Assembly (NCBI GenBank): GCA_944390825.1
Contig: CALXRG010000007.1
Coordinates: 35,245 to 99,244 of the forward strand
From: an uncultured Akkermansia sp.
Lineage (GTDB): Bacteria; Verrucomicrobiota; Verrucomicrobiia; Verrucomicrobiales; Akkermansiaceae
Length of the DNA stretch: 64,000 nt
Direction of reading: 5' to 3'
This document shows, in pieces, positions 1 to 64,000 of the stretch. The translations under genes and the position numbers were made by a program. Position 1 is the first letter of the stretch; each line of letters starts with the position of its first letter. The notes beneath the pieces were generated by a model. That model was given only the letters and a program-made list of their open reading frames with translations. It had not been told where the DNA came from and made no database searches.

Positions 1-813
1 GATAGACCCCAGATCCCGCATGAGCTGCACCGTGCACTTGGTGATATAGGCACCCTCACCGAAAGCATCCGTATACACCAAGCCGTGATACGACTCATCC
101 GGCGTGCAAAGCCCCGGGAACTTATCCGCATGCGCGGCCCAGTCGAATTTGCCGCTGTCCACAATCACACCGCCCACCTGGGTTGCATGACCATCCATGT
201 ACTTGGTGGTGGAGTGCATCACGATATCGGCTCCGTGCTCAAAAGGACGGCAATTGATAGGCGTCGCAAACGTATTATCCACAATCAGCGGCACGCCATT
301 CGCATGAGCGATGCGGGCCATCTTCGCGATATCGAGCACCTGAAGCGACGGATTAGAAATCGTCTCGGAGAAAAGGCACTTCGTATTCGGGCGGAACGCC
401 TTCTGAATCTCCTCCTCCGGAGCATCCTGATCAACAAACGTCACCTCAATCCCCAGCTTCTTAAACGTCACCGCAAACAAATTGAACGTACCGCCGTAAA
501 TAGCGGAAGTAGACACAAAATGATCACCCGCCTCGCAGATATTAAAAATCGAATAAAACGAAGCCGCCTGACCGGACGAAGTCAAAATCGCCGCCACACC
601 GCCCTCGAGCTCAGCGATCTTCTTCGCCACACACTCATTGGTCGGGTTCTGAAGGCGCGTATAGAAAAACCCGGCATCCTTCAAATCGAAAAGGCGCGCC
701 ATCTGGTCGCTTGTTTCATAGCGGAAGGTGGTAGACTGGTAAATAGGCAGCACGCGGGGCTCACCCTTCTTCGGGTTCCAGCCGCTCTGGACGCAGATGG
801 TGTCAGTTTTCAT
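1..813 (-). CDS. metY: O-acetylhomoserine aminocarboxypropyltransferase/cysteine synthase (PLP-dependent); 3' end runs off the window start
   Basis: Manual minus-strand translation from ATG at 813: MKTDTICVQSGWNPKKGEPRVLPIYQSTTFRYE...YTRLQNPT...SSGQAA...LIVDNTFATP...HSTTKYMDGHATQVGGVIVD, the Cys/Met metabolism PLP family with the S-x-T-K-Y motif. It is not in the ORF track because it is open at the edge. Confidence 0.92.
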   Translation of the reverse strand, partial: MKTDTICVQSGWNPKKGEPRVLPIYQSTTFRYETSDQMARLFDLKDAGFFYTRLQNPTNECVAKKIAELEGGVAAILTSSGQAASFYSIFNICEAGDHFVSTSAIYGGTFNLFAVTFKKLGIEVTFVDQDAPEEEIQKAFRPNTKCLFSETISNPSLQVLDIAKMARIAHANGVPLIVDNTFATPINCRPFEHGADIVMHSTTKYMDGHATQVGGVIVDSGKFDWAAHADKFPGLCTPDESYHGLVYTDAFGEGAYITKCTVQLMRDLGSI

Positions 814-1699
814 ATGCCGCACTCTAGCACACCACCCCCCGCAAAGCAAGCGTTTTACGTGGCTGCGGCCCAGGAAACCAAACAAACGCCCTTCACACCG
901 CAGCGCCCAAAGCCATCATCCCCCGGCAACCCCACACCACCAGCCCACAAATACCAGCCAGCATACAAATACCAGCCAGCGCAAAAAACCGCCAACCACT
1001 CACAAACGCTGCCCCCCGCATCTCCATCAAAACAGACAAACCACCCCTCGGCACACCAAACAAACCCGGACAAGTCAACTACCCCTTGGCGCCCAACTCT
1101 CTCAACAACAAAAATACACGCGGCGCACCATCAATCTGGTGGAATCCCTGGAGAGGCCCCGGCTCCAGCCCCTCAAAGATCCCATACCGGAAGGGGGGCG
1201 ATGCATCGGCTCCCCCATGGCATACTGGATGCGCATGACCTCTGACGGCGTTGGCATCCACACCGGCGACGTCATCCCCGGCCAGCGTCTGTCCCACGGC
1301 TGCATCCACATGCACGTGAGCGCCGCCCGCACCCTTTTCAACATCCTCCGCGTTGGCAGCTACGTCACCATTCACGAAGACGTCGAGCCTGGTTTTCCTG
1401 CGCTCAGCCTGCTGGAAGAGAGAGCCCGCCAAATCGCAACCCTGAAAGCCACCATGCAGACAACGGCACGCACCATTCCGGGCGACTTTCTGTGCCCCCC
1501 AGGCACCCCGGGCATTTCTTCCTCCGGGGAATGCCCCCCGCCCCAGGCTTCCCAAGACTCCAAAACCGAACTACCCACGTATTCTGCAGACGGCTGCCTC
1601 ATCCCTGCACAGGCCATGATGCGCTGGCACATGCAAACCGCTGCCAACCGTGCCGCCGAAGAGATCCTGCGGGCCCCCACTCAAACTGAGGCACCCTGA
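797..1699 (+). CDS. L,D-transpeptidase (YkuD-type) catalytic domain protein; true start uncertain, N-terminal half appears missing or degenerate
   Basis: DPIPEGGRCIGSPMAYWMRMTSDGVGIHTGDVIPGQRLSHGCIHM contains the H-x(n)-SHGC catalytic motif. The upstream part of the ORF is low-complexity and overlaps the metY promoter; the first in-frame ATG is at 1217. Confidence 0.65.
   Translation: MVSVFICRTLAHHPPQSKRFTWLRPRKPNKRPSHRSAQSHHPPATPHHQPTNTSQHTNTSQRKKPPTTHKRCPPHLHQNRQTTPRHTKQTRTSQLPLGAQLSQQQKYTRRTINLVESLERPRLQPLKDPIPEGGRCIGSPMAYWMRMTSDGVGIHTGDVIPGQRLSHGCIHMHVSAARTLFNILRVGSYVTIHEDVEPGFPALSLLEERARQIATLKATMQTTARTIPGDFLCPPGTPGISSSGECPPPQASQDSKTELPTYSADGCLIPAQAMMRWHMQTAANRAAEEILRAPTQTEAP
821..849 (-). 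promoter_or_regulatory. sigma70-like promoter of metY (leaderless type)
   Basis: Minus strand TTGCTT-17 nt-TAGAGT with extended -10 TGC; 7 nt to the ATG. Confidence 0.7.
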
Positions 1700-1847
1700 A
1701 AAAAGCCTCCCCATGCCCCACCGATGCAGAATCCTGCCGCAGATGTCAAGAAGCACCAAGGCGCAGGTTGCAGAAGCGTGTCGCCTCATTATTCAGCGCA
1801 CCGCAAATAACGGATAAGTTGCCTTGCACCGCAAGGGAATCAAGCCG

Positions 1848-2318
1848 TCACGGGAGGGGAAAAATTGACAACTGGAGAAAACGGCGCAGGGATTCTTCCA
1901 TGTCGGTGGGGCTCATGGACAGGAGCTGCTCCTGGGTGAGACCCAGGCGGTGGCGCCAGCGCATGACACCACCCAGGAGTTGGAGGTAAACGTCCGGCCG
2001 GTCTTCAGGGACAGCAAGAAAGACGATGAGCTGCGCCGTTTCTTCAGGCCAGGCGATGCCCCGGCTGCTTTTGGCCACGAGGATGGAGGCTCCGGGCAAA
2101 CCGGCAACCCGGGCGTGCGGGACTGCCACACCTCTGCCGATATAGGTCGGTTCGAGTTCTTCGCGTTCCTGTGCGGAGCGCAGGATGGCTTCTTCCTGAT
2201 CCGCGCCGATGATGGCGGCCATCTGTCCAGCCAGAGCACGGAGGGCGTCTTCGCGCAGTCGGGGAGAAAAGTCTTCAGTGACAACATGCAGCGAAAGCGG
2301 AAGAGGTGGCTCAGTCAT
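1848..2318 (-). CDS. PTS IIA domain protein (fructose/Ntr-type EIIA)
   Basis: EREELEPTYIGRGVAVPHAR with the phospho-acceptor His, followed by a typical IIA C-terminal part; start taken at MTEPPL (2318). Confidence 0.85.
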   Translation of the reverse strand: MTEPPLPLSLHVVTEDFSPRLREDALRALAGQMAAIIGADQEEAILRSAQEREELEPTYIGRGVAVPHARVAGLPGASILVAKSSRGIAWPEETAQLIVFLAVPEDRPDVYLQLLGGVMRWRHRLGLTQEQLLSMSPTDMEESLRRFLQLSIFPLP

Positions 2319-2538
2319 GGTGTTCCGCACATAGCACAGTTCGGCGTGCGCCTCAAGAAGTTCTTTCTGTTTATGACACAATTTCTGTTTATGCGATGTT
2401 CTGACGGCTGAGTTGAAGGGATGCAGTCGCGTGGCCGGGGAGACGTGCGGTTCATCTGGAGTTCGGTCAGGGTGTTGGCAAGTTGGCGGATTGCCGGGGA
2501 TGAACCGCGCGATGCCGCGCCCTCACCCAAAATGGTGA

Positions 2539-2567
2539 TTGCACCTGATGGCGAAATGATATAAAAT
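2539..2567 (+). promoter_or_regulatory. sigma70-like promoter of the PBP2 gene
   Basis: TTGCAC-17-TAAAAT; ATG 9 nt downstream (2577), so the GTG at 2568 cannot be the start. Confidence 0.7.
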
Positions 2568-2576
2568 GTGGCTACG

Positions 2577-5024
2577 ATGCTCCGCCCGAAATTTTTATGT
2601 GCTTTGATCGGCTTGGCTGTCAGTATAACCGCGCTGCCTGTTTCTGCTCAGGGCAGCAGCGCAAGCCGTGGCTCAACCGCACCGCGCCCGGGTTTGTCCG
2701 CTGCGGCCGATCGTGTGGCACCCATTCCTGACCTGCCTCCTTTGCCGGGCGAGATTGCTGTGCCCGGAGCCAGGCCCACGCAGTCTGCCGCACCGGGGAC
2801 AGGAGCAACCCGGCAGCAGGGGGCTGCCCAGACAGCGCCTCGGCCCGGCTCTGCCGCAACGGGAGGGCCCCAACCGCTGCCGGGTGAGGATGTGGCGGTA
2901 CCGGCCGATGATGAGATTGTGGAGACGGTGAGGCTCGGCGGCGAGGAGTCTGTTACGGAGATCGGCGGCGTCGAGCAGGCGGATAGTTATGAGGAGACGG
3001 TGGCCGAGGAGGAGGATGGAGCGACGAAGGTGGATACGACCGCCCCAAAGGAGACGAAGGATTCGTTTATCAAGCCGCTGGCAGATGATCAGGTGGCAGA
3101 TGATCCGTCGGTGCACGATCCGTCGCGCGTGACGTATGCTTCGACACGCCGCAATGCGCGTACGATGTCGCTGGCAGTGCCGGGTCCGCGCGGTATTATC
3201 TCGGATCGCAATGGTCTGGTGATGGCCCGCTCGGAGGTGGCTTATCAGCCTTCTATCAATTATGGACAGTTGCAGGATGACAGCGATGAGAATATCGTTC
3301 GCATCGGCCGTGGCGTGATGGAGGCTTATGGGAAGTTGGGGATTGCCCTTTATGAGAAGACGGATGAGCAGCTGCTGGAGCATTACCGGTCGCGCCGCTG
3401 GTTGCCGCTGCCGGTGGGACCGACGCTGCGCGGACACGAGGTGAAGCCCATCAAGGAGAAGCTGTCGACGATTGAATACGGTTACATGATGCCGCTTTAT
3501 ATCCGCAATTACCCCAACAGGGAGACAGCTTGCCACATCCTGGGGTACACGGGGGCTCAGGCGAAGTTGCCGGTGGGGCCGATCAACCACAATGACCCGA
3601 TTTTCCAGCGTGCGGAGGGCCGCGCCGGTCTGGAGCTGAATTTCAATAAGCAGCTGACCGGGCAGCCGGGCATATGGCGTCTGATGTTTGATGAGCAGGG
3701 GAAGAAGATTCTCGATGAGCTTCAGACCAAGCCCAAGCCCGGTGGTACGGTGGTGACGACGCTGAATCTCGAGTGGCAGAAGGCCGCGGAGAAAGCGCTC
3801 AAGGAGAATACGAATGGCCGTGGAGCTTTTGTGATGGTGGATGTGCACACCGGCGAGATTCTGGTGCTCGCGTCGACGCCGAATTTCGACCCGAACACAT
3901 TTATCCCGTCGATCAGCCAGAAGGATTACGACGCACTGCGCAATGACCCGAATAACCCGCTGGTCTCACGTGCCTTTGCCGGTGTGTACCCGCCGGCATC
4001 GACCTTCAAGACGGTGACGGTGGCCGCGGCTTTGCGCCATGGGATTGTCACCGAGAATACATACATCAACTGTCCCTACAGTGTCCGCATCGGCGGCCAT
4101 GAGTTCCGCAACCACAGCGGTTTCTCCGGTTCGATCAATTGCGTAACGGCTCTGATGATTTCCAACAACCCGTTCATGTACCTGACGGCGGCGATTCTCA
4201 ATCCGCATATCGGGGCGCACCGCCTGTGCGAGATGGCCCGCCGGCTCGGGTATGGTTCAACGACGGGTATCCCGCTGCCGGATAAGGCGGGTATCGTGCC
4301 GGATGAGGCTTGGATGCACCGCAATTACGGCCGCAGTTTCATGTCGGGCGATGAGGCGAATATGGCGATCGGCCAGGGGCCGCTGCTGGCGACTCCGCTG
4401 CAGGTGGCGCACGCGATCAGCGGCATCGCGAATGGCAGTTACCTGCCGAAGCTCCAGCTGATTCGCCAGATTTTGGATACGGATGGCAATGTGGTGTTCC
4501 AGTTTACACCGGCAGAGCAGACGAATCTCAAGGATATGCAGAGTGCGTTTGCGACGGTGCGCCGCGCCATGGCAGGGGTAGTCTCCGGCGGTACGGGTCG
4601 CCGGGCTCAGCTCAGCTACGTGAGTAATGCGGGGAAGACGGGTACGGCTCAGTGGGGACGGCCGTCGGATGATTGCCGTTTGGCGTGGTTTGCCGGTTTC
4701 CTGCCGGCGGAAGAGCCGCGCTATGCCTATGCAGCACTGTATGAGGGGCGTCCGCACCAGCGCATCGGTGGCGGCGCGTCAGCCGGCGCGATTGTCAAGG
4801 CCTTCTTCGAGAGCATCAAAACGAGTATGAAGGCCGAGCTGGAGAAGCCGCTCAATGCTTCGCCCGTGGAGTCCACCCGCCCGATGACGGAGGAAGAGGC
4901 CGAGGCACAGAAAGCTGAGCAGGAAGAGCAGCAGAAGCAGCAGGAAGAAGCCGCCCGCCAGCAAAAGCAACGCGAGGAACGCAACAGTACTTCCGGCTGG
5001 TCTACCGGCCGCGAACGTCACTGA
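2577..5024 (+). CDS. mrdA: Penicillin-binding protein 2 (class B PBP, D,D-transpeptidase) with long Pro/acidic N-terminal linker
   Basis: Hydrophobic N-terminus, PBP dimerisation region (PGPRGIISDRNG) and transpeptidase motifs STFK, SNN and KTG. Confidence 0.88.
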   Translation: MLRPKFLCALIGLAVSITALPVSAQGSSASRGSTAPRPGLSAAADRVAPIPDLPPLPGEIAVPGARPTQSAAPGTGATRQQGAAQTAPRPGSAATGGPQPLPGEDVAVPADDEIVETVRLGGEESVTEIGGVEQADSYEETVAEEEDGATKVDTTAPKETKDSFIKPLADDQVADDPSVHDPSRVTYASTRRNARTMSLAVPGPRGIISDRNGLVMARSEVAYQPSINYGQLQDDSDENIVRIGRGVMEAYGKLGIALYEKTDEQLLEHYRSRRWLPLPVGPTLRGHEVKPIKEKLSTIEYGYMMPLYIRNYPNRETACHILGYTGAQAKLPVGPINHNDPIFQRAEGRAGLELNFNKQLTGQPGIWRLMFDEQGKKILDELQTKPKPGGTVVTTLNLEWQKAAEKALKENTNGRGAFVMVDVHTGEILVLASTPNFDPNTFIPSISQKDYDALRNDPNNPLVSRAFAGVYPPASTFKTVTVAAALRHGIVTENTYINCPYSVRIGGHEFRNHSGFSGSINCVTALMISNNPFMYLTAAILNPHIGAHRLCEMARRLGYGSTTGIPLPDKAGIVPDEAWMHRNYGRSFMSGDEANMAIGQGPLLATPLQVAHAISGIANGSYLPKLQLIRQILDTDGNVVFQFTPAEQTNLKDMQSAFATVRRAMAGVVSGGTGRRAQLSYVSNAGKTGTAQWGRPSDDCRLAWFAGFLPAEEPRYAYAALYEGRPHQRIGGGASAGAIVKAFFESIKTSMKAELEKPLNASPVESTRPMTEEEAEAQKAEQEEQQKQQEEAARQQKQREERNSTSGWSTGRERH

Positions 5025-5338
5025 TGCTGCTGCCCCGGAGAGGCTCCGCTGCCCTTGCGCGCGGTAACCGGGCGGGGCTCACCGGCATGAAGCCCGGACT
5101 GCTGCCGTGGCATACTGCCTGCTGCAGCAGGGGATGGGTCAGCCGCGCGGCCCCAGGCGGGAGAGCTGGGCTCTTCCGTCCTGGGCTCTTCCGTCTGCTG
5201 ATTCAGCAGGCGGTTGAGGTGGAAGTGCAGTGCGAGCTTGAGCACAGAGGTGCGATCGATGTTGCGCTGGATGGCAAAACGCTCCATGCGCTCAAAGAGA
5301 TCGGGACGGCAGTGAAAGGAAACCATGAATCCGTGCAT
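5018..5338 (-). CDS. Small ribbon-helix-helix (CopG/Arc-like) putative DNA-binding protein with disordered tail
   Basis: MVSFHCRPDLFERMERFAIQRNIDRTSVLKLALHFHL fits a beta-alpha-alpha pattern; own promoter TTGAGG-16-CATGCT 6 nt before the ATG. Confidence 0.55.
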   Translation of the reverse strand: MHGFMVSFHCRPDLFERMERFAIQRNIDRTSVLKLALHFHLNRLLNQQTEEPRTEEPSSPAWGRAADPSPAAAGSMPRQQSGLHAGEPRPVTARKGSGASPGQQHQ

Positions 5339-5344
5339 GGTTCC

Positions 5345-5372
5345 AGCATGGCACAAGAGGTGGAATCCTCAA
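5345..5372 (-). promoter_or_regulatory. sigma70-like promoter of the RHH-like ORF (leaderless type)
   Basis: Minus strand TTGAGG-16-CATGCT with TGC extended -10; 6 nt to ATG 5338. Confidence 0.5.
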
Positions 5373-5486
5373 GAAGATTTAGGGGTATGACCCCTAATCA
5401 GCGTGCCCGGCTCACCGTACGGACACACCATCCGCGGCCAGCCGCTGCCCCGCTCCGGCCGCTGATGCCGTGGGCATGAATTGAGC

Positions 5487-5515
5487 TTGCACTCTCCCGC
5501 ACGCTATGGCATACT
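5487..5515 (+). promoter_or_regulatory. sigma70-like promoter of the M16 peptidase (leaderless type)
   Basis: TTGCAC-17-CATACT with TGG extended -10; 6 nt to ATG 5522. Confidence 0.7.
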
Positions 5516-5521
5516 TCGCGC

Positions 5522-8104
5522 ATGCTCCATCAGGTACACGTCTGCCCGAACGGCCTCACGCTTATCACCTGCCCCAGCCACGCACACCCGGTGGTTTCCG
5601 TGCAGTTCTGGGTGCAAAGCGGGTCGATTCACGAGGGGGCACACCTGGGAGCGGGGCTTTCTCACCTGCTGGAGCACATGGTCTTCAAGGGGACGGAGCA
5701 ATACAGCGGCCAGGAGCTCAATGAGCGGGTGCCGGCACTCGGTGGTCTGTGGAATGCCTACACAAGTACAGATCGCACCGTTTACCACATCGACGGCCCG
5801 GCTGAGCACTGGCGGGAATTCCTCCACCTGCTGACGCAGCTGGTGTTCCACCCGACGTTCCCGCGAAACGAGTTTGAGCTGGAGCGCGAAGTCATCCGCC
5901 GCGAGATGGCCATGTACCGCGATGACCCGCAGGAGGCCGCGTACCGGGCTCTGATCGAAACGCTGTATCACGTGCACCCGCGCCGCTTGCCGGTCATCGG
6001 TGAGCAGGAGCTGTTCGATGCTTTGAGCTACGAGGATATGCTGGCGTACCACCGCATCCACTACGTGCCGGGCAATGTGTTCGTCTGCATGGCGGGCGAC
6101 ATCGATGCAGAGGCTGCGCAGTCCGCTCTGCAGGAGGAAACCGCCCACCTGGCGGCAGGCATACCCCCCGGGGCGGCGATCCCGGTCGAGCCTTACCAGT
6201 GGGGTCCCCGCCTGACGCGCCGCGAGTTCATGCAACCCACCAGCTCGCTGATGCTGGCCTGGCGCATCCCCTGCTCGAATCACCCGGATGCCGCTCCGCT
6301 CACTCTGCTGGCGGATATCCTGGGCAACGGGCGCTCTGCATGGCTTTACAAGCGTTTCCATGATGAAACCGGCCTGGCACATGACGTGTCCGTATCGACC
6401 ATGCCGTCACGCGACGGTGAGGGCGCCTTCCTGATTGAGGCGGATGTCGAGACGGATGAGCGCGACCGCCTGCGCGATGAGCTGCTCCGGTATGTGCAGC
6501 AGCTGCCGCAGCTCGACTTCACCGCGGCACGGGAGCGCTCGTGCCGGCGGCAGCAGGTGCAGCGCCTCCGCTCCCTGTCCACCGTTCAGGGACTGTCGGC
6601 CTCCGCGGCAATGTCCTGGCACCTGACCCGCAATCTCAACTGCATGGACGAGTGGGCGGACGCGCTCCAGCGGGTGACTCCGCAACAGCTCGCCGGGGTG
6701 GCAGCCCGCTACCTGACCCCTGCCAGACTCACCGAGGTCAGCGTCGATCCCCCCGGCACCGGAGCGGCACAGCAGGCAAAAGAAGCAGCGGCAGCTCACG
6801 GCGCTCCGTCATCACTCACGACCCTGCCCAATGGCCTGCGGCTCGTCCTGCGCCGCGACAGCCGTATTCCCATGGCCTGGTGTACGATGGCATTCGGCGC
6901 GGGATGCGGCACCGAAACCGCCGCCAATGCCGGCATCAATTCCCTGCTCTCGGAATGCATCCTCAAGGGCACTGCCACCCGCAGCGCCGGCGATATCGCC
7001 GATACGGCCGAAAACCTGGGCGGCAGCATCAGCAGCAGCGCAGGCAACAACACCCTTTGTTTCTCCACAACCTGCCTGGCCGGAGATTTGCCCGGCATGC
7101 TGGAGCTGCTGGCGGACGTCGTCCTGCATCCCACCTTCCCCGGCGAAGCAATCGATACTGAGAAGGAAGCGATGATCGCCGATATCGAGGACGCGGAGGC
7201 CGAGCCCGCCACATTAGCCTTGCGCCGGCTGCGCAGGGCCTGTTACGGGGAGGCATCCTACGGGCACCATCCTGACGGCACGGCAGAAAGCGTGGCGTCA
7301 CTGACCCGTGAGCAGCTGCTGGCTCAGCATGCGGCGCTTTTCTGCGCCAGCAATGCTGTGCTGACCATCGCCGGTGATATAGACACTGCCTCGCTCCCGG
7401 CACTGGTGGAGCAACTCTTCGGCGGCATGCCTGCCGGTGTACCGGCAGTACGCACGGCCACCCCCCCACAGCAACCCGGTGCCCATACGGTGTGCTGCGA
7501 CAGGGAACAGGCCGTCTTTGCACTGGCTGTCCCCGCCTGCAGTGCCACGGACACCCGGTTGCCCGGGCAGTTGCTGTTCGAGGAGTGGTGCCGTGACATG
7601 GCCGGACCCATCTTCTCGGAGATTCGCGAGAAACGCGGCCTGGCCTATTATGCCTCTGCCACATCCCTGCTGGGTGTCGATGCCGGCTGCCTTGTTTTCT
7701 ACCTCGGTACCTCACAGGAAAAACTCGGCGCCGCCCGCGAAGCCCTGCTGCAAACGCTCGAGCGCCTCGTCACTGAAGGCATCCCCGCCGACGCCCTGGA
7801 ACGCTCCCGCGCGACAGCCCTGGCGGGCCGCCTCCTCTCGATGCAATCAGCCGGCAAAATAGCCGGCGGCATCGCTGTTGATACGCTGCTGGGACTTGGC
7901 CCGGATTACACGGAGCAAGTACCCGGGCTGCTGCGTGCTGTCACCTGTGAAGAAGTCAACGCCTTCATCCGACAGTGCCTCAGCGGCGTCCGCACAGAGG
8001 TATCCGTCATGGCCCCCCCGGCTGCATCATCCCTCGCTGCATCATCCCCGGCTGAATCATCCTCCGCCGTATCGTCCCCTGCCCCGCCGCCCCCTGCCGT
8101 ATGA
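5522..8104 (+). CDS. M16 family (pitrilysin/insulinase-like) zinc peptidase, two-module
   Basis: Inverted zinc motif HLLEH, WNAYTS and downstream E; the second module lacks HxxEH. Confidence 0.9.
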   Translation: MLHQVHVCPNGLTLITCPSHAHPVVSVQFWVQSGSIHEGAHLGAGLSHLLEHMVFKGTEQYSGQELNERVPALGGLWNAYTSTDRTVYHIDGPAEHWREFLHLLTQLVFHPTFPRNEFELEREVIRREMAMYRDDPQEAAYRALIETLYHVHPRRLPVIGEQELFDALSYEDMLAYHRIHYVPGNVFVCMAGDIDAEAAQSALQEETAHLAAGIPPGAAIPVEPYQWGPRLTRREFMQPTSSLMLAWRIPCSNHPDAAPLTLLADILGNGRSAWLYKRFHDETGLAHDVSVSTMPSRDGEGAFLIEADVETDERDRLRDELLRYVQQLPQLDFTAARERSCRRQQVQRLRSLSTVQGLSASAAMSWHLTRNLNCMDEWADALQRVTPQQLAGVAARYLTPARLTEVSVDPPGTGAAQQAKEAAAAHGAPSSLTTLPNGLRLVLRRDSRIPMAWCTMAFGAGCGTETAANAGINSLLSECILKGTATRSAGDIADTAENLGGSISSSAGNNTLCFSTTCLAGDLPGMLELLADVVLHPTFPGEAIDTEKEAMIADIEDAEAEPATLALRRLRRACYGEASYGHHPDGTAESVASLTREQLLAQHAALFCASNAVLTIAGDIDTASLPALVEQLFGGMPAGVPAVRTATPPQQPGAHTVCCDREQAVFALAVPACSATDTRLPGQLLFEEWCRDMAGPIFSEIREKRGLAYYASATSLLGVDAGCLVFYLGTSQEKLGAAREALLQTLERLVTEGIPADALERSRATALAGRLLSMQSAGKIAGGIAVDTLLGLGPDYTEQVPGLLRAVTCEEVNAFIRQCLSGVRTEVSVMAPPAASSLAASSPAESSSAVSSPAPPPPAV
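8021..8080 (+). repeat. 4 x 15-bp degenerate tandem repeat forming the Ser/Ala tail of the M16 peptidase
   Basis: gctgcatcatccctc / gctgcatcatccccg / gctgaatcatcctcc / gccgtatcgtcccct. Confidence 0.8.
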
Positions 8105-8631
8105 TGAAGATGCGTCCCGCCCTGTTCCTCGACCGCGATGGCACCATCAATGTCGAGGTCAATTACCTCTACAAACCCGAAGAGTTTGAATTCATCCCCG
8201 GCATTCTCGAGCTGGCGCGTGCCGCGAAACAAGCCGGATACTGCCTGATTGTCTGCACAAACCAAAGCGGCATCGCCCGCGGCTACTTCAGCGAGGAAGA
8301 TTACCAGCGCCTGACACGCCACATGGAGCACCTTTTTGCGGCAGAAGGTTGCCGGCTGGATGCGGTCTATCACTGCCCTGATCTGAGCGGTCCCCTGCGC
8401 AAACCCGAACCGGGCATGTTCCTGCGGGCGGCGGAGGAACTGCACATTGACCTGGCGGAGAGCCTCAGCCTCGGGGATAAGGAACGTGACATCAGAGCGG
8501 CGCGCGCGGCAGGTGTCGCCCGCAACTACCTCTTCACCGACGCTCCCCTGCCGGCTGATTCCTGTGCGACGGCCGCTGTGGCCGACCCGCGGGAGCTCAT
8601 TCCCCTGCTGCTCCGGAAGCAAAACGCCTGA
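8101..8631 (+). CDS. gmhB: D-glycero-D-manno-heptose 1,7-bisphosphate phosphatase (HAD IIIA)
   Basis: FLDRDGTIN, TNQSGIARG, RKPEPGM and GDKERD motifs. Confidence 0.88.
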   Translation: MMKMRPALFLDRDGTINVEVNYLYKPEEFEFIPGILELARAAKQAGYCLIVCTNQSGIARGYFSEEDYQRLTRHMEHLFAAEGCRLDAVYHCPDLSGPLRKPEPGMFLRAAEELHIDLAESLSLGDKERDIRAARAAGVARNYLFTDAPLPADSCATAAVADPRELIPLLLRKQNA

Positions 8632-8681
8632 CCCGCCACACAGCCCAATATGACCCTGCCGAGCGCCCAGCCGGACCGGGC

Positions 8682-9842
8682 TCACGGTTCCTCCGGCAGC
8701 CAGCGGGGCGTCAGGGGTTTGACCTTGGGATCAAAGAGAGACAGCACCGCGTCCGCAGCCTTGGCGGCAGCACCACCGAACCCGAGCCGCGCAACGGACT
8801 CGTGCATTTCACGCAGCACGATGGCACGGGGCTCCGGACTCATCAGCCGCTCCAGCTCAGCAAGGCAGTTACCGGCGTTGAACTCATGCTGGATGAACTC
8901 CCGGGTCACCGGCTTGTCCACCAGGATGTTGACCATACCGATGTACTTGATCGTCAGGATCAGGCGGCCGATCAGGTACGTTCCCCACGCGACCTTGTAC
9001 ACCAGCGCGAACGGCAACTCATGCAGAGCGGCCTCCAGAGTTGCCGTACCCGATGTGACGAGCGCAGCCTCGGAGCGGTCCATCAGGTCGTGGTAGCTGC
9101 CAAGGCGCACATTCATGAGCCGGGGATCCATGCCGGCGTCCTTCATGAGGCGCTGCATCATGGCTTCCATTTTCGGTGAACTGGCGGAGGTTTCGAAGCG
9201 CCAATCCGGGTGGAGCTGCTGTGCCTGGCGTACCACCTCCATGAACACAGGGAAGTGTCGTTCGATCTCGCGGCTGCGTGATCCGGGGAACAGGCCGATG
9301 AGGTTCTTCTCGCGCACATCCGTGCGCCGCGTCGCCATGATGTCATCCACCAGCGGGTGCCCCACGAACTCCGTACGCAGTCCGGCGTCCTCAAAGATCG
9401 GTTTCTCGAAGGGGAAGGTACACATCATCAGATCGAGGACGCGGGCCAGCTTCGGCACACGGCTCTTATGCCAGGCCCAGACCATGGGCGCGATAAAATA
9501 AGCAATCTTGGTGCGCGGCGACGCATGGCGCACCCGCTCTGCCAGCCGCTGATTAAAGCCGGGGTAATCGATCAGAATCAGCGCCTCCGGCCGGTCAGCC
9601 GCGATGCGGGCCTCCATCTCATCCAATCGGTGCAGGAAAAAGCGTGCATGACGCAGCACCTCCACAATACCGATCACCGCAGCCTGCTCGGCCCAGTCCT
9701 CGACACCGGGAGCAAGGGCATGCATGCGCGGACCTCCCAGCCCGACAATCTCGAGCTCCGGGCGCCGTGCCATCAGCTCCCGGATCAGCAGCGCTCCCTG
9801 CTTATCCCCACTCGCCTCACCGGCAATCACATAAAACTTCAT
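8682..9842 (-). CDS. lpxB: Lipid-A-disaccharide synthase
   Basis: AGEASGD, IDYPGFN, FPFE, VGHPL, PGSR and SGTATLE motifs. Confidence 0.95.
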   Translation of the reverse strand: MKFYVIAGEASGDKQGALLIRELMARRPELEIVGLGGPRMHALAPGVEDWAEQAAVIGIVEVLRHARFFLHRLDEMEARIAADRPEALILIDYPGFNQRLAERVRHASPRTKIAYFIAPMVWAWHKSRVPKLARVLDLMMCTFPFEKPIFEDAGLRTEFVGHPLVDDIMATRRTDVREKNLIGLFPGSRSREIERHFPVFMEVVRQAQQLHPDWRFETSASSPKMEAMMQRLMKDAGMDPRLMNVRLGSYHDLMDRSEAALVTSGTATLEAALHELPFALVYKVAWGTYLIGRLILTIKYIGMVNILVDKPVTREFIQHEFNAGNCLAELERLMSPEPRAIVLREMHESVARLGFGGAAAKAADAVLSLFDPKVKPLTPRWLPEEP

Positions 9843-9848
9843 GCCGTC

Positions 9849-9877
9849 ATGCTACCATGTTGCCCCGGTCTTGGCAA
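9849..9877 (-). promoter_or_regulatory. sigma70-like promoter of lpxB (leaderless type)
   Basis: Minus strand TTGCCA-17-TAGCAT with TGG extended -10; 6 nt to the ATG. Confidence 0.7.
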
Positions 9878-9992
9878 GTTCAGATTGTCAGCCGGTCCGG
9901 AGGACGGATTGCCAGCTGATACCACCGAATCATCCATGTGGCAGGCTCCGGGATGGCGCAGCAGCTTTTTCACTTCCTGACGTGGATTAGAC

Positions 9993-10021
9993 TTCACGCC
10001 CGGACAAAAAAAGGATATAGT
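9993..10021 (+). promoter_or_regulatory. sigma70-like promoter of the TPM-domain protein (leaderless type)
   Basis: TTCACG-17-TATAGT; GTG at 10029 is 7 nt downstream. Confidence 0.6.
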
Positions 10022-10028
10022 GGTGCGC

Positions 10029-12188
10029 GTGCCGATTTGCCCCAAATGTTCTGCGACCATCCACGCGGGAGCTGCGGCCGGGTGTCCGGCCTGCGGTTAC
10101 AGCCTGACGCGTGCTGACGAGATATTCGGCCGCGGGCAGGTGGAGTTTACACGGGTGCTGGATGCGGCAGGTGCGCTGACGCACCAGGAGCGTCTGGAGC
10201 TTATGTCCTGTCTGGCCAACCTGGAGCGGCGCATTCCGCCTGTGGCGCTGGGTGTTTATATCACGGATGATGGGCATTTGGAGGACTTCCGGACACACGC
10301 TCACTGGATTCTCAACCACGCGCACATCCACCATCCTTCGTTTGGCAAGCGCGAGCAGGCACGGGCCGTGGAGGATGCGGAAATCCGTGAATTGGCTCCC
10401 GGTGAACGCATCGTGCCGGAGCTGCCGCCGTCCCCTATCGAGAGGTTGTTCAAGAACATTGCGAACGCCTTCCGCGATTGGCTGCACCCGATTCCGCCGC
10501 CTGTGTCGCAGGAGTGGATGCTTATTCTCGTTCTGGACGTGCAGCTGGAGGTCGCCTGCTTCAGCTGGGGATACATGCTGGATCCCTATGTCAATCCCGA
10601 CAGCATCAACAGCTGCATCATCCGGGCACGACTGCGCTTCCGTGAGCGCGAGATGCTGGCCGGACTCAAATCTGTGATGCGTGCCGCGGTGAGCCAGATT
10701 GCTTCCGGCAGTCGGCGTGCAGCACGCAAAATCAGCCCGTACCTGGGCAGTGTGACGGCGACGCTTGCGGTGCTGTCGCTGGCTCTCTCGGTGCCGCTTG
10801 CGCAAGCCCGGCAGAATACCGGCGGCGCGGGGGGGACAGAAGCTGCTGCCGCCGGTGCGGAGGCGGATGCCATTGCGGTGGATCCGGAGGCCGAGGCGAT
10901 TGCTGTCGATCCGGAGGCGGATGCCATTGCTGTCGATCCGGAGGCCGAGGCGATTGCGGTGGATCCCGAAGCTGATGCCATTGCGGTGGATCCGGATGCT
11001 CCGGCGCCTTCCGTGACGCCCCTGCCTTCTCCTCTTCCCCCCTCCTTGGATTCGGCTGCGGTACCGGCTGACATCCCGTCTCCTGCTGCTCATTCTGCTG
11101 AAACGGCTGCTACTCATCCCGCCGGGGTGACTGGCGCGGTGGATACAGCTGGCGCGGCTGGGGCAACTGGCGCACCCGGAACGCCAGCCGTGCCGGCCGC
11201 TGATTCCCTGGCAACCCCGGCGGATTCCCCGCCAACTCCACCGGCTCCGACCAACGGCTATGCCCTGCCGGCGGACTGGACGGAACAGGACTACCGCATG
11301 CTGATGGCCGGTGAGATGCTCCAGGGGTATAACGCCCTGATGCCCCAACCCCGGGAAGAAAAAACGGCACCGCGTAAAACTTCCTCCACTACCGGCTCCA
11401 GAAAGAAGAGCCCCGAAAGCGACAAAATCGTACCGGCTCACTACACCCCGGCCTACACCCAGCCACCCGCCAACGGATTGATCGATCCCCAGCACCTGCT
11501 GAGCACAGCCGAGAGCAATGACGTCATCCATGTGCTGCGGCAAGCCAACGCCCATGCAAACTACCGCATTCATGTGGCACTCTTCAAGGCTGGTCAAAAC
11601 ATCCCTCCCGAGCTGTCGGCCACCAATCTCGTCACCTCCTCGTCAGAACCCTGCGTTTACACAGCACTGATCTGCTGCAACGTCGGAGACGCCAGGCAGG
11701 TTGAGCTGGGATACAGCGAAATCAAGCCCACGGATGAGCAGCGGCACCAGTGGTTACTGGCAGCCCGCACGGCAGCGGCGGCCTGCGGTGGTGGTGTAGA
11801 AAGCATCATTGCGGCGATTCATTCGGTGCAGTCCTCCATTGACCCCGTTTCCGGCAACTTCCACCCCATCACCCCCGGCGAGACGCACAAGCTCCCGCTG
11901 ATTCAGCTGCCTATGAAGCCTCAGGAGGACGGGCAGAAAATCGGCATCCGCGAAAAAATTGAACAATTTGTCACGGATGGTACGAACCAGACGCTTTTTG
12001 CTATCCTGGGCATGGTCCTGGCAACTGTTCTGGCTATTGCAGGCCTGTTTGCTCTGCGCAACCGCTCAGCCCGACTGCTGCGTTCGGAGCGTGACCTGCG
12101 CCTGGAATCCCCCTACGGCGCGGGTGTCAGCCGCCACGTCCGCTACCTGGAAGGCAAGGAAGCACCTAAGGAAAAAACGCTGTTCTGA
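10029..12188 (+). CDS. Membrane protein: N-terminal zinc ribbon, two TPM-like domains, central acidic/Pro repeat linker, C-terminal TM helix
   Basis: CPKC...CPAC; VLDAAGALTHQERLEL and LIDPQHLLSTAESNDV resemble TPM-domain starts; hydrophobic stretches near 10749-10808 and near the C-terminus. Confidence 0.65.
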   Translation: MPICPKCSATIHAGAAAGCPACGYSLTRADEIFGRGQVEFTRVLDAAGALTHQERLELMSCLANLERRIPPVALGVYITDDGHLEDFRTHAHWILNHAHIHHPSFGKREQARAVEDAEIRELAPGERIVPELPPSPIERLFKNIANAFRDWLHPIPPPVSQEWMLILVLDVQLEVACFSWGYMLDPYVNPDSINSCIIRARLRFREREMLAGLKSVMRAAVSQIASGSRRAARKISPYLGSVTATLAVLSLALSVPLAQARQNTGGAGGTEAAAAGAEADAIAVDPEAEAIAVDPEADAIAVDPEAEAIAVDPEADAIAVDPDAPAPSVTPLPSPLPPSLDSAAVPADIPSPAAHSAETAATHPAGVTGAVDTAGAAGATGAPGTPAVPAADSLATPADSPPTPPAPTNGYALPADWTEQDYRMLMAGEMLQGYNALMPQPREEKTAPRKTSSTTGSRKKSPESDKIVPAHYTPAYTQPPANGLIDPQHLLSTAESNDVIHVLRQANAHANYRIHVALFKAGQNIPPELSATNLVTSSSEPCVYTALICCNVGDARQVELGYSEIKPTDEQRHQWLLAARTAAAACGGGVESIIAAIHSVQSSIDPVSGNFHPITPGETHKLPLIQLPMKPQEDGQKIGIREKIEQFVTDGTNQTLFAILGMVLATVLAIAGLFALRNRSARLLRSERDLRLESPYGAGVSRHVRYLEGKEAPKEKTLF
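10860..10994 (+). repeat. 5 x 27-bp in-frame tandem repeat encoding EA(D/E)AIAVDP
   Basis: gaggcggatgccattgcggtggatccg and four variants differing mostly at synonymous sites. Confidence 0.95.
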
Positions 12189-12379
12189 TCCCGTCAGCGT
12201 ACGGTAGCCTCACCACGGAGCCATCGCTCAGCAGCACCGGGCACGCGAGGGGGGCTGTTTGCCGGGCAGGCATCGTACGCTGCACAGGCACCGTACAGGC
12301 GGCCTTTCCGGGCACCCCGTTTCCCCGGGTCCCGCGAGCGGGGCGAGGTATCCTGCTATGCTGCGGCTTTGCCTTCTGC

Positions 12380-13264
12380 TCAGGCCCGTTTGGCCTTCTT
12401 CTGGTGCCGACGGGACGCCAGAATCAACGCCAGCATCAGCAGGATACACACAGCACCGGCCGAGCCCAGAACGATGAATTTTTGCCTGACGGCGGCCGGA
12501 TCATCGCCGGTGGCTTTTAACGCCAGCGCGTTCACATTGCCATCAGCATCCGTAGAAATCGTTACGGTGCCAGTCTCGTCCGCGGTGAAGCTCCACTTGA
12601 CCAATGACCAGGCACCATTGCTGGAAGCCACGCGGTCATCGGTGTTGCGTTCGAAGGAAAGCAGCCTGTTATCCTGCAGTGCCGTTCGCGTGTTGGAAGC
12701 GCCGATGAGCTCCGACTTCAGATGGTCAGCTCCCGACAGACTGTAAGTGATGGCCTTATCAGCCGCCGGGACACTCCACGTCGTATTGCCTCGGCCGGTA
12801 AGCATGTAGAGCTCATACTCCTGCCCGGGCGTCAGGCCCCCGAGAGTCAGGGCAATGCTTTGTCCATTCAGGTGGGCGTTCAAGGCACCACCATACGTCG
12901 ATCCTGTCACCGTATCCTGACCGAACACCGTCTGGTATGAGCGTCCCTGCGCCGGCCTGAGACGCCGTGCCACGGTGCCTCTCGTTGCCGTCGCACCCTG
13001 ATTCACCCATGAAGTCACCCGTACATCCACGGTTTCGCCGGCAGTGTTGGACAACACCAGGTTGCCGGGTACGGCAAACCTTGCCTCGGCACACACTGCA
13101 TTCACTACGGCATTTGTCTGCCCCAGCACGCTTCCTTTGGCTGTGCCGTTTGCCGTTCCCTCACGCGTAAAGATGATTGCCACCACATCACCTTTGTCCA
13201 TGCTGTCAGCTGCCGAGACACCGGCAAGCATCCCGCACAATGCTGCAATGATCCACCCTTTCAT
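12380..13264 (-). CDS. Exported protein with signal peptide and C-terminal TM anchor plus basic tail
   Basis: MKGWIIAALCGMLAGVSAA signal; Gly/Thr/Asn-rich beta-type body; FIVLGSAGAVCILLMLALILASRRHQKKAKRA tail. Confidence 0.7.
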   Translation of the reverse strand: MKGWIIAALCGMLAGVSAADSMDKGDVVAIIFTREGTANGTAKGSVLGQTNAVVNAVCAEARFAVPGNLVLSNTAGETVDVRVTSWVNQGATATRGTVARRLRPAQGRSYQTVFGQDTVTGSTYGGALNAHLNGQSIALTLGGLTPGQEYELYMLTGRGNTTWSVPAADKAITYSLSGADHLKSELIGASNTRTALQDNRLLSFERNTDDRVASSNGAWSLVKWSFTADETGTVTISTDADGNVNALALKATGDDPAAVRQKFIVLGSAGAVCILLMLALILASRRHQKKAKRA

Positions 13265-13534
13265 AGCCAAGCTTGATATAAGTCGTTCAACGGAAATTCG
13301 GAGAAAAATAACGGGTCTGCACCCTATGCTGAGATTACCCGTGGCATGGCCAAAAGTCAAGAAGCATCCGCCGGGCCAGTGCATTTTTTTCGCGTTTAGC
13401 ACCAGGAACAACGCTGCGCACCACCCCGGCAACCACCGGGACCGGCTTCTCCCCATTCGCAATCAACACGCCGGGTATCCTTCGTCTGGCACCTGGCAGT
13501 CGCGTCTCGGGTCACAAAAGGGAGGACACAAAGA

Positions 13535-13560
13535 GGGAGGCTTGCCTCGGCAAGCCTCCC
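13535..13560 (-). terminator. Intrinsic terminator-like hairpin downstream of the EF-hand protein
   Basis: Perfect 12-bp inverted repeat GGGAGGCTTGCC-TC-GGCAAGCCTCCC followed on the minus strand by a T-rich stretch. Confidence 0.7.
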
Positions 13561-13584
13561 CCTGCGTGAGGATTGTCAACTGTC

Positions 13585-14682
13585 TTATGCCTCTGCCGGA
13601 GCGGCCTCGGGAGCGGGGGCCGGCGCAGCTTCGGGAGCAGGAGCAGCCTCGGGAGCGGGGGCCGGCGCAGCTTCGGGAGCGGGAGCAGCCTCAGGAGCAG
13701 GAGCCGGCGGCTGCGGACCGCGGGGACCACGGGGACCCTTCGGACCACGCGGCCCTTTCGGGGAGCGGTCGCCACGGGGACCTTCCGGGCGCATACCCGG
13801 CCCGAACGTAGCCCGCAGAGCCTCTTCGGCAGCCTGGCGATCAGCAAGCACAGCCTTCTGCTCCTCTTCGTCGATCTGGCCATCCTTGTTGGCGTCGTAC
13901 TTGGCCATGAAAGCGGCGCGATGGGCCTCAGCCGCAGCCTGGAACTCGGCTTTGCGAGCCTCACGGGCAGCCTGGCGCTCCGCCTTCTTAGCCTCCATGG
14001 CGGCTTTCTCTTCATCGCTCAGCTGTCCGTCGCCATCAGCATCCCAACGCTCAAGCATGCGCTGCTCAGCTGCCTCGCGGCGGGCCTCCTTCATGGCTTC
14101 ACGCTCTTCAGGACTCAACTGACCGTCCTTGTCAGCATCGAACTTGTCCATCATCCCGGGGCGGCCGGGCTTGCCATGCATACCGGGCTTACCGGGGCGA
14201 CCGGGTTTGCCATGCATGCCGAGCTGACCAGGGCGACCGGGTTTACGATGCATACCGGGCTTACCGGGGCAGCCGGGTCTGCCCTCCATAGCGGGGCGTA
14301 CAGGAGCCGCCATCGCAGGCATCGGGAACGTCGCCTGGAGAGCATCCATCGCAGCCTTGCGGTCGGCGAGCACCTGAGCGCGTTCCTGCTCGGAAAGCTG
14401 GCCATCCTTATCGGCGTCGTACTTCTCCAGGAAAGCCGCACGGTGAGCCTCACGGGCAGCTTGGCGCTCTGCCTTACCGGCTTCCCACGCGGCCTTCTCC
14501 TCCGGGCTGAGCTGGCCATCGCCATCGGTATCAGCCTTCTTCATGAAGTAGGGTTTGCGGGGGCCAGAGGGGCACTGGCAGGGCCCGCAGGCTGGAGCTC
14601 CTTCAGCCGGGGCAGGAGCCGAATCCTGGGCGACTACCGGCAGACCGGCAGCCATCAGAAGCATCAGAACAGTCTTTTTCAT
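13585..14682 (-). CDS. Secreted EF-hand Ca2+-binding protein with collagen-like Gly-X-Y segments and PAPEAA tail
   Basis: Signal peptide MKKTVLMLLMAAGLPVVA; five DxDxDGQ(L/I)xxxE loops; (G-X-Y)n runs; PAPEAA repeats. Confidence 0.85.
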   Translation of the reverse strand: MKKTVLMLLMAAGLPVVAQDSAPAPAEGAPACGPCQCPSGPRKPYFMKKADTDGDGQLSPEEKAAWEAGKAERQAAREAHRAAFLEKYDADKDGQLSEQERAQVLADRKAAMDALQATFPMPAMAAPVRPAMEGRPGCPGKPGMHRKPGRPGQLGMHGKPGRPGKPGMHGKPGRPGMMDKFDADKDGQLSPEEREAMKEARREAAEQRMLERWDADGDGQLSDEEKAAMEAKKAERQAAREARKAEFQAAAEAHRAAFMAKYDANKDGQIDEEEQKAVLADRQAAEEALRATFGPGMRPEGPRGDRSPKGPRGPKGPRGPRGPQPPAPAPEAAPAPEAAPAPAPEAAPAPEAAPAPAPEAAPAEA

Positions 14683-14867
14683 GGTACGAAATCGTGTTGT
14701 TTGTGGTGATTATGACAGGAACCAAGGGTTCCACACTCAGGAGAACGCAGCATGCTACGCGATTCTACAGAAAATCTGCAAAAAAATCAGAACAGCAAAA
14801 AAGCTCCGGAAGAAGTCCCGGGCGAACCCGAACGGACCTCCCCCGGAGCCGGACGTCCTTGCCAACA

Positions 14868-15131
14868 TCAACGCGGACGCGGCGCCTGGCCGGGATGCGC
14901 CAGCTCAGGCGGACGGTTGTCATGCTTGACTGGCTTGGGCGCGGGTTTAGGCTTGGGTTTCGGCGCAGGCTTGGGTTTGGGTGCGGGCTTGGGTCTGGGT
15001 GCCGGTTTCGGTGCCGGTTTGGCAGGTGCACGGTAGGGGGCCGGGGGCTCAGGAGCCCAGCGGTGGTGGTAATCGCCGAAGGCGCAGGAGGGGATCAGGC
15101 AGGCGAGAATAGCTATGATGGACAGTTTCAT
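14868..15131 (-). CDS. Small secreted Pro/Lys-rich protein
   Basis: Signal peptide MKLSIIAILACLIPSCAFG followed by PKPAPK repeats. Confidence 0.7.
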   Translation of the reverse strand: MKLSIIAILACLIPSCAFGDYHHRWAPEPPAPYRAPAKPAPKPAPRPKPAPKPKPAPKPKPKPAPKPVKHDNRPPELAHPGQAPRPR

Positions 15132-15266
15132 GGAGGAATATTTGGGTTAGGCGTTAATCAGACAAAAACGTCAGACAAAAAACAACTTGTGAGAAAACAA
15201 CATGGGGAAAGACCCGGATGACTCCGTCGGGAAAGAGCGCGGAAGCTCAACGCGGCGGACGGGCTA

Positions 15267-15554
15267 TCACCGGTGCTCGGGTGCATCGCCAGGCCGCTTC
15301 TCCGGCTGGTGGGGATTGGGCGCCGGCTGCGGCTTCTGAGCTTCGGGCCTATTCTCAGGCTTGGGCGACGGTTTCTGCTTAGGATGTTTTTCCGGCTTCG
15401 GCTCATGCATTGGCTCATGCTTCTTACCGGGGATGGCGGGAAGGTGCCGCGCCGGCGGTTCGGGGGCTTTCGGAGGCTGAGCATGGTCGGAATCATGCGC
15501 CATGACCGGCATGGCAACAAGGCAGGCAGCAATCAAATAAGCTATTTTTTTCAT
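15267..15554 (-). CDS. Small secreted Pro/His/Lys/Glu-rich protein
   Basis: Signal peptide MKKIAYLIAACLVAMPVMA followed by a low-complexity P/H/K/E-rich mature part. Confidence 0.7.
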   Translation of the reverse strand: MKKIAYLIAACLVAMPVMAHDSDHAQPPKAPEPPARHLPAIPGKKHEPMHEPKPEKHPKQKPSPKPENRPEAQKPQPAPNPHQPEKRPGDAPEHR

Positions 15555-15777
15555 GGTGTGATCTGTGGTTTGATGGTTACGGGGCAAGCCCCTTACATCC
15601 CAGAGAACGCACTCAATCGTTGTAATCTACAATTATATTCTAATTTTTGTATTTTATTGTATGGATACAAAAGAAAGATAAAGGTCCGCATGGCCAACGA
15701 GCGAGACGCGGGGATACCCTCCCCCGCCCAGCAACCCGCACTCACGCCCCGTGGCGGGAAAGCCCCACGCAACAGCA

Positions 15778-15811
15778 AAACCGCCTGCAGCACGTAGCTT
15801 GCAGGCGGTTT
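15778..15811 (-). terminator. Terminator-like hairpin downstream of carB
   Basis: 12-bp perfect inverted repeat AAACCGCCTGCA-10 nt-TGCAGGCGGTTT, ending in a T run on the minus strand. Confidence 0.65.
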
Positions 15812-15895
15812 GAAGTCAAAGGAAACACCGGCAGACCCGGGGCAGGCAAGCGCCAGAACGGCACCCGATCAACCAACCCGGCCGCTGGCTGCCGA

Positions 15896-19108
<3,213 letters not shown>

Positions 19109-19454
19109 GAGTTTGAGTGTAAACTTGCAGATATATGCCACACATCACCCGAAAAAGCAAGACAAATATACGGTTGCGTCCCGAAAATGCGACTGCATCA
19201 CGAAATACGTGGCCGCATCGCAAAATGCGCCATACTGCAGAACGCCATGCTGCAGAAGGTTCACCCCAAGCATGCCATCCGCCGCATAGCTCCAGCAGCT
19301 GCCGCCGGGCCTCTTCATCCGATCCTGTGTCCGTCCCCGCGCCCCTGCATCCGGTTTATACCCATCCCCTGCATCCGCCCCAGGCCCATCCCCTGCACCA
19401 GCCGTGAATCAACCGGAAACAGGCAGGAGAATCACCCCCTCCCGCACAATGAGC

Positions 19455-19483
19455 TGGACTTCACTCTAGAATTCACCTATACT
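19455..19483 (+). promoter_or_regulatory. sigma70-like promoter of the CoA-transferase
   Basis: TGGACT-17-TATACT; ATG 9 nt downstream. Confidence 0.7.
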
Positions 19484-19492
19484 GACGGCACC

Positions 19493-20974
19493 ATGCGATA
19501 TCCGACTCTCACGGCAGAAGAAGCAGCGGCCCTGATCCAGGATGGCGACTGCATCGGCATGAGCGGCTTCACGAACGCAGGAGCCCCGAAGGTACTGCCC
19601 ACCGCCATAGCCGAGCGCGCGAAGGCGGAACATGAAGCCGGGCGCCCGTTCAGGCTGACGGTCATGACCGGCGCCAGCACCAGCACCCTGGTAGACGGCG
19701 TGCTATCAGCCGCTGATTGTGTGGAGCGTTTCATGCCTTACCAGGCCAGCAAAGAAACCCGTGACGCCATCAACGCAGGGCGCATCAAATACATCGACTG
19801 CCACGTATCGCTCATGGCGCAGGATATGCGCTACGCCCACCTGCCGCAGGTCCGCACGGCCATCATTGAGGTGTGCGCGGTGACAGATGACGGCGAGCTC
19901 ACGCTGACAGCCAGCGGCGGCAACTCCCCTACCTTCTGCATGCTGGCTGATCGTATTATCCTGGAGCTCAACACCTACCACAAACCTGAAATCCGCGAGA
20001 TCCACGACATCTACGTACCGAAGGATCCGCCCAACCGGGGTGAAATCGCTGTCTATGCCGCCGACTCCCGCGTCGGCACCAAAACCCTCAAAGTAGACCC
20101 GGCCAAAATCGTCGGCGTTGTCTACACCCATACCAAAGACGGCATCCCGGGTTTCAAACCATCCACCGGCGCCACGGATATCATCGGCGAGCACATTGCT
20201 CAATTTCTGGCGGAAGAATACCGCCTTGGCCGCATCCCGGAGTGCTTCCTGCCCATACAGAGCGGCGTAGGCAACGTCGCCAACGCCGTGCTGAGCGCTC
20301 TGGCCCGCAACAAAGACATCCCGAACTTCAAGATGTACACCGAAGTCATCCAGGATTCGGCGATTGCACTGCTGCGCAGCGGGCGCTGCACCTTTGCGTC
20401 CGGCTGCTCCCTGTCGGTGTCCGACGACGTACTGGCTGAAATCTACGAGCACTTTGACTTATACAAAGACAAACTGCTGCTGCGGCCGCAGGAAGTCACC
20501 AACAACCCCGAAATGGCCCGCAACATTGGCCTCATCTGCACCAATACAGCTATCGAGGTCGATATCTTCGGCAACGTCAACTCCTCCCACTTCTTCGGCA
20601 CCACGATCATGAACGGCATCGGCGGCAGCGGCGATTTCGCCCGTGCCGCAGCCTACACGATTTTCATGTGCCCATCGACGGCCAAGGGTGGCGCCATCTC
20701 CTCCATCGTCCCGATGGTGAGCCACACCGATCACACAGAGCACGATGTCGCCATCGTTGTGACCGAACAGGGAGTGGCCGACCTGCGGGGAAAATGCCCG
20801 CGTGAACGCGCGGAGCTCATCATCGAGCACTGTGCCCACCCCGACTATCGCCCGCTGCTGCGCGAGTACCTGGCCCTCACGCCCACCGGCCATACGCCGC
20901 ACTGCCTGCGCAAAGCCTTCGAGATGCACACCACCTACCTTGAACAGGGGGATATGCGCCTGACCAAATTCTGA
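19493..20974 (+). CDS. Acetyl-CoA hydrolase/transferase family (succinate CoA-transferase-like)
   Basis: GMSGFT, IQSGVGN, EVDIFGNVNSS, NGIGGSGDF and IVPMVSHTDH motifs; the real start lies inside the 17381..20974 ORF. Confidence 0.92.
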   Translation: MRYPTLTAEEAAALIQDGDCIGMSGFTNAGAPKVLPTAIAERAKAEHEAGRPFRLTVMTGASTSTLVDGVLSAADCVERFMPYQASKETRDAINAGRIKYIDCHVSLMAQDMRYAHLPQVRTAIIEVCAVTDDGELTLTASGGNSPTFCMLADRIILELNTYHKPEIREIHDIYVPKDPPNRGEIAVYAADSRVGTKTLKVDPAKIVGVVYTHTKDGIPGFKPSTGATDIIGEHIAQFLAEEYRLGRIPECFLPIQSGVGNVANAVLSALARNKDIPNFKMYTEVIQDSAIALLRSGRCTFASGCSLSVSDDVLAEIYEHFDLYKDKLLLRPQEVTNNPEMARNIGLICTNTAIEVDIFGNVNSSHFFGTTIMNGIGGSGDFARAAAYTIFMCPSTAKGGAISSIVPMVSHTDHTEHDVAIVVTEQGVADLRGKCPRERAELIIEHCAHPDYRPLLREYLALTPTGHTPHCLRKAFEMHTTYLEQGDMRLTKF

Positions 20975-20980
20975 GGTGCT

Positions 20981-21040
20981 CAGCATCCTGCGCAGTCTGA
21001 GGCAATCAGGATCCTGCGCCGTCTGAAGCGATCAGGATAC
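20981..21040. repeat. Degenerate 26-bp tandem repeat (about 2.5 units) just after the stop codon
   Basis: cagcatcctgcgcagtctgaggcaat / caggatcctgcgccgtctgaagcgat / caggatac... Confidence 0.7.
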
Positions 21041-21148
21041 CGTGCAGCCGGAATACCGTGAGCAGCACAGGAGTATACGTACACATGTATCCCCGGCGCG
21101 ACCGGCGGGGAAATCACGGGTTTGGCGGCACCTGTGCGCAGTTCCCCC

Positions 21149-21177
21149 TTGACTTCAGGCATGGCTTCCCCTATAAA
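21149..21177 (+). promoter_or_regulatory. sigma70-like promoter of the large ankyrin gene
   Basis: TTGACT-17-TATAAA. Confidence 0.75.
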
Positions 21178-21201
21178 GGAAAAAGCCCCTTCTGATGGGG
21201 C

Positions 21202-24003
21202 ATGCTCACTTCTCTCTTTGCCGTGGATACCAAGTATTACTTCACCAATGCCCAGCGAAAAATCCTGGGGCCGTGTACTCTCCGGGAGATTCTGCGTCTG
21301 GCGCAGCAGGGTGAAGTAGACGCGCAAACCGCAATTGTCCGACCGGCTGACAGTCCGCACTGGATGTCGTTCCTCGCCGCATTGCAGCGGGATGTCAGCG
21401 CTCAGGCTGCCCCCGCGGCGCACCAGGCTCCGGCAGTCACCCCCGGACAGTATGCTGAGAAAAGCATCACCTTCCGGGTTTCACCCCAGACGCCCTCCGC
21501 GGCCCGGGTAACCCAGTCATCACAGGCGATACAGGCAGGCCGCGGGGCAGGACTGAATCCCGCAGCTGCACCCGGGGGTGTACCCGCCCCAGGCACAACT
21601 ATCGGCAACACCGCATCAAAGCCCCCGCGATCCCAGGTCAACTTCCGGGCCCCGCAGTTGCCCGGCAATGAAGCCGTGAACTCCCTATCATCCGGCGCAG
21701 GTCCCGCAATCACCAGCCCTGCCCCGGCAGCGGGGACACCATCCCCGGCACAACCTCCTTCCGCGCCGAAGCCGCCGGATGCAGCGACGATGGCTCCGCC
21801 GGCAGCGGCAACAATACCGCCACAAGCACCATCCACACCCGGCACACCTCCCCCGGTAACCCCGCTTCCTTCACCGCAACCGGGGGTATCCCGGTCAGCG
21901 TCTGCCCGGTCTGCGTCTGTATGTGCCGCCAAGCCTGCCCGGCCCGTTGGCACCCGGCCTGCGGGAAATGCAGCGAAGCGGACACGCAGCCGGGGCTGTT
22001 TCATTGCTACGGGTGTGTTGTTTGCCTGCTGTGCAGTGGCCGCGGTTGCCGGTTACCGCTATGCGGCGCAGTTGCAGGGGGCGCTGGACAGGCTGCATGC
22101 GGAACTGCGGGCGACTCTGCCCACAGAGTGGGCCACCCGCCTGCCGGAATCGTTCACACTCCCGATTTTCGGCTGTGCCGGGTCAGAAGAGCAAGCTGTG
22201 GAACTCAGCCCGACCGAGCAGCTGTTCCAAGCCATCCGCCTGCAGAACATTCCCGATCTCAAAAAACTGTTGCAGTCTGATTTCCTGGCACAGGAGCAGA
22301 CCGTTTTCTTCCAGGGGCGCACCCCGCTCACGCTGGCAGCTGAGCATGGTCTGGCAGATGAAGCGGAGGTGTTGCTGCTGTATTCACGGGGCAATCCCGA
22401 ACTCTATGACTGCCCGACGGGACTGAATGCGATGCAGATCGCTGCTTACCACGGGCAAGTGAACGTGGTGAAGCTGCTGTTGCGGCACCAGTGCGCGATG
22501 CAGACGCAGGATTCACCCTTCTCCGCGATGGATTGTGCTGCTGCCCGCGGCCAGGACAGTATCATCCGTATTCTGACGGATGCGGGAGCGCCTCCACCCC
22601 GTGAGCTGGATGCCGCCGACCGTCTCGCCCTGGCCGCAATGGCCCAGGATGAACAGGGGGTGGCGGATCTGCTGGCTCAGGGTACGGATGTCAATGCAGC
22701 CGATGCAGAAGGCCGTACTGCGCTCCACCGCCTGGCGGCAGCCGGGCAGCACGGGGCGCTGCGCCTGCTGCTGTCCAAGGGGGCCGACCCGCAGCGCACG
22801 ACAGCTCGCGGCTGCACTCCCCTGCACATTGCGGCCGAGAATAACCGCGCGGAATCTCTGGCGATTCTGCTGGCCAAGGGAGCTCCGATCGCGGCGGTGG
22901 ATCGCATGGGCTCGACTGCGCTGCACCTGGCAGCGGCCAGAGGCGCGGAGCAGGCAGCGGCGGTGTTGCTGGCCCAGGGGGCGGACATACGGGCAGTGAA
23001 TCTCCAGGGGTACACGCCGCTGCATCTGGCGGGCACGCCGGCTATGGCGGAGCTGCTGATTGCCCACGGGGCGGACCCGAAGGTGACTGCTGCGAAAGAC
23101 GGGCGCACGCCGTTGCATCTGGCAGTGGCAGCGGGCAATGCCGATGTGGTGGCCCTGCTATTATCTGCCGGGGCGGACATCCAAGCGGCCGATACCGAGG
23201 GCAACACAGCGCTGCACGTGGCAGCCGGACAGGGTGATACGCGACTGATGGGGCTGCTGCTGGAGCGCGGAGCGACGCTGTCCGGCCTGAATGCTCACGG
23301 GCAGACGCCGCTGCATCTGGCTGCATCTGCCGGTGCCACACCGGCGGTGAAGTGGCTGCTGCTCAAGGCGTGTGACCCCAATGCCCGCGATCAGTACGGC
23401 AACACGCCGGTACACATGGCCGCACGCAGCAATCAACCGGCAGTCATTGCCCCGCTGGTCTTCAAGGGAGCCGACGTCAACCTGCCCAACAACCAGAACA
23501 GCACCCCGCTGATGCTGGCTGCGGAAAACGGCGCCTCTGCGGCAATGGAAACGCTGCTGGCCAAGGGGGCAAAGCCCGAAGCAACCATGCCGAACGGCAC
23601 CAATGCCCTGCATCTGGCGGCCAGACAGGGCCAAACGGATGCCGTCAGGCTGCTGCTGGACAGGGGCGCGGCTATCGATCAACTCGACGGCCAGGGCTAC
23701 TCGGCACTGCTGCTGGCGGTGGAAAAAGGCAAGGCGGACACGGTTGAGCTGCTGCTAAGCCGGGGTGCCAACCACGGGCTGAGGATCAACAGCGGTTTCA
23801 CGGCGCTGCACCTCGCCGCATATGAGGGGCATGAGCCGGTGCTCCGTCTGCTGCTCCGGTATGGGGCAGACCCCACCGCGACCAACAACTTCGGCAAAAC
23901 CCCGCTGGATGTGGCCCGCAACTGCAACCGGACAGGTCTTATCCCCGTCCTGGAGCAGGCAGAGGAAAACGCCAGGCAGGCGGACAGTGCGCTGCTTCCC
24001 TGA
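21202..24003 (+). CDS. GYF_2-like domain + Pro/Ala linker + TM helix + about 17 ankyrin repeats
   Basis: YYFTNAQRKILGPCTLREI...W N-terminus; single hydrophobic helix GCFIATGVLFACCAVAAVAGY; repeated G-x-T-(P/A)-L-H-x-A-A units. Confidence 0.9.
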   Translation: MLTSLFAVDTKYYFTNAQRKILGPCTLREILRLAQQGEVDAQTAIVRPADSPHWMSFLAALQRDVSAQAAPAAHQAPAVTPGQYAEKSITFRVSPQTPSAARVTQSSQAIQAGRGAGLNPAAAPGGVPAPGTTIGNTASKPPRSQVNFRAPQLPGNEAVNSLSSGAGPAITSPAPAAGTPSPAQPPSAPKPPDAATMAPPAAATIPPQAPSTPGTPPPVTPLPSPQPGVSRSASARSASVCAAKPARPVGTRPAGNAAKRTRSRGCFIATGVLFACCAVAAVAGYRYAAQLQGALDRLHAELRATLPTEWATRLPESFTLPIFGCAGSEEQAVELSPTEQLFQAIRLQNIPDLKKLLQSDFLAQEQTVFFQGRTPLTLAAEHGLADEAEVLLLYSRGNPELYDCPTGLNAMQIAAYHGQVNVVKLLLRHQCAMQTQDSPFSAMDCAAARGQDSIIRILTDAGAPPPRELDAADRLALAAMAQDEQGVADLLAQGTDVNAADAEGRTALHRLAAAGQHGALRLLLSKGADPQRTTARGCTPLHIAAENNRAESLAILLAKGAPIAAVDRMGSTALHLAAARGAEQAAAVLLAQGADIRAVNLQGYTPLHLAGTPAMAELLIAHGADPKVTAAKDGRTPLHLAVAAGNADVVALLLSAGADIQAADTEGNTALHVAAGQGDTRLMGLLLERGATLSGLNAHGQTPLHLAASAGATPAVKWLLLKACDPNARDQYGNTPVHMAARSNQPAVIAPLVFKGADVNLPNNQNSTPLMLAAENGASAAMETLLAKGAKPEATMPNGTNALHLAARQGQTDAVRLLLDRGAAIDQLDGQGYSALLLAVEKGKADTVELLLSRGANHGLRINSGFTALHLAAYEGHEPVLRLLLRYGADPTATNNFGKTPLDVARNCNRTGLIPVLEQAEENARQADSALLP

Positions 24004-24028
24004 GCCTCAGACCTAACCGGATTCGCTC

Positions 24029-24057
24029 TTGACTTGCAGCGGGGCTTCTTCTATACT
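24029..24057 (+). promoter_or_regulatory. sigma70-like promoter of the small ankyrin gene
   Basis: TTGACT-17-TATACT. Confidence 0.75.
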
Positions 24058-24081
24058 GGGCGCGTTGCGACGCGCGGTTTT

Positions 24082-24651
24082 ATGAAGTTTTCGCCTAACA
24101 TCGGTAAACTTGTTTTCAGGCTTTACATGGCTTTGATTGCTTTGCTGGTGGTCGGGGTTGTGGTGCTGATTGCTCCGCTGTTCACTTGCGGTGATGCTTT
24201 GCTGGCGGTGCTGCGCGGCGATCTCGACGCGGCTTTGGTCTGCTCGGCTGAGGATGATCAGTGGCTGGTGTCCCGCAGCCTGCTCAACGCCGGCGCCAAT
24301 CCTAATGCGACACGGGAGGATGGCTGTTCCCTGCTGTCGGTGATGATCGTGAAGGGCAATACCCCGATGGTCCGTCTGCTGCTCTCCAAGGGGGCCGACC
24401 CATCTGCTGCTGATGGCCGGGGGCGTACGGCTCTGGAGCTCGCCCGTGAACTTCAGCGCACTGAGCTGATCGGTCTGCTGGAATCTTATACAGCCGGTGA
24501 GTCTGCCGAGACTGCCGAAACTGCCGGGTCTGCTTCATCAGCTGCCGCAGACGGGGCATGCGGGGCTTCCGAAGCCGCGGGCGGCGGGGCCGACACTGTG
24601 CAGAAGGAGGCAGCATTGCCGGATGATGTCACAGGCGCCCGCCTTCCCTGA
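24082..24651 (+). CDS. Small membrane-anchored ankyrin-repeat protein
   Basis: N-terminal hydrophobic helix; LLNAGANPNA, LLSKGADPSAADGRGRTALELA. Confidence 0.8.
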   Translation: MKFSPNIGKLVFRLYMALIALLVVGVVVLIAPLFTCGDALLAVLRGDLDAALVCSAEDDQWLVSRSLLNAGANPNATREDGCSLLSVMIVKGNTPMVRLLLSKGADPSAADGRGRTALELARELQRTELIGLLESYTAGESAETAETAGSASSAAADGACGASEAAGGGADTVQKEAALPDDVTGARLP

Positions 24652-24829
24652 CCGGCCCGCCCTTTCCCCACTCCCCCGGATCCGGAACTTTGATTCGGCC
24701 TGGGGGGGGTATTCCGGTTTTCGCGGCGCCGCAGGTGCACGATGCCACCACGGATGCCGCCCCGGATGCAGGCTGCACCATCGCCCGGCGCGGCAGGGTG
24801 CAGAGCCCTCCCGTGTACGTACTTTATCC

Positions 24830-24858
24830 TTGCGGTGACCCATGCTTTTATGTACAAT
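24830..24858 (+). promoter_or_regulatory. sigma70-like promoter of dnaX (leaderless type)
   Basis: TTGCGG-17-TACAAT; GTG at 24865 is 6 nt downstream and gives the canonical MSYQVFARKYRP start. Confidence 0.75.
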
Positions 24859-24864
24859 GCGCGC

Positions 24865-27057
24865 GTGAGTTATCAGGTCTTTGCCAGAAAGTATCGCCCG
24901 CGCACCTTCAAGGATGTGCTGGGGCAGGATCACGTGGTGCGTACACTGTGCAATGCTATTGAGCAGAAACGTCTGGCGCATGCTTACCTCTTCGTCGGCC
25001 CGCGTGGCACCGGCAAGACCTCAACCGCCCGTATTTTCGCCAAGGCACTCAACTGCACCGGCGGACCCAAGGTCGACTTTGACCCGGATGAGGACGTGTG
25101 CCGGGAGATCGCCGAGGGCCGCAGTCTCGATGTGCTGGAAATCGACGGTGCCTCCAACCGCGGCATCGAAAACATCCGCGACCTGCGCGAAAACGTCCAA
25201 TTTGCCCCAACGCGGGGCCAGTACCGCATCATTTACATCGATGAAGTGCACATGCTCACCAAGGAGTCTTTCAACGCCCTGCTGAAAACGCTGGAGGAAC
25301 CCCCGAGCCATGTCATGTTCATCTTTGCAACAACGGAACCACACAAGATCCTGCCGACGATCCTGTCGCGCTGTCAGCGCTTTGACCTGCGCCCCATCCC
25401 GGCAGAGATTATCGCCCGCCATCTCGTCAACATCGGGAGTCTTGAGGGGGTGAATCTGGAGTTGCCCGCCGCTTATGCCATCGCCCGAGTGGCGGATGGG
25501 GGCATGCGCGATGCCCAGTCCATGCTCGACCAGCTTGTTTCGTTCTGCGGCAACCACATCACGGAGCAAAATGTCAATGACATTTTCGGCGTAACAAGCC
25601 GCGACACCGTGGCGCGTGCGCTGGCCTACATCCTGGATCGCCAGCTGCCGAGCCTGCTCCACCTGGTGCATGAGCTGGCTGAGGCGGGCCGCGACATGGG
25701 ACAATTGCTCTCCGAGATAATGGGAGCTGTGCGCGAGCTGCTGATCAGCAAGGTAGCACCCGGCGAAAACACAGCATCGCTCCCGGAGCAATGGCGCGAC
25801 ACGCTCCACGCCCTGCTGGAGCGCACCCCGGCCGACAAAATCATCCGCCTGATGGAGGTCCTTTCCGCCGCAGAAGAACAAATGCGCTGGAGTTCCAACA
25901 AGCGCCTGCACCTCGAAATGGGTCTCATCCAGGCCGTCCACTCTTTGGCTGAAGCGAATATCAGCGATATCATCCGTGCACTCAACGGCGCTCCCCTCCC
26001 TGAGACTCCCATTGCCACGACGCTCCTGCCGGACATCCCCTTAGTTCCTGCTGAGGCCGGTGCCGCCGCCCAGCCTGATTCCGCACCGCGCACGGCTTTC
26101 GCGCCGGTGCCTGCCCCCGAGCCGTCCGCGACTCCGTTACCGGCGGGGCCTTCCGCTTGTTCACCGGCTGACTATCCGTCGGCCGCTCCCGCCCAGGCAG
26201 CCCCAGCCGTTCCCGCCCCGGCAGCATCCGAGCCGCCGAACGCCGACCCGGCGCCCTCTACTCCGGCGCCTACTCAGCTCTCCACTCCGGCGTCTGCCCC
26301 GGCGTTTCCGGAATCGGCTGCCACCGCTTCTGCCCAAGCATCCGGCGAATCAGCAGGCAACGCTTCTGCTGCCTCCATGCCCGATGGGCTGGAGCCGATC
26401 GACGACGCGCCTCCTGTGTTCGGTGCTCTGCCGGCGGCGGATCGCGTCCCTGCATCCGGCGAGGTTCTTCGGGCGGATGATGCACCTGCTGTAGGTGCTG
26501 CCTCTGCACCGGACCAGGAGCCGGCTTCTTTCGACGGCGGTTTCTCCCTGTTTGCAGATCTGCCGCCTGCCTCCGTGCCTGACGACGCCTTCGCAGCGAC
26601 ACCATCCCGCCCGATGACCCCGGAGCTATGGGAGGAATGCCTGACGCTCGCCCGCAGCAAATCCCCGCTCAAAGCCGGCCTGATCGGCAATACTGTCTTC
26701 ATCAGCGAAGAGGATGGGCGGCTGATTATAGCCGTCAACCCGGTTGATACGGATACCCGTGATACCCTGCTCAACGAAGATGTGCAAGCCATCCTGAATG
26801 AAGTAGCGGAGCCTCTTTGCGGCCACTGCTTCAGCATCACCATCTCAACAGACGACACGGTCCCCCTGCCGGAACCGGAACCTGAGCCGTCTCCCGCACC
26901 TGCGCCCAAGCCTTCAGCCAAAGCGGCAGCTCCCGCTCCCGAGGAAACCAAGCCGGCCGCTCCCGCTTCCCTGCGTCCTTCGGAGGAAGAGTTCTACCAC
27001 GACCCGCTCATTGAGCTGGCACTGAAGGAATTCCACGCCACACTCATCAAATCATAA
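24865..27057 (+). CDS. dnaX: DNA polymerase III subunit gamma/tau
   Basis: SYQVFARKYRP, Walker A GPRGTGKT, EIDGASN, IDEVHML, LLKTLEEPP, TILSRCQ; Pro/Ala linker. Confidence 0.97.
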   Translation: MSYQVFARKYRPRTFKDVLGQDHVVRTLCNAIEQKRLAHAYLFVGPRGTGKTSTARIFAKALNCTGGPKVDFDPDEDVCREIAEGRSLDVLEIDGASNRGIENIRDLRENVQFAPTRGQYRIIYIDEVHMLTKESFNALLKTLEEPPSHVMFIFATTEPHKILPTILSRCQRFDLRPIPAEIIARHLVNIGSLEGVNLELPAAYAIARVADGGMRDAQSMLDQLVSFCGNHITEQNVNDIFGVTSRDTVARALAYILDRQLPSLLHLVHELAEAGRDMGQLLSEIMGAVRELLISKVAPGENTASLPEQWRDTLHALLERTPADKIIRLMEVLSAAEEQMRWSSNKRLHLEMGLIQAVHSLAEANISDIIRALNGAPLPETPIATTLLPDIPLVPAEAGAAAQPDSAPRTAFAPVPAPEPSATPLPAGPSACSPADYPSAAPAQAAPAVPAPAASEPPNADPAPSTPAPTQLSTPASAPAFPESAATASAQASGESAGNASAASMPDGLEPIDDAPPVFGALPAADRVPASGEVLRADDAPAVGAASAPDQEPASFDGGFSLFADLPPASVPDDAFAATPSRPMTPELWEECLTLARSKSPLKAGLIGNTVFISEEDGRLIIAVNPVDTDTRDTLLNEDVQAILNEVAEPLCGHCFSITISTDDTVPLPEPEPEPSPAPAPKPSAKAAAPAPEETKPAAPASLRPSEEEFYHDPLIELALKEFHATLIKS

Positions 27058-27194
27058 CTCTCTGGCTTCTTCTTCACCTCTTTTCACAGCCTCACCTCTT
27101 TTCACAGCCGCCGCATCCCGCCGTCCTTTTCCTGTCAGTTCACCCTTCCGCCGTTCCGTCCATACACCCCCTCACCGCACCCCACCACCGCACC

Positions 27195-27497
27195 ATGAAC
27201 ATCCAGAAACTCATGAAACAGGCCCAGGCCATGCAAGCCAACATGGCCAACGCCCAAGCCCGTCTCGCAGAAAAAACCTTCACCGCCGAAGCAGCCGGCG
27301 GCAAAATCAAAGTCACCGCCAACGGCACCGGCATGGTGACAGACCTCGTGATCGACCCCGCTGTCATCGACCCCGACGACGTCGAGTTCCTGCAATCCCT
27401 CGTACTGAAAGCCGTGCAGGACGCCCTCAACGGCTCCAAGGACATGGCGGAGAATGAAATGCGCAAAGTGACCGGCGGCCTGGGCTTCCCGATGTAA
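27195..27497 (+). CDS. ybaB: YbaB/EbfC nucleoid-associated protein
   Basis: MNIQKLMKQAQAMQ...AAGGKIKVTANG...IDPDDVEFLQSLV; canonical position after dnaX. Confidence 0.95.
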   Translation: MNIQKLMKQAQAMQANMANAQARLAEKTFTAEAAGGKIKVTANGTGMVTDLVIDPAVIDPDDVEFLQSLVLKAVQDALNGSKDMAENEMRKVTGGLGFPM

Positions 27498-27626
27498 CCC
27501 GCCCTCCTTTCCGATGTAACCCGGCCCCACTTTTCCCCCTCCGGCAACCCATCATTCCCTCGCCACAGCAACCGTCAACCACGGCAACCGAAACCACGAC
27601 ACATCAGATTTCACACGGCATACCCC

Positions 27627-28673
27627 ATGCGCCCGCTTCTCATTACCTGTTTCATGCTTGGTTTGGTCTGTCCCCGTCTAGCGGCGGACGTGATCGATCT
27701 CGGCAAGTACCCTGCCAAAATCGTCCCGGAGCAGGTCGCGGTGCTCAACCTGCCGGAGCGTGGCCAAGTCACCGATATTCCCCGGGTGAATCGCCTGAAA
27801 AAAGGCGATACAGTGGCCATCGTCAACCGTGACCAGACAGCTGACGAACGCGAGGATATGGAACTGGCCCTCGAGCGCGAGCGTCTCAACACCCGCGATG
27901 AAATACGCAAACTCGAAGCCCAGCACAAGCAAGTCAGCTTCTACCTCAATCTCACAGAAGGTGAGCGCAAATATGCCACAGACATAGCAGGCCAGGAAGG
28001 AGGCCCGCCAACACGCGAAGCCTTGCGGGATATCGATGATCGCCTGAGTCTGGCCAAGCGCAATCTGTCCAGCATGGAGCGGCGCAAACGTGCTGAGTTT
28101 GAGCGCACCCATGAGAACCTGACACTGCGCATGCCCTTCGACGGGCGGATCCAGTACCACGTCACCCTCCCCGAGAACCCGGATACACCCTACGAACACA
28201 CCGGTGCAAACGTACAAAACTTCGCCACCGTCTGCGATGACTCAGCCTTTTACATCACGGTCTCCATATCAGGCAGCGAACTCTCCACCCTTCCCGAGCA
28301 CGCATTCAGCGCATACGTCGATCTGCCGGAAGGCAAGCGCATCAGCGGTACGTATGCATTCCGGCGCGTTGAGCGCAGCAACTCCGGCTCAGACATACTC
28401 GCCTACTACTTCCGGCTCCCGAAAGCCGATCACGAACTGGCCTACAACATGCTCGGCAGCAACTCCCAGGCCACCCTCCTCTTCGATGCCGGCAGCGACA
28501 CAAAGCGCGTCACCAAAGCCGAGCTCTCCCGGCACCCCGAAGCCGAACAGTGCGAAAGCTGGCGCGAACTGGTCGGACGCGCCTACCCGGACTACAACAT
28601 CGTACTCATCACCGCGCGCGAGATCGTATTGCGGCGCAAGCAAGTCCCTCCCGCTCCCGTTCCCGCCCCATGA
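27627..28673 (+). CDS. Periplasmic adaptor (membrane-fusion/HlyD-like) protein
   Basis: Signal peptide, lipoyl-like half (LKKGDTVA) around a long coiled-coil, LRMPFDGRI; first gene of an ABC cassette. Confidence 0.65.
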   Translation: MRPLLITCFMLGLVCPRLAADVIDLGKYPAKIVPEQVAVLNLPERGQVTDIPRVNRLKKGDTVAIVNRDQTADEREDMELALERERLNTRDEIRKLEAQHKQVSFYLNLTEGERKYATDIAGQEGGPPTREALRDIDDRLSLAKRNLSSMERRKRAEFERTHENLTLRMPFDGRIQYHVTLPENPDTPYEHTGANVQNFATVCDDSAFYITVSISGSELSTLPEHAFSAYVDLPEGKRISGTYAFRRVERSNSGSDILAYYFRLPKADHELAYNMLGSNSQATLLFDAGSDTKRVTKAELSRHPEAEQCESWRELVGRAYPDYNIVLITAREIVLRRKQVPPAPVPAP

Positions 28674-29302
28674 AACTCACCTGCGAGAGCCTCTGCTTCG
28701 GCTACAGCCGCAACATCCCGGTGATCCAGGACTTCTGCTTTGAGTTTACCCCTGGCATCACCATCCTGAAAGGCTACTCCGGCTCCGGCAAAACCACCGT
28801 TCTGAAACTCCTGGCCGGCTACCTGAAAGCCGACTCCGGCCGCATCATCACACCCAGCGGGGCCGACGTCACCAGCCGCCGCTACCGCCGGCAGGAAGTC
28901 ACCTACATGTTCCAGGGCATCAACCTGCTGCCCCTGCTCAGCGTCGAGCGCAACCTCCAGCTGGCCGCAGAAATGGCCATGATGGCCCGCCGGGTATGGA
29001 AACCCCGCAGCGAACACCTCCTGCGCGATCTCGGCCTCACAGCTCTGCGCTCCCGCCGCGCCGACAAACTCTCCGGCGGCCAGGCCCAGCGGGCCGCACT
29101 CGCCCGCACCCTCATGAAAGATGCCCCCATCGTCCTGCTGGACGAACCCACCTCCGGCCTCGACGACGACAACACCGCCATCATCAAAAAACTCGTCCTG
29201 CAGGATGCGGCGCAGCGCATCTGCATCATCAGCACGCACGACAGCCGCCTCTTCGAACTCGGCCATGTTATCCTGGATTTTGACCGCCCTGTATCTGGCT
29301 AA
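28670..29302 (+). CDS. ABC transporter ATP-binding protein
   Basis: Walker A GYSGSGKTT, signature LSGGQ, Walker B LLDEPT and H-loop STHD. Confidence 0.92.
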   Translation: MKLTCESLCFGYSRNIPVIQDFCFEFTPGITILKGYSGSGKTTVLKLLAGYLKADSGRIITPSGADVTSRRYRRQEVTYMFQGINLLPLLSVERNLQLAAEMAMMARRVWKPRSEHLLRDLGLTALRSRRADKLSGGQAQRAALARTLMKDAPIVLLDEPTSGLDDDNTAIIKKLVLQDAAQRICIISTHDSRLFELGHVILDFDRPVSG

Positions 29303-30416
29303 AGATACCCTGCACCGCTGGTGTACACGCATATCAAGCCCGCTGGCGCGCGTGCTTGTCGTCTTCTTTCTCTCGCTCTGCGCCCTCTTCTTTCTGGGCA
29401 ACTACGTCATCTCCACCAAAATCATCCGCCATCAAATCCTCCGCCAAGGCGGTGATCTGGTAGTCGTCACCATGATGGCCAGCGACGATCACCCCGTCTC
29501 TCTTCCCAACCGGGCAGAAATCGACACCATACTGGGAGCAGACTCCTACGCCCTGAACCGGATCGGCTTTGCGACAGCCGGAGATCGCCTGAGCATAGCA
29601 CTCTTCAGCTATGACTTTGCCCGCAGCTCGCAATTTGCCGAGCTGCTCAGTCCGAGCGGAGGCCCAGTACTGCTCACCCCCGCGGGCAACACCCGCATCC
29701 CCGCCGGCCCGTGCACCGTCAGCATAGGCGGGCGCAACGGCATTGAGCAAGACATCTACGTACGCCGGCTTCCCGATGACCACATGCTGCTGCGCATCCT
29801 GGGAGGAGCAGGCATCATCGCCCCCCCCGACAGCCTCGCGGGCATGCCCGACACCAAGCCCCGCTCCATCAGCCTGGTAGCACGCATCCGCGACCTTCAA
29901 TCCGCCGAGCCCATCCGCCGGGCAGAAGCCTACTTTGACAAATACTTCCGGTTAGAAGAATGCGACGGGCACGTCATCACAGCCGCCAAACTCCTCGAAC
30001 AGATGGACATCGTCCTGAGCAATCAGATGCAGTGCCGCCTGGCCTTCTGCGGCGGCATCGCCGGAATTGTCGGCATTCTGCTCACCGCTCTTGCCGGCAT
30101 GGAATACCGGCAAAACGAATACATCTACACCCTCATGAAAAGCTTTGGCATCCACCCGCTGATGCTCGTACTGGCCTACATGATAGAGAACACCCTACTG
30201 GTCGGAGCAGCCTTTGCCGCAGCCGTCTGGGTGTTCATGCAATTCCAGGGCATTATCCTGACCCAATTCTTCAAACTCGGGCAATTCACCCTCTCACTGG
30301 GAGAAATCCGGATGGAAATGCAACTCATCTGCGCCTCGCTGGCTCTCTGCATACTCATCTCCACGATACCGATTCTCGTCGCTGCCAATCGTGAAATCGG
30401 CCGCGTCCTCAAGTAA
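29265..30416 (+). CDS. FtsX/MacB-like ABC permease
   Basis: One N-terminal TM helix, large soluble loop, three C-terminal TM helices, YTLMKSFG motif region; overlaps the ATPase. Confidence 0.75.
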   Translation: MLSWILTALYLAKDTLHRWCTRISSPLARVLVVFFLSLCALFFLGNYVISTKIIRHQILRQGGDLVVVTMMASDDHPVSLPNRAEIDTILGADSYALNRIGFATAGDRLSIALFSYDFARSSQFAELLSPSGGPVLLTPAGNTRIPAGPCTVSIGGRNGIEQDIYVRRLPDDHMLLRILGGAGIIAPPDSLAGMPDTKPRSISLVARIRDLQSAEPIRRAEAYFDKYFRLEECDGHVITAAKLLEQMDIVLSNQMQCRLAFCGGIAGIVGILLTALAGMEYRQNEYIYTLMKSFGIHPLMLVLAYMIENTLLVGAAFAAAVWVFMQFQGIILTQFFKLGQFTLSLGEIRMEMQLICASLALCILISTIPILVAANREIGRVLK

Positions 30417-30670
30417 GAACACACACCAGCCAACTCCGCGCCCGCCCGAGCACCTCCTTCCCTCCCGGCACACCTCCTCCCCCGGCACAGCACCGCCCCC
30501 GGCACAGCGCACTTTTCCTCCCTGGCAAAACCCACTTTTCCCACATCTGCCTCACAGCCTCTTCTCACTATATCTCCCGTCGGGAGACATGAAATGCAGG
30601 CACCAAAAAGCAACGCCTGTCCCCAATGGCTAAGCAACCCTGACCAACGTCAAAAGCGGAAAGCACACCC

Positions 30671-31102
30671 ATGCTGCTCGCCGTCGGCTGTCTGCTGGCC
30701 GCCCTGTGGTGCACCATCGAGCCCGTCAGCCAACTGCTGCACAGCGAAGAAACCCAAGGGCGGGTCACCCGCGTGCAGTGGAATCGCCGGGTCCTCTCCT
30801 GGTCGACCTTTTCCCCCCAACTGCACTACACCTTCACCGTAGACGGAGAGCAGTACACCGGGCGGGAGCGAAAATCCCTGCGCCTGCTTCACCTGGGAGT
30901 CCAACCCAAAGGAAGCGCCATCTCCGTCCTCTACGACCCGGAACACCCCACCACCAACACCGCCAACACCTTCCGCGAACTCTGGGCCTGGCCCTCACTG
31001 CTTCTCCTGCTCAGCGCCGGTTTCCTCCTCCAGGCCTCCCGGAACCTGCGCAGCTGGGCGCACATCCGCAAGCGGCACCCCGACGCCGGCACCGGGCGCT
31101 GA
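30671..31102 (+). CDS. DUF3592-like membrane protein
   Basis: TM helix - TQGRV...YTFTVDGEQYTG...ISVLYDPEHP - TM helix. Confidence 0.7.
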   Translation: MLLAVGCLLAALWCTIEPVSQLLHSEETQGRVTRVQWNRRVLSWSTFSPQLHYTFTVDGEQYTGRERKSLRLLHLGVQPKGSAISVLYDPEHPTTNTANTFRELWAWPSLLLLLSAGFLLQASRNLRSWAHIRKRHPDAGTGR

Positions 31103-31110
31103 CATCCCGC

Positions 31111-31593
31111 TCAGCGCACCTCCCCGTGCTCCTTGCAGGAAACACGCTCCACCTGCACACAACCCACGCACACACGCGAAAGAGCCGCCTCCGGGAAAAC
31201 AAAATCCTGCCCCGGCGCATAGTGCGCCATAATCAGCCGCAACCCGTGGCGTTTCTCCTCATCCGACGCCGCGAACCGCACCATCCCCACACCGATAATA
31301 CTGGCATAAAGGAAACTGTAGCGGCACGCCGGCTCACCCGTGACCAACCTGTGCGCACAATCCAACTCAAACCCCACACGCGGATGCCTCCCCAGGAGCT
31401 CCAACTTACGCCCCTCACACGCACCATGGAAAAAAAGCCTCAACTCCCCGCGGACCTCCTCCCAGCCAAAGTTCACCGGCACAACATAAGGCGCCTCCTC
31501 GTCCGCGATAGCCAGCCGGAGGCAATCGCAGCGGTTCAAAACATCCAGCAAACGACCGTGGTCGTGTACCTCCCGTTCCCTTCGTCTCATCAT
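31111..31593 (-). CDS. Pyridoxamine 5'-phosphate oxidase-like flavin-binding protein (NimA/FMN-split-barrel family)
   Basis: MRRREREV...PYVVPVNFG...FFHGACEGRKL...PRVGFE...YASIIGVG. Confidence 0.85.
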   Translation of the reverse strand: MMRRREREVHDHGRLLDVLNRCDCLRLAIADEEAPYVVPVNFGWEEVRGELRLFFHGACEGRKLELLGRHPRVGFELDCAHRLVTGEPACRYSFLYASIIGVGMVRFAASDEEKRHGLRLIMAHYAPGQDFVFPEAALSRVCVGCVQVERVSCKEHGEVR

Positions 31594-32182
31594 AGCTTAA
31601 CATTCTATACAAGTTAACTCCCCGACCGGCAGCACCGCCCTCCCCACGCACTCAAACCGTGGAGCAAGATGATACACCTCACCCGTCTCTCCCCTCTCCG
31701 CACTCTCCGCGCCCCGCACAAACCATACCACGTTTCAAACCGTAAACAAGCCTTTTCGACGCCGCGACAAAACAGCCACACCAAAAAATCCGACTCCAAA
31801 AAACCGCCTCCACCCGCAGCACACCACTTACGGCTTCACACCACATGCGATACGCAGTGCACCAAACCCGGCCACCCCGGGCGCAGGAGAAAATCCCCAC
31901 CCGCGCGGATACCGCTCCGCCCGCCGCAACCGCGAACAGCCTCAGCCCCCAGAAGCTCCCTCCACAAAAACACATCAGCGTACAGCATGCACCCATGGGG
32001 GGAAAACAAAATCACCTCTCGCCGCGATAGTCACCATCAGAGCGGATACAGACCCAAAACATCATCACGATACAAAAAGCACCTTGACGCCCGCCTGCGA
32101 CCACGCTACACCGCCCCTAGACGTTTTTCCCCTCCAGCCGGAACCACACCTTCCCCACCCCGGATCACACCGCCACACCACC

Positions 32183-32716
32183 ATGAACACCGAAACAAAC
32201 ACCCCCGGCCAACTCAGCGCCCCGAAAACCAAGCGCATCGCCGCCACCGCAGCAGGCCTGCTGCTCGGCATCGTATGGCTCGCTGCCCAAATACTCACCC
32301 CCGGCAACCTGCCCGACTGGGTACCCGGGAACATCCACGCCTTCCTCAGCGACAGCCTCACCTCCCTCGTCCTGCTGATCTTCGCCATCGGCTTCCTACT
32401 CTACCCCATCATCATCCGGCTCATCCTCAGCCGCACCCACTACATCGTCACCGACCAGCGCCTCATCACCCTCGCCATCCCGGGCCAGGGAACAGCCACA
32501 CCATCCCCCAGCGCGGAGAACCTCGACAAAGCCTCCCTCTGGTACAGCACCATCCAACACGCCACCCTCCACCCCACCGGAAACGGACTCTGCAACCTCC
32601 ACCTCTGGAGCACCCCCACCTCAACCGAAAACAACAGCGCCACCGGCATCCTCTACCTCCCCCCGGACATCGCCGAATACATCTGCACCCGCTGCCGCCG
32701 GGAAACCACCCCATGA
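32183..32716 (+). CDS. Membrane protein with two TM helices and a bacterial PH-like C-terminal domain
   Basis: Two hydrophobic helices followed by RTHYIVTDQRLITL. Confidence 0.55.
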   Translation: MNTETNTPGQLSAPKTKRIAATAAGLLLGIVWLAAQILTPGNLPDWVPGNIHAFLSDSLTSLVLLIFAIGFLLYPIIIRLILSRTHYIVTDQRLITLAIPGQGTATPSPSAENLDKASLWYSTIQHATLHPTGNGLCNLHLWSTPTSTENNSATGILYLPPDIAEYICTRCRRETTP

Positions 32717-33024
32717 TCCGCATCCGCCAAGCCACAACCGCGGACACCGCCATCATCCGGGAAAGCCATCAACTGGCCGCAGCCATGGGCTACCCGTACT
32801 CCATCGTCCTTGGCAGCGAAACCTACTACCCGCGGGCAGGCTACCTGCCTGCGGAGCACTTTGGCATCAGCGCCCCCGCAGGCATTCCGAGCCGCAACCT
32901 CATGGCCTGTCCACTCACCGGCACCGCCCCCATCCTCCGCGGCGCCATCCGGTACGCCCCGGAATTCGGCCTTGAGTCATCCCCCGGCAGCACCCCATCA
33001 TCCCCCCGACCGGAAACAACATGA
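32713..33024 (+). pseudogene. Internally deleted GNAT N-acetyltransferase (YhbS-like)
   Basis: MIRIRQATTADTAIIRE is joined directly to GYPYSIVLGSETYYPRAGY...MACPL...GAIRYAPEF; the central acetyl-CoA-binding segment (Q/RxxGxG) is absent; 103 aa. Confidence 0.65.
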
Positions 33025-33320
33025 CCCCCCACGGCTGCACACCCAGCCGCAGCCCATCGCAGTTTTGTTGAGTTAGGATAGAGTCGATGAATGCCTCCAT
33101 CCAGAGAACTGTCAGCAACACATGCAGTTTGCAAGATGTGGAGTTCCTATTCACCGGCTTTCGGCAGCGGTTTTTGCTCAACCATCGCATCTATCGTCAA
33201 AAGCTGATGAGAGGTCTCAACGTGAGGGTAAAAAATGACATCGTAATCACCCTTTGATAGAATAACTGTTTCAATAAAACTGCTCGAGACCCGGATGTTT
33301 GGTGGCGAAGTTCTTCGTGC

Positions 33321-33348
33321 TTGACAAAACCTGCTATTGCCGTATAGT
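33321..33348 (+). promoter_or_regulatory. sigma70-like promoter of the pur operon
   Basis: TTGACA-16-TATAGT (or 18-TAGTAT), about 35 nt before purC. Confidence 0.7.
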
Positions 33349-33383
33349 ATCCGCGGGGAGCTATCACCACCCCTTTATTGACC

Positions 33384-34088
33384 ATGGAACCTATTTACGA
33401 AGGCAAAGCTAAGAGACTGTTCACCACGGAGGATCCGAATGTCCTGCGCATGGAGTACAAGGATTCCGCCACCGCGTTCAACGGTGTGAAGAAGGAAGAC
33501 TTCGAGAACAAGGGCCGCTTCAACAAGGCCATCACGCTGATCATCTACAAAATGCTGGAGGAGAAGGGCGTCAAAACCCACCTGGTGGCCGATGTGGATG
33601 ATATCAACCTGCTCGTGAAAAAGGTTTCCATCATGCCGCTGGAGGTTATCGTGCGCAATGTAGCCGCCGGTTCGTTCTCCAAGCGCATGGGCATTAAGGA
33701 GGGCACGCCGTTTAAGAAGCCGATTGTGGAGTTCTCTTACAAGGATGATGCGCTCAACGACCCCTTCATCAATGATGACTACGCCCGTGAGGTCGGAGCT
33801 GCCACAGAGGAGGAGTGCGCGTACATCAAGAAGATGGCGCTGCTGATCAATGAGACGCTGATCGAGTTCTTCCTGAAGGCCGGCCTGCGCCTGATCGATT
33901 TCAAGATTGAGTTTGGCCGCCTCGCAACGGATCCGACCGAGATTGTGCTCGCGGATGAGATTTCACCTGATACCTGCCGTCTCTGGGATGTGGAGACCGG
34001 TAAGAAGATGGACAAGGACCGCTTCCGCCAGGGTCTTGGCGAGTTCATGGAGTCCTATGCCGAGGTGCTGAAGCGCTTGCAGAAGTAA
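33384..34088 (+). CDS. purC: Phosphoribosylaminoimidazole-succinocarboxamide synthase
   Basis: YEGKAK, PLEVIVRN, DFKIEFG, LADEISPDTCRLWD, DKDRFR. Confidence 0.97.
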   Translation: MEPIYEGKAKRLFTTEDPNVLRMEYKDSATAFNGVKKEDFENKGRFNKAITLIIYKMLEEKGVKTHLVADVDDINLLVKKVSIMPLEVIVRNVAAGSFSKRMGIKEGTPFKKPIVEFSYKDDALNDPFINDDYAREVGAATEEECAYIKKMALLINETLIEFFLKAGLRLIDFKIEFGRLATDPTEIVLADEISPDTCRLWDVETGKKMDKDRFRQGLGEFMESYAEVLKRLQK

Positions 34089-34183
34089 AGTACAGCAGTC
34101 GGCCACCGCGTTTCCGGCGCTGTGCTGCCCTGGTTGGGGTGGCTGGCAGGATGGGCGGTGGCCTTTTCTCGTTTTTCTGTGTT

Positions 34184-34633
34184 ATGGCTACGTTGACGTT
34201 TGAGGTGTTCAGCCGGTTTCAGTCGGCGACGGACGCAAACAGGCTTTTGTACACGCCGATTGAGGCGAAGCTGACGTACAATCACACCCGCCTCTACACG
34301 GTGGAGTGCGAGGGTGATGTGGAGGCGGCACGCGATTACATGCGCCGCGTGCTGGTGGATCCAATCGCTCAGAAGGTGGAGGAGGATGGCAAGCCGGCGC
34401 TTTCCGGCGAGTTGTTCTGTATTTCCTATGGCATCAAGAAGGGTGCTCTCGATTTGGAAAAAGAGGCGATTCTCACGAATTACCGCGGCCGTCAGGGGCT
34501 GCCGTTCACGATTACGGCTCTGACGATCACGCAGAAGGTTTACGTGTTCGGCGAAGGAAATAAGACTGCCCTTGCCGAGCGCTTCTGCAAAGACGTCTGC
34601 AACCCCGCCATTCACACCTGGAGCGTCCGGTAG
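34184..34633 (+). CDS. PurS-like FGAM synthase subunit, apparently two PurS units in tandem (149 aa)
   Basis: Between purC and purL; halves end in VLVDPIAQ and VCNPAIHTW, resembling the PurS L-x-N/D-P-V/I motif. Confidence 0.6.
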   Translation: MATLTFEVFSRFQSATDANRLLYTPIEAKLTYNHTRLYTVECEGDVEAARDYMRRVLVDPIAQKVEEDGKPALSGELFCISYGIKKGALDLEKEAILTNYRGRQGLPFTITALTITQKVYVFGEGNKTALAERFCKDVCNPAIHTWSVR

Positions 34634-34704
34634 GGTGGCGTGCTGCTTTTCTGTTGACTCAAACGCGACTTTTCCATCCCTACTCAACCCATTTTCCGAC
34701 CCAT

Positions 34705-37098
34705 ATGGCAACATACCGTACCATTCCTGTACGCGAGCTTTCCGAGGCGGAGCTCACCAGGCTCAGCCAGGATATGAAGCTTTCTCTTTCCACGGAAGAC
34801 ATGCTGGTGGTGCAGCAGATCTTCTGCGAAATCGGCCGCGAGCCCACGGATGTGGAGCTCGAGGTGATCGCCCAAACCTGGTCCGAGCACTGCAAGCACC
34901 GTATCTTTGCCGCTACTGTCACCCATACTACGGATGCCGGTACCGAGGAGATTCACAGCATGTACAAGACCTTTATCCAGCGCCCCTCCAAGGAGATCAT
35001 GGCGAAGAAGCCCGGTTTTGTGCTGAGTTGCTTCGTGGATAATGCCGGCTTCATCAGGCTGGACGACAGGCTTTCGGTCTGCCTCAAGGCAGAGACACAC
35101 AATCACCCGAGCGCCATTGAGCCCTACGCCGGCGCCAACACCGGCCTCGGCGGCGTTATCCGCGACATCCTGGGTGCCGGCAAGGGTGCCAAACCCATCG
35201 CCAACCTGGATGTTTTCTGCTTCGGCGCTCCGGATACGCCTCAGGAGATGGTGGAAGGCCACAATATCATCCACCCGCTCGGCATCATGCGCGGTGTCGT
35301 GCACGGTGTGCGCGACTACGGCAACCGCATGGGCATCCCGACCACTAGCGGTGCCATCCAGTTCGACCCGACCTACATTTACAACCCCCTGGTCTTCTGC
35401 GGTACGGCCGGTGTCATCCCGCAGACCGATATCGCCAAGGAGATGAAGCCCGGCCTCGCCGTCGTGGTGATCGGCGGCCGCACCGGTAAGGACGGCCTGC
35501 ACGGCGCCACTTTCTCTTCTGCCGCCATGGGTGAAGCTTCCCATGTGGAAGACCAGACCGCTGTGCAGATCGGCAACCCCATCGAGGAAAAAAAGACGCT
35601 CGACGTCATTCTCGAAGCCCGCGAGCGCGGCCTCATTGAGTTTGTGACGGATTGCGGAGCCGGCGGGTTCTCTTCCGCAGCCGGTGAGATGCTTTCCGAG
35701 ACCGGCGGTAACCTCTACCTCGAGCGGGCTCCGCTCAAGGAGACGAATATGCTCTCCTGGCAGATCTTCCTCTCCGAGTCTCAGGAGCGCATGGTGCTTG
35801 CCGTCAAGCCGGAGAACCTCGGTGAGCTGCAGCGCCTGGCCGATACCTTCCAGACGGAGATGACCGTGCTGGGTGAGTCGGACGACTCCGGTGTGCTGCG
35901 TGTCTGGCACAACGGTGAGCTTGTCTGTGAGCTCGACAACTCGAAGCTGCACGACGCTCCCACCAAGAAGCTCACCTCGGTCTTCAAGGCCTCCCCTGCC
36001 CTCACGGGCGTGACTCTGGATGACAGCCACCTGACCGCTGACCTCAAGCAGTTGCTCGGCGACTTCGCCATCGTCTCCCGCGAACCCATCATCCGCGAAT
36101 ACGACCACGAGGTGCAGGGCAACACAGTGCTCAAGCCCCTCGCCGGTGCCTCAGCCGACGCCCCGCAGGATGCCTCGGTCATTGACATCGATGGCTCGGA
36201 GAAGCTCATGTCGCTTGCTCTGGCTATCCTGCCCGAGTGGGGCAAGACCGATCCCTACGCCATGGGTACCGGCACGGTGGATGAAACCGTGCGCCAGCTG
36301 GTGCTGGCCGGCACCAACCCGGAGAAAATCGCCCTGCTGGACAACTTCTGCATGGGCAATCCCGAGTGCCCGACAGAGCTCGGTCGCATCGTGGAATGCG
36401 CCAAGGGCATCCGCGAGGCCGCCCTGGCCTACGGTGCCCCGTACGTTTCCGGCAAGGACAGCTTCTACAATTACTTCGAGACGGAGGACGGCCCCGTGAA
36501 CATCCCCGTCACTTTCCTCTGCTCCGGCTTCGGCGTGGTGGAAGAGCAGGAACACGTGCACGGCATGTCGCTGCGGCGCAACGACAGCGTCATCTTCATC
36601 GTCGGCAACACCGAAGACGAAATGGGCGGCTCCGTCTATGCCCGCGTCAAAGGCGTGAAAGACTGCAAGGTGCCGCAAACTGACTGTGCGAAGAACTTCA
36701 GCGTCTACAAGACCTACTACGACAAGGCGCTGACGCAGGGTCTGGTGCTGTCCGCGCACGACCTTTCCGAAGGCGGCCTAGCCGTCGCAGCAGCGGAGTT
36801 TGCCTTCTCGGGCAAAGGCGGCCTCACTCTGGATCTGGACAAGCTGCCGACTGTTGGCGGCTGGAAGAACCTGGCCGTCCCCTGCTTTGCCGAAAGCACC
36901 GGGCGCTTCCTGGTCGAGGTGGATGCCGATCTCGCCGACGACTTTGAGGCAGCCATGGCTGGCACACCCTGTGCCCGCATCGGCAGCGCAACTGCGGGCG
37001 ATGAGCTCGTGATCACCGCCGGCGGGGCTCCTGTCGTGCAGGCGAAGATTGCCGACCTCAAGAACATCTGGAAGCACGGTCTTACCCCGTACTATTAA
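34705..37098 (+). CDS. purL: Phosphoribosylformylglycinamidine synthase subunit PurL (small form)
   Basis: QTWSEHCKH, KAETHNHPSAIEPYAGANTG, DCGAGG, SESQERM, SAHDLSEGG. Confidence 0.97.
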   Translation: MATYRTIPVRELSEAELTRLSQDMKLSLSTEDMLVVQQIFCEIGREPTDVELEVIAQTWSEHCKHRIFAATVTHTTDAGTEEIHSMYKTFIQRPSKEIMAKKPGFVLSCFVDNAGFIRLDDRLSVCLKAETHNHPSAIEPYAGANTGLGGVIRDILGAGKGAKPIANLDVFCFGAPDTPQEMVEGHNIIHPLGIMRGVVHGVRDYGNRMGIPTTSGAIQFDPTYIYNPLVFCGTAGVIPQTDIAKEMKPGLAVVVIGGRTGKDGLHGATFSSAAMGEASHVEDQTAVQIGNPIEEKKTLDVILEARERGLIEFVTDCGAGGFSSAAGEMLSETGGNLYLERAPLKETNMLSWQIFLSESQERMVLAVKPENLGELQRLADTFQTEMTVLGESDDSGVLRVWHNGELVCELDNSKLHDAPTKKLTSVFKASPALTGVTLDDSHLTADLKQLLGDFAIVSREPIIREYDHEVQGNTVLKPLAGASADAPQDASVIDIDGSEKLMSLALAILPEWGKTDPYAMGTGTVDETVRQLVLAGTNPEKIALLDNFCMGNPECPTELGRIVECAKGIREAALAYGAPYVSGKDSFYNYFETEDGPVNIPVTFLCSGFGVVEEQEHVHGMSLRRNDSVIFIVGNTEDEMGGSVYARVKGVKDCKVPQTDCAKNFSVYKTYYDKALTQGLVLSAHDLSEGGLAVAAAEFAFSGKGGLTLDLDKLPTVGGWKNLAVPCFAESTGRFLVEVDADLADDFEAAMAGTPCARIGSATAGDELVITAGGAPVVQAKIADLKNIWKHGLTPYY

Positions 37099-37185
37099 AG
37101 CATACCGTCCCTTCGAAAGCATACCGTCCCTCCGACCCATCGGAAACTCAAGCAAAACAAGGAACAACCCACGTTTCTCAGTACC

Positions 37186-37893
37186 ATGCCACACGCCTTA
37201 CTCCTCAAATACCCCGGCACCAACTGCGATGCCGAAACCGAGCGTGCCCTCATCGCCGCCGGTTTCTCCACCCAGGTGCAACCCATCGCGACAGCCCTCC
37301 CCGAGCACGTCCGGAAAGCCCAGCTCGTCGTCTTCTCGGGCGGCTTTTCCTACGGCGACTACGTCATGAGCGGCCGCCTGGCCCAGCTCGAAACCGAGCG
37401 CTTCCTCGGCGATGCTCTCCACAAGCACTTCGCCAACGGCGGTTTCCTGTTCGGCATTTGCAACGGCTTCCAAATCCTGACCAAGCTCGGCATCCTGCCG
37501 AAAGCCTCGCTGATCTGGAACAAATCCGAACGCTTCGAATGCATGTGGGACAAGCTGGTGAAAGTCGCCCCAAACTCTCCCTACACCACCTACCTGCCCG
37601 CTGAGTTCGAGCTCCCCTCCGCCCACGCGGAAGGACGCCTCGTCTGCGAGCCAGGAGACGCCCAGAAGTACCTGGAAGGCGGCTGTGTCGCCCTCCAGTA
37701 CGCGGACAACCACAACGGCTCCGAGCTGCGCATCGCCGGGCTCCAGGATCCCAGCGGCCGCGCCATGGGCCTCATGCCGCACCCGGAGCGCTTCCTGCGT
37801 CCCCGGCATCACTATGACCCGGACTGGGCAGGTGATCCCGACTGGGGCTGGGGCTATTACTTCTTCAAGGGTGCCTTCGATGCGCTGAAATAA
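37186..37893 (+). CDS. purQ: Phosphoribosylformylglycinamidine synthase glutaminase subunit
   Basis: PGTNCD, GGFSYGD, GICNGFQ, AHAEG, GLMPHPER. Confidence 0.97.
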   Translation: MPHALLLKYPGTNCDAETERALIAAGFSTQVQPIATALPEHVRKAQLVVFSGGFSYGDYVMSGRLAQLETERFLGDALHKHFANGGFLFGICNGFQILTKLGILPKASLIWNKSERFECMWDKLVKVAPNSPYTTYLPAEFELPSAHAEGRLVCEPGDAQKYLEGGCVALQYADNHNGSELRIAGLQDPSGRAMGLMPHPERFLRPRHHYDPDWAGDPDWGWGYYFFKGAFDALK

Positions 37894-38096
37894 GCCATCC
37901 ACCGGTGAGGTTTTCTTTCACCGCCGCCAGCATCCGCCATTTTCCGGCTTAGATTAGCCGGCACGGCACAGGTCGATTTCACGGCCTGTGCCGGTTTTGC
38001 TTTATTGGGAAACGCTGAAAACAACTCCCTCCAGCTTCCTGACTCGAAATCGACACGGGCATTCGCGCTGCTCTCCTTTTATGTTGAGCTTTCTGT

Positions 38097-38125
38097 TTGC
38101 TATGCCGGAAGTGTTCTGCTAAAGT
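38097..38125 (+). promoter_or_regulatory. sigma70-like promoter of rlpA (leaderless type)
   Basis: TTGCTA-17-TAAAGT with TGC extended -10; 6 nt to the ATG. Confidence 0.7.
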
Positions 38126-38131
38126 AGCAGC

Positions 38132-38620
38132 ATGTTCACCTCCCGCATCCTTTTCTTGTTGACCGGTTTCGGTATTCCGGTCTGTGCCCTGCTGAACTCC
38201 TGTCAGCAACAACAGGGATTTGAGCCTTACAGCGGCTATAAGATGGCACCCTATACCATTAAAGGAATGCGCTTCGTGCCAATGAGCATCGATCAGGCCC
38301 TCCGCTATAAAGCTGAGGGAATCGCGTCGCACTACGAGGCAGACGGCTCACATGGTGCCCTCAGCAACCCGCTGTACGAGGGCCAGCTCTACGCGGCTCA
38401 CCGTACCCTTCCCCTGCCCTGCGAGGCCCGTGTGACCAATCTGAGCAACGGTAAAAGCTGTGTTGTGCGCATTGCAGACCGCGGTCCGTTCATTCCCGGT
38501 CGCCTCATCGATGTCAGCAGCGCGGTGGCACACAAGCTGGACTTCCACTCCAAGGGTCTCGATCGGGTGCGCGTGGAGGTTCTTTCCGTAGGCGACGGTA
38601 AGTGGAAACGCACACGCTAA
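38132..38620 (+). CDS. rlpA: Septal ring lytic transglycosylase RlpA family lipoprotein
   Basis: Lipobox-like LLNSC; EGIASHY, AAHRTLPLP, VRIADRGPF, IDVS. Confidence 0.9.
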   Translation: MFTSRILFLLTGFGIPVCALLNSCQQQQGFEPYSGYKMAPYTIKGMRFVPMSIDQALRYKAEGIASHYEADGSHGALSNPLYEGQLYAAHRTLPLPCEARVTNLSNGKSCVVRIADRGPFIPGRLIDVSSAVAHKLDFHSKGLDRVRVEVLSVGDGKWKRTR

Positions 38621-38685
38621 ACCCGCCCCCAGACTGACGCATTGCCCGGCCGCGTTTGCGGCGTGTCCTGTTTCGGTGTCAGGAC

Positions 38686-39687
38686 TTACGCCTCCCGCCC
38701 GTCGTTCCGGACCGGTTCATTGGGCAGTGTCTTTTCGGACAGTGCCGCCCGCCGTTCCTCAGAAGTTTCAGCTATGATATAAATAGGACGTCTCTTGACT
38801 TCCATATACATCTTGGCCATGTACTGTCCATAAATGCCGATGCAAAAGAGCTGCAAACCTCCCAGCAGAAGGATAATGCACACCATGGAGGTCCAGCCGC
38901 TCACGGAATCCTGGAAAATCAACTGTCGGGCAATCTGAGCCACTATCACGGCTACAGCAATAAACATCAGCATCATGCCAAACAGAGAGGAAAGCGCCAA
39001 TGGTGCCGTTGTGAAAGCAACGAAACCTTCTATCGAGTACTTGAATAACTTCCAAAAAGACCACTTGGTCTCTCCGGCTACACGCTCTACGTTCTTGAAT
39101 TCCAGCCACTTGGTGCGGAAACCGATCCACTCGTACAGTCCTTTGGAAAAGCGGTTGTACTCCGGCATGGAAAGAAGTGCATTAAGAGCCTTGCGTGAAA
39201 GCAGTTTGTAGTCGCGCGCGCCATCAACCAGATGGGTATTGGAAATGCGGTTCATCATCCGGTAAAAGCAATGCGCGAAAAACGAGCGGATCGGGGGTTC
39301 ACCATCACGTGACACGCGTCGCGTACCGGCGCAGTCATAGCCTTCCTCGCGGACGGCCCGAAGCATTTGCGGCAGCATCGAAGGGGGATCCTGCAGGTCG
39401 GCATCCATCACGGCAACATAATCTCCTGTGGCATGCTCAAACCCGGCGAACATAGCACCCTCCTTGCCAAAATTGCGCGAAAGCGATATGTATCGAACGG
39501 TATCAGGGTGTTCAGTTGCCAGCTGTCGCAGGATGTCGAGGGTATTGTCACTGCTTCCGTCATTGATGAAAAGAATTTCGGGCCGAACGTCCTCCAACTG
39601 GTTAAGCACACGCATTAGCTCCTCCATAAAGGCAGGCAGAGCAGCAGATTCGTTGTAACACGGGACGACTAGGGATAGCTTTATCAT
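38686..39687 (-). CDS. Family 2 glycosyltransferase (GtrB/YkcC-type, two C-terminal TM helices)
   Basis: VVPCYNE, NDGSSD, LSRNFGKE, MDADLQDPP, RVAGETKWS. Confidence 0.92.
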   Translation of the reverse strand: MIKLSLVVPCYNESAALPAFMEELMRVLNQLEDVRPEILFINDGSSDNTLDILRQLATEHPDTVRYISLSRNFGKEGAMFAGFEHATGDYVAVMDADLQDPPSMLPQMLRAVREEGYDCAGTRRVSRDGEPPIRSFFAHCFYRMMNRISNTHLVDGARDYKLLSRKALNALLSMPEYNRFSKGLYEWIGFRTKWLEFKNVERVAGETKWSFWKLFKYSIEGFVAFTTAPLALSSLFGMMLMFIAVAVIVAQIARQLIFQDSVSGWTSMVCIILLLGGLQLFCIGIYGQYMAKMYMEVKRRPIYIIAETSEERRAALSEKTLPNEPVRNDGREA

Positions 39688-39693
39688 GTGTTG

Positions 39694-39721
39694 ATTGTAG
39701 CAGCTGACCTTGTTAAGTCGA
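39694..39721 (-). promoter_or_regulatory. sigma70-like promoter of the GT2 gene (leaderless type)
   Basis: Minus strand TCGACT-16-TACAAT with TGC extended -10; 6 nt to the ATG. Confidence 0.65.
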
Positions 39722-39734
39722 GCAAAAAGCTCAT

Positions 39735-40865
39735 TTATCCTCGCGGATATTTAACGGATGGTCCGTATTTATTCGGCCCGCGCTGGCTGTCTACCAGCGC
39801 CAGTACCAGCAGAAGCAGGGTAAGCAGCGGAAAGAGCGTAACAGATAATGCCATCAGTGTCAGACTAATGGTGAGACCATACGGCGGACGGCTTTCCCAA
39901 AGCATCATGAGGGACATGTCGGTTTCGCCTTCCCCGTCCGGCTGATTCACAGCAAAATACTGTTTCAGCTTACTGAACTCGACACCCTGGGTTGACTCAA
40001 TAAAATCGTACAATGGACGCAGCGTCTGGATATCCTCGTGAATGGCTTGGGCGCGATCTGCTCGGTGAATCCGATGCATCCAATAGGTTGTGTGGGTTGG
40101 GTATACGTCTGAGGGTCTCAGGATTTCCTGCATCACGATGATTTCATCGCAGTCATTTTCCTGGGCCATCTCTTTCATGGCACCGAACATGGCAGCCAGG
40201 AAAAAATAGGCGGTGCTGACCACCATGGTCAAGCTGGTCAGCGCGTGCCAGCACACCCACCAGCCACTCCAGCCACTGTCATGCAATCGGCGCACCATCA
40301 GTGACATCTGAGGCAAGGCCATCAACAGCCACAGCGCCAGCACCAAAATGAAGCACACAAAGCCCCCCATCAGCAGGGCTATGTCTTCCGTGCCGTTCAC
40401 CCGAAAGCATGCCGAAGCATCCAGGAAATTCGCTCCGGCATACAGCAGCAGAGCCGATATCGCAACGAATACCAGCTGAAACAGCCAATATTCACCCCGG
40501 GTGGTGCGACCTTTCAATGACAGGAACTTCCCCACCGTGAAGAAGAAATTGGCCCACAAGCCTGGCGACTCCGGTGACAGGGCAAATCCGCAATGCGGGC
40601 AATGAGGCGGCACGCTGCCATTGGTCAGTGCTATTTCCTTGCCGCAGCGGGGACACAAATTGCGGCAGTGGTTCCGGGTGGGCAGGGGCGGCAGGATATA
40701 GCCGCAACTCAAGGCTCCTCCCAACGCCATCCAGTGTACCCCGCCGACTTCCACAACCAGGGTTGTGGGATCCACCAGACCTTCCACCATCATGGCTGAG
40801 AGTCGACTCAAGGTGACAGGTCCCCGAATCTGACCTTCCTCGTCCTGATAGTAGAATTGCTTCAT
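39735..40865 (-). CDS. GYF_2-like + zinc ribbon + DUF805 membrane protein
   Basis: FYYQDEEGQIRGPV...W; CPRC...CPHC; KGRTTRGEYW, VRRLHDSGWSGWW, DSQRGPNKYGP. Confidence 0.85.
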   Translation of the reverse strand: MKQFYYQDEEGQIRGPVTLSRLSAMMVEGLVDPTTLVVEVGGVHWMALGGALSCGYILPPLPTRNHCRNLCPRCGKEIALTNGSVPPHCPHCGFALSPESPGLWANFFFTVGKFLSLKGRTTRGEYWLFQLVFVAISALLLYAGANFLDASACFRVNGTEDIALLMGGFVCFILVLALWLLMALPQMSLMVRRLHDSGWSGWWVCWHALTSLTMVVSTAYFFLAAMFGAMKEMAQENDCDEIIVMQEILRPSDVYPTHTTYWMHRIHRADRAQAIHEDIQTLRPLYDFIESTQGVEFSKLKQYFAVNQPDGEGETDMSLMMLWESRPPYGLTISLTLMALSVTLFPLLTLLLLVLALVDSQRGPNKYGPSVKYPRG

Positions 40866-41197
40866 TGATGAGAGCCTCAGTAAGTATAGTGATATAATAG
40901 CAAGCCTTACTCATGATATAAGCCGTGGAAGTGTCTGTCAATAAGGAAGCGCATCATAATTCGTCATGGATGATTTGTGAGCGATCTACCGGCCAAAGTC
41001 CCATCCTGGAGCCGAAGCTCCGTCAATGCATCCTCCCTTCTGGATCGTTCTTCTTTCCTGTTTTTCATGCTTGCACCCGCACTTCTGCAATCATCGCTCT
41101 CTGACTCAATGGATCGGCCTTTTCTCTTTCATGACCTATATGAACATGAGCCGGATTGCTTTTCGGCCTTGACATATATGAGATAATAAAGCAAGGC

Positions 41198-42109
41198 ATG
41201 GCACACCATTCTCCCCTTCTCTTTGCACCACCGGCGCTCGCGGACGCATCAGCCGTGCGCGACGTGACGCTGCATGCGCGGGCCATGGGGAGCGACTTGG
41301 CGTTTGCAAACATCTATCTGCTTCAGCATAAGTATCATACAACAATCTGCATCCAGGACGGAATCCTCTACCGGCATTTCTCGGACAACGCGCGGCTCAG
41401 GGGTTATGCCTTTCCCTGCGGCGCAACAGATGCTGCAGCGGCCGATCACGCCCTGCGACTGATTGAAGCAGATGCACAAGCCCGGCAGCAGCAGCTGTCT
41501 TTTTGCCTGCTGACCGATGCCGATGCCCGGCTGCTGCAGCAACTCAGACCCAATCGCTTTGTATATACCTCAGACAGGGGCAATGCTGATTATCTGTACC
41601 GGCAAACGGATCTCTCCCAACTGCCCGGCACACCATACCACGCCAAGCGTAACCATCTGGCCCGGTTCAACCGCCTCCACCCGGAGTGGACATTCATTCC
41701 CTTTTCCGGAGAACGCGAGGCGGATGCCCGCTATGTTGCTGATGCCTGGTTTGATGCCTCTGACCGGAGTCCGGCCCTTGAGCACGAGCATCACGCCATC
41801 TGCCATGCCTTGCGCGCCGCCAGCGATCTTCAACTGACCGGCGGACTCATCTATGTGCAGGAGCAACCCATAGCCCTGGCCCTGAGCAGCTTCATCTCCC
41901 CGGAAGTGGCCGACATCCACTATGAAAAATGCCACCCTGATTTCCGCGTTGCTTACGCCGTGATCAATCACAGCATGGCCGGATTCCTGACATCAGCCGC
42001 CTACATCAACCGCGAGGAAGATATGAACGTCGACGGTCTCCGAAAAGCCAAACTGTCCTACCGCCCTGCCCTGCTCCTCAATAAATGGGATGCCGTACCC
42101 TGTCAGTAA
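41198..42109 (+). CDS. DUF2156 (phosphatidylglycerol lysyltransferase C-terminal-like) domain protein
   Basis: DRGNADYLY, YHAKRNH, HYEKC, YINREEDMNVDGLRKAKLSYRP. Confidence 0.85.
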   Translation: MAHHSPLLFAPPALADASAVRDVTLHARAMGSDLAFANIYLLQHKYHTTICIQDGILYRHFSDNARLRGYAFPCGATDAAAADHALRLIEADAQARQQQLSFCLLTDADARLLQQLRPNRFVYTSDRGNADYLYRQTDLSQLPGTPYHAKRNHLARFNRLHPEWTFIPFSGEREADARYVADAWFDASDRSPALEHEHHAICHALRAASDLQLTGGLIYVQEQPIALALSSFISPEVADIHYEKCHPDFRVAYAVINHSMAGFLTSAAYINREEDMNVDGLRKAKLSYRPALLLNKWDAVPCQ

Positions 42110-42120
42110 TAGGAACATCC

Positions 42121-42364
42121 TGCGCAACATGAAAAGCAACCCCCGTCTCCCCTAGCTCCCCCTTCCGCTCCACGTCCCCTCCTTCCGCTCCACGCTTTTC
42201 ATCCACCCCGCCCTCCTCCTCCACCCCACGCTCACCCTTTCGCTCCACGCCTTCACCTCCACTTCACCCCTTTCCTCTCACCCCCTTCCTTCCTCTCCCT
42301 TACACCTCATCTCTTCTATACGTCCCTTCTCTTCTTTAGCCCCTTCCCTCCCTGACTGCCTCCC
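42121..42364 (+). repeat. Pyrimidine-rich, G-poor low-complexity tract with three copies of CCTT(C/T)CGCTCCACG
   Basis: Copies at 42161, 42181 and 42236; the rest is almost all C/T runs. Confidence 0.8.
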
Positions 42365-42913
42365 ATGCTTACTTCCATCTTTTCTCCTCAGCAATGCTCC
42401 ACGTGCAAACTCTGCTGCAACTTTCACCGCAGCTCCTCTTGGGAAACACCATTCCTTGAACCCGACCTGGTGCGGCAGTTGCAGGTGTTCCATGTGGAAC
42501 TTTTGAAACGACCCGATGGATCCTTCACATTTAAGCTTCCCTTTCAAACAAACAGTGACTCCGAATCCGCGAATTGTCCCATGCTTGACCCATCGAGCGG
42601 GTGCCGTCTTCCCCGGGAGCAACGCCCCTTCGAGTGTCGCATCTGGCCACTGCGCGTGATGAGGCTGGAAACCGGGTCTGCTGTTCTGGGGTGTTATGAA
42701 GCCTGTCCGGCCCTGGATGCTGCTACATTTGCCAAGCTCAGCGACTTTGCTCACGTGTCATTGCGGCAGCTTATCGTCGATCACGCTATGCGTTTTCCCC
42801 AGACCATCCGGTCATATCATCCACACTACCGCATTTTGGAAGCTCTGCCTGAACTCGACGGTTCGGATTCTTCCTTTGCAGGAACAGCAGATAACCGTTC
42901 CCTTTCTGAGTAG
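42365..42913 (+). CDS. YkgJ-family cysteine-cluster protein
   Basis: CSTCKLCC ... CPMLD...GC...RPFECRIWP. Confidence 0.8.
   Translation: MLTSIFSPQQCSTCKLCCNFHRSSSWETPFLEPDLVRQLQVFHVELLKRPDGSFTFKLPFQTNSDSESANCPMLDPSSGCRLPREQRPFECRIWPLRVMRLETGSAVLGCYEACPALDAATFAKLSDFAHVSLRQLIVDHAMRFPQTIRSYHPHYRILEALPELDGSDSSFAGTADNRSLSE
42486..42501. promoter_or_regulatory. parS: parS-like site (inside the YkgJ ORF)
   Basis: TGTTCCATGTGGAACT compared with the known consensus TGTT(T/C)CACGTG(A/G)AACA. Confidence 0.6.
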
Positions 42914-43262
42914 TGCGTGCGCCCCCCCCTGCCCTCGTGCGTATATTCAGCGACCTCTCCCAGCTCCATCAATACATGCAGCAAGCTCACCTGGAAGCTG
43001 ATCCTGCGCTTTCGCAAAGCTGCCCCTTCGAGGTGAACAGTGGGATCTGTTTCCCAACAGGAGACATCATCGCACAAACCATTCACAGCAAAAAAGCAGT
43101 TTTCCTTCAAGACTGGCAAGCAGCGCACGCTGCGCTGAGGCCGACAGCCGGGCATGTGATCTCGTCTTCACAGCAACGGTGATAAAAACAATAAAAAGCG
43201 TGGTCTCTGCCGTACCACGCTTTTTAATGCCATCTTGCTGCATCGCTACAGCCGAAAAGTTC

Positions 43263-43440
43263 ACCGCTGTGCCGTCAGTGGATGAAGAGCCACGTTCCCT
43301 TCAGTAAGGTGGGTGCGAAGCCAGGATTTATCTGAGGTATCCCCTATTGGGACGGAACATCAAATCCTGATACTTGAATGCCCCATGTTTGATAACAACG
43401 GTCCGGGCCTTGAGGTCCACGCGTCACGAGCACAGCAGCT
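43263..43440 (-). ncRNA. ssrS: 6S RNA
   Basis: About 178 nt. The 5' GCUGCUGUGC pairs fully with the 3' GCACAGCGGU; GUGGA/UCCAC, UGGG-GC/GC-A-CCCA and CAGGAUUU/AAAUCCUG form a rod with a central bubble; a promoter places the start at about 43440. Confidence 0.82.
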
Positions 43441-43446
43441 GTCTTA

Positions 43447-43475
43447 TATATAGCATGGCACCCCACTTTCTGCAA
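43447..43475 (-). promoter_or_regulatory. Promoter of the 6S RNA
   Basis: Minus strand TTGCAG-17-TATATA with TGC extended -10. Confidence 0.55.
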
Positions 43476-43529
43476 GTATTTTCTTCGCTTTTTAGCATAA
43501 CAGGTATTCATCACAGGCAGTATAAGTAT

Positions 43530-43545
43530 TGTTCCATATGGAACA
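43530..43545. promoter_or_regulatory. parS: parS-like site between the 6S and argS promoters
   Basis: Perfect 16-bp palindrome TGTTCCATATGGAACA, identical to 47034-47049. Confidence 0.75.
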
Positions 43546-43567
43546 TCTGGTTTCATTTGACATTGAT

Positions 43568-43596
43568 TTGACAAAACTATGAGAAATGTGTATAAA
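43568..43596 (+). promoter_or_regulatory. sigma70-like promoter of argS
   Basis: TTGACA-17-TATAAA, 14 nt before the ATG. Confidence 0.8.
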
Positions 43597-43610
43597 GAGC
43601 TCAGCATACC

Positions 43611-45365
43611 ATGACGATACCGACATTACTTTCTGAACAACTGACAACGTCACTGGCGAAGGTATTGGGTGATACCCTGCCGGCAGGTTTTGAAGCGAGT
43701 GTAACTGCTTCCCAGGACCTGCGCTTTGGCGACTACCAGAGCAACGCTGCCATGATGCTGGCCAAACAAGCAAAGATGAACCCACGCGCCTTGGCGACTC
43801 AGGTGGCAGAGGCTTTTGGTGAGAGTGAAATTGCTACGGCCGAGATTGCCGGCCCTGGATTCATCAATTTCCGCGTGAAACCATCGTATTTTGCGAAGCG
43901 CGCACAAATGATGCTTGGTGATGAGCGGTTGGGTGTTGCTAAGACGTCTCAGCCGAAAACGCTGGTGATTGATTTCTCTGCTCCGAATGTGGCGAAGCCG
44001 ATGCACGTTGGTCATATCCGCTCGACTATTATCGGCGACACTCTTGGCCGCCTGGCACGTTTCATGGGGCACACGGTGATCACGGACAATCATATTGGGG
44101 ACTGGGGGACACAGTTCGGTATGATTCTCTGGGGCTGGAAAAACCTGCTGAAGCAGGAAGATCTGGAGAAAGACCCCATTGAAGCACTGCTGGCAGTTTA
44201 CAAGAAAGTGAACGCCATGTGCAAGGAGGACCCTGCTCTGCTTCCGGTGTGCAAGGAGGAACTGGTCAAACTTCAGAGCGGCGACAAAGAAAATCTCGAC
44301 ATCTGGAAACGCTGCATTGCTGTCACCAAAACAGGTCTGGAGAAGATTTACAACCAGCTGGATATCCATTTTGACTACTGGCTGGGCGAAAGCGCCTACA
44401 ATGATGCTCTGGCCCCGCTTGTTGATGATTTGCTGGCCAAAGGAATCGCACGTGTGAGCGACGGTGCTGTCTGTGTCTTTTCAGATGGCTTCCACAAGCC
44501 ACAGGAAGACCCCTTCCTCGTGCAGAAAGACGGTGAATGGGTTCCCGTACCAGCCATCATCCGCAAAGCGGACGGCGGATTCCTGTACGCCACGACAGAT
44601 CTTGCTACGCTGGATTACCGTACAAAGCATTTTCAAGCTGACTCAATCTGGTACGTTGTCGGCGCACCTCAGGAAAAACACTTCAAGCAGATCTTCGACA
44701 TCGAACGCATGCGCGGCGTAAGCGGTGACTTCCGTCACGTCGCTTTTGGTTCGATTCTGGGTAAGGATCGCCGTCCGTTCAAGACGCGTTCAGGAGACAC
44801 GGTAAGCCTCCAGGACGTCATCGATGAGGCAATTGCCCGAGCGACGAAAGTTGTCGAGGAGAAAAGTCCGGATATGCCCGAGGATGAAAAGTCACACGTG
44901 GCACAAATCGTGGGTATTGGCGCAATTAAGTTTGCTGAGCTGTCCCAGAATCGTCTGAGTGACTACATTTTTGACTGGGACAAGATGCTGGCGCTTACCG
45001 GCGACACAGCTCCCTATCTTCAAAACTCATACGTTCGCGTGCGCTCTATTTTCCGCAAAATTGACGGTGAATTTAAAGCACCGGCTTCTCTCACCCTGTC
45101 CGAGGATGCAGAAATTCACCTGGCCAGACTTTTGGTGCGTTATGCAGAAGTTGTCCCGTCTACACTGGATGATTGCAAGCCGAACCTGCTTGCCGCCTAC
45201 CTCTATGAATTGGCACGCGCCTTCCACAGCTTCTACGAGGCCTGCCCGGTTCTCCGCAGCGAAGGCGATGTGAGGGAGTCTCGCCTAGCTCTTTGTGAGC
45301 TCACGGCGCGCGTTCTCAAGCAAGGAATGGGTCTTCTCGGAATCGAAATGCCAGACCGCATGTAA
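43611..45365 (+). CDS. argS: Arginine--tRNA ligase
   Basis: FGDYQSN, DFSAPNVAKPMHVGHIRS, GDWGTQFG, FKTRSG, GDTAPYLQ and DALR anticodon domain. Confidence 0.97.
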   Translation: MTIPTLLSEQLTTSLAKVLGDTLPAGFEASVTASQDLRFGDYQSNAAMMLAKQAKMNPRALATQVAEAFGESEIATAEIAGPGFINFRVKPSYFAKRAQMMLGDERLGVAKTSQPKTLVIDFSAPNVAKPMHVGHIRSTIIGDTLGRLARFMGHTVITDNHIGDWGTQFGMILWGWKNLLKQEDLEKDPIEALLAVYKKVNAMCKEDPALLPVCKEELVKLQSGDKENLDIWKRCIAVTKTGLEKIYNQLDIHFDYWLGESAYNDALAPLVDDLLAKGIARVSDGAVCVFSDGFHKPQEDPFLVQKDGEWVPVPAIIRKADGGFLYATTDLATLDYRTKHFQADSIWYVVGAPQEKHFKQIFDIERMRGVSGDFRHVAFGSILGKDRRPFKTRSGDTVSLQDVIDEAIARATKVVEEKSPDMPEDEKSHVAQIVGIGAIKFAELSQNRLSDYIFDWDKMLALTGDTAPYLQNSYVRVRSIFRKIDGEFKAPASLTLSEDAEIHLARLLVRYAEVVPSTLDDCKPNLLAAYLYELARAFHSFYEACPVLRSEGDVRESRLALCELTARVLKQGMGLLGIEMPDRM

Positions 45366-45370
45366 TTCCT

Positions 45371-46885
45371 ATGTTTCACATGGAACATTTTTGCAAGGCT
45401 GCCGCAATGGTTGTTGCGGCAGCCTTGCCACTTTGGGCTGGGACGAAAAACGGCACGTGGTCGTTTTCACAAGCTGCTTCATCAACTTCGCCGAAGTCAA
45501 TCCTTATGCCGGGGGAATGTTTCGTGGCTATTCCTCAAGGCCAGGACGATGCTGAAGCGAGCGAGTTAACGAATCAAGCGCTGCAGGAGCTTCTTCTTGG
45601 GGATCAGGAGCAGGCTTTTCGCCTGTTGACGCAGGCGATTGATTTAGCTCCGGACTCACTTTTGCCGCATGCTGCGCTGCTGGCTACAGGCTTATTATCT
45701 GACGCGACTGCACAACAGGAGCATGTTGATCACATCAGGCATTTGATTACTCTGAATCCCATGTTGACGCCTGCGGAGGAAACGGCCATGGCGTGGCTCC
45801 TTGATCTCGCCCGCGGAGAACATAATGAGGCATTGAAGAAAATCCAGGCTCACACGCAACGCTACCGAAACGATGTCTATACGCGCTGCTGGGAAATATT
45901 GCTGCTGCATTATGCCGGTCCCGGTTACGATCTCCTGGGCAACGCGTCGCCTGATCAGCAGCAAGCCGAGCAGCAGGCTGCAACACTCTTCTCACAAAAA
46001 CCAGACAACGGCCTGTCCTGCTTTGTCCGTGCACTTGTCGAAGAAGGGCGCCCCACAGTCACAGCCGAAGCATGCGAGGCTGCAAAACGCGCGGCAGGTT
46101 TTCTTCCACATCATCCCATCGCTCAGCAACTCTGTGCCCATATGCTGTACCGAGCTGGCCACTATGAAAACGTGGGGCACTATCTGCAACTGGCTCAACA
46201 ATGTCTCGACCAGCGCGAGCAAGCAAGGGAAGGGGAGTCATCCCGCTCATTATCTGCTGAGCGCAGCATCCAGCTCAGGCTCTATGAGGCTACTCTCTAC
46301 TCGACGCTCCGCATGGAAAAGAAAGCACTTGCTTTAAGGCGTTCCCTGAACGCCATACCGCTGCTGACCGGAGAAAACGCCGCTCGGGCTGATCAAATTC
46401 TGCTTCGCTGGGAAGCCCATACACTGCCTTTGCGTATCCTGTTCCTGCCCGGAGTCAAGCTGACTTCCTCCTGGATAAAAGCAGCATCCCGCGCCGCCAC
46501 CGTACCCGATAACTGTACCATATCCCCGAACGAACAGCACGCTCTTCATTCCGTGCGGGATTGCCTGGAAGCTTCTCTGAACGCGATTCTCTTCGCCAAG
46601 TCCAAGCAATACAGCAAAGCCCAGCAACATCTCCAGAGAGCAGAAAGCTTCGCAAAGCAATTGCAAGAGCAGGCACCGGCAGCAGCCAGTTCGCACCCAT
46701 CGCTTAAGCGCTATCTGACACGCCAGCTGGAGGCCTGCACCATCGCCATCAATCTCGCGAAAAAAGCTATCCATCCTGAGCAGGCAGATACATGGAATGC
46801 TGCCATCCGTGATGCGACCAGACCCCCCTCGGTCATGTTGCCGCCAGTCATTCCTCCCGTCTGCGCTGACTCCAAGCCGTCTTAA
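45371..46885 (+). CDS. Exported alpha-helical (TPR-like) hypothetical protein; exact start uncertain
   Basis: Signal-like AMVVAAALPLWAG; Ala/Leu/Gln-rich helical repeats such as AFRLLTQAIDLAPD. Confidence 0.65.
   Translation: MFHMEHFCKAAAMVVAAALPLWAGTKNGTWSFSQAASSTSPKSILMPGECFVAIPQGQDDAEASELTNQALQELLLGDQEQAFRLLTQAIDLAPDSLLPHAALLATGLLSDATAQQEHVDHIRHLITLNPMLTPAEETAMAWLLDLARGEHNEALKKIQAHTQRYRNDVYTRCWEILLLHYAGPGYDLLGNASPDQQQAEQQAATLFSQKPDNGLSCFVRALVEEGRPTVTAEACEAAKRAAGFLPHHPIAQQLCAHMLYRAGHYENVGHYLQLAQQCLDQREQAREGESSRSLSAERSIQLRLYEATLYSTLRMEKKALALRRSLNAIPLLTGENAARADQILLRWEAHTLPLRILFLPGVKLTSSWIKAASRAATVPDNCTISPNEQHALHSVRDCLEASLNAILFAKSKQYSKAQQHLQRAESFAKQLQEQAPAAASSHPSLKRYLTRQLEACTIAINLAKKAIHPEQADTWNAAIRDATRPPSVMLPPVIPPVCADSKPS
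45372..45387. promoter_or_regulatory. parS: parS-like site just after the argS stop
   Basis: TGTTTCACATGGAACA. Confidence 0.7.
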
Positions 46886-47033
46886 ACAGCATTCGTAAGA
46901 CTCAGCAACCCCACAACGCAGACACGACAAACCCACAACCGCAGACACGAATATGCAACCCGGTTGTGGGCGGCTGATGCCTGCAGAAGTGGCTGTAAAG
47001 ATACCTGCAAAACGATGTTTAGGTTCCCCTTAA

Positions 47034-47049
47034 TGTTCCATATGGAACA
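47034..47049. promoter_or_regulatory. parS: parS-like site
   Basis: Perfect palindrome TGTTCCATATGGAACA in an intergenic spacer. Confidence 0.75.
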
Positions 47050-47085
47050 AAATTGTGGCAAACAAGTTGCACCAGCTCCCTGTAC

Positions 47086-47114
47086 TTGACCACATGGCTC
47101 TTCTGTGGTAGGAT
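47086..47114 (+). promoter_or_regulatory. sigma70-like promoter of the lipoprotein gene (leaderless type)
   Basis: TTGACC-17-TAGGAT with TGG extended -10; 6 nt to the ATG. Confidence 0.72.
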
Positions 47115-47120
47115 GCTTTC

Positions 47121-47756
47121 ATGAACCGAACAATGTTCCGTAAGGCTGTGCTGCTTCTGCTTCCGCTGCTTCTGCCTTCCTGCGCCTATCTCCAAACGCA
47201 CAAAAATATCAAGGAAATAGGTGCAGTATATGATGGCTTCGAGCTTGATAATACCACCACGCTATACCGCCAGGGTAATCAATGGTACATGGCAGTCAGC
47301 AAATGTAAAATGACAAAGGAGTATCCGGCGCTGCATGATAATGTCATGTTTACCGAGCAGAATCAGGATCCCCGGTTTGAAGAACTCACTGGTGTGGAAG
47401 GTAACAAACAGACCGTATACGTTCCTGTTTCCTCTGCCACGGCACAAGTTCTTCAACACAACAATGGTTATTTTACGAAGTCGGTTCTGCTGCAGGAGTT
47501 GAAAGATAACATATCCTTAGCCCGGACAACTTTGCCGGGCAAGTCAGCGCATTCCATTTGCGCTGCCGTTGAAGGAAAACAAACGTCCTTTACAATCGAC
47601 TCTTCGCGCAGTCCTCAAAAGCCCGGTGCAGCGCTGACGGCCGTCAGTTGGGTGGATCGGGTAGTCATCGACTGGCCCGGTACCTTGGTTTACAATGTCT
47701 GTATTCCCTTCATGGCACCCTTCGCCTTCTTCTCTGATTTCCTCTCAGACAATTGA
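47121..47756 (+). CDS. Hypothetical lipoprotein
   Basis: MNRTMFRKAVLLLLPLLLPSC lipoprotein signal; conserved-looking C-terminus VIDWPGTLVYN. Confidence 0.75.
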   Translation: MNRTMFRKAVLLLLPLLLPSCAYLQTHKNIKEIGAVYDGFELDNTTTLYRQGNQWYMAVSKCKMTKEYPALHDNVMFTEQNQDPRFEELTGVEGNKQTVYVPVSSATAQVLQHNNGYFTKSVLLQELKDNISLARTTLPGKSAHSICAAVEGKQTSFTIDSSRSPQKPGAALTAVSWVDRVVIDWPGTLVYNVCIPFMAPFAFFSDFLSDN

Positions 47757-48002
47757 TAATCAATCTGTTATATTCATATTAACCAAAATTGTGAATAAGT
47801 CTGTGAATAAAGCGTGCGTGGAACTGTGCGTAAGATTTACTCACGTTCTTCATTCTGGTATCAACCGACTTACTCACTGTGTCAGGCAGATGTAAAAAGT
47901 TGAATGCGAAGTCCAAAGTGCAGTTATCAACATATCAACACGGCTGATGACGATGAATTTATTTTAAGTATAAATTCATCTTTCAGCACTCACACATGAT
48001 AA
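47757..48002. other. Candidate replication origin (oriC): DnaA-box cluster plus AT-rich element
   Basis: TGTGAATAA at 47790 and 47802 (perfect TTWTNCACA on the minus strand); TGTGCGTAA at 47825 and TTATCAACA at 47924 (1 mismatch); TTACTCACG at 47837, TTACTCACT at 47870 and ATATCAACA at 47932 (2 mismatches); 24/29 A+T at 47952-47980; four parS-like sites within about 5 kb. Confidence 0.65.
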
Positions 48003-49061
48003 ATGAACATAGCGGAGGAAAGAGAAGCAGAAGATAAGCGCTGGATGCAGCGGGCAGTCAGTTTGGGCTACCGTGGTTGGGGCACCACAAGTCCCAATCC
48101 GCCTGTCGGGGCTGTTATCGTTAAAGGCGGCTGCGTCCTGGGTGAAGGCTTTCACGAGCGGGCAGGGGAACCTCATGCTGAACGCCGGGCTTTGGCTGAT
48201 GCCCGTGCTCGCGGTCATGCGTCTGAACTCCGTGGCGCCACGATTTATGTGACGCTTGAACCCTGTTCCAGCTATGGTCGCACGCCACCCTGCACAGATG
48301 CCATTCTTGAATCCGGCATCGCCCGGGTAGTCTATGGGGCGCAGGATCCTGATCCACGCCACCAGGGCCGCGCAGACGGGCTTTTACGGGCGGCCGGCAT
48401 CGATGTTTCAGCAGGGGTAGAGCAGGGGGCCTGTAAGCAGCTTCTGCGGCCCTGGATTTACGCCACCTTGCACAGACGCCCGTGGGTGCTGGCTAAGGTA
48501 GCATGCACGCTTGACGGAAGCATGGCCAGAAAGTACACCCGCTGGGTCAGCAGCCCGGAAGCTCTGGCGTACGCGCATGAGTGCCGCTTGCGCAGCGACG
48601 CTATTCTCGTGGGTGGTCAAACAGTGCGCAGCGATGACCCCTCGCTGACCATTCGGCAGCCCCTTTCTGCCATTCCTGAAAAAAAGCGCCAACCCTGGCG
48701 CATCGTCCTTACCCGCGACCCTCATTCCCTCCCACCCACGGCCAAGGTTTTCACAGACGCTTACGCTGAAAGAACCCTGGTGTACAGCAACGTCGCGAAT
48801 TTACCTGATCTGCTGGCTGAATTATACAGCCAATACGGCATTATCACGCTGATGCTTGAGTGCGGCGGACATTTGCTGCGGTCGTTTTTGGAAGAGCACC
48901 TGGTCAATGAATGGGTACAGGATATAGCGCCCATTTTAGCTGGCAACGGACAACCCATGCTTCCAGGAGGGTACTTGCCCGGTGAAGCCCATTTGGAAAT
49001 CTCCGAGATGCAGCAATGTGGCGTTGACCGCATCCTGCGCGGAATGATACGATACAGTTGA
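48003..49061 (+). CDS. ribD: Bifunctional riboflavin biosynthesis deaminase/reductase
   Basis: TSPNPPVGAVIVK, HAE, TLEPC...TPPC, TLDG, GGQTVRSDDPSLT, LECGG. Confidence 0.96.
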   Translation: MNIAEEREAEDKRWMQRAVSLGYRGWGTTSPNPPVGAVIVKGGCVLGEGFHERAGEPHAERRALADARARGHASELRGATIYVTLEPCSSYGRTPPCTDAILESGIARVVYGAQDPDPRHQGRADGLLRAAGIDVSAGVEQGACKQLLRPWIYATLHRRPWVLAKVACTLDGSMARKYTRWVSSPEALAYAHECRLRSDAILVGGQTVRSDDPSLTIRQPLSAIPEKKRQPWRIVLTRDPHSLPPTAKVFTDAYAERTLVYSNVANLPDLLAELYSQYGIITLMLECGGHLLRSFLEEHLVNEWVQDIAPILAGNGQPMLPGGYLPGEAHLEISEMQQCGVDRILRGMIRYS

Positions 49062-50233
49062 GACATATACGGGCCATGATTCCTTTACCGCAACACACAG
49101 ACTCCGTCCGTTCATCAGCGTCCCATCAGCATGAACCGGATACGCATAGCCCACGGGGTGAGAAGAACTTGCCGAGGAAACTTCCCCTGTTCAGCGTCGT
49201 GATTCCGGCTTATCGTGTCGAGCGTTATCTGGAGACAACACTGAAAAGCGTATACGCACAGACAGAGACGGATTTTGAAATTGTAGTCGTGGATGACGGC
49301 TCACCGGACGGCACAGCGGAGATACTGCGCCGTCAAACGGATCCGCGTCTGCGGGTTATCCGCCAGGCTAATCAGGGCGAATGCAGTGCTCGAAACCGGG
49401 GCATGCGTGAAGCCCGCGGCACCTACATTGCTCTGCTGGATGCCGATGATGCCTGGCGTCCCAATCACCTTGAGCTGGCAAGACAGGCGCTTGAAGCTTA
49501 CCCGGAATACGGTTGGTATGCCAGTACACATGAGCGGGTAGAGGGAGAGGAGATCAGCCCTGATCATTTTGCCATGCCGGCCAAGCAGCGTTCGCTCAAA
49601 GCAGTGAATTGGTATTTGGAAGGGTTCGTGGATATGCTTCCTTGCTCCTGTTCTGTCTTTCGCAGAGATATTGTTCAGGGTACCGATCTTTTCCCTGTGG
49701 GTGTTAAAATGTTTGGCGACAACATAGGACTGTCCCGCCTGTGCAGGCAGTATCCTATGTTCCTGCTCAGCGACGCAGAGAGCATGATTTATCTTGATCG
49801 CACCACGTCGGCCACAGGTATCTACCGGCAGACCGGTTTTGGCTCGCGCTCCGGTGTTGAGCTCGATGCACTGCGGTTGCATCAGGCCTTGGCAGCAGAG
49901 CCGGGATGCAGCCGCGAAGCCAGGTTGATGTATCGCCACTTTTCCCTGAACAACTGGTGGATGCGCATCAGCTCCGCTTCCTTAATCGGCTGGCTGCCTG
50001 AGATAGCAGAGCGCCGTCCGCTGACCGGGGCTGGTTGTACCCTTTGGCTAAAGGTTTTTTGCTTGCTCAATCACATTGTCTGCCGCGCCATGCGCTGGGG
50101 AATCCGGCGCCGGATCAACAGTCTTCGCCGCACCATGGATCGCCTGGCGGCAGAGCAACGTGTTATTTTAAATCCCTCACCTCAGAGCAGTCATTCTGCA
50201 GCATCTGCTCAGGCAACGTCCAACACCCCATGA
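49058..50233 (+). CDS. Family 2 glycosyltransferase (soluble, polysaccharide-type)
   Basis: FSVVIPAY, VVVDDGSPD, NQGECSARNRG, YIALLDADD. Confidence 0.9.
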   Translation: MRHIRAMIPLPQHTDSVRSSASHQHEPDTHSPRGEKNLPRKLPLFSVVIPAYRVERYLETTLKSVYAQTETDFEIVVVDDGSPDGTAEILRRQTDPRLRVIRQANQGECSARNRGMREARGTYIALLDADDAWRPNHLELARQALEAYPEYGWYASTHERVEGEEISPDHFAMPAKQRSLKAVNWYLEGFVDMLPCSCSVFRRDIVQGTDLFPVGVKMFGDNIGLSRLCRQYPMFLLSDAESMIYLDRTTSATGIYRQTGFGSRSGVELDALRLHQALAAEPGCSREARLMYRHFSLNNWWMRISSASLIGWLPEIAERRPLTGAGCTLWLKVFCLLNHIVCRAMRWGIRRRINSLRRTMDRLAAEQRVILNPSPQSSHSAASAQATSNTP

Positions 50234-50243
50234 CCCGTACCCC

Positions 50244-51104
50244 ATGACGATCAGTAAGCGCCGTCTCGTCCTTTTTGTGCCGATTTGTCTCGTTCTCTTC
50301 GGCTTGTCCGTGTTGCTCTATGGTCATTTGTGGGAGCGGGAAAACGTGCAGGAAACACACCTCCAGTGGGAACTGCCGACCTGGAAAGGCCGGATGCTGA
50401 CGATGGTCGTGCTCAGTGACCTTCATTTGCGTCCCGGGGACGGCGATTACATCGATCGCATTGTTTCCCGCACGTTGGAATTGGGGCCGGATGCCATTCT
50501 CCTGCTCGGTGATTTTTACAATGGCCATCTGCCACAGGACAGCATGAGTGATGAAGAGATAGTTCACCATTTGAAGCCCCTCACGCAACGGCCCTGTTTT
50601 GCTGTCTTTGGCAACCATGATGATTATCACGGTATGGTGAAGTCCAGGCAGCTTCTCAACACCATCGGCATACCCGATGTAACCGGAAAAAGCTTTGTCC
50701 TCAAAATCGACGGCCACCGCCTGCGCATTGGCGGGGTCCACTGTCCTTTCTTCTATCGGCGCGGCACGACCGTACCCGAACCGGAAGCCGGTATACCTTT
50801 TATCCTGCTGAGTCATTCTCCCGAGATCATCGGTCATGCCAAGCCTGGCACCGATCTCATCCTGGCGGGCCACACGCACGGTGGCCAGGTGTGTCTGCCC
50901 TGGGGCAGACCCCTGGGGCCGGACTGGTTCCTTGGGATTCCGGCCGAGCGGTCCAGCGGACTGATCGAGCAGCAGGGCCAAAGCATGTACGTCAGCCGCG
51001 GGTTGGGTACCAGCATTCTGCCGTTTCGACTGTTCTGCCGCCCCGAGCTTCTCGTGCTTTATCTTTCGCCCGGCACCGGCAACCAAAGCTCTCAGCAAAA
51101 ATGA
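50244..51104 (+). CDS. Metallophosphoesterase (YkuE-like) with N-terminal TM helix
   Basis: SDLH, GD, GNHD, SHSP and GHTHGGQ motifs; VSRGLG. Confidence 0.92.
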   Translation: MTISKRRLVLFVPICLVLFGLSVLLYGHLWERENVQETHLQWELPTWKGRMLTMVVLSDLHLRPGDGDYIDRIVSRTLELGPDAILLLGDFYNGHLPQDSMSDEEIVHHLKPLTQRPCFAVFGNHDDYHGMVKSRQLLNTIGIPDVTGKSFVLKIDGHRLRIGGVHCPFFYRRGTTVPEPEAGIPFILLSHSPEIIGHAKPGTDLILAGHTHGGQVCLPWGRPLGPDWFLGIPAERSSGLIEQQGQSMYVSRGLGTSILPFRLFCRPELLVLYLSPGTGNQSSQQK

Positions 51105-51172
51105 TTGCCAAAATCCCCGACATTTGCTAAACTCCACGCGCAACACAGTTGTGTTGTTCTGTTGTCACGTCC

Positions 51173-52180
51173 ATGAGTTTCCAATTCTTCAGCAAACTGC
51201 GCAACCGCCGCGAACACATTCGGCTCGTCAAGGCCGAACTGCAAAAAGTCCGTGACGTCATGGCGGAGCAAACACAGCAATTTGCACCCTATGTCCGCGA
51301 GTATATGCGGCGCATTTGCCAGGCTCGCGGCAAAATGATCCGCCCGGGCCTCGTTCTGCTAACGGCTGCCGCCACAGGAGGTATTAAGCATAAGCATGTT
51401 ACATTTGCCGCCATCATGGAAATGGTGCATATGGCGTCGCTGATACATGATGACGTGCTGGACAAGGCCGACATCCGCCGGGATCAGCCAACCCCCAATG
51501 CACTTTGGGGCAACGAACTGGCCGTTCTGCTGGGTGATGTGTTGCTTTCGCAGGCCATGGTGATGGGCTCCGAACTGGCAGATGCCGATTTCTGCCGCCG
51601 CATGTCGCTGGCCGTGCGTGATCTTTGTCAGGGTGAAGTGGAGCAGTCCAGCCGTCTCTGGGACGCCGAAATGACCCGGGACGACTATTACGAGGTCATT
51701 CGCAAAAAAACGGCAACACTTTTTGCCATGTGCATGTCCGGGGCTGCATATCTTCAGGGCTTGGATGAGGAACTCATCAGCAACCTGGAGCGCATGGGCA
51801 CGCTGTTGGGTATTTCCTACCAGATTTATGATGACTGTCTTGACCTGACCGGTCAGGATGACGGTGCGGGCAAAACGCTGGGTACGGATAATGAAAAAGG
51901 CAAGCTCACGCTGCCGATTTTCTTCCTGATGGAATCCAGTTATGATGATGTGGCCACATATGTGCGCCATTGCGTCATGAACAGGGAGGAAATCGACTTT
52001 GACCGCTTGCGCGGCACAGAAGCTTTCCATGAAGCTATCCGCCTTTCGGTGCAGGAAGGCATCGAACGCAACGAAGCCGCCCGCGAAGTTCTCTGGATGC
52101 TGCCGGAATCTTCCGCCCGCGAAGCCTTGACCGAGATGACTTACCGCCTCGATGATATGCTGCGCGACTGCTGCAGCTAG
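51173..52180 (+). CDS. Polyprenyl diphosphate synthase (octaprenyl/heptaprenyl type)
   Basis: GKMIRP, HDDVLD (FARM), RR, YDDCLD (SARM), GKLTLP. Confidence 0.92.
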   Translation: MSFQFFSKLRNRREHIRLVKAELQKVRDVMAEQTQQFAPYVREYMRRICQARGKMIRPGLVLLTAAATGGIKHKHVTFAAIMEMVHMASLIHDDVLDKADIRRDQPTPNALWGNELAVLLGDVLLSQAMVMGSELADADFCRRMSLAVRDLCQGEVEQSSRLWDAEMTRDDYYEVIRKKTATLFAMCMSGAAYLQGLDEELISNLERMGTLLGISYQIYDDCLDLTGQDDGAGKTLGTDNEKGKLTLPIFFLMESSYDDVATYVRHCVMNREEIDFDRLRGTEAFHEAIRLSVQEGIERNEAAREVLWMLPESSAREALTEMTYRLDDMLRDCCS

Positions 52181-52261
52181 TTTCCGTGACCGTTGCCTGA
52201 CGTTGTGCCGCCACTGCGGGCGGCAGCTGTATCTGTTCCATCTCATTCATACCATTCATTC

Positions 52262-53107
52262 ATGTTAGTCAGCCCGGATACCAGCCTCGTTCGCCCGGAA
52301 AAAATGCGGCCCTGCTGCCCGAACTTCTCCACCAAAGTATGGAAAAGCATCCAGGAGGTAGCCCAAAGTGCCACGGCCAACGAGCCTAAGATTTACAGTA
52401 TGCTCGACGACATCGTGCTGAGTCGCACCTCGCTTGGCAACGCTGTTGCCGTCCGGCTTGCCCGCCGGCTTTCGCGCCGCGATATGGGCCGTGACGAGCT
52501 CGAGCCGCTCTTCCGGACTCTTTTTAAGCAAAACCCATTGATCGTGGAAAGCATGGCGGCTGACTTGCTGGCGATCGTTGAGCGCGATGCCGCATGCCAC
52601 AACGCCTTGGAGCCGCTTCTTTTCTTCAAGGGCTTTCACGCGCTGGCCACCTACCGCATTGCTCACCAGCTTTGGCTTGAAGGTCGGTATTTGCTCGCAC
52701 TCTTTTTCCAAAGTGTAGGCAGTGAGGTATTCGGGGTGGATATCCACCCTGCAGCACAAATTGGCTGCGGCATCCTGCTGGATCACGGCACGGGTTTTGT
52801 AGTGGGTGAAACCGCCATCATCGAAAATGACGTCTCGATGCTGCACGAAGTTACCCTCGGTGGCACTGGCAAGGAAAAAGGAGGCGCCCGCCACCCGATT
52901 GTGCGCAGTGGCGTACTCATCGGTGCCGGCGCCAAAGTACTCGGCCGCGTCGAAATCGGTGAATGCGCCAAAATAGCCGCTTCCTCCGTTGTATTGGACA
53001 ACGTCCGCCCCCATACCACCGTTGCCGGTGTTCCGGCGGTGGAAGTCGGTTCCTCGGGCAGCGATTCACCAGCCATGTGTATGCAGCAGCGCCTCTGCGA
53101 CGAATAA
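52262..53107 (+). CDS. cysE: Serine O-acetyltransferase
   Basis: ERDAAC, FFKGFHAL, DIHPAA, DHGTG, GGTGKE, RHP, hexapeptide repeats. Confidence 0.96.
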   Translation: MLVSPDTSLVRPEKMRPCCPNFSTKVWKSIQEVAQSATANEPKIYSMLDDIVLSRTSLGNAVAVRLARRLSRRDMGRDELEPLFRTLFKQNPLIVESMAADLLAIVERDAACHNALEPLLFFKGFHALATYRIAHQLWLEGRYLLALFFQSVGSEVFGVDIHPAAQIGCGILLDHGTGFVVGETAIIENDVSMLHEVTLGGTGKEKGGARHPIVRSGVLIGAGAKVLGRVEIGECAKIAASSVVLDNVRPHTTVAGVPAVEVGSSGSDSPAMCMQQRLCDE

Positions 53108-53200
53108 AGACTGCGCCGCATGGCAAGAAGTCAAGCACACCGGACACGCGCTGCCATCCTTCTCCCCGCCATTTTCCACCATTCTGTTCCTGATTCCGGC

Positions 53201-54775
53201 ATGATTACTGAAGTGGACATCCACCTGCCTTTGCGCAAAGCCTTGCGCGAGGATTCGCGCCGCAAAGCCGTCGCTCAGCAGTTTGGCATTTCCCCCAAGC
53301 GCGTCTTGGAGATGCGCCTGCTCAAAGAAAGCATCGACGCCCGCCGGCGCCCCATCTGCAAGCAACTGCGCCTCCTGGTCGGCATTGACGAGCCCCTCCC
53401 GCCCGCTCCGTCCATCGAGCGCCACTACGATCCTGTACCGGCCGGTGCGCGCCGCGTCATTATCGTAGGCAGCGGTCCCGGTGGACTCTTTGCCGCACTG
53501 CGCTGTATTGAACTTGGTCTCAAGCCCATCGTGCTTGAACGCGGCAAAGACGTCTCCGCCCGCCGCTTCGACCTCCAACCCATCAACTGCGCCGGCCGCG
53601 TCATCGAAGACTCCAACTACTGCTTCGGTGAAGGCGGCGCCGGCACCTTCTCCGACGGCAAACTCTTCACCCGCGCCACCAAGCGCGGCCCCGTCATGGA
53701 AATCTACGAAACCTTCGTCGCCCATGGCGCTTCCCCGGAAATCCTCACCGACGCCCACCCTCACATCGGATCCAACCGCCTGCCCAACATCATCAAGGCC
53801 ATGCGCGGCAGCATTCTGGCCGGTGGCGGTGAAGTCCACTTCCAAAGCCGTGTTACGGGACTTCTCAGATCAGCGGATAGCCGCCGCCTGCTGGGTGTCC
53901 GCACAGCTGACGGCACAGAGTACACCGGCGATGCCGTCATCCTTGCCACCGGTCACAGCGCGCGTGACGTCTACCGCATGCTGAGAGATGCGCATATCCG
54001 CCTTGAGCGCAAACCCTTTGCCGTCGGCGTACGCATCGAGCACCCCCAGCAGCTCATTGATACAGCCCAGTACCACTTGCGACCGGGCGAAGTCCGTCCC
54101 GAGGGACTGCCGGCAGCCCGCTACACCCTGGCTACCAAAATAGAGGGCAGGGGAGTCCATTCCTTCTGCATGTGCCCCGGCGGCTTCATCGTCCCCGCCG
54201 CCACCGAAAATGACGAAGTCGTCGTCAACGGCATGAGCCTCTCCCGGCGCAACTCCCCCTTTGCCAATTCGGGATTTGTCGTCACCGTCGAACCGGAAGA
54301 CACCGATCCGTACCTGCCCGAGCATGGTGTGCTCTCCGGCATCGCCTACCAGAAAGCCCTGGAAATCGCCACATCACGGGCAGGCGGCGGCATGCAGAAA
54401 GCCCCGGCTCAACTCGTCACCGACTTTCTTGCCCGCCGTCTCAGCCGCGAGTTGCCCCGCACCAGCTACCACCCCGGCATCACCCCCTGGGATCTCAACG
54501 GGCTGCTGCCCTCCAGTGTCTGCTGGCGCCTGCGCGAAGGCCTCCGGCTCTTCCACCGCAAACTGCACGGCTTTGCCGGCGAAGAAGCCCTGCTCATCGG
54601 CTGCGAAACCCGCACCAGCTCACCCGTACGCATCCCGCGCGACGAGCACACCCTCCAGCATCCCGACCTCGCCGGACTCTATCCCTGCGGTGAGGGCGCA
54701 GGATACGCCGGCGGTATAGTTTCCGCCGCGCTGGACGGCCGCCGCTGCGCCGAAGCCGTCGCTGCACAGTGCTGA
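53201..54775 (+). CDS. Uncharacterised FAD-dependent oxidoreductase (COG2509 type)
   Basis: GSGPGG Rossmann motif, FGEGGAGTFSDGKL, HIGS, ATGHSARD, FCMCPGG, GEGAGYAGGIVSAALDG. Confidence 0.9.
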   Translation: MITEVDIHLPLRKALREDSRRKAVAQQFGISPKRVLEMRLLKESIDARRRPICKQLRLLVGIDEPLPPAPSIERHYDPVPAGARRVIIVGSGPGGLFAALRCIELGLKPIVLERGKDVSARRFDLQPINCAGRVIEDSNYCFGEGGAGTFSDGKLFTRATKRGPVMEIYETFVAHGASPEILTDAHPHIGSNRLPNIIKAMRGSILAGGGEVHFQSRVTGLLRSADSRRLLGVRTADGTEYTGDAVILATGHSARDVYRMLRDAHIRLERKPFAVGVRIEHPQQLIDTAQYHLRPGEVRPEGLPAARYTLATKIEGRGVHSFCMCPGGFIVPAATENDEVVVNGMSLSRRNSPFANSGFVVTVEPEDTDPYLPEHGVLSGIAYQKALEIATSRAGGGMQKAPAQLVTDFLARRLSRELPRTSYHPGITPWDLNGLLPSSVCWRLREGLRLFHRKLHGFAGEEALLIGCETRTSSPVRIPRDEHTLQHPDLAGLYPCGEGAGYAGGIVSAALDGRRCAEAVAAQC

Positions 54776-54900
54776 ATCACCAGCGTACCCGCCTGCACAT
54801 ACTTCGTAATCAGTGGGCACGTGCAGCGAAATACCCCACCGCGGTATAAACCCCGCGGTAGAAAAACAGAAACATCGGGCAAAAATCAAAGCATTTGGGA

Positions 54901-54928
54901 TTGAACTGCCAAACAGGCATGCTATAAT
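54901..54928 (+). promoter_or_regulatory. sigma70-like promoter of the sugar porter
   Basis: TTGAAC-16-TATAAT with TGC extended -10; ATG 9 nt downstream. Confidence 0.72.
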
Positions 54929-54937
54929 CCAGTTGCT

Positions 54938-57016
54938 ATGAGTACTCCCGCAACAACCACCGAGCTTCCCGCATCGGTGAAACGCTACGCCATGTACCTG
55001 ATGGTCATGGCCGGTCTTGGCGGTCTTCTCTATGGTGTAGACGTCGGCATCATCGCCGCTGCGCTTCCTTACATCGAGAAAACCTCCACCTACACCCCGC
55101 AACAGCTCTCCATCGTCGTTGCGGCCGTGCTTCTCGGCTCCGTTCTCTCCTCCCTCTTCGCCGGCATGCTGGCTGAGTGGCTGGGCCGCAAGAAGGTCAT
55201 CATCATCTCAGCACTTCTTTTCACGCTGAGCATCCCCTGCATCTGCTTCTCCAACGGCGTCTTTGAAGCGCTGATGGGCGGCCGCATTCTCCAGGGCGCT
55301 TCCGCCGGCCTCGTCGGCGTCGTCGTCCCGATGTACCTCGCCGAGTGCCTGGATGCCAAATCACGCGGCAAAGGCACGGGCATGTTCCAATTCATGCTCA
55401 CTGTGGGGCTTGTTTTTGCGGCTCTCATCGGCATCTGCACCACCGCTTGGGTAGGAGCGGCGGATGACGTCACCGTCAGCGCCAGCTCCAAGATCATGGC
55501 CTGGCAGACCATCTTCTGGTGCTGCACCATCCCCGGCCTCATCCTCTTCTTCGGCGCCTTCCGTTTGAAAGAATCTCCCCGCTGGCTCTATCGCCGCGGC
55601 CGTGAGCAGGAGGCTCTCATTGCTCTGGCTGCCAACAACGGCGACGCCGCTGCCAAGGAGATCCTCGACGAAATGAAGGCCGCTGACAAAGCCGAGCAGG
55701 AAGAAAAAGCCGCCATGGCCGAAGCCGCCAAAGGCGACACCCTCTTCCAGCGCAAGTACATCATCCCCTTCATCCTTGCCGTCGTCATCCTTGCCTGCAC
55801 GCAGGCCACCGGCATCAACTCCGTGCTCAACTACTCCGTCAAGATCTTCCAGCAGGCAGGTCTGCAGGGTGAGCAGGCCAACATCGCCGACCTCGCTATC
55901 AAAGTCGTCAACATGGTGATGACCATGGTGGCCGTAGCACTCGTGGACAAGAAAGGACGCAAGTTCCTCCTCATGGTGGGCACCACCGGCATCATCGTTG
56001 GTCTCGTCGGCGTGGGTGCCATGTTCCTCATGCTGGAAAACAAACGGGTCGACATCACCGAGTACGTCAACACCCTTGTCCAGGACAAGGCCTATGTCAA
56101 ACTCTCCGTTGAAGACGCCGTCAAATACGCCAAAGAGAAACATGCTGACCAGATGCTGCCTGAGTTCATGAACGGTGATGCCGTAGCTCCGGGCATGCAG
56201 CTCATCGTCACCTACCAGCAAGGCAGCTCCAGCAACCAGGTCGTTGCAGAATACTATGACCGCGCTCCCGAACTGGCCAAGGTCGCCGCTGCCGGCCTCA
56301 CCTATGAGGACAACGCCATGGCTCCCGTGGATGTGACCGCTGCCCAGGCAGCCTTCATCCAGTCCCTGAGCGCAGAAAACGTCTTGGACACCACAGCCTC
56401 CAAGCTCTCCGACAAGATCCGCACCGGCGCGGTCACACTCCCGGAAGGCACCGATAAGGCTGCCGTGGTCAAAGCTCTGCAAACCCTTGAGCAAGACAGC
56501 GACCGCGCCATCGTAGTTCCCGGCTTTGCTCCCAAGCCCACCTTCATGGACTACATCACCTTCTGGAACGACATCGCCCCCACCGGCAGCCTTCAGGAGC
56601 TCACCATCACCCGCGCAGAAATCGGTATGAAGCCTGACGCCACCACCGGCTGGATTGTCACCGTCTTCTTCATCGTCTTCATCGCCTTCTACGCCGCCGG
56701 TCCGGGTGTCTGCGTCTGGCTGGCCCTCTCGGAACTCATGCCCACCCGCATCCGCGCCAACGGCATGGCCATCGCCCTGCTCATCAACCAGGGCGTTTCC
56801 ACCACCATCGCAGGCGCCTTCCTGCCCTGGGTGGGAGCCTCCGGCTACTCCAGCGTCTTCTTCACGCTGGCGGGCTGCACCGTCATCTACTTCATCACTG
56901 CTGCCTTCTTCCTGCCGGAAACCAAAGGCCGCACGCTTGAAGAGATCGAACAGTACTTCACCACCGGCAAGATGCCCAAGTCCAAGGAAGAAGAAGAAGA
57001 AGAGGCCAAAGCCTAA
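54938..57016 (+). CDS. Sugar porter family MFS transporter with a large extracytoplasmic insertion
   Basis: GGLLYGVD, GRK, PMYLAE, ESPRWL, QATGINSVLNY, DKKGRK, WLALSELMP, LPETKGRTLEEI. Confidence 0.93.
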   Translation: MSTPATTTELPASVKRYAMYLMVMAGLGGLLYGVDVGIIAAALPYIEKTSTYTPQQLSIVVAAVLLGSVLSSLFAGMLAEWLGRKKVIIISALLFTLSIPCICFSNGVFEALMGGRILQGASAGLVGVVVPMYLAECLDAKSRGKGTGMFQFMLTVGLVFAALIGICTTAWVGAADDVTVSASSKIMAWQTIFWCCTIPGLILFFGAFRLKESPRWLYRRGREQEALIALAANNGDAAAKEILDEMKAADKAEQEEKAAMAEAAKGDTLFQRKYIIPFILAVVILACTQATGINSVLNYSVKIFQQAGLQGEQANIADLAIKVVNMVMTMVAVALVDKKGRKFLLMVGTTGIIVGLVGVGAMFLMLENKRVDITEYVNTLVQDKAYVKLSVEDAVKYAKEKHADQMLPEFMNGDAVAPGMQLIVTYQQGSSSNQVVAEYYDRAPELAKVAAAGLTYEDNAMAPVDVTAAQAAFIQSLSAENVLDTTASKLSDKIRTGAVTLPEGTDKAAVVKALQTLEQDSDRAIVVPGFAPKPTFMDYITFWNDIAPTGSLQELTITRAEIGMKPDATTGWIVTVFFIVFIAFYAAGPGVCVWLALSELMPTRIRANGMAIALLINQGVSTTIAGAFLPWVGASGYSSVFFTLAGCTVIYFITAAFFLPETKGRTLEEIEQYFTTGKMPKSKEEEEEEAKA

Positions 57017-57045
57017 GCCTCTCTTCAGCCAGTTCCATTCCCACC

Positions 57046-57078
57046 GCCGGCGCTGCTTCCCGCAGCGCCGGCTTTTTT
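57046..57078 (+). terminator. Intrinsic terminator after the sugar porter
   Basis: GCCGGCGCTGC-TTCCC-GCAGCGCCGGC followed by TTTTTT. Confidence 0.92.
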
Positions 57079-57675
57079 GTTGGCTTCGTTCTTATGGAAG
57101 CGTTGTTTAGTCGTTTGTGTTTCTTTGCAGCATCCGGCAGGCCGGCACATTCCATGCGAACAGTACCTGCCGGGCTGAAATGCATCTTTAGAAGAAACGG
57201 AGCGCCGTGTGTGAGCGTTGGATACCGACACTGCTGCCTGAGGCGGTGCATCTGCTCAAGTGCCGGATGGTACTTGGGATAGTATCACAGAGGAAGCAGC
57301 CTGGCAGATGAACGATACAGCGTGGCGTGCCTCACACACCTGACGGAGTGATGATCGGAAAGCCGATGACTTCTGTGGCAGGGTGGGGGTGACAAGACCT
57401 CTTATGGTCAAATAGAAAAAAGAGACACGAAAATCCGCTATGACGCATACATGGTAATGCATGTGCATCGCGCGTTTGCCGGGCCCGGTGCTCAGGGATG
57501 AAGGCAGAAGGGAAGGGGAGGGCAGGCTGAGAATCCCGCCTGATGTAGAATCCCGCCTAGTGTGGGGTCCCCGGAGGATGTCCTTGGAGGATATCCGTGG
57601 GGGATGGAAGGACGCGTTGTGTGAAAGGCCTGGCGGGCACTGAGTGCCTTCAACACCGTCAGCAGGCGGGAGAGC

Positions 57676-58470
57676 TTAGCTTTTCCTTTCGCTGGTGGCT
57701 TGCTGGCCGGTGCCGGTTTCTCCGCGAGCCAGGGTGGGCTCCTCGGGTGCGGCGGGGGCAGCGGCAGACTGAGGGGCGGTGGAGTTGCCCTTTTCGCGTG
57801 TGAGGTACTTCATGAGGGCGTAGAGGCCGGCCAGCAGGAGGACACCGAGGACGATGAGGTGGGACTCTGCCTTGACGGCGGCAATGAGGGTTTCGGGGGA
57901 GTTGAGGATGTCTGGATTGCGGGCGCCGACTTTATCGCCAAACCAGGCGAGGACAGTGCACCAGATGGCGGAGCCGGTGATGGTGGCGATGCTGAACCAG
58001 GTGAAGTTAACGCGTGCGATGCCGGCGGGGATGGAAATGAGGTGCCGGATGACGGGCAGGAAGCGTGAGAAAAAGATGCCGGCGGTGGAGTACTCGTTCA
58101 TGAAGCGTTCGGCGGTTTCGACCTTGTGCCGGGGCATGAAGAAATACTTGCCGAAGCGGTAGATGAAGGGGCGACCGAACCAAAGGGCGCAGATGTACAT
58201 AATGACGGAGCCGACGTAGGAGCCGATGGTACCTGCCAGCACAACTCCCCAGAAGCTCATGTTGGAATCTCCCTGGCTGGCGAGGATGGCTGCCGGGGGA
58301 ACAACAACTTCACTTGGCACGGGCAGGATGGAGCTTTCCATGGCCATGAGCAGGCCTACTCCCCAGTAGCCCCACTGCTCTACCCAGGTCATCCAGGTGG
58401 TGAGCAGGTGCTCTGCCCAGTAGCTCCACTGCTCTGCCCAATTCGTCCATGATGCAATCAGCTCGTGCAT
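57676..58470 (-). CDS. dedA: DedA family membrane protein
   Basis: MAMESSILPVPSEVV, GSYVGS, SRFLPVIRHLISIPAG, GSAIW. Confidence 0.92.
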   Translation of the reverse strand: MHELIASWTNWAEQWSYWAEHLLTTWMTWVEQWGYWGVGLLMAMESSILPVPSEVVVPPAAILASQGDSNMSFWGVVLAGTIGSYVGSVIMYICALWFGRPFIYRFGKYFFMPRHKVETAERFMNEYSTAGIFFSRFLPVIRHLISIPAGIARVNFTWFSIATITGSAIWCTVLAWFGDKVGARNPDILNSPETLIAAVKAESHLIVLGVLLLAGLYALMKYLTREKGNSTAPQSAAAPAAPEEPTLARGETGTGQQATSERKS

Positions 58471-58477
58471 GGGCCCT

Positions 58478-58505
58478 ATTATGCACACTCAGCGCTGAAT
58501 GTGAA
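58478..58505 (-). promoter_or_regulatory. sigma70-like promoter of dedA (leaderless type)
   Basis: Minus strand TTCACA-16-CATAAT; 7 nt to the ATG; the palindrome TCAGCGCTGA lies in the spacer. Confidence 0.6.
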
Positions 58506-58638
58506 GCCCTTTTTGGTGTTTTTTTCCTGACATAAGAGGAGGGAAGGGGTGGATGCTGCGGGAGCGGAAAAGGTGTAAATGAATAGCCCCGCCTCCTTGC
58601 GGAGACAGGGCCCGGACATGTGTGTGTATGCTGTGAGA

Positions 58639-59058
58639 TCAGGCCTTCGGGGCGTCTTGCGGCACGAGAACCAGGCGGATCGGCGTGCTGGCGACTACCT
58701 CGCCGTCGAGGGTAACGTCGATGCAGTAGTTACCGCTCTTGTCGAACTTGAGACCCTGGAAGTTCATGATGAGGTTGCGGGTCAGGAAGGCTGCACCTTC
58801 GGGCAGAGCGACGGAGAGGTCGCCGACGATGGGCATGTGCTCCTTGTCCAGGGGAGTGCCGTCCTCATCGACGATAGAGATGCCAAGCTTGTGGTCACCG
58901 GCGTCCTCGGGGGTAAGGCAAAGGCGGAGGGCCAGGGCGCAGGCGGGGTGCACGACGGGGAACTGGCGGGCGAAAAGAGTATCAAAGGCGCCCTGAACGC
59001 AGAGCTTGCCCTGATAATCGGCGGCGTAGTCGCAAAGTACTGCTACTTGAATATCCAT
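58639..59058 (-). CDS. Conserved hypothetical beta-sandwich protein (DUF6941-like)
   Basis: AVLCDYAADYQGKLCVQGAFD...G-x-Y-x-I-D-V-x-L-D-G pattern. Confidence 0.7.
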   Translation of the reverse strand: MDIQVAVLCDYAADYQGKLCVQGAFDTLFARQFPVVHPACALALRLCLTPEDAGDHKLGISIVDEDGTPLDKEHMPIVGDLSVALPEGAAFLTRNLIMNFQGLKFDKSGNYCIDVTLDGEVVASTPIRLVLVPQDAPKA

Positions 59059-59420
59059 TGTAGTATGTATGTTAAGTGTTGTAAATCCGCTGTGCGGAAG
59101 TGCTTTAGCTGTTGTATCAGAATTGCTCGGGAAATCAAGCTAAAAAGTGAGGGAGAGGGGGAAAAGTCACGTGTGTCACTATTTTTTATGAAGTGATGAG
59201 TCAGGTACGGGCCCGTTCGGATGATAGTCGGCCGGCACCAGAGAGGCGCCTCAGCAGGGAGAAACTCAGGAGGGAGAAACTCTGTGACGGGGCAGGGCAG
59301 GGGCCCTGTGAGCAGATGTCGCCCTGGTGTCGGATGGCGGAGAGGTTGATGCCCCGTTCCTTTCTGATGCGTGGGTGCTTTGCCCGGGATATGCGGGAGG
59401 ACGGGATTCGCGTGAAAGAA

Positions 59421-60404
59421 TCAACGCATGAGGGACACCGCATTAGGGGCATCGCATGAGGGGCGGGGTTTGCCCTTGGTCGCAGACGCGCCTTTCTTTT
59501 GCTCCCAATCGCTGATGAGTTTTTGCCAGTCCTCCAGGTAGAAGGTCTGGATTTTGCGGACGATGCAGTTGCCCTTGGCGTCTACCAACGTGATGGAAAA
59601 GCCAACGCTTTCATCAAAGCCCGGGAGGCGGCGGGCTTCTTTCCTGTCGATGGCAGGGAAGTTGTTGCTTGCGTTCAGGAAGGTGTTGGTGACGTCGTCT
59701 TCCTCAAGGTCCCAGCAGCAGAGAATGACGTCGGTGCGGGCTTTGCGCAGCTGTTCCTGTTCCTGCCAGTAACGTTCGGCGCCGTCCATCACGGCTGCCC
59801 ACTGCGGAGAGCCGCTGATGTAGATGAAGTACCGGGAGTTTTTGGCGGGTTTGCCACGCAGCAGTTTGCTTTTTTTGAGCTTGGAGAGGACGCTGCCTTT
59901 GGGGGTGGCTTTGGGTTTGGCATTCGCCAGACGGGCCCAGTGTTCGAGTGCCTCCGGATCATCACTGGCGAGCAGTTTTCCCTGACGGTTTACCACCAGC
60001 AGGTAGGGCGAGGTTATGGAAGGAACGTAGCCAGGCAGCTTGGCGGCTTGGTCCAGGGCCACCAGCGGCATGGTGCAGTGATTCATTTCATAGTCTTTGA
60101 GGGCGTCATCTGTCCTCTTGTTGATGCAGCACAGGATGAGCTCTGCACCGGCTCCCTGGATTTTGGGGTATTCTTCCCGGCACTTGGCCATGAGCCGGTC
60201 CGAGATGGTGCCGCCCATATACAGGCGCAGGTAGAAGTACACGCTGGCATCGGGGTTGATGGTGCCTGCCAGGGGCTTGATGGTGGTGATGGTCCGGGCG
60301 GTGGCATCGGGTTCTTTCTCCTGGTCGGCCCATGCGGGGGAGAGCGCCAGGCACAGACAGGCCGCCGCCAGTATGGTAGCAGATCGTGAAATGAGTTTGA
60401 ACAT
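59421..60404 (-). CDS. Secreted protein with two degenerate thioredoxin-like domains (no CxxC)
   Basis: Signal peptide ending AWA; two internally similar units (YF/Y-x-Y...ELILCC / DVILCC...AKLPG / RRLPG...LLVVNRQGK / TLVDAKGN). Confidence 0.6.
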   Translation of the reverse strand: MFKLISRSATILAAACLCLALSPAWADQEKEPDATARTITTIKPLAGTINPDASVYFYLRLYMGGTISDRLMAKCREEYPKIQGAGAELILCCINKRTDDALKDYEMNHCTMPLVALDQAAKLPGYVPSITSPYLLVVNRQGKLLASDDPEALEHWARLANAKPKATPKGSVLSKLKKSKLLRGKPAKNSRYFIYISGSPQWAAVMDGAERYWQEQEQLRKARTDVILCCWDLEEDDVTNTFLNASNNFPAIDRKEARRLPGFDESVGFSITLVDAKGNCIVRKIQTFYLEDWQKLISDWEQKKGASATKGKPRPSCDAPNAVSLMR

Positions 60405-60771
60405 AGGTGTCAGAAGATCATCTGCCTAGCACTTTAAAGCAACACACCCGGCTGGTCAATCAGAAAAAACAGGAAAGCTTGAGGTCAGGAGCAAAGCAAA
60501 GCTGCGTTCACCCCACCGGGGGGACGCACTATGGCGCAGAGTCTTGCTTCCACCCCGTGTATGGGAGTGGGGCGGTATTACGGGCTCGCTGATTGTCACA
60601 GCATGCTGGAGAAAACGTGCTGGAATGCGGTGCAGAATCCCTGCTGCCCGGTACAAACGTCTGCTGCCCGGTACAAACAGCCGCCTCCGCCCGGTTGCAG
60701 GTGGGCGGAGGCGGAACGGGATGAGGGTGGGCAGCGTCGGGATGAAGTCCCGGGAGCAATATAGCGGGCGG

Positions 60772-62367
60772 CTACATGCCGGTCTGGTAGAGGGCGCGGT
60801 TGTTGTTCGCCGGGTCGAGAATGGCGAAGGCTTCGCGGTGGATGGAGGGATCGCTGCGGAAAATGAGCCGGCCGGCGCACTGGCGCTCAAGTTCCATGAG
60901 CAGTTTCGCATCTTCGTTCTTGAAGCGGGAGAGAACGTCGCTGTTGACCACGACAATCATGTCGCCCACGCTGTCGCGGTAACGCATGATCGTGGCTTTG
61001 AGCTGGCGCTGAATCTCCACGCTCATGGTCATGACGCTCTTGATGCGTCCGCGGCCATGACAGTACGGGCAGTGATCGTTAACGTAGTCAAGCAGGGACT
61101 CATTGATGCGCTGGCGCGTCATTTCCATGAGGCCGATGGGCGTGATCTGCATGACCTGGGTCTTCGCTTTATCCCGCTTGAGGGCATCCTTCATGGCTTT
61201 GTAGACGGCGAGCTGGTCCTTGCGGTGCCGCATGTCGATGAAGTCGACGACGACGAGGCCGCCGATGTTGCGCAGACGCAGCTGACGCGCAATTTCGCGG
61301 GCGGATTCGAGGTTGGTTTCCAGGATGGTTTTGTCGAGGTCTTTGTTGCCCTTGTTGCGCCCGGTATTGATGTCGATGGCGATGAGGGCTTCTGTTTCAT
61401 CGATGACGAGGTAACCGCCGCAGGGCAGCAGGACCTGGCGCTGGAAGGCTTCGTTGATCTGTTTTTCGATGCCGAGCTCTTCGAAGATAGGCTGGCGGCA
61501 GGGCAGGTGCATGATGTGGCGCTTGGAGCGGCGCGAGATCTTGCCGGCGATGTCCTGCATGCGCTGGGTGGTTTCAAGGCTGTCGCATACGATGTTGTCG
61601 ACGTTATCGGTGAGGAAATCCCGCGCGGTGCGCTCGATGAGATCCGGCTCGCGGTAAACGCAGACGGGGCCCTGCTGGCTGGCGAACTTTTCCTCCACCT
61701 CGCGCCACTGGGTCAGCAGCATGGCGAGGTCGCGCACGAAGTGGCGGAAGCGCTGCCCCTGCGCAACGGTGCGCATGATGATGCCCATACCCTCAGGAAC
61801 ATTGAGCTTCTGGACAATCTGGCGCAGGCGCTGGCGCTCTTTCGGGTCGTCGATCTTGCGCGAAATGCCGAATTGGTCCGTGAAGGGCATCAGCACGATG
61901 TAGCGTCCCGCCAATGAGATGTTGGTGGTGACGCGGGGGCCTTTCGAGCTGATGGGGCCCTTGGTGACCTGTACCATGATCTCGGAGCCGATGGGGTAGA
62001 TCTCCGGGATGTCTTTGCTGGTGATTTTTTTCTGTTGTTTGCGCGGGCGGCCTTCTTTCTGGATTTCTTCCAGCGAAGAGTCCAGGGCCAGGGGCAGCGC
62101 ATCCCAGAAGTGCAGGAAGGCGTTCTTCTCATAGCCGATGTCGACAAACATGGCTTTGAGGCCGGGTTCGATATTCTTGACGCGGCCCTTGAAGATGCCG
62201 CCCACGATGTTGTCTTCGCCTTCGCGCTCGATGCTGTATTCCTCCAGCACGCCGTCTTCCAGCAGGGCAACGCGGCGTTCGAGCTTCTCAGCGTTGATGA
62301 CAATCGTCGTGCCTTCCTTCGGGTTGCATTGGCCCAGCCCGAAGAAGCGTTTGACTGTGTTGATCAT
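60772..62367 (-). CDS. Rne/Rng family ribonuclease (RNase E/G catalytic type, short form)
   Basis: IFKGRVKNIEPGLKAMFVDIG (S1 domain), GISRKI, IDINTG, RLRNIGGLVVVDFIDM, CPYCHGRG. Confidence 0.95.
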   Translation of the reverse strand: MINTVKRFFGLGQCNPKEGTTIVINAEKLERRVALLEDGVLEEYSIEREGEDNIVGGIFKGRVKNIEPGLKAMFVDIGYEKNAFLHFWDALPLALDSSLEEIQKEGRPRKQQKKITSKDIPEIYPIGSEIMVQVTKGPISSKGPRVTTNISLAGRYIVLMPFTDQFGISRKIDDPKERQRLRQIVQKLNVPEGMGIIMRTVAQGQRFRHFVRDLAMLLTQWREVEEKFASQQGPVCVYREPDLIERTARDFLTDNVDNIVCDSLETTQRMQDIAGKISRRSKRHIMHLPCRQPIFEELGIEKQINEAFQRQVLLPCGGYLVIDETEALIAIDINTGRNKGNKDLDKTILETNLESAREIARQLRLRNIGGLVVVDFIDMRHRKDQLAVYKAMKDALKRDKAKTQVMQITPIGLMEMTRQRINESLLDYVNDHCPYCHGRGRIKSVMTMSVEIQRQLKATIMRYRDSVGDMIVVVNSDVLSRFKNEDAKLLMELERQCAGRLIFRSDPSIHREAFAILDPANNNRALYQTGM

Positions 62368-62590
62368 TTTAGAAAGTAGTGACAAGGTGTTAGATGATGG
62401 TTTGAGTGTTGCCTGGAGTGGGGGACTCGGGAAACTCATGCTCACGGTTGCTCACCTTGGGTGCCGGTCTGTGCACTGACCGGCTCTGCACGGGAGGTAC
62501 TCCGGCAGGAGCCGGTCTAGGCCTTGTACGATTGGGTACGCGGAGCAGCTGTGCACGTGTCGCGCCGGACAGGCGGGCAGGTGGTGTGCA

Positions 62591-63613
62591 TCAGTCTTCT
62601 TCTTCAAAGACCCGGGAGTTTTCCTGGAGGAACTTGCCCGTGCCTTCGGCGACGGCGCTCAGGGGGTCATCCGCGATGGTGATGGGCAGGCTTGTTTCCT
62701 CATGCAGGCGGTCGCTCAGGCCACGCAGTAATGCTCCGCCGCCGGCAACCATGATGCCGCGGTCGTACAGGTCGCTCGCCAGCTCCGGAGGGCAGTGATC
62801 CAGGGTCCGGCGAATGGCGTTGACGATGATTTCCAGCTTGTTTTCCAGAGCCTCACGGATCTCCTCCGAGCGCACGGTAACGGTCTTGGGCAGGCCGGTG
62901 CCGCGGTCGCGGCCCTTGACGTCCATCTGCAGTTCCTGCTGCAGGGGGTGGGCGGAGCCGACGGTGATTTTGATTTCTTCGGCCGTACGGGGACCGACGA
63001 GGAGGTTGTGGGCGGCGAGCATGTGACGCACGATGGTCTCGTCCAGTGCGTCGCCACCGCAGTTTTCGGATTCGCTGTAGACGATGCCGGAAAGGGAGAT
63101 GATGGCTACTTCCGTGGTGCCGCCGCCGATGTCAACAATCATGCTGCCGATGGGCTCGGAGACGGGCAGGCCTACGCCGATGGCGGCTGCCATGGGTTCT
63201 TCAATGAGGCGCACTGAGATAGCACCGGCTTCTTCAGCGGCTTCGACGATGGCGCGACGCTCGACCTCCGTGATGCCGGAGGGATGCGCAATGAGCACGC
63301 GCGGCCCGCGCAGAGAACGCCGGCGGCATGCTTTGCGGATGAAGTAGTTGAGCATGTTCTGCGCAACGACAAAATCCGCGATGACTCCGTCTTTGAGCGG
63401 ACGGATGGCTACGACGCTGCCCGGCGTGCGGCCGACCATGCGTTTGGCTTCTTCGCCCACGGCCTGTACCTTGTCGCCTTTCATGGCGACGACGGAAGGC
63501 TCGCGCAGCACAATACCCTGATCCTTGACATACACAAGGGTATTGGCCGTGCCCAGGTCGATTCCTATGTCATAGGAGAAGAACCCGGCAAGCTTTTTAA
63601 AAAAGGTTGTCAT
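62591..63613 (-). CDS. mreB: Rod shape-determining protein MreB
   Basis: IGIDLGTANT, EPSVVA, RPLKDGVIAD, EEPMAAAIG, DIGGGTTE, GGGALL. Confidence 0.97.
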   Translation of the reverse strand: MTTFFKKLAGFFSYDIGIDLGTANTLVYVKDQGIVLREPSVVAMKGDKVQAVGEEAKRMVGRTPGSVVAIRPLKDGVIADFVVAQNMLNYFIRKACRRRSLRGPRVLIAHPSGITEVERRAIVEAAEEAGAISVRLIEEPMAAAIGVGLPVSEPIGSMIVDIGGGTTEVAIISLSGIVYSESENCGGDALDETIVRHMLAAHNLLVGPRTAEEIKITVGSAHPLQQELQMDVKGRDRGTGLPKTVTVRSEEIREALENKLEIIVNAIRRTLDHCPPELASDLYDRGIMVAGGGALLRGLSDRLHEETSLPITIADDPLSAVAEGTGKFLQENSRVFEEED

Positions 63614-63745
63614 TGTTGAAAGTAAGTGGTTTGTGGCTGAGTGCGTGCGGGTGCAGGCGGGGTCCTCCTTTTCAGGGGAGGGACTCCATGGTGCCTGGCT
63701 ATCCGAGCACGCGCGATGGTGCGGGTGCATCGCACACCCGTGGGG

Positions 63746-63774
63746 AGTATAGGGAGGGCCTTATGCTGTGTCAA
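63746..63774 (-). promoter_or_regulatory. sigma70-like promoter of mreB(-rne)
   Basis: Minus strand TTGACA-17-TATACT; implies a leader of about 125 nt. Confidence 0.8.
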
Positions 63775-64000
63775 GCAAAATCTGGAATTGCCGGCTCTTG
63801 CACACCGCATCAAAATATAACGCACCCAAGGGCTCTTCAGGTGAAAAATCGTAAAAGTCTTTTATGATTATTTATACAGTCGTTTTATATTAATACTCGA
63901 GATCACCGTGGACAATCGTACGAAGGAGATGGGATGATTCTTACATCTGTTCATGCATGCATTCATTCGTGTATCGATCTTCGCGTATTTATTTGTTCTT

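Follow-up and report, generated by a model that had tools for sequence, protein, structure and literature searches.

Four palindromes in this Akkermansia genome, lying beside a likely origin of replication, are very probably the chromosomal parS sites of the species. This assignment, made from sequence, is based on the clustering of the motif at a single place in the genome, arms of the proven Pseudomonas type, the presence of a canonical ParB and a ParA, and conservation of position in 80 related loci, and it upholds the original prediction that the palindromes constitute the chromosomal centromere. The feature is of an ordinary kind, and is unusual only in that the centre of the site has drifted from CG to CA, TG or TA. 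The predicted parS sites would be loading sites for a CTP-dependent ParB clamp, and may be described as TGTTCCACGTGGAACA, the parS of Pseudomonas type, with transitions at the central CpG. They would lie 0.7-5.3 kb to one side of an origin formed by the DnaA boxes upstream of ribD, away from dnaA; ParB dimers, which presumably bind at the sites, would nucleate there and spread or slide over the origin region, and the ParA ATPase would pull the origin regions apart.

The window (the whole stretch of 64,000 nucleotides that was analysed) comes from the MAG of an uncultured gut Akkermansia, 2,317,452 bp in 47 contigs. The four palindromes, each 16 bp long and of the form TGTTYCAYRTGRAACW, begin at positions 42486, 43530, 45372 and 47034, at intervals of 1044, 1842 and 1662 bp within 4.6 kb; the letters and coordinates were re-read directly and agree with those first reported, as do the spacings of roughly 1.0-1.8 kb. 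All four fit a 16-bp inverted repeat with arms tGTT(T/C)CA....TG(A/G)AACa, to which no strand is assigned. Site 1 (42486..42501, TGTTCCATGTGGAACT) has the centre CATGTG, substituted in one half, with its unaltered GTTCCAC half on the minus strand, and is contained in frame, read as V-F-H-V-E-L, within an ORF of 182 aa (42365-42913) that has a weak match, slightly below the Pfam cut-off, to the CxxCxxCC domain (PF03692). Site 2 (43530..43545, TGTTCCATATGGAACA) is a perfect palindrome with both halves substituted (CATATG), located 66-81 bp upstream of the start of the arginyl-tRNA synthetase gene argS (43611..45365, plus strand), which is bracketed by sites 2 and 3. Site 3 (45372..45387, TGTTTCACATGGAACA) is hemi-substituted (CACATG), and its first base is 7 bp past the argS stop. 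Site 4 (47034..47049, also TGTTCCATATGGAACA) is another perfect CATATG palindrome, which precedes a lipoprotein ORF (47121-47756) by 72-87 bp and the gap that contains the DnaA boxes by 708 bp. Sites 2 and 4 are palindromic in 16 of 16 positions. As had been noted, none of the four sites has a CACGTG core.

When the whole assembly was searched for TGTTYCAYRTGRAACW or GTTYCAYRTGRAAC, four matches were found, exactly these sites; no site beyond the four came within two mismatches of TGTTCCATATGGAACA, the canonical GTTTCACGTGAAAC was absent from the entire 2.32 Mb, and 100 dinucleotide-preserving shuffles produced no match to the pattern. The earlier statement that the window holds no other sites can thus be extended to the whole genome, and an even scatter of the motif is refuted. 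Between one and seven GTTYCAYRTGRAAC sites, mostly in tight clusters, are present in 39 of 41 related genomes, compared to zero or one for the reversed control. In most Akkermansia genomes argS serves as a synteny anchor (534 relatives were found, the closest 86% identical), and every one of 80 Akkermansia argS loci has one to seven sites, whose places on either side of the gene are fixed; site 2 is the ortholog of the site termed U and site 3 of the site termed D, and CACATG-centred sites likewise flank argS in A. muciniphila, whose argS-ribD region (locus L068) has two CACATG sites and one CACGTG site. Across the orthologous U (n = 54) and D (n = 57) sites, invariance at the 12 arm positions is 96-100%, and the flanks beyond 2 nt are fully randomised, with all four bases occurring. 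Clusters were also found in 15 of 16 sampled genomes of other Verrucomicrobiales genera, the exception being one that is 83% complete, and ParB is encoded in every genome tested.

The intergenic gap of 246 bp (47757..48002, no strand assigned) immediately upstream of ribD (48003..49061, plus strand; TIGR00326, 275.7 bits) contains DnaA-box-like 9-mers, TTATTCACA at 47790 and 47802 and TTATCAACA at 47924, and is the probable oriC core to which the parS cluster leads up. At least two DnaA-like boxes are present within 400 bp upstream of ribD in 59 of the 70 loci that hold this gene (69 argS loci plus locus L129). In distant Akkermansia, argS has relocated, yet ribD still adjoins a DnaA-box cluster and parS. 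In the complete Akkermansia genomes G007 and G044, parS flanks a cluster of three TTATTCACA boxes upstream of ribD, the sampled GC skew flips from negative to positive exactly at this parS/ribD module, and dnaA is approximately 1.1-1.2 Mb away; in G007, argS is approximately 31 kb and parS 1.24 Mb from dnaA. The skew of these two genomes was used because that of the draft contig carrying the cluster is too noisy: its cumulative minimum falls near window coordinate 55.7 kb, approximately 8 kb to the right of the cluster, and placement of the origin from this contig alone was rejected. A link between the cluster and dnaA by synteny with G007 was also rejected, the gene order being too scrambled. 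By way of G007 and G044, the position of the parS cluster beside the DnaA boxes supports an origin at 47757-48002, so the argument from the cluster to a neighbouring origin stands. The Akkermansia centromere and the adjacent DnaA-box origin would thus be fixed in the argS-ribD region rather than at dnaA, which affects coverage-based estimates of growth rate, interpretation of Hi-C data and studies of strand bias in a medically studied gut genus.

The ParB protein of 293 aa, encoded on contig C1, is of the standard chromosomal type, with scores of 104.6 bits for Pfam ParB_N and 181.6 bits for TIGR00180 (cut-off 58.45) and matches to solved ParB/Spo0J/Noc structures at E values of 1e-45 to 1e-50. 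It carries the GERRLRA box and the HTH, and comparison of its specificity residues by alignment, as had been proposed, found R173 and G201, which are invariant among parS-binding ParBs (PMC7383237), as well as the other contact residues Q162, G170-K171-S172 and N178. All Verrucomicrobiales tested have Lys at residue 204, like the Spo0J of H. pylori, versus Arg in textbook ParB; at residue 179, core Akkermansia ParB has Met, and other Verrucomicrobiales have Ser, Thr or Ala. ParA is a deviant Walker-A ATPase of 258 aa (PF13614, 184.5 bits) encoded on contig C23, not adjacent to parB, and parB, parA and dnaA (contig C10) are all unlinked to the palindrome cluster. A search of the genome with the SMC_hinge profile gave no match, with a sensitivity so limited that the control search missed Caulobacter too; a search of long ORFs for an SMC-like Walker A motif returned ABC ATPases only; and A. 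muciniphila is described as having no condensin homologue in a Hi-C study (Lamy-Besnier 2023, PMC10197239). Because no SMC condensin was detected, the role of the sites is probably segregation and organisation of the origin rather than SMC loading.

The centres of the 318 sites with perfect arms in the 80 Akkermansia argS loci are CA or TG in 195 cases, CG in 114 and TA in nine, with no transversion among them; genus-wide, the centre toggles only between C and T and between G and A. Two of the rare TA centres are in the present genome, and site 2 is the only TA centre among the 54 orthologous U sites. The present species is the only one found that has TA at the conserved site upstream of argS and no CG centre left. 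At orthologous sites, one doubly substituted centre was seen versus approximately 15 expected if the two halves were independent. These loci amount to a natural mutational scan at saturating divergence, with nearly invariant arms, a centre that accepts only transitions and few double transitions, from which a concrete statement can be made about how ParB reads the centre of parS: the Akkermansia ParB appears to need just a pyrimidine-purine centre (CAYRTG), preferably with at least one G:C pair. That the asymmetric CACATG centre acts directionally was rejected, the CA and TG orientations being balanced at orthologous sites (16:16 and 25:23).

The original prediction that ParB tolerates or prefers a core free of CpG is borne out in its first part, in that the genus-wide restriction to transitions suggests that the Akkermansia ParB tolerates them at the centre; preference finds no support, given ParB contacts that are the same in CACGTG-only and CAYRTG species, sister genera that mostly have CACGTG, and the rarity of CATATG. 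The HTH and GHAK segments of ParB are near-identical between species that have only CACGTG (G001, G003) and species that have CAYRTG (G000, G004, G009). A shift in ParB specificity that tracks centre usage was therefore rejected, and the shared recognition helix points to tolerance rather than a re-tuned protein. K204 was rejected as the cause of centre usage since it is order-wide; M179, the only residue that separates core Akkermansia, was not accepted as the cause either, as it arose in one phylogenetic event and the position is known to tolerate 17 different amino acids. It is conceivable, though quite doubtful, that the core Akkermansia ParB with M179 has a relaxed readout, by shape or purine N7, of any pyrimidine-purine centre with at least one G:C pair needed, and that the present species is an intermediate on the way to CATATG-centred parS, which could then be orthogonal to canonical ParB. 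CG and CA centres would be expected to be about equal in strength, TA centres weaker, and transversions far below.

An alternative to four working sites, possible but on balance unlikely, is that the parS set is partly decayed: only the hemi-substituted sites 1 and 3, each of which keeps one unaltered GTTCCAC or GTTTCAC half, would nucleate ParB, and the CATATG sites 2 and 4 would be weak or dead relics in a species that is losing centromere strength. The scarcity of TA centres and of doubly substituted orthologous centres is in keeping with decay. In addition, the CACGTG core matters for affinity in P. aeruginosa, where parS5 (TGTTCTACATGGAACA, CACATG-like) shows the weakest binding in vitro and none in vivo (PMC4368675; PMC5961200), so the CATATG sites here may be weak; and constraint could be relaxed, given the negative SMC searches and the viability of parS-null mutants in other species. 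However, dead sites should lose arm positions as well, and both CATATG sites keep perfect arms amid non-coding neighbours that are saturated with change, their substitutions again being transitions only. Loss of CpG could instead reflect mutation or restriction pressure and not tolerance by ParB, either by deamination of 5-methylcytosine at ACGT or CACGTG or by avoidance of a nuclease that cuts CACGTG. Every substitution is a C-to-T or G-to-A transition at a CpG, which is the signature of methylcytosine deamination, but the genome gives no signal of depletion (observed/expected 0.96 for CpG and 0.91 for ACGT), and CACGTG is not avoided (309 observed versus 284 expected, a ratio of 1.09). Mutation pressure alone could not hold transversions at zero beside saturated flanks, and even if it were the source of the mutations, the conserved arms would still require tolerance by ParB; this explanation is considered improbable.

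Least credible of all is a role as operators, in which a transcription factor other than ParB would bind the palindromes and control argS and its neighbours. All but site 1 are intergenic and lie between genes or immediately before promoters, as operators also do, and sigma-70-like -35 elements, read from the sequence, follow sites 2 and 4 approximately 20-40 bp downstream. A regulon of functionally unrelated genes confined to one stretch of 4.6 kb, one of whose sites falls within a CDS and which has no site elsewhere in the genome, would be atypical; the sequence is that of a known Pseudomonas parS; in distant Akkermansia the sites have parted from argS but accompany the DnaA-box/ribD module where the skew changes sign; and both the clusters and ParB recur in the other genera.

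As parS sites, the palindromes leave the known picture of ParABS systems unchanged. Their arms, TGTTCCA....TGGAACA, are identical to those of P. aeruginosa parS1-4, of which parS2 and parS3 are TGTTCCACGTGGAACA (Jecz 2015, PMC4368675), so that the C at arm position 5 is ordinary for a Pseudomonas-type parS, and both species have a small cluster of four sites adjoining oriC. In contrast to the present genome, with two CATATG centres and no CACGTG, the segregation-competent sites of P. aeruginosa all retain CACGTG, and parAB is approximately 7 kb from oriC in Pseudomonas whereas it is unlinked to the cluster here. ChIP-seq of P. aeruginosa ParB gave peaks enriched in the half-sites GTTCCAT and GTTTCAT (Kawalek 2018, PMC5961200), which implies that C to T at the inner position of the half-site is tolerated in vivo by that ParB. 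The textbook parS, TGTTTCACGTGAAACA, which Spo0J of Bacillus subtilis and ParB of Caulobacter recognise (Jalal 2020, PMC7383237), belongs to the same palindrome family and is likewise origin-proximal, and its ParB has the same fold and the contact residues kept here. The present sites have two to four mismatches to it, and the usual search for TGTTTCACGTGAAACA with up to two mismatches consequently finds only site 3. This search was used in the Hi-C study of A. muciniphila YL44 in the OMM12 community, in which parS clusters and GC skew placed the origin, the authors remark that the origin need not match the position of dnaA, and the secondary diagonal is barely visible (Lamy-Besnier 2023, PMC10197239); such a search misses CACATG-centred TGTTCCACATGGAACA, with three mismatches, and the available text of that study does not describe the transition-only centre or the ribD/DnaA-box module. 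In other Verrucomicrobiales genera, the clustered GTTCCACGTGGAAC sites have the same arms and occur in groups of two to five across a few kb, each genome encoding one ParB, and the CG centre (CACGTG) is kept by 30 of 35 of them, versus 36% of sites in Akkermansia argS loci and none of the four in the present genome.

Pattern search of the window found exactly four copies of a 16-bp palindrome, at 42486 (TGTTCCATGTGGAACT, site 1), 43530 (TGTTCCATATGGAACA, site 2), 45372 (TGTTTCACATGGAACA, site 3) and 47034 (TGTTCCATATGGAACA, site 4), where the original prediction had placed them, compared with no matches in 100 shuffles. The window covers C7:35245-99244 of an assembly of 47 contigs (2,317,452 bp, 59% G+C). 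In a search of that whole assembly, a check that the prediction had proposed, TGTTYCAYRTGRAACW or its 14-bp core matched these four sites only, as did any sequence within two mismatches of TGTTCCATATGGAACA, and GTTTCACGTGAAAC was absent; occurrence of the four sites is far beyond chance. Their non-canonical centre is also real: none has CG as the middle two letters, two are hemi-substituted (one half changed) and two doubly substituted, and site 3 alone is within three mismatches of the textbook parS, TGTTTCACGTGAAACA. A Cys-rich ORF of 182 aa with a weak CxxCxxCC Pfam match contains site 1 in frame. The gene argS (43611-45365) is flanked by site 2, which precedes its start by 66-81 bp, and by site 3, which begins 7 bp past its stop; site 4 precedes a lipoprotein ORF (47121-47756) by 72-87 bp. 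The longest ORF of a TPR-like protein has a start ATG that overlaps site 3 (M-F-H-M-E-H; 45371-45410), and a second ATG at about 45411 is followed by the signal-peptide-like MVVAAALPLWAG; the true start is therefore probably downstream, which would make site 3 intergenic. Just upstream of the cluster, the ORF at 41156-42109 encodes the C-terminal domain of a phosphatidylglycerol lysyltransferase (PF09924, 111.6 bits). By ArgS comparison, this genome (G000) falls within Akkermansia, its nearest relatives being animal-gut MAGs with at best 86% identity.

The parB gene, which the original prediction left to be located, is present in one copy on contig C1 (169029-169907). Its product matches Pfam ParB_N (104.6 bits), TIGR00180 (181.6 bits, cut-off 58.45) and the solved structures of Spo0J, ParB and Noc (E from 1e-45 to 1e-50), and contains the GERRLRA CTP-binding box. 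Alignment to Caulobacter ParB shows that Q162, G170-K171-S172-R173, N178 and G201 are kept; of these, R173 and G201 are reported to be invariant among ParBs that bind parS (PMC7383237). Lys replaces R204, and Met occupies position 179. The genes of the usual parAB operon are separated: a ParA/Soj ATPase (PF13614, 184.5 bits) is encoded on the minus strand of contig C23, not adjoining parB, and the upstream neighbour of parB is an unrelated coiled-coil-like ORF of 310-413 aa. With dnaA on contig C10 (72264-72761), parA, parB, dnaA and the parS/ori region are each on a different contig. No match to the SMC hinge was found in the genome, by a search whose control showed limited sensitivity, nor any SMC-like Walker A among its long ORFs, in agreement with a report that describes A. 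muciniphila as having no recognisable condensins (PMC10197239). ParB-parS may work without SMC loading in this organism.

The sites are 0.7-5.3 kb from a 246-bp gap (47757-48002) that contains DnaA boxes TTATTCACA (47790, 47802) and TTATCAACA (47924) and is followed by ribD. Gene order is scrambled between G000 and the complete, distant Akkermansia genome G007, but parS, DnaA boxes and ribD are kept in that order. In G007 (3,175,525 bp), ribD lies between parS sites at 1,235,220 and 1,239,837 and is preceded by three TTATTCACA boxes; GC skew, sampled in 20-kb windows, is negative in each of the 17 taken between 0 and 1.228 Mb and mostly positive beyond that, as far as about 2.85 Mb; dnaA is at position 422. 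In G044, another complete genome (3,497,179 bp), three TTATTCACA boxes (425,063-425,192) precede ribD (425,304), parS sites are at 426,751 and 432,847, skew crosses from negative to positive values within 400-420 kb, and dnaA is at 2,806,986. In both genomes the cluster upstream of ribD, which falls within 1,228,001-1,248,000 of G007 and 420,001-440,000 of G044, coincides with the change of skew sign, 1.1-1.24 Mb from dnaA, and 59 of 70 loci that hold ribD have at least two DnaA boxes in the 400 bp upstream of it. The origin of Akkermansia is probably this cluster, mostly of TTATTCACA, directly upstream of ribD, and the conserved module at the skew switch backs the claim that the palindromes support an adjoining origin at 47757-48002. 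Skew of the draft contig C7 by itself has its minimum near 55.7 kb of the window, which is just roughly consistent with this origin. Near 41 kb, genes on the minus strand give way to genes on the plus strand, consistent with an origin close by.

Of 41 genomes from the genus and order, 39 have one to seven copies of the motif GTTYCAYRTGRAAC, mostly tightly clustered, compared with zero to one per genome for the reversed motif. All 80 Akkermansia argS loci have one to seven sites (332 in total), recurrently upstream of the argS start (U; site 2 in G000) and just past its stop (D; site 3). Across 54 orthologous U sites and 57 orthologous D sites, each of the 12 positions in the arms is 96-100% invariant, whereas flanks more than 2 nt out contain all four bases, which implies saturating divergence. 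These conserved positions, the genome-unique cluster, the arms of Pseudomonas aeruginosa type and a ParB with R173 and G201 support the predicted chromosomal centromere: the four palindromes are very probably the parS sites of the Akkermansia chromosome, beside an origin distant from dnaA. A second variant, TGTTCCACGTAGAACA (G to A at arm position 11), is common to two distant Akkermansia (G007:1,235,220; G051:C2:600,773), 4.6-5.4 kb from a perfect TGTTCCACGTGGAACA.

Centres with perfect arms in the argS loci are CA/TG (195), CG (114) or TA (9), with no transversion, and U and D centres have C/T and G/A changes only. Clustered sites of 15 other Verrucomicrobiales genomes have 30 CG versus 5 CA; together these counts point to TGTTCCACGTGGAACA as the ancestral site of the order. 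The central CpG is widely replaced through transitions in Akkermansia, and the non-canonical centre of G000 is part of this genus-wide, transition-only relaxation, in which its species has gone furthest. One doubly substituted centre was seen at U and D sites (U of G000) versus about 15 expected if halves were independent and kinship is ignored. CA and TG orientations are balanced at these sites and so give no sign of a directional role for an asymmetric centre.

The comparison of specificity residues that the original prediction proposed found that ParB does not track the change of centre: the recognition-helix and GHAK segments are near-identical across 30 Akkermansia ParBs, from species with CACGTG only (G001, G003) to those with CAYRTG centres only (G000, G004, G009). 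In the segments compared, the only residue that sets core Akkermansia apart is M179 (VANM), present in 30 of 30, versus Ser, Thr or Ala in distant Akkermansia (G007, G044, G051) and 15 other Verrucomicrobiales; position 179 accepts 17 amino acids with parS binding retained (PMC7383237), and Lys204 is order-wide, in place of the usually conserved Arg. Thus, of the two options in the original proposal, that ParB tolerates or prefers a CpG-free core, the protein and site sequences speak for a ParB that tolerates a pyrimidine-purine centre rather than for a re-specified protein. Mutation or selection acting on the whole genome might also have removed the CpG, but frequency ratios are normal for CpG (0.96), ACGT (0.91) and CACGTG (1.09), so that neither global methyl-CpG decay nor restriction avoidance is supported.

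Among known systems, the OMM12 Hi-C study places the A. muciniphila origin by parS clusters and skew and states that it need not sit at dnaA; a search with the threshold given there, at most two mismatches to the textbook parS, would overlook CACATG-centred sites (PMC10197239). The arms of the G000 sites are those of P. aeruginosa parS2/3; ParB of that bacterium binds more strongly where the CACGTG core is intact, the weakest site being parS5, TGTTCTACATGGAACA (PMC4368675). P. aeruginosa ParB is enriched by ChIP-seq at both GTTCCAT and GTTTCAT half-sites, and C to T is expressly permitted at the inner position (PMC5961200). By this analogy, the centre substitution of G000 has been met before as a variant that ParB tolerates but probably binds less well.

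Follow-up and report, generated by a model that had tools for sequence, protein, structure and literature searches.

Our results indicate that the 246-bp gap at 47757-48002, located between a 211-aa ORF and ribD, is the chromosomal replication origin (oriC) of this Akkermansia species, a reading to which we give a probability of about 0.9 on computational evidence. The gap is part of the 64-kb stretch of DNA analysed here (contig C7:35245-99244, referred to as the window), which belongs to a draft genome of 2.32 Mb in 47 contigs; positions without a contig or genome name are those of the window. A previous reading of the same DNA, made from sequence only, had proposed an oriC unlinked from dnaA at this place, and the proposal is supported by our analysis, because the gap holds the strongest DnaA-box cluster of the genome, this cluster is orthologous to one that is conserved genus-wide and found at the skew minimum of complete genomes, where the skew switches sign, and it adjoins the only parS-like sites of the genome.

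With this locus, an uncultured gut Akkermansia gains a well-supported candidate origin, and the genus as a whole would have its origin upstream of ribD, about 1 Mb away from dnaA. It is common practice to rotate complete Akkermansia genomes to dnaA, and the true origin is needed both for replichore analyses and for estimating growth rates from metagenome coverage. The genus-wide alignment also defines the parts of the locus, namely a 12-bp-phased box array, a periodic purine block bracketing an AT-rich core, and a parS-like site with a non-canonical core.

DnaA boxes and parS-like sites around the gap

The G+C content of the gap is 35.4%, against about 60% for the genome. The sequence-only reading had described two perfect boxes in direct repeat with a 12-bp period (47790 and 47802), two one-mismatch boxes (47825 and 47924) and three two-mismatch boxes (47837, 47870 and 47932), with the left boxes pointing one way and the right boxes the other. 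All of these were found where they had been placed, on the minus strand to the left and on the plus strand to the right (Table 1), and the TGTGAATAA boxes are perfect with respect to the relaxed consensus TTATNCACA, having one mismatch each to the strict TTATCCACA. The boxes of the tandem pair are separated by 3 bp, and those at 47837 and 47870 sit in an 11-nt direct repeat, 33 bp apart.

Table 1. Coordinates of the features in and around the proposed origin, in window positions
Feature	Position	Strand	Sequence or remark
parS-like palindrome 1 of 4	42486..42501		TGTTCCATGTGGAACT
parS-like palindrome 2 of 4	43530..43545		TGTTCCATATGGAACA; in the gap upstream of argS
parS-like palindrome 3 of 4	45372..45387		TGTTTCACATGGAACA; best match of the genome to canonical parS, 2 mismatches
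parS-like palindrome 4 of 4	47034..47049		TGTTCCATATGGAACA; 0.75 kb left of the boxes
211-aa ORF	47121..47756	+	left neighbour of the gap; termed lipoprotein in the sequence-only reading; no family match found
Left AT-rich flank	47752..47789		82% A+T; second least stable 30-mer of the region
DnaA box 1, phased array	47790..47798	-	TGTGAATAA
DnaA box 2, phased array	47802..47810	-	TGTGAATAA; 12-bp period from box 1
DnaA box, array position 4	47825..47833	-	TGTGCGTAA; 1 mismatch
Two weak DnaA boxes	47837..47878	+	TTACTCACG (47837), TTACTCACT (47870); two-mismatch
ribD-proximal box pair	47924..47940	+	TTATCAACA (47924-47932, 1 mismatch) / ATATCAACA (47932, two-mismatch); overlapping, 8-nt offset
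Three-base-periodic purine block	47946..47957	+	GAT GAC GAT GAA; middle position always A
AT-rich core, candidate unwinding element	47952..47980		perfect 11-bp inverted repeat GATGAATTTAT / ATAAATTCATC, 7-nt loop
ribD	48003..49061	+	right neighbour of the gap; TIGR00326, 5.5e-82; transcribed away from the gap

The relaxed consensus TTATNCACA occurs 5 times in the window, where 0.67 occurrences are expected, and 44 times in the whole 2.32-Mb genome. Under a first-order Markov model with the gap's own composition, the probability of two or more perfect boxes is 4.9e-4 and that of a cluster score at least as high is 6.5e-5. When the 2.32-Mb draft genome was scored in 300-bp windows, the gap ranked first, and neither the rest of the genome nor the 10 kb flanking the gap on each side had a better cluster. 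The runner-up clusters, C34:622 and C13:49486, were ruled out as origins, since both lie inside GC-rich coding repeats.

The same genome scan, which the sequence-only reading had recommended with special attention to dnaA, showed no cluster beside this gene. In agreement with the claim that no dnaA is found near the locus, the single dnaA copy is on another contig (C10:71856-73295), and its upstream gap has a single one-mismatch box. There is no box cluster at dnaA in this genome or in the complete genomes G007, G082 and G044, and no perfect box was found around dnaA. Among the higher-scoring clusters checked, the only other site that is both intergenic and AT-rich is the gap at C10:54773-55029, 17 kb upstream of dnaA, which contains TTATTCACA, TTATCCCCA and several two-mismatch boxes; as an origin this cluster was rejected, being weak and having no skew switch. 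The DnaA encoded at C10:71856-73295 reads GGRDHGTVIHA in its C-terminal DNA-binding domain. E. coli DnaA has GGRDHTTVLHA at that place, and the glycine presumably replaces the base-contacting threonine.

A second type of element accompanies the boxes. The pattern GTT[TC]CA[CT][AG]TG[GA]AAC has 4 matches in the 2.32-Mb genome, all of them at window 42486-47049 and at most 5.3 kb left of the gap, and the core of these palindromes is CA/TG instead of the CG of canonical parS. The ParB gene itself is far off, on C1:169134. In G007, G082, G044 and G137, a homologous site, TGTTCCACGTGGAACA, stands at a distance of about 0.4-2 kb from the ribD gap, and 508 kb of sampled G007 sequence contained no other. 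These putative ParB sites are independent support for an origin-proximal position of the gap. The gap upstream of argS (43429-43676) contains a single perfect box, TGTGTATAA, at 43587; it was considered as a second sub-origin and rejected, as it has one box and one parS-like site only.

The neighbourhood consists of housekeeping genes (argS, ribD, cysE and genes for a glycosyltransferase and a polyprenyl synthase), and no phage or plasmid genes were found near the gap. Gene order around the gap is kept across the genus: ribD is its right neighbour in all genomes examined, and a homologue of the 211-aa ORF stands upstream of the box cluster in most relatives. The start of ribD may be the ATG at 48045 instead of 48003, because the ribD family match begins at residue 15, which leaves the right edge of the gap uncertain. 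An imperfect 19-nt inverted repeat (74% complementary, 47726-47744 and 48015-48033) brackets the entire gap and is probably due to chance.

Conservation and GC skew across the genus

In a blastn search against 40 relatives, 13 genomes of the genus matched the sequence surrounding the two strong boxes. The tandem pattern TGTGNATAA-N3-TGTGNATAA, with at most 1 mismatch, is present in 70 of 121 genus genomes, compared to 1 match for a reversed control pattern, and its matches form two classes, one upstream of ribD and the other at a second locus. The 450 nt upstream of ribD were taken from 45 distinct sequences, and about 41 of these contain 2-5 perfect and 1-7 one-mismatch boxes in the same layout; the conservation that the sequence-only reading had asked about is thus found across the genus. 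Read towards ribD, the common layout starts with an AT-rich flank with TGATAATCAAT, one plus box and 5 nt, continues with 2-4 minus boxes at a 12-bp period, 2-3 weak plus boxes and a plus box pair, and ends, after 4-6 nt, with a periodic purine block terminating in GAA, an AT-rich core and, in most species, a promoter. Of the strong boxes of the genus, almost all have the sequence TTATTCACA and not TTATCCACA.

The gap described here is a box-poor version of this layout, with two perfect and two one-mismatch boxes, fewer good boxes than most relatives have. The plus-oriented TTATTCACA box located 5 nt ahead of the array in relatives is decayed here, as is array position 3 (about 47813-47821), and the minus-oriented array of the relatives has up to four boxes with the same 12-bp period. 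The weak boxes at 47837 and 47870 align with boxes conserved in relatives as TTcTTCAC and TTATTCAC/TTATTTAC, and the ribD-proximal pair is kept there as ..TTATTAAC-TTATTCACA. The number of two-mismatch boxes in the gap is by itself not significant (7 seen vs 4.3 expected); those at 47837, 47870 and 47932 gain weight because they align with conserved boxes of the relatives and because two of them form a direct repeat.

The second tandem-box locus (G000:C16:44306-44496, and L060-L064, L066, L067, L069, L071, L077, L078, L081, L082, L085, L088 and L089) lies between a 102-aa winged-helix-like ORF and a phage tail protein gene (phrog_394, 2e-39), and adjoins a portal/head-tail adaptor gene (phrog_332, 9e-86; podovirus-like) and rnhB/yraN-like ORFs. 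Its 12-bp-phased boxes are decayed in this genome (TGATTCACT, TTATTCTCT), and the locus may be a DnaA-controlled domesticated phage element.

A draft in 47 contigs gives no whole-chromosome skew curve, and for this reason the skew was taken from single-contig genomes of the genus. In G007 (3,175,525 bp), the skew is negative over 1-1.228 Mb, about zero over 1.228-1.248 Mb, positive to ~2.74 Mb and about zero at 2.88 Mb; the local cumulative minimum is at 1,238,001, three perfect boxes are at 1,237,894-1,237,948, ribD starts at about 1,238,109-1,238,115 and dnaA is at 422. G082 (3,055,113 bp) has its minimum at 1,111,001, boxes at 1,111,234-1,111,341 and dnaA at 385, while in G044 (3,497,179 bp) the rise begins at 426 kb, the boxes are at 425,063-425,248 and dnaA is at 2,806,986. 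In G137 (2,664,102 bp), where the gap is at 958.6 kb and dnaA at 2,266, the skew changes from -0.081 (938-958 kb) to +0.075 (959-979 kb), and the plus-to-minus switch occurs between 2.30 and 2.45 Mb. The skew test proposed by the sequence-only reading therefore came out in favor of the locus, with the minus-to-plus switch falling on the homologous gap, within 1-2 kb, in all four complete genomes, and at the cluster in 8 of 10 draft contigs (20 kb each side). The gene ribD always points away from the switch. The homologous gap is 0.96-1.24 Mb from dnaA in the four complete genomes, and this distance, together with the location of dnaA on a different contig here, suggests that dnaA was separated from the origin in the genus ancestor.

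The two draft contigs without a flip belong to G053 and G012. In both, G053:C59 (L162-L163) and G012:C27 (L170-L171), the ribD-upstream cluster is kept and the skew is positive on both sides, which suggests a recent inversion beside the origin.

The skew of the contig under study is -0.130 in the 20 kb to the left of the gap and +0.019 in the 16 kb to the right. The strong negative skew ends at ~C7:78-84 kb, the sign varies further to the right, with no steady positive run in the remaining 26 kb, and a two-term fit (gene strand plus replication side) places the best switch ~9 kb right of the gap, at window 56.7-57.7 kb, with strand statistics that rest on crude longest-ORF gene calls. An origin at this local switch, near window 57 kb, was rejected, since 57.0-57.7 kb has no boxes and a G+C content of 56%. 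A skew that is no more than weakly positive over the first 10-20 kb right of the origin is likewise seen in the complete genomes, and we read the pattern of this contig as noise and not as a contradiction, without counting it as independent support.

Some features of the contig and the genus concern strand composition more generally. At C7 ~18000-22000, 15 kb before the start of the window, the skew changes from plus to minus at ~20 kb, 63 kb left of the origin, which could be an inversion, an acquired segment or a binning/assembly join. Nearly all long ORFs at window 2568-47756 are on the plus strand, that is, directed towards the origin and head-on to a leftward fork. In 20 sampled pieces of G007, ~46% of coding bases are on the leading strand by crude ORF calls, and the genome under study has a mean coding-strand GC skew of -0.025. 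Genes around the origin are not preferentially oriented along the leading strand, and the genus seems to lack the usual gene bias towards that strand.

The AT-rich core, a possible mechanism and other readings of the cluster

The sequence-only reading had pointed to an 83% A+T stretch beside the boxes, and this was confirmed at 47955-47984; among all 30-mers of the region this one has the lowest computed stability, and in the 64-kb window only 15 positions reach that level of instability. As single-stranded DNA, the inverted repeat of the core folds at -10.4 kcal/mol (z = -5.75). Across the genus, the least stable DNA is the right-hand core segment in about three quarters of species and the left flank in the rest, and unwinding is therefore placed at the core, with the left flank kept as an alternative. 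At the left edge, the palindrome TTGATAATCAA (47752-47762) overlaps the stop codon of the upstream ORF; TGATAATCAAT is kept at this edge of the origin in several relatives, and the palindrome may be a protein-binding site.

The periodic purine block is found in the same place and register in nearly all species with an identifiable anchor, as 4-5 NAN triplets ending in GAA or GAG (for example GATGATGATGAA, TAGAAGAAGAAGGAA and TATTATTATGAA). The AT-rich core is bracketed by the block and, on the far side, by an inverted copy of it. In the species compared, the end of the block forms the left arm, and its complement follows 23-28 nt later as the right arm. Taken singly, the arm pairs are short and lack significance; what points to a real symmetric element is that the arms co-vary from species to species (GATGAT..ATCATC, GAAGAA..TTCTTC, GAAGGA..TCCTTC). 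The combination of a conserved purine block of three-base period and its inverted copy around an AT-rich core is possibly new. It could be speculated that the 4-5 NAN triplets (here GATGACGATGAA) and the co-varying inverted copy form a lineage-specific unwinding module, in which single strands would be captured via the non-canonical strand, via both strands symmetrically or by a new dimeric origin protein, but we regard this as rather unlikely. Two other explanations of the block were discarded: a leader mini-ORF, which the reading ATGATGATGAATTT... in some species would allow, but for which the homologue of the block in GAA-type species has no ATG, and a canonical DnaA-trio, for which the block is on the wrong strand.

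In the mechanism that we propose for this origin, DnaA-ATP would fill the strong boxes at 47790 and 47802 first, and would then spread cooperatively along the 12-bp-phased minus array and onto the plus boxes at 47837 and 47870 and the pair at 47924/47932. Two opposed DnaA oligomers would be formed in this way, as in E. coli oriC, from box sets that flank a 45-nt spacer. The resulting strain would open the palindromic, AT-rich core at 47952-47984, where the DNA is least stable, and the inverted copies of the periodic purine block around it may hold the opened strands. The helicase would be loaded at the core and forks would depart both ways. As transcription of ribD invariably runs away from the origin, it may assist the opening; the new origins would then be segregated by ParB bound at the four parS-like sites to the left.

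Transcription of ribD differs between this genome and its relatives. In most relatives, a consensus promoter (TTGACA-17-TACAAT) follows the AT-rich core, and because it ends 6-9 nt ahead of the ribD ATG, the ribD transcript would be nearly leaderless there. Comparison with L002, L047, L051, L086 and others showed that this promoter segment is absent from window 47981-48044, and ribD must therefore be read from within or beside the AT-rich core. No FMN riboswitch or other known RNA was found in the gap, the sole nearby Rfam match having E = 0.84.

As a fallback, the sequence-only reading had suggested a locus similar to datA or DARS, which would titrate or reactivate DnaA near the true origin or elsewhere without firing itself, and we consider this improbable. 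The datA and DARS1/2 sites of E. coli are DnaA-box clusters outside the dnaA region, as is the cluster described here, and such a role would be in line with the best-fit switch of the contig to the right of the gap and with the fact that this species has only two strong boxes. However, datA and DARS sites neither coincide with a skew switch, nor contain an unwinding element, nor are flanked by the only parS-like sites of a genome, whereas the loci homologous to our gap sit on the switch in the four complete relatives and the gap is accompanied by an unwinding-type core and parS-like sites. A cluster with a titrating role would be expected to lie away from the initiation site and not to unwind. 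The genome has no better cluster to offer, and the region of the local switch is devoid of boxes.

Even less probable is a role restricted to a DnaA-controlled promoter of ribD or of the upstream gene, in which the boxes would be operators without any part in replication. The boxes are directly upstream of ribD, the promoter of the relatives is strong, and the lack of an FMN riboswitch makes another control of ribD plausible. On the other hand, at least seven boxes in two opposed arrays far exceed the need of an operator, the box layout is kept independently of a promoter that the window lacks, and the skew switch of the complete genomes (4/4) and the parS-like cluster would be left unexplained. 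A promoter role and an origin role are compatible, and both can coexist at this locus. Finally, although 12-bp-phased tandem boxes also occur at the second conserved locus beside podovirus-like tail and portal genes, the housekeeping neighbours, the genus-wide synteny and the absence of phage or plasmid genes nearby make it extremely unlikely that the ribD-upstream cluster serves an integrated mobile element as its replication or regulatory region, a role that the second tandem-box class of the genus may have.

Comparison with known origins

Our search of the literature for a described or tested Akkermansia oriC found only a DoriC listing and general remarks, one paper stating that the origins of gut bacteria need not be at dnaA, while PMC6624636 treats dnaA as the Akkermansia origin. 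The DoriC entry, ORI94030296, is a predicted oriC of A. muciniphila ATCC BAA-835 (NC_010655) and is given in the supplement of PMC8287927, with its module at 958,674-958,698. The 24-mer listed there has one occurrence in 154 genus genomes, at G137:C1:958675-958698, and G137 was taken as NC_010655 because this coordinate is identical. Since the 24-mer lies inside the ribD-upstream gap of G137, an earlier prediction had put the origin of the type species at this homologous locus, a long way from dnaA.

The origin proposed here resembles ORI94030296 in its homologous locus, box layout, nearby parS-like sites and skew switch. The two belong to different species (ribD is 47% identical) and differ in the block, which is GAAGAAGAAG there and GATGACGATGA here, and in the number of perfect boxes, three there versus two here. 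ORI94030296 is itself a computational prediction, and as unwinding module the program of PMC8287927 chose another site, which scores low and lies mid-region. As this kind of locus is known from DoriC, our finding is not new in kind, and its modest added value is in the genus-wide anatomy.

With E. coli oriC, the proposed origin shares a position apart from dnaA, two opposed box sets, phased arrays and an AT-rich unwinding element at one end. Closely phased arrays in E. coli oriC are sites of cooperative DnaA-ATP binding. The differences are in the distance to dnaA (42 kb in E. coli versus about 1 Mb in Akkermansia), in the period of the array (11 bp versus 12 bp) and in the flanks, which are gidA/mioC in E. 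coli and the 211-aa ORF and ribD here. Unlike E. coli oriC, the gap has no GATC sites, and no IHF or Fis sites were identified in it.

The basal unwinding system of B. subtilis has tandem boxes at most 3 bp apart, as seen at 47790/47802, and a periodic block whose middle A is invariant, separated by 4-6 nt from the box pair before it and bordered directly by an AT-rich region, as seen on the ribD side of the gap. The notation in the supplement of PMC8287927, 3'-AATAGGTGT-(box)-spacer-GATGAT..-5', implies that trios belong to the strand that gives the box as TGTGGATAA, on the 5' side of the box, and a canonical DnaA-trio element was accordingly defined as at least 3 NAN trios within 16 nt of a box on that strand and side. 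By this definition no canonical element was found at the gap: the periodic A is conserved on the strand that shows the adjacent boxes as TTATNCACA, the reverse of the canonical geometry, and there is no run of three trios left of the box at 47790. On the canonical strand, 3'-TAC-5' occurs three times in a row only in GAT-type species; it is interrupted here (GAC) and absent in GAA-type species. Further differences from B. subtilis are that the block is repeated in inverted form beyond the AT-rich core and that the origin is not beside dnaA. The picture that results from these comparisons is that of an oriC with a periodic element beside its predicted unwinding site, which falls outside the canonical Bacillus-type definition.
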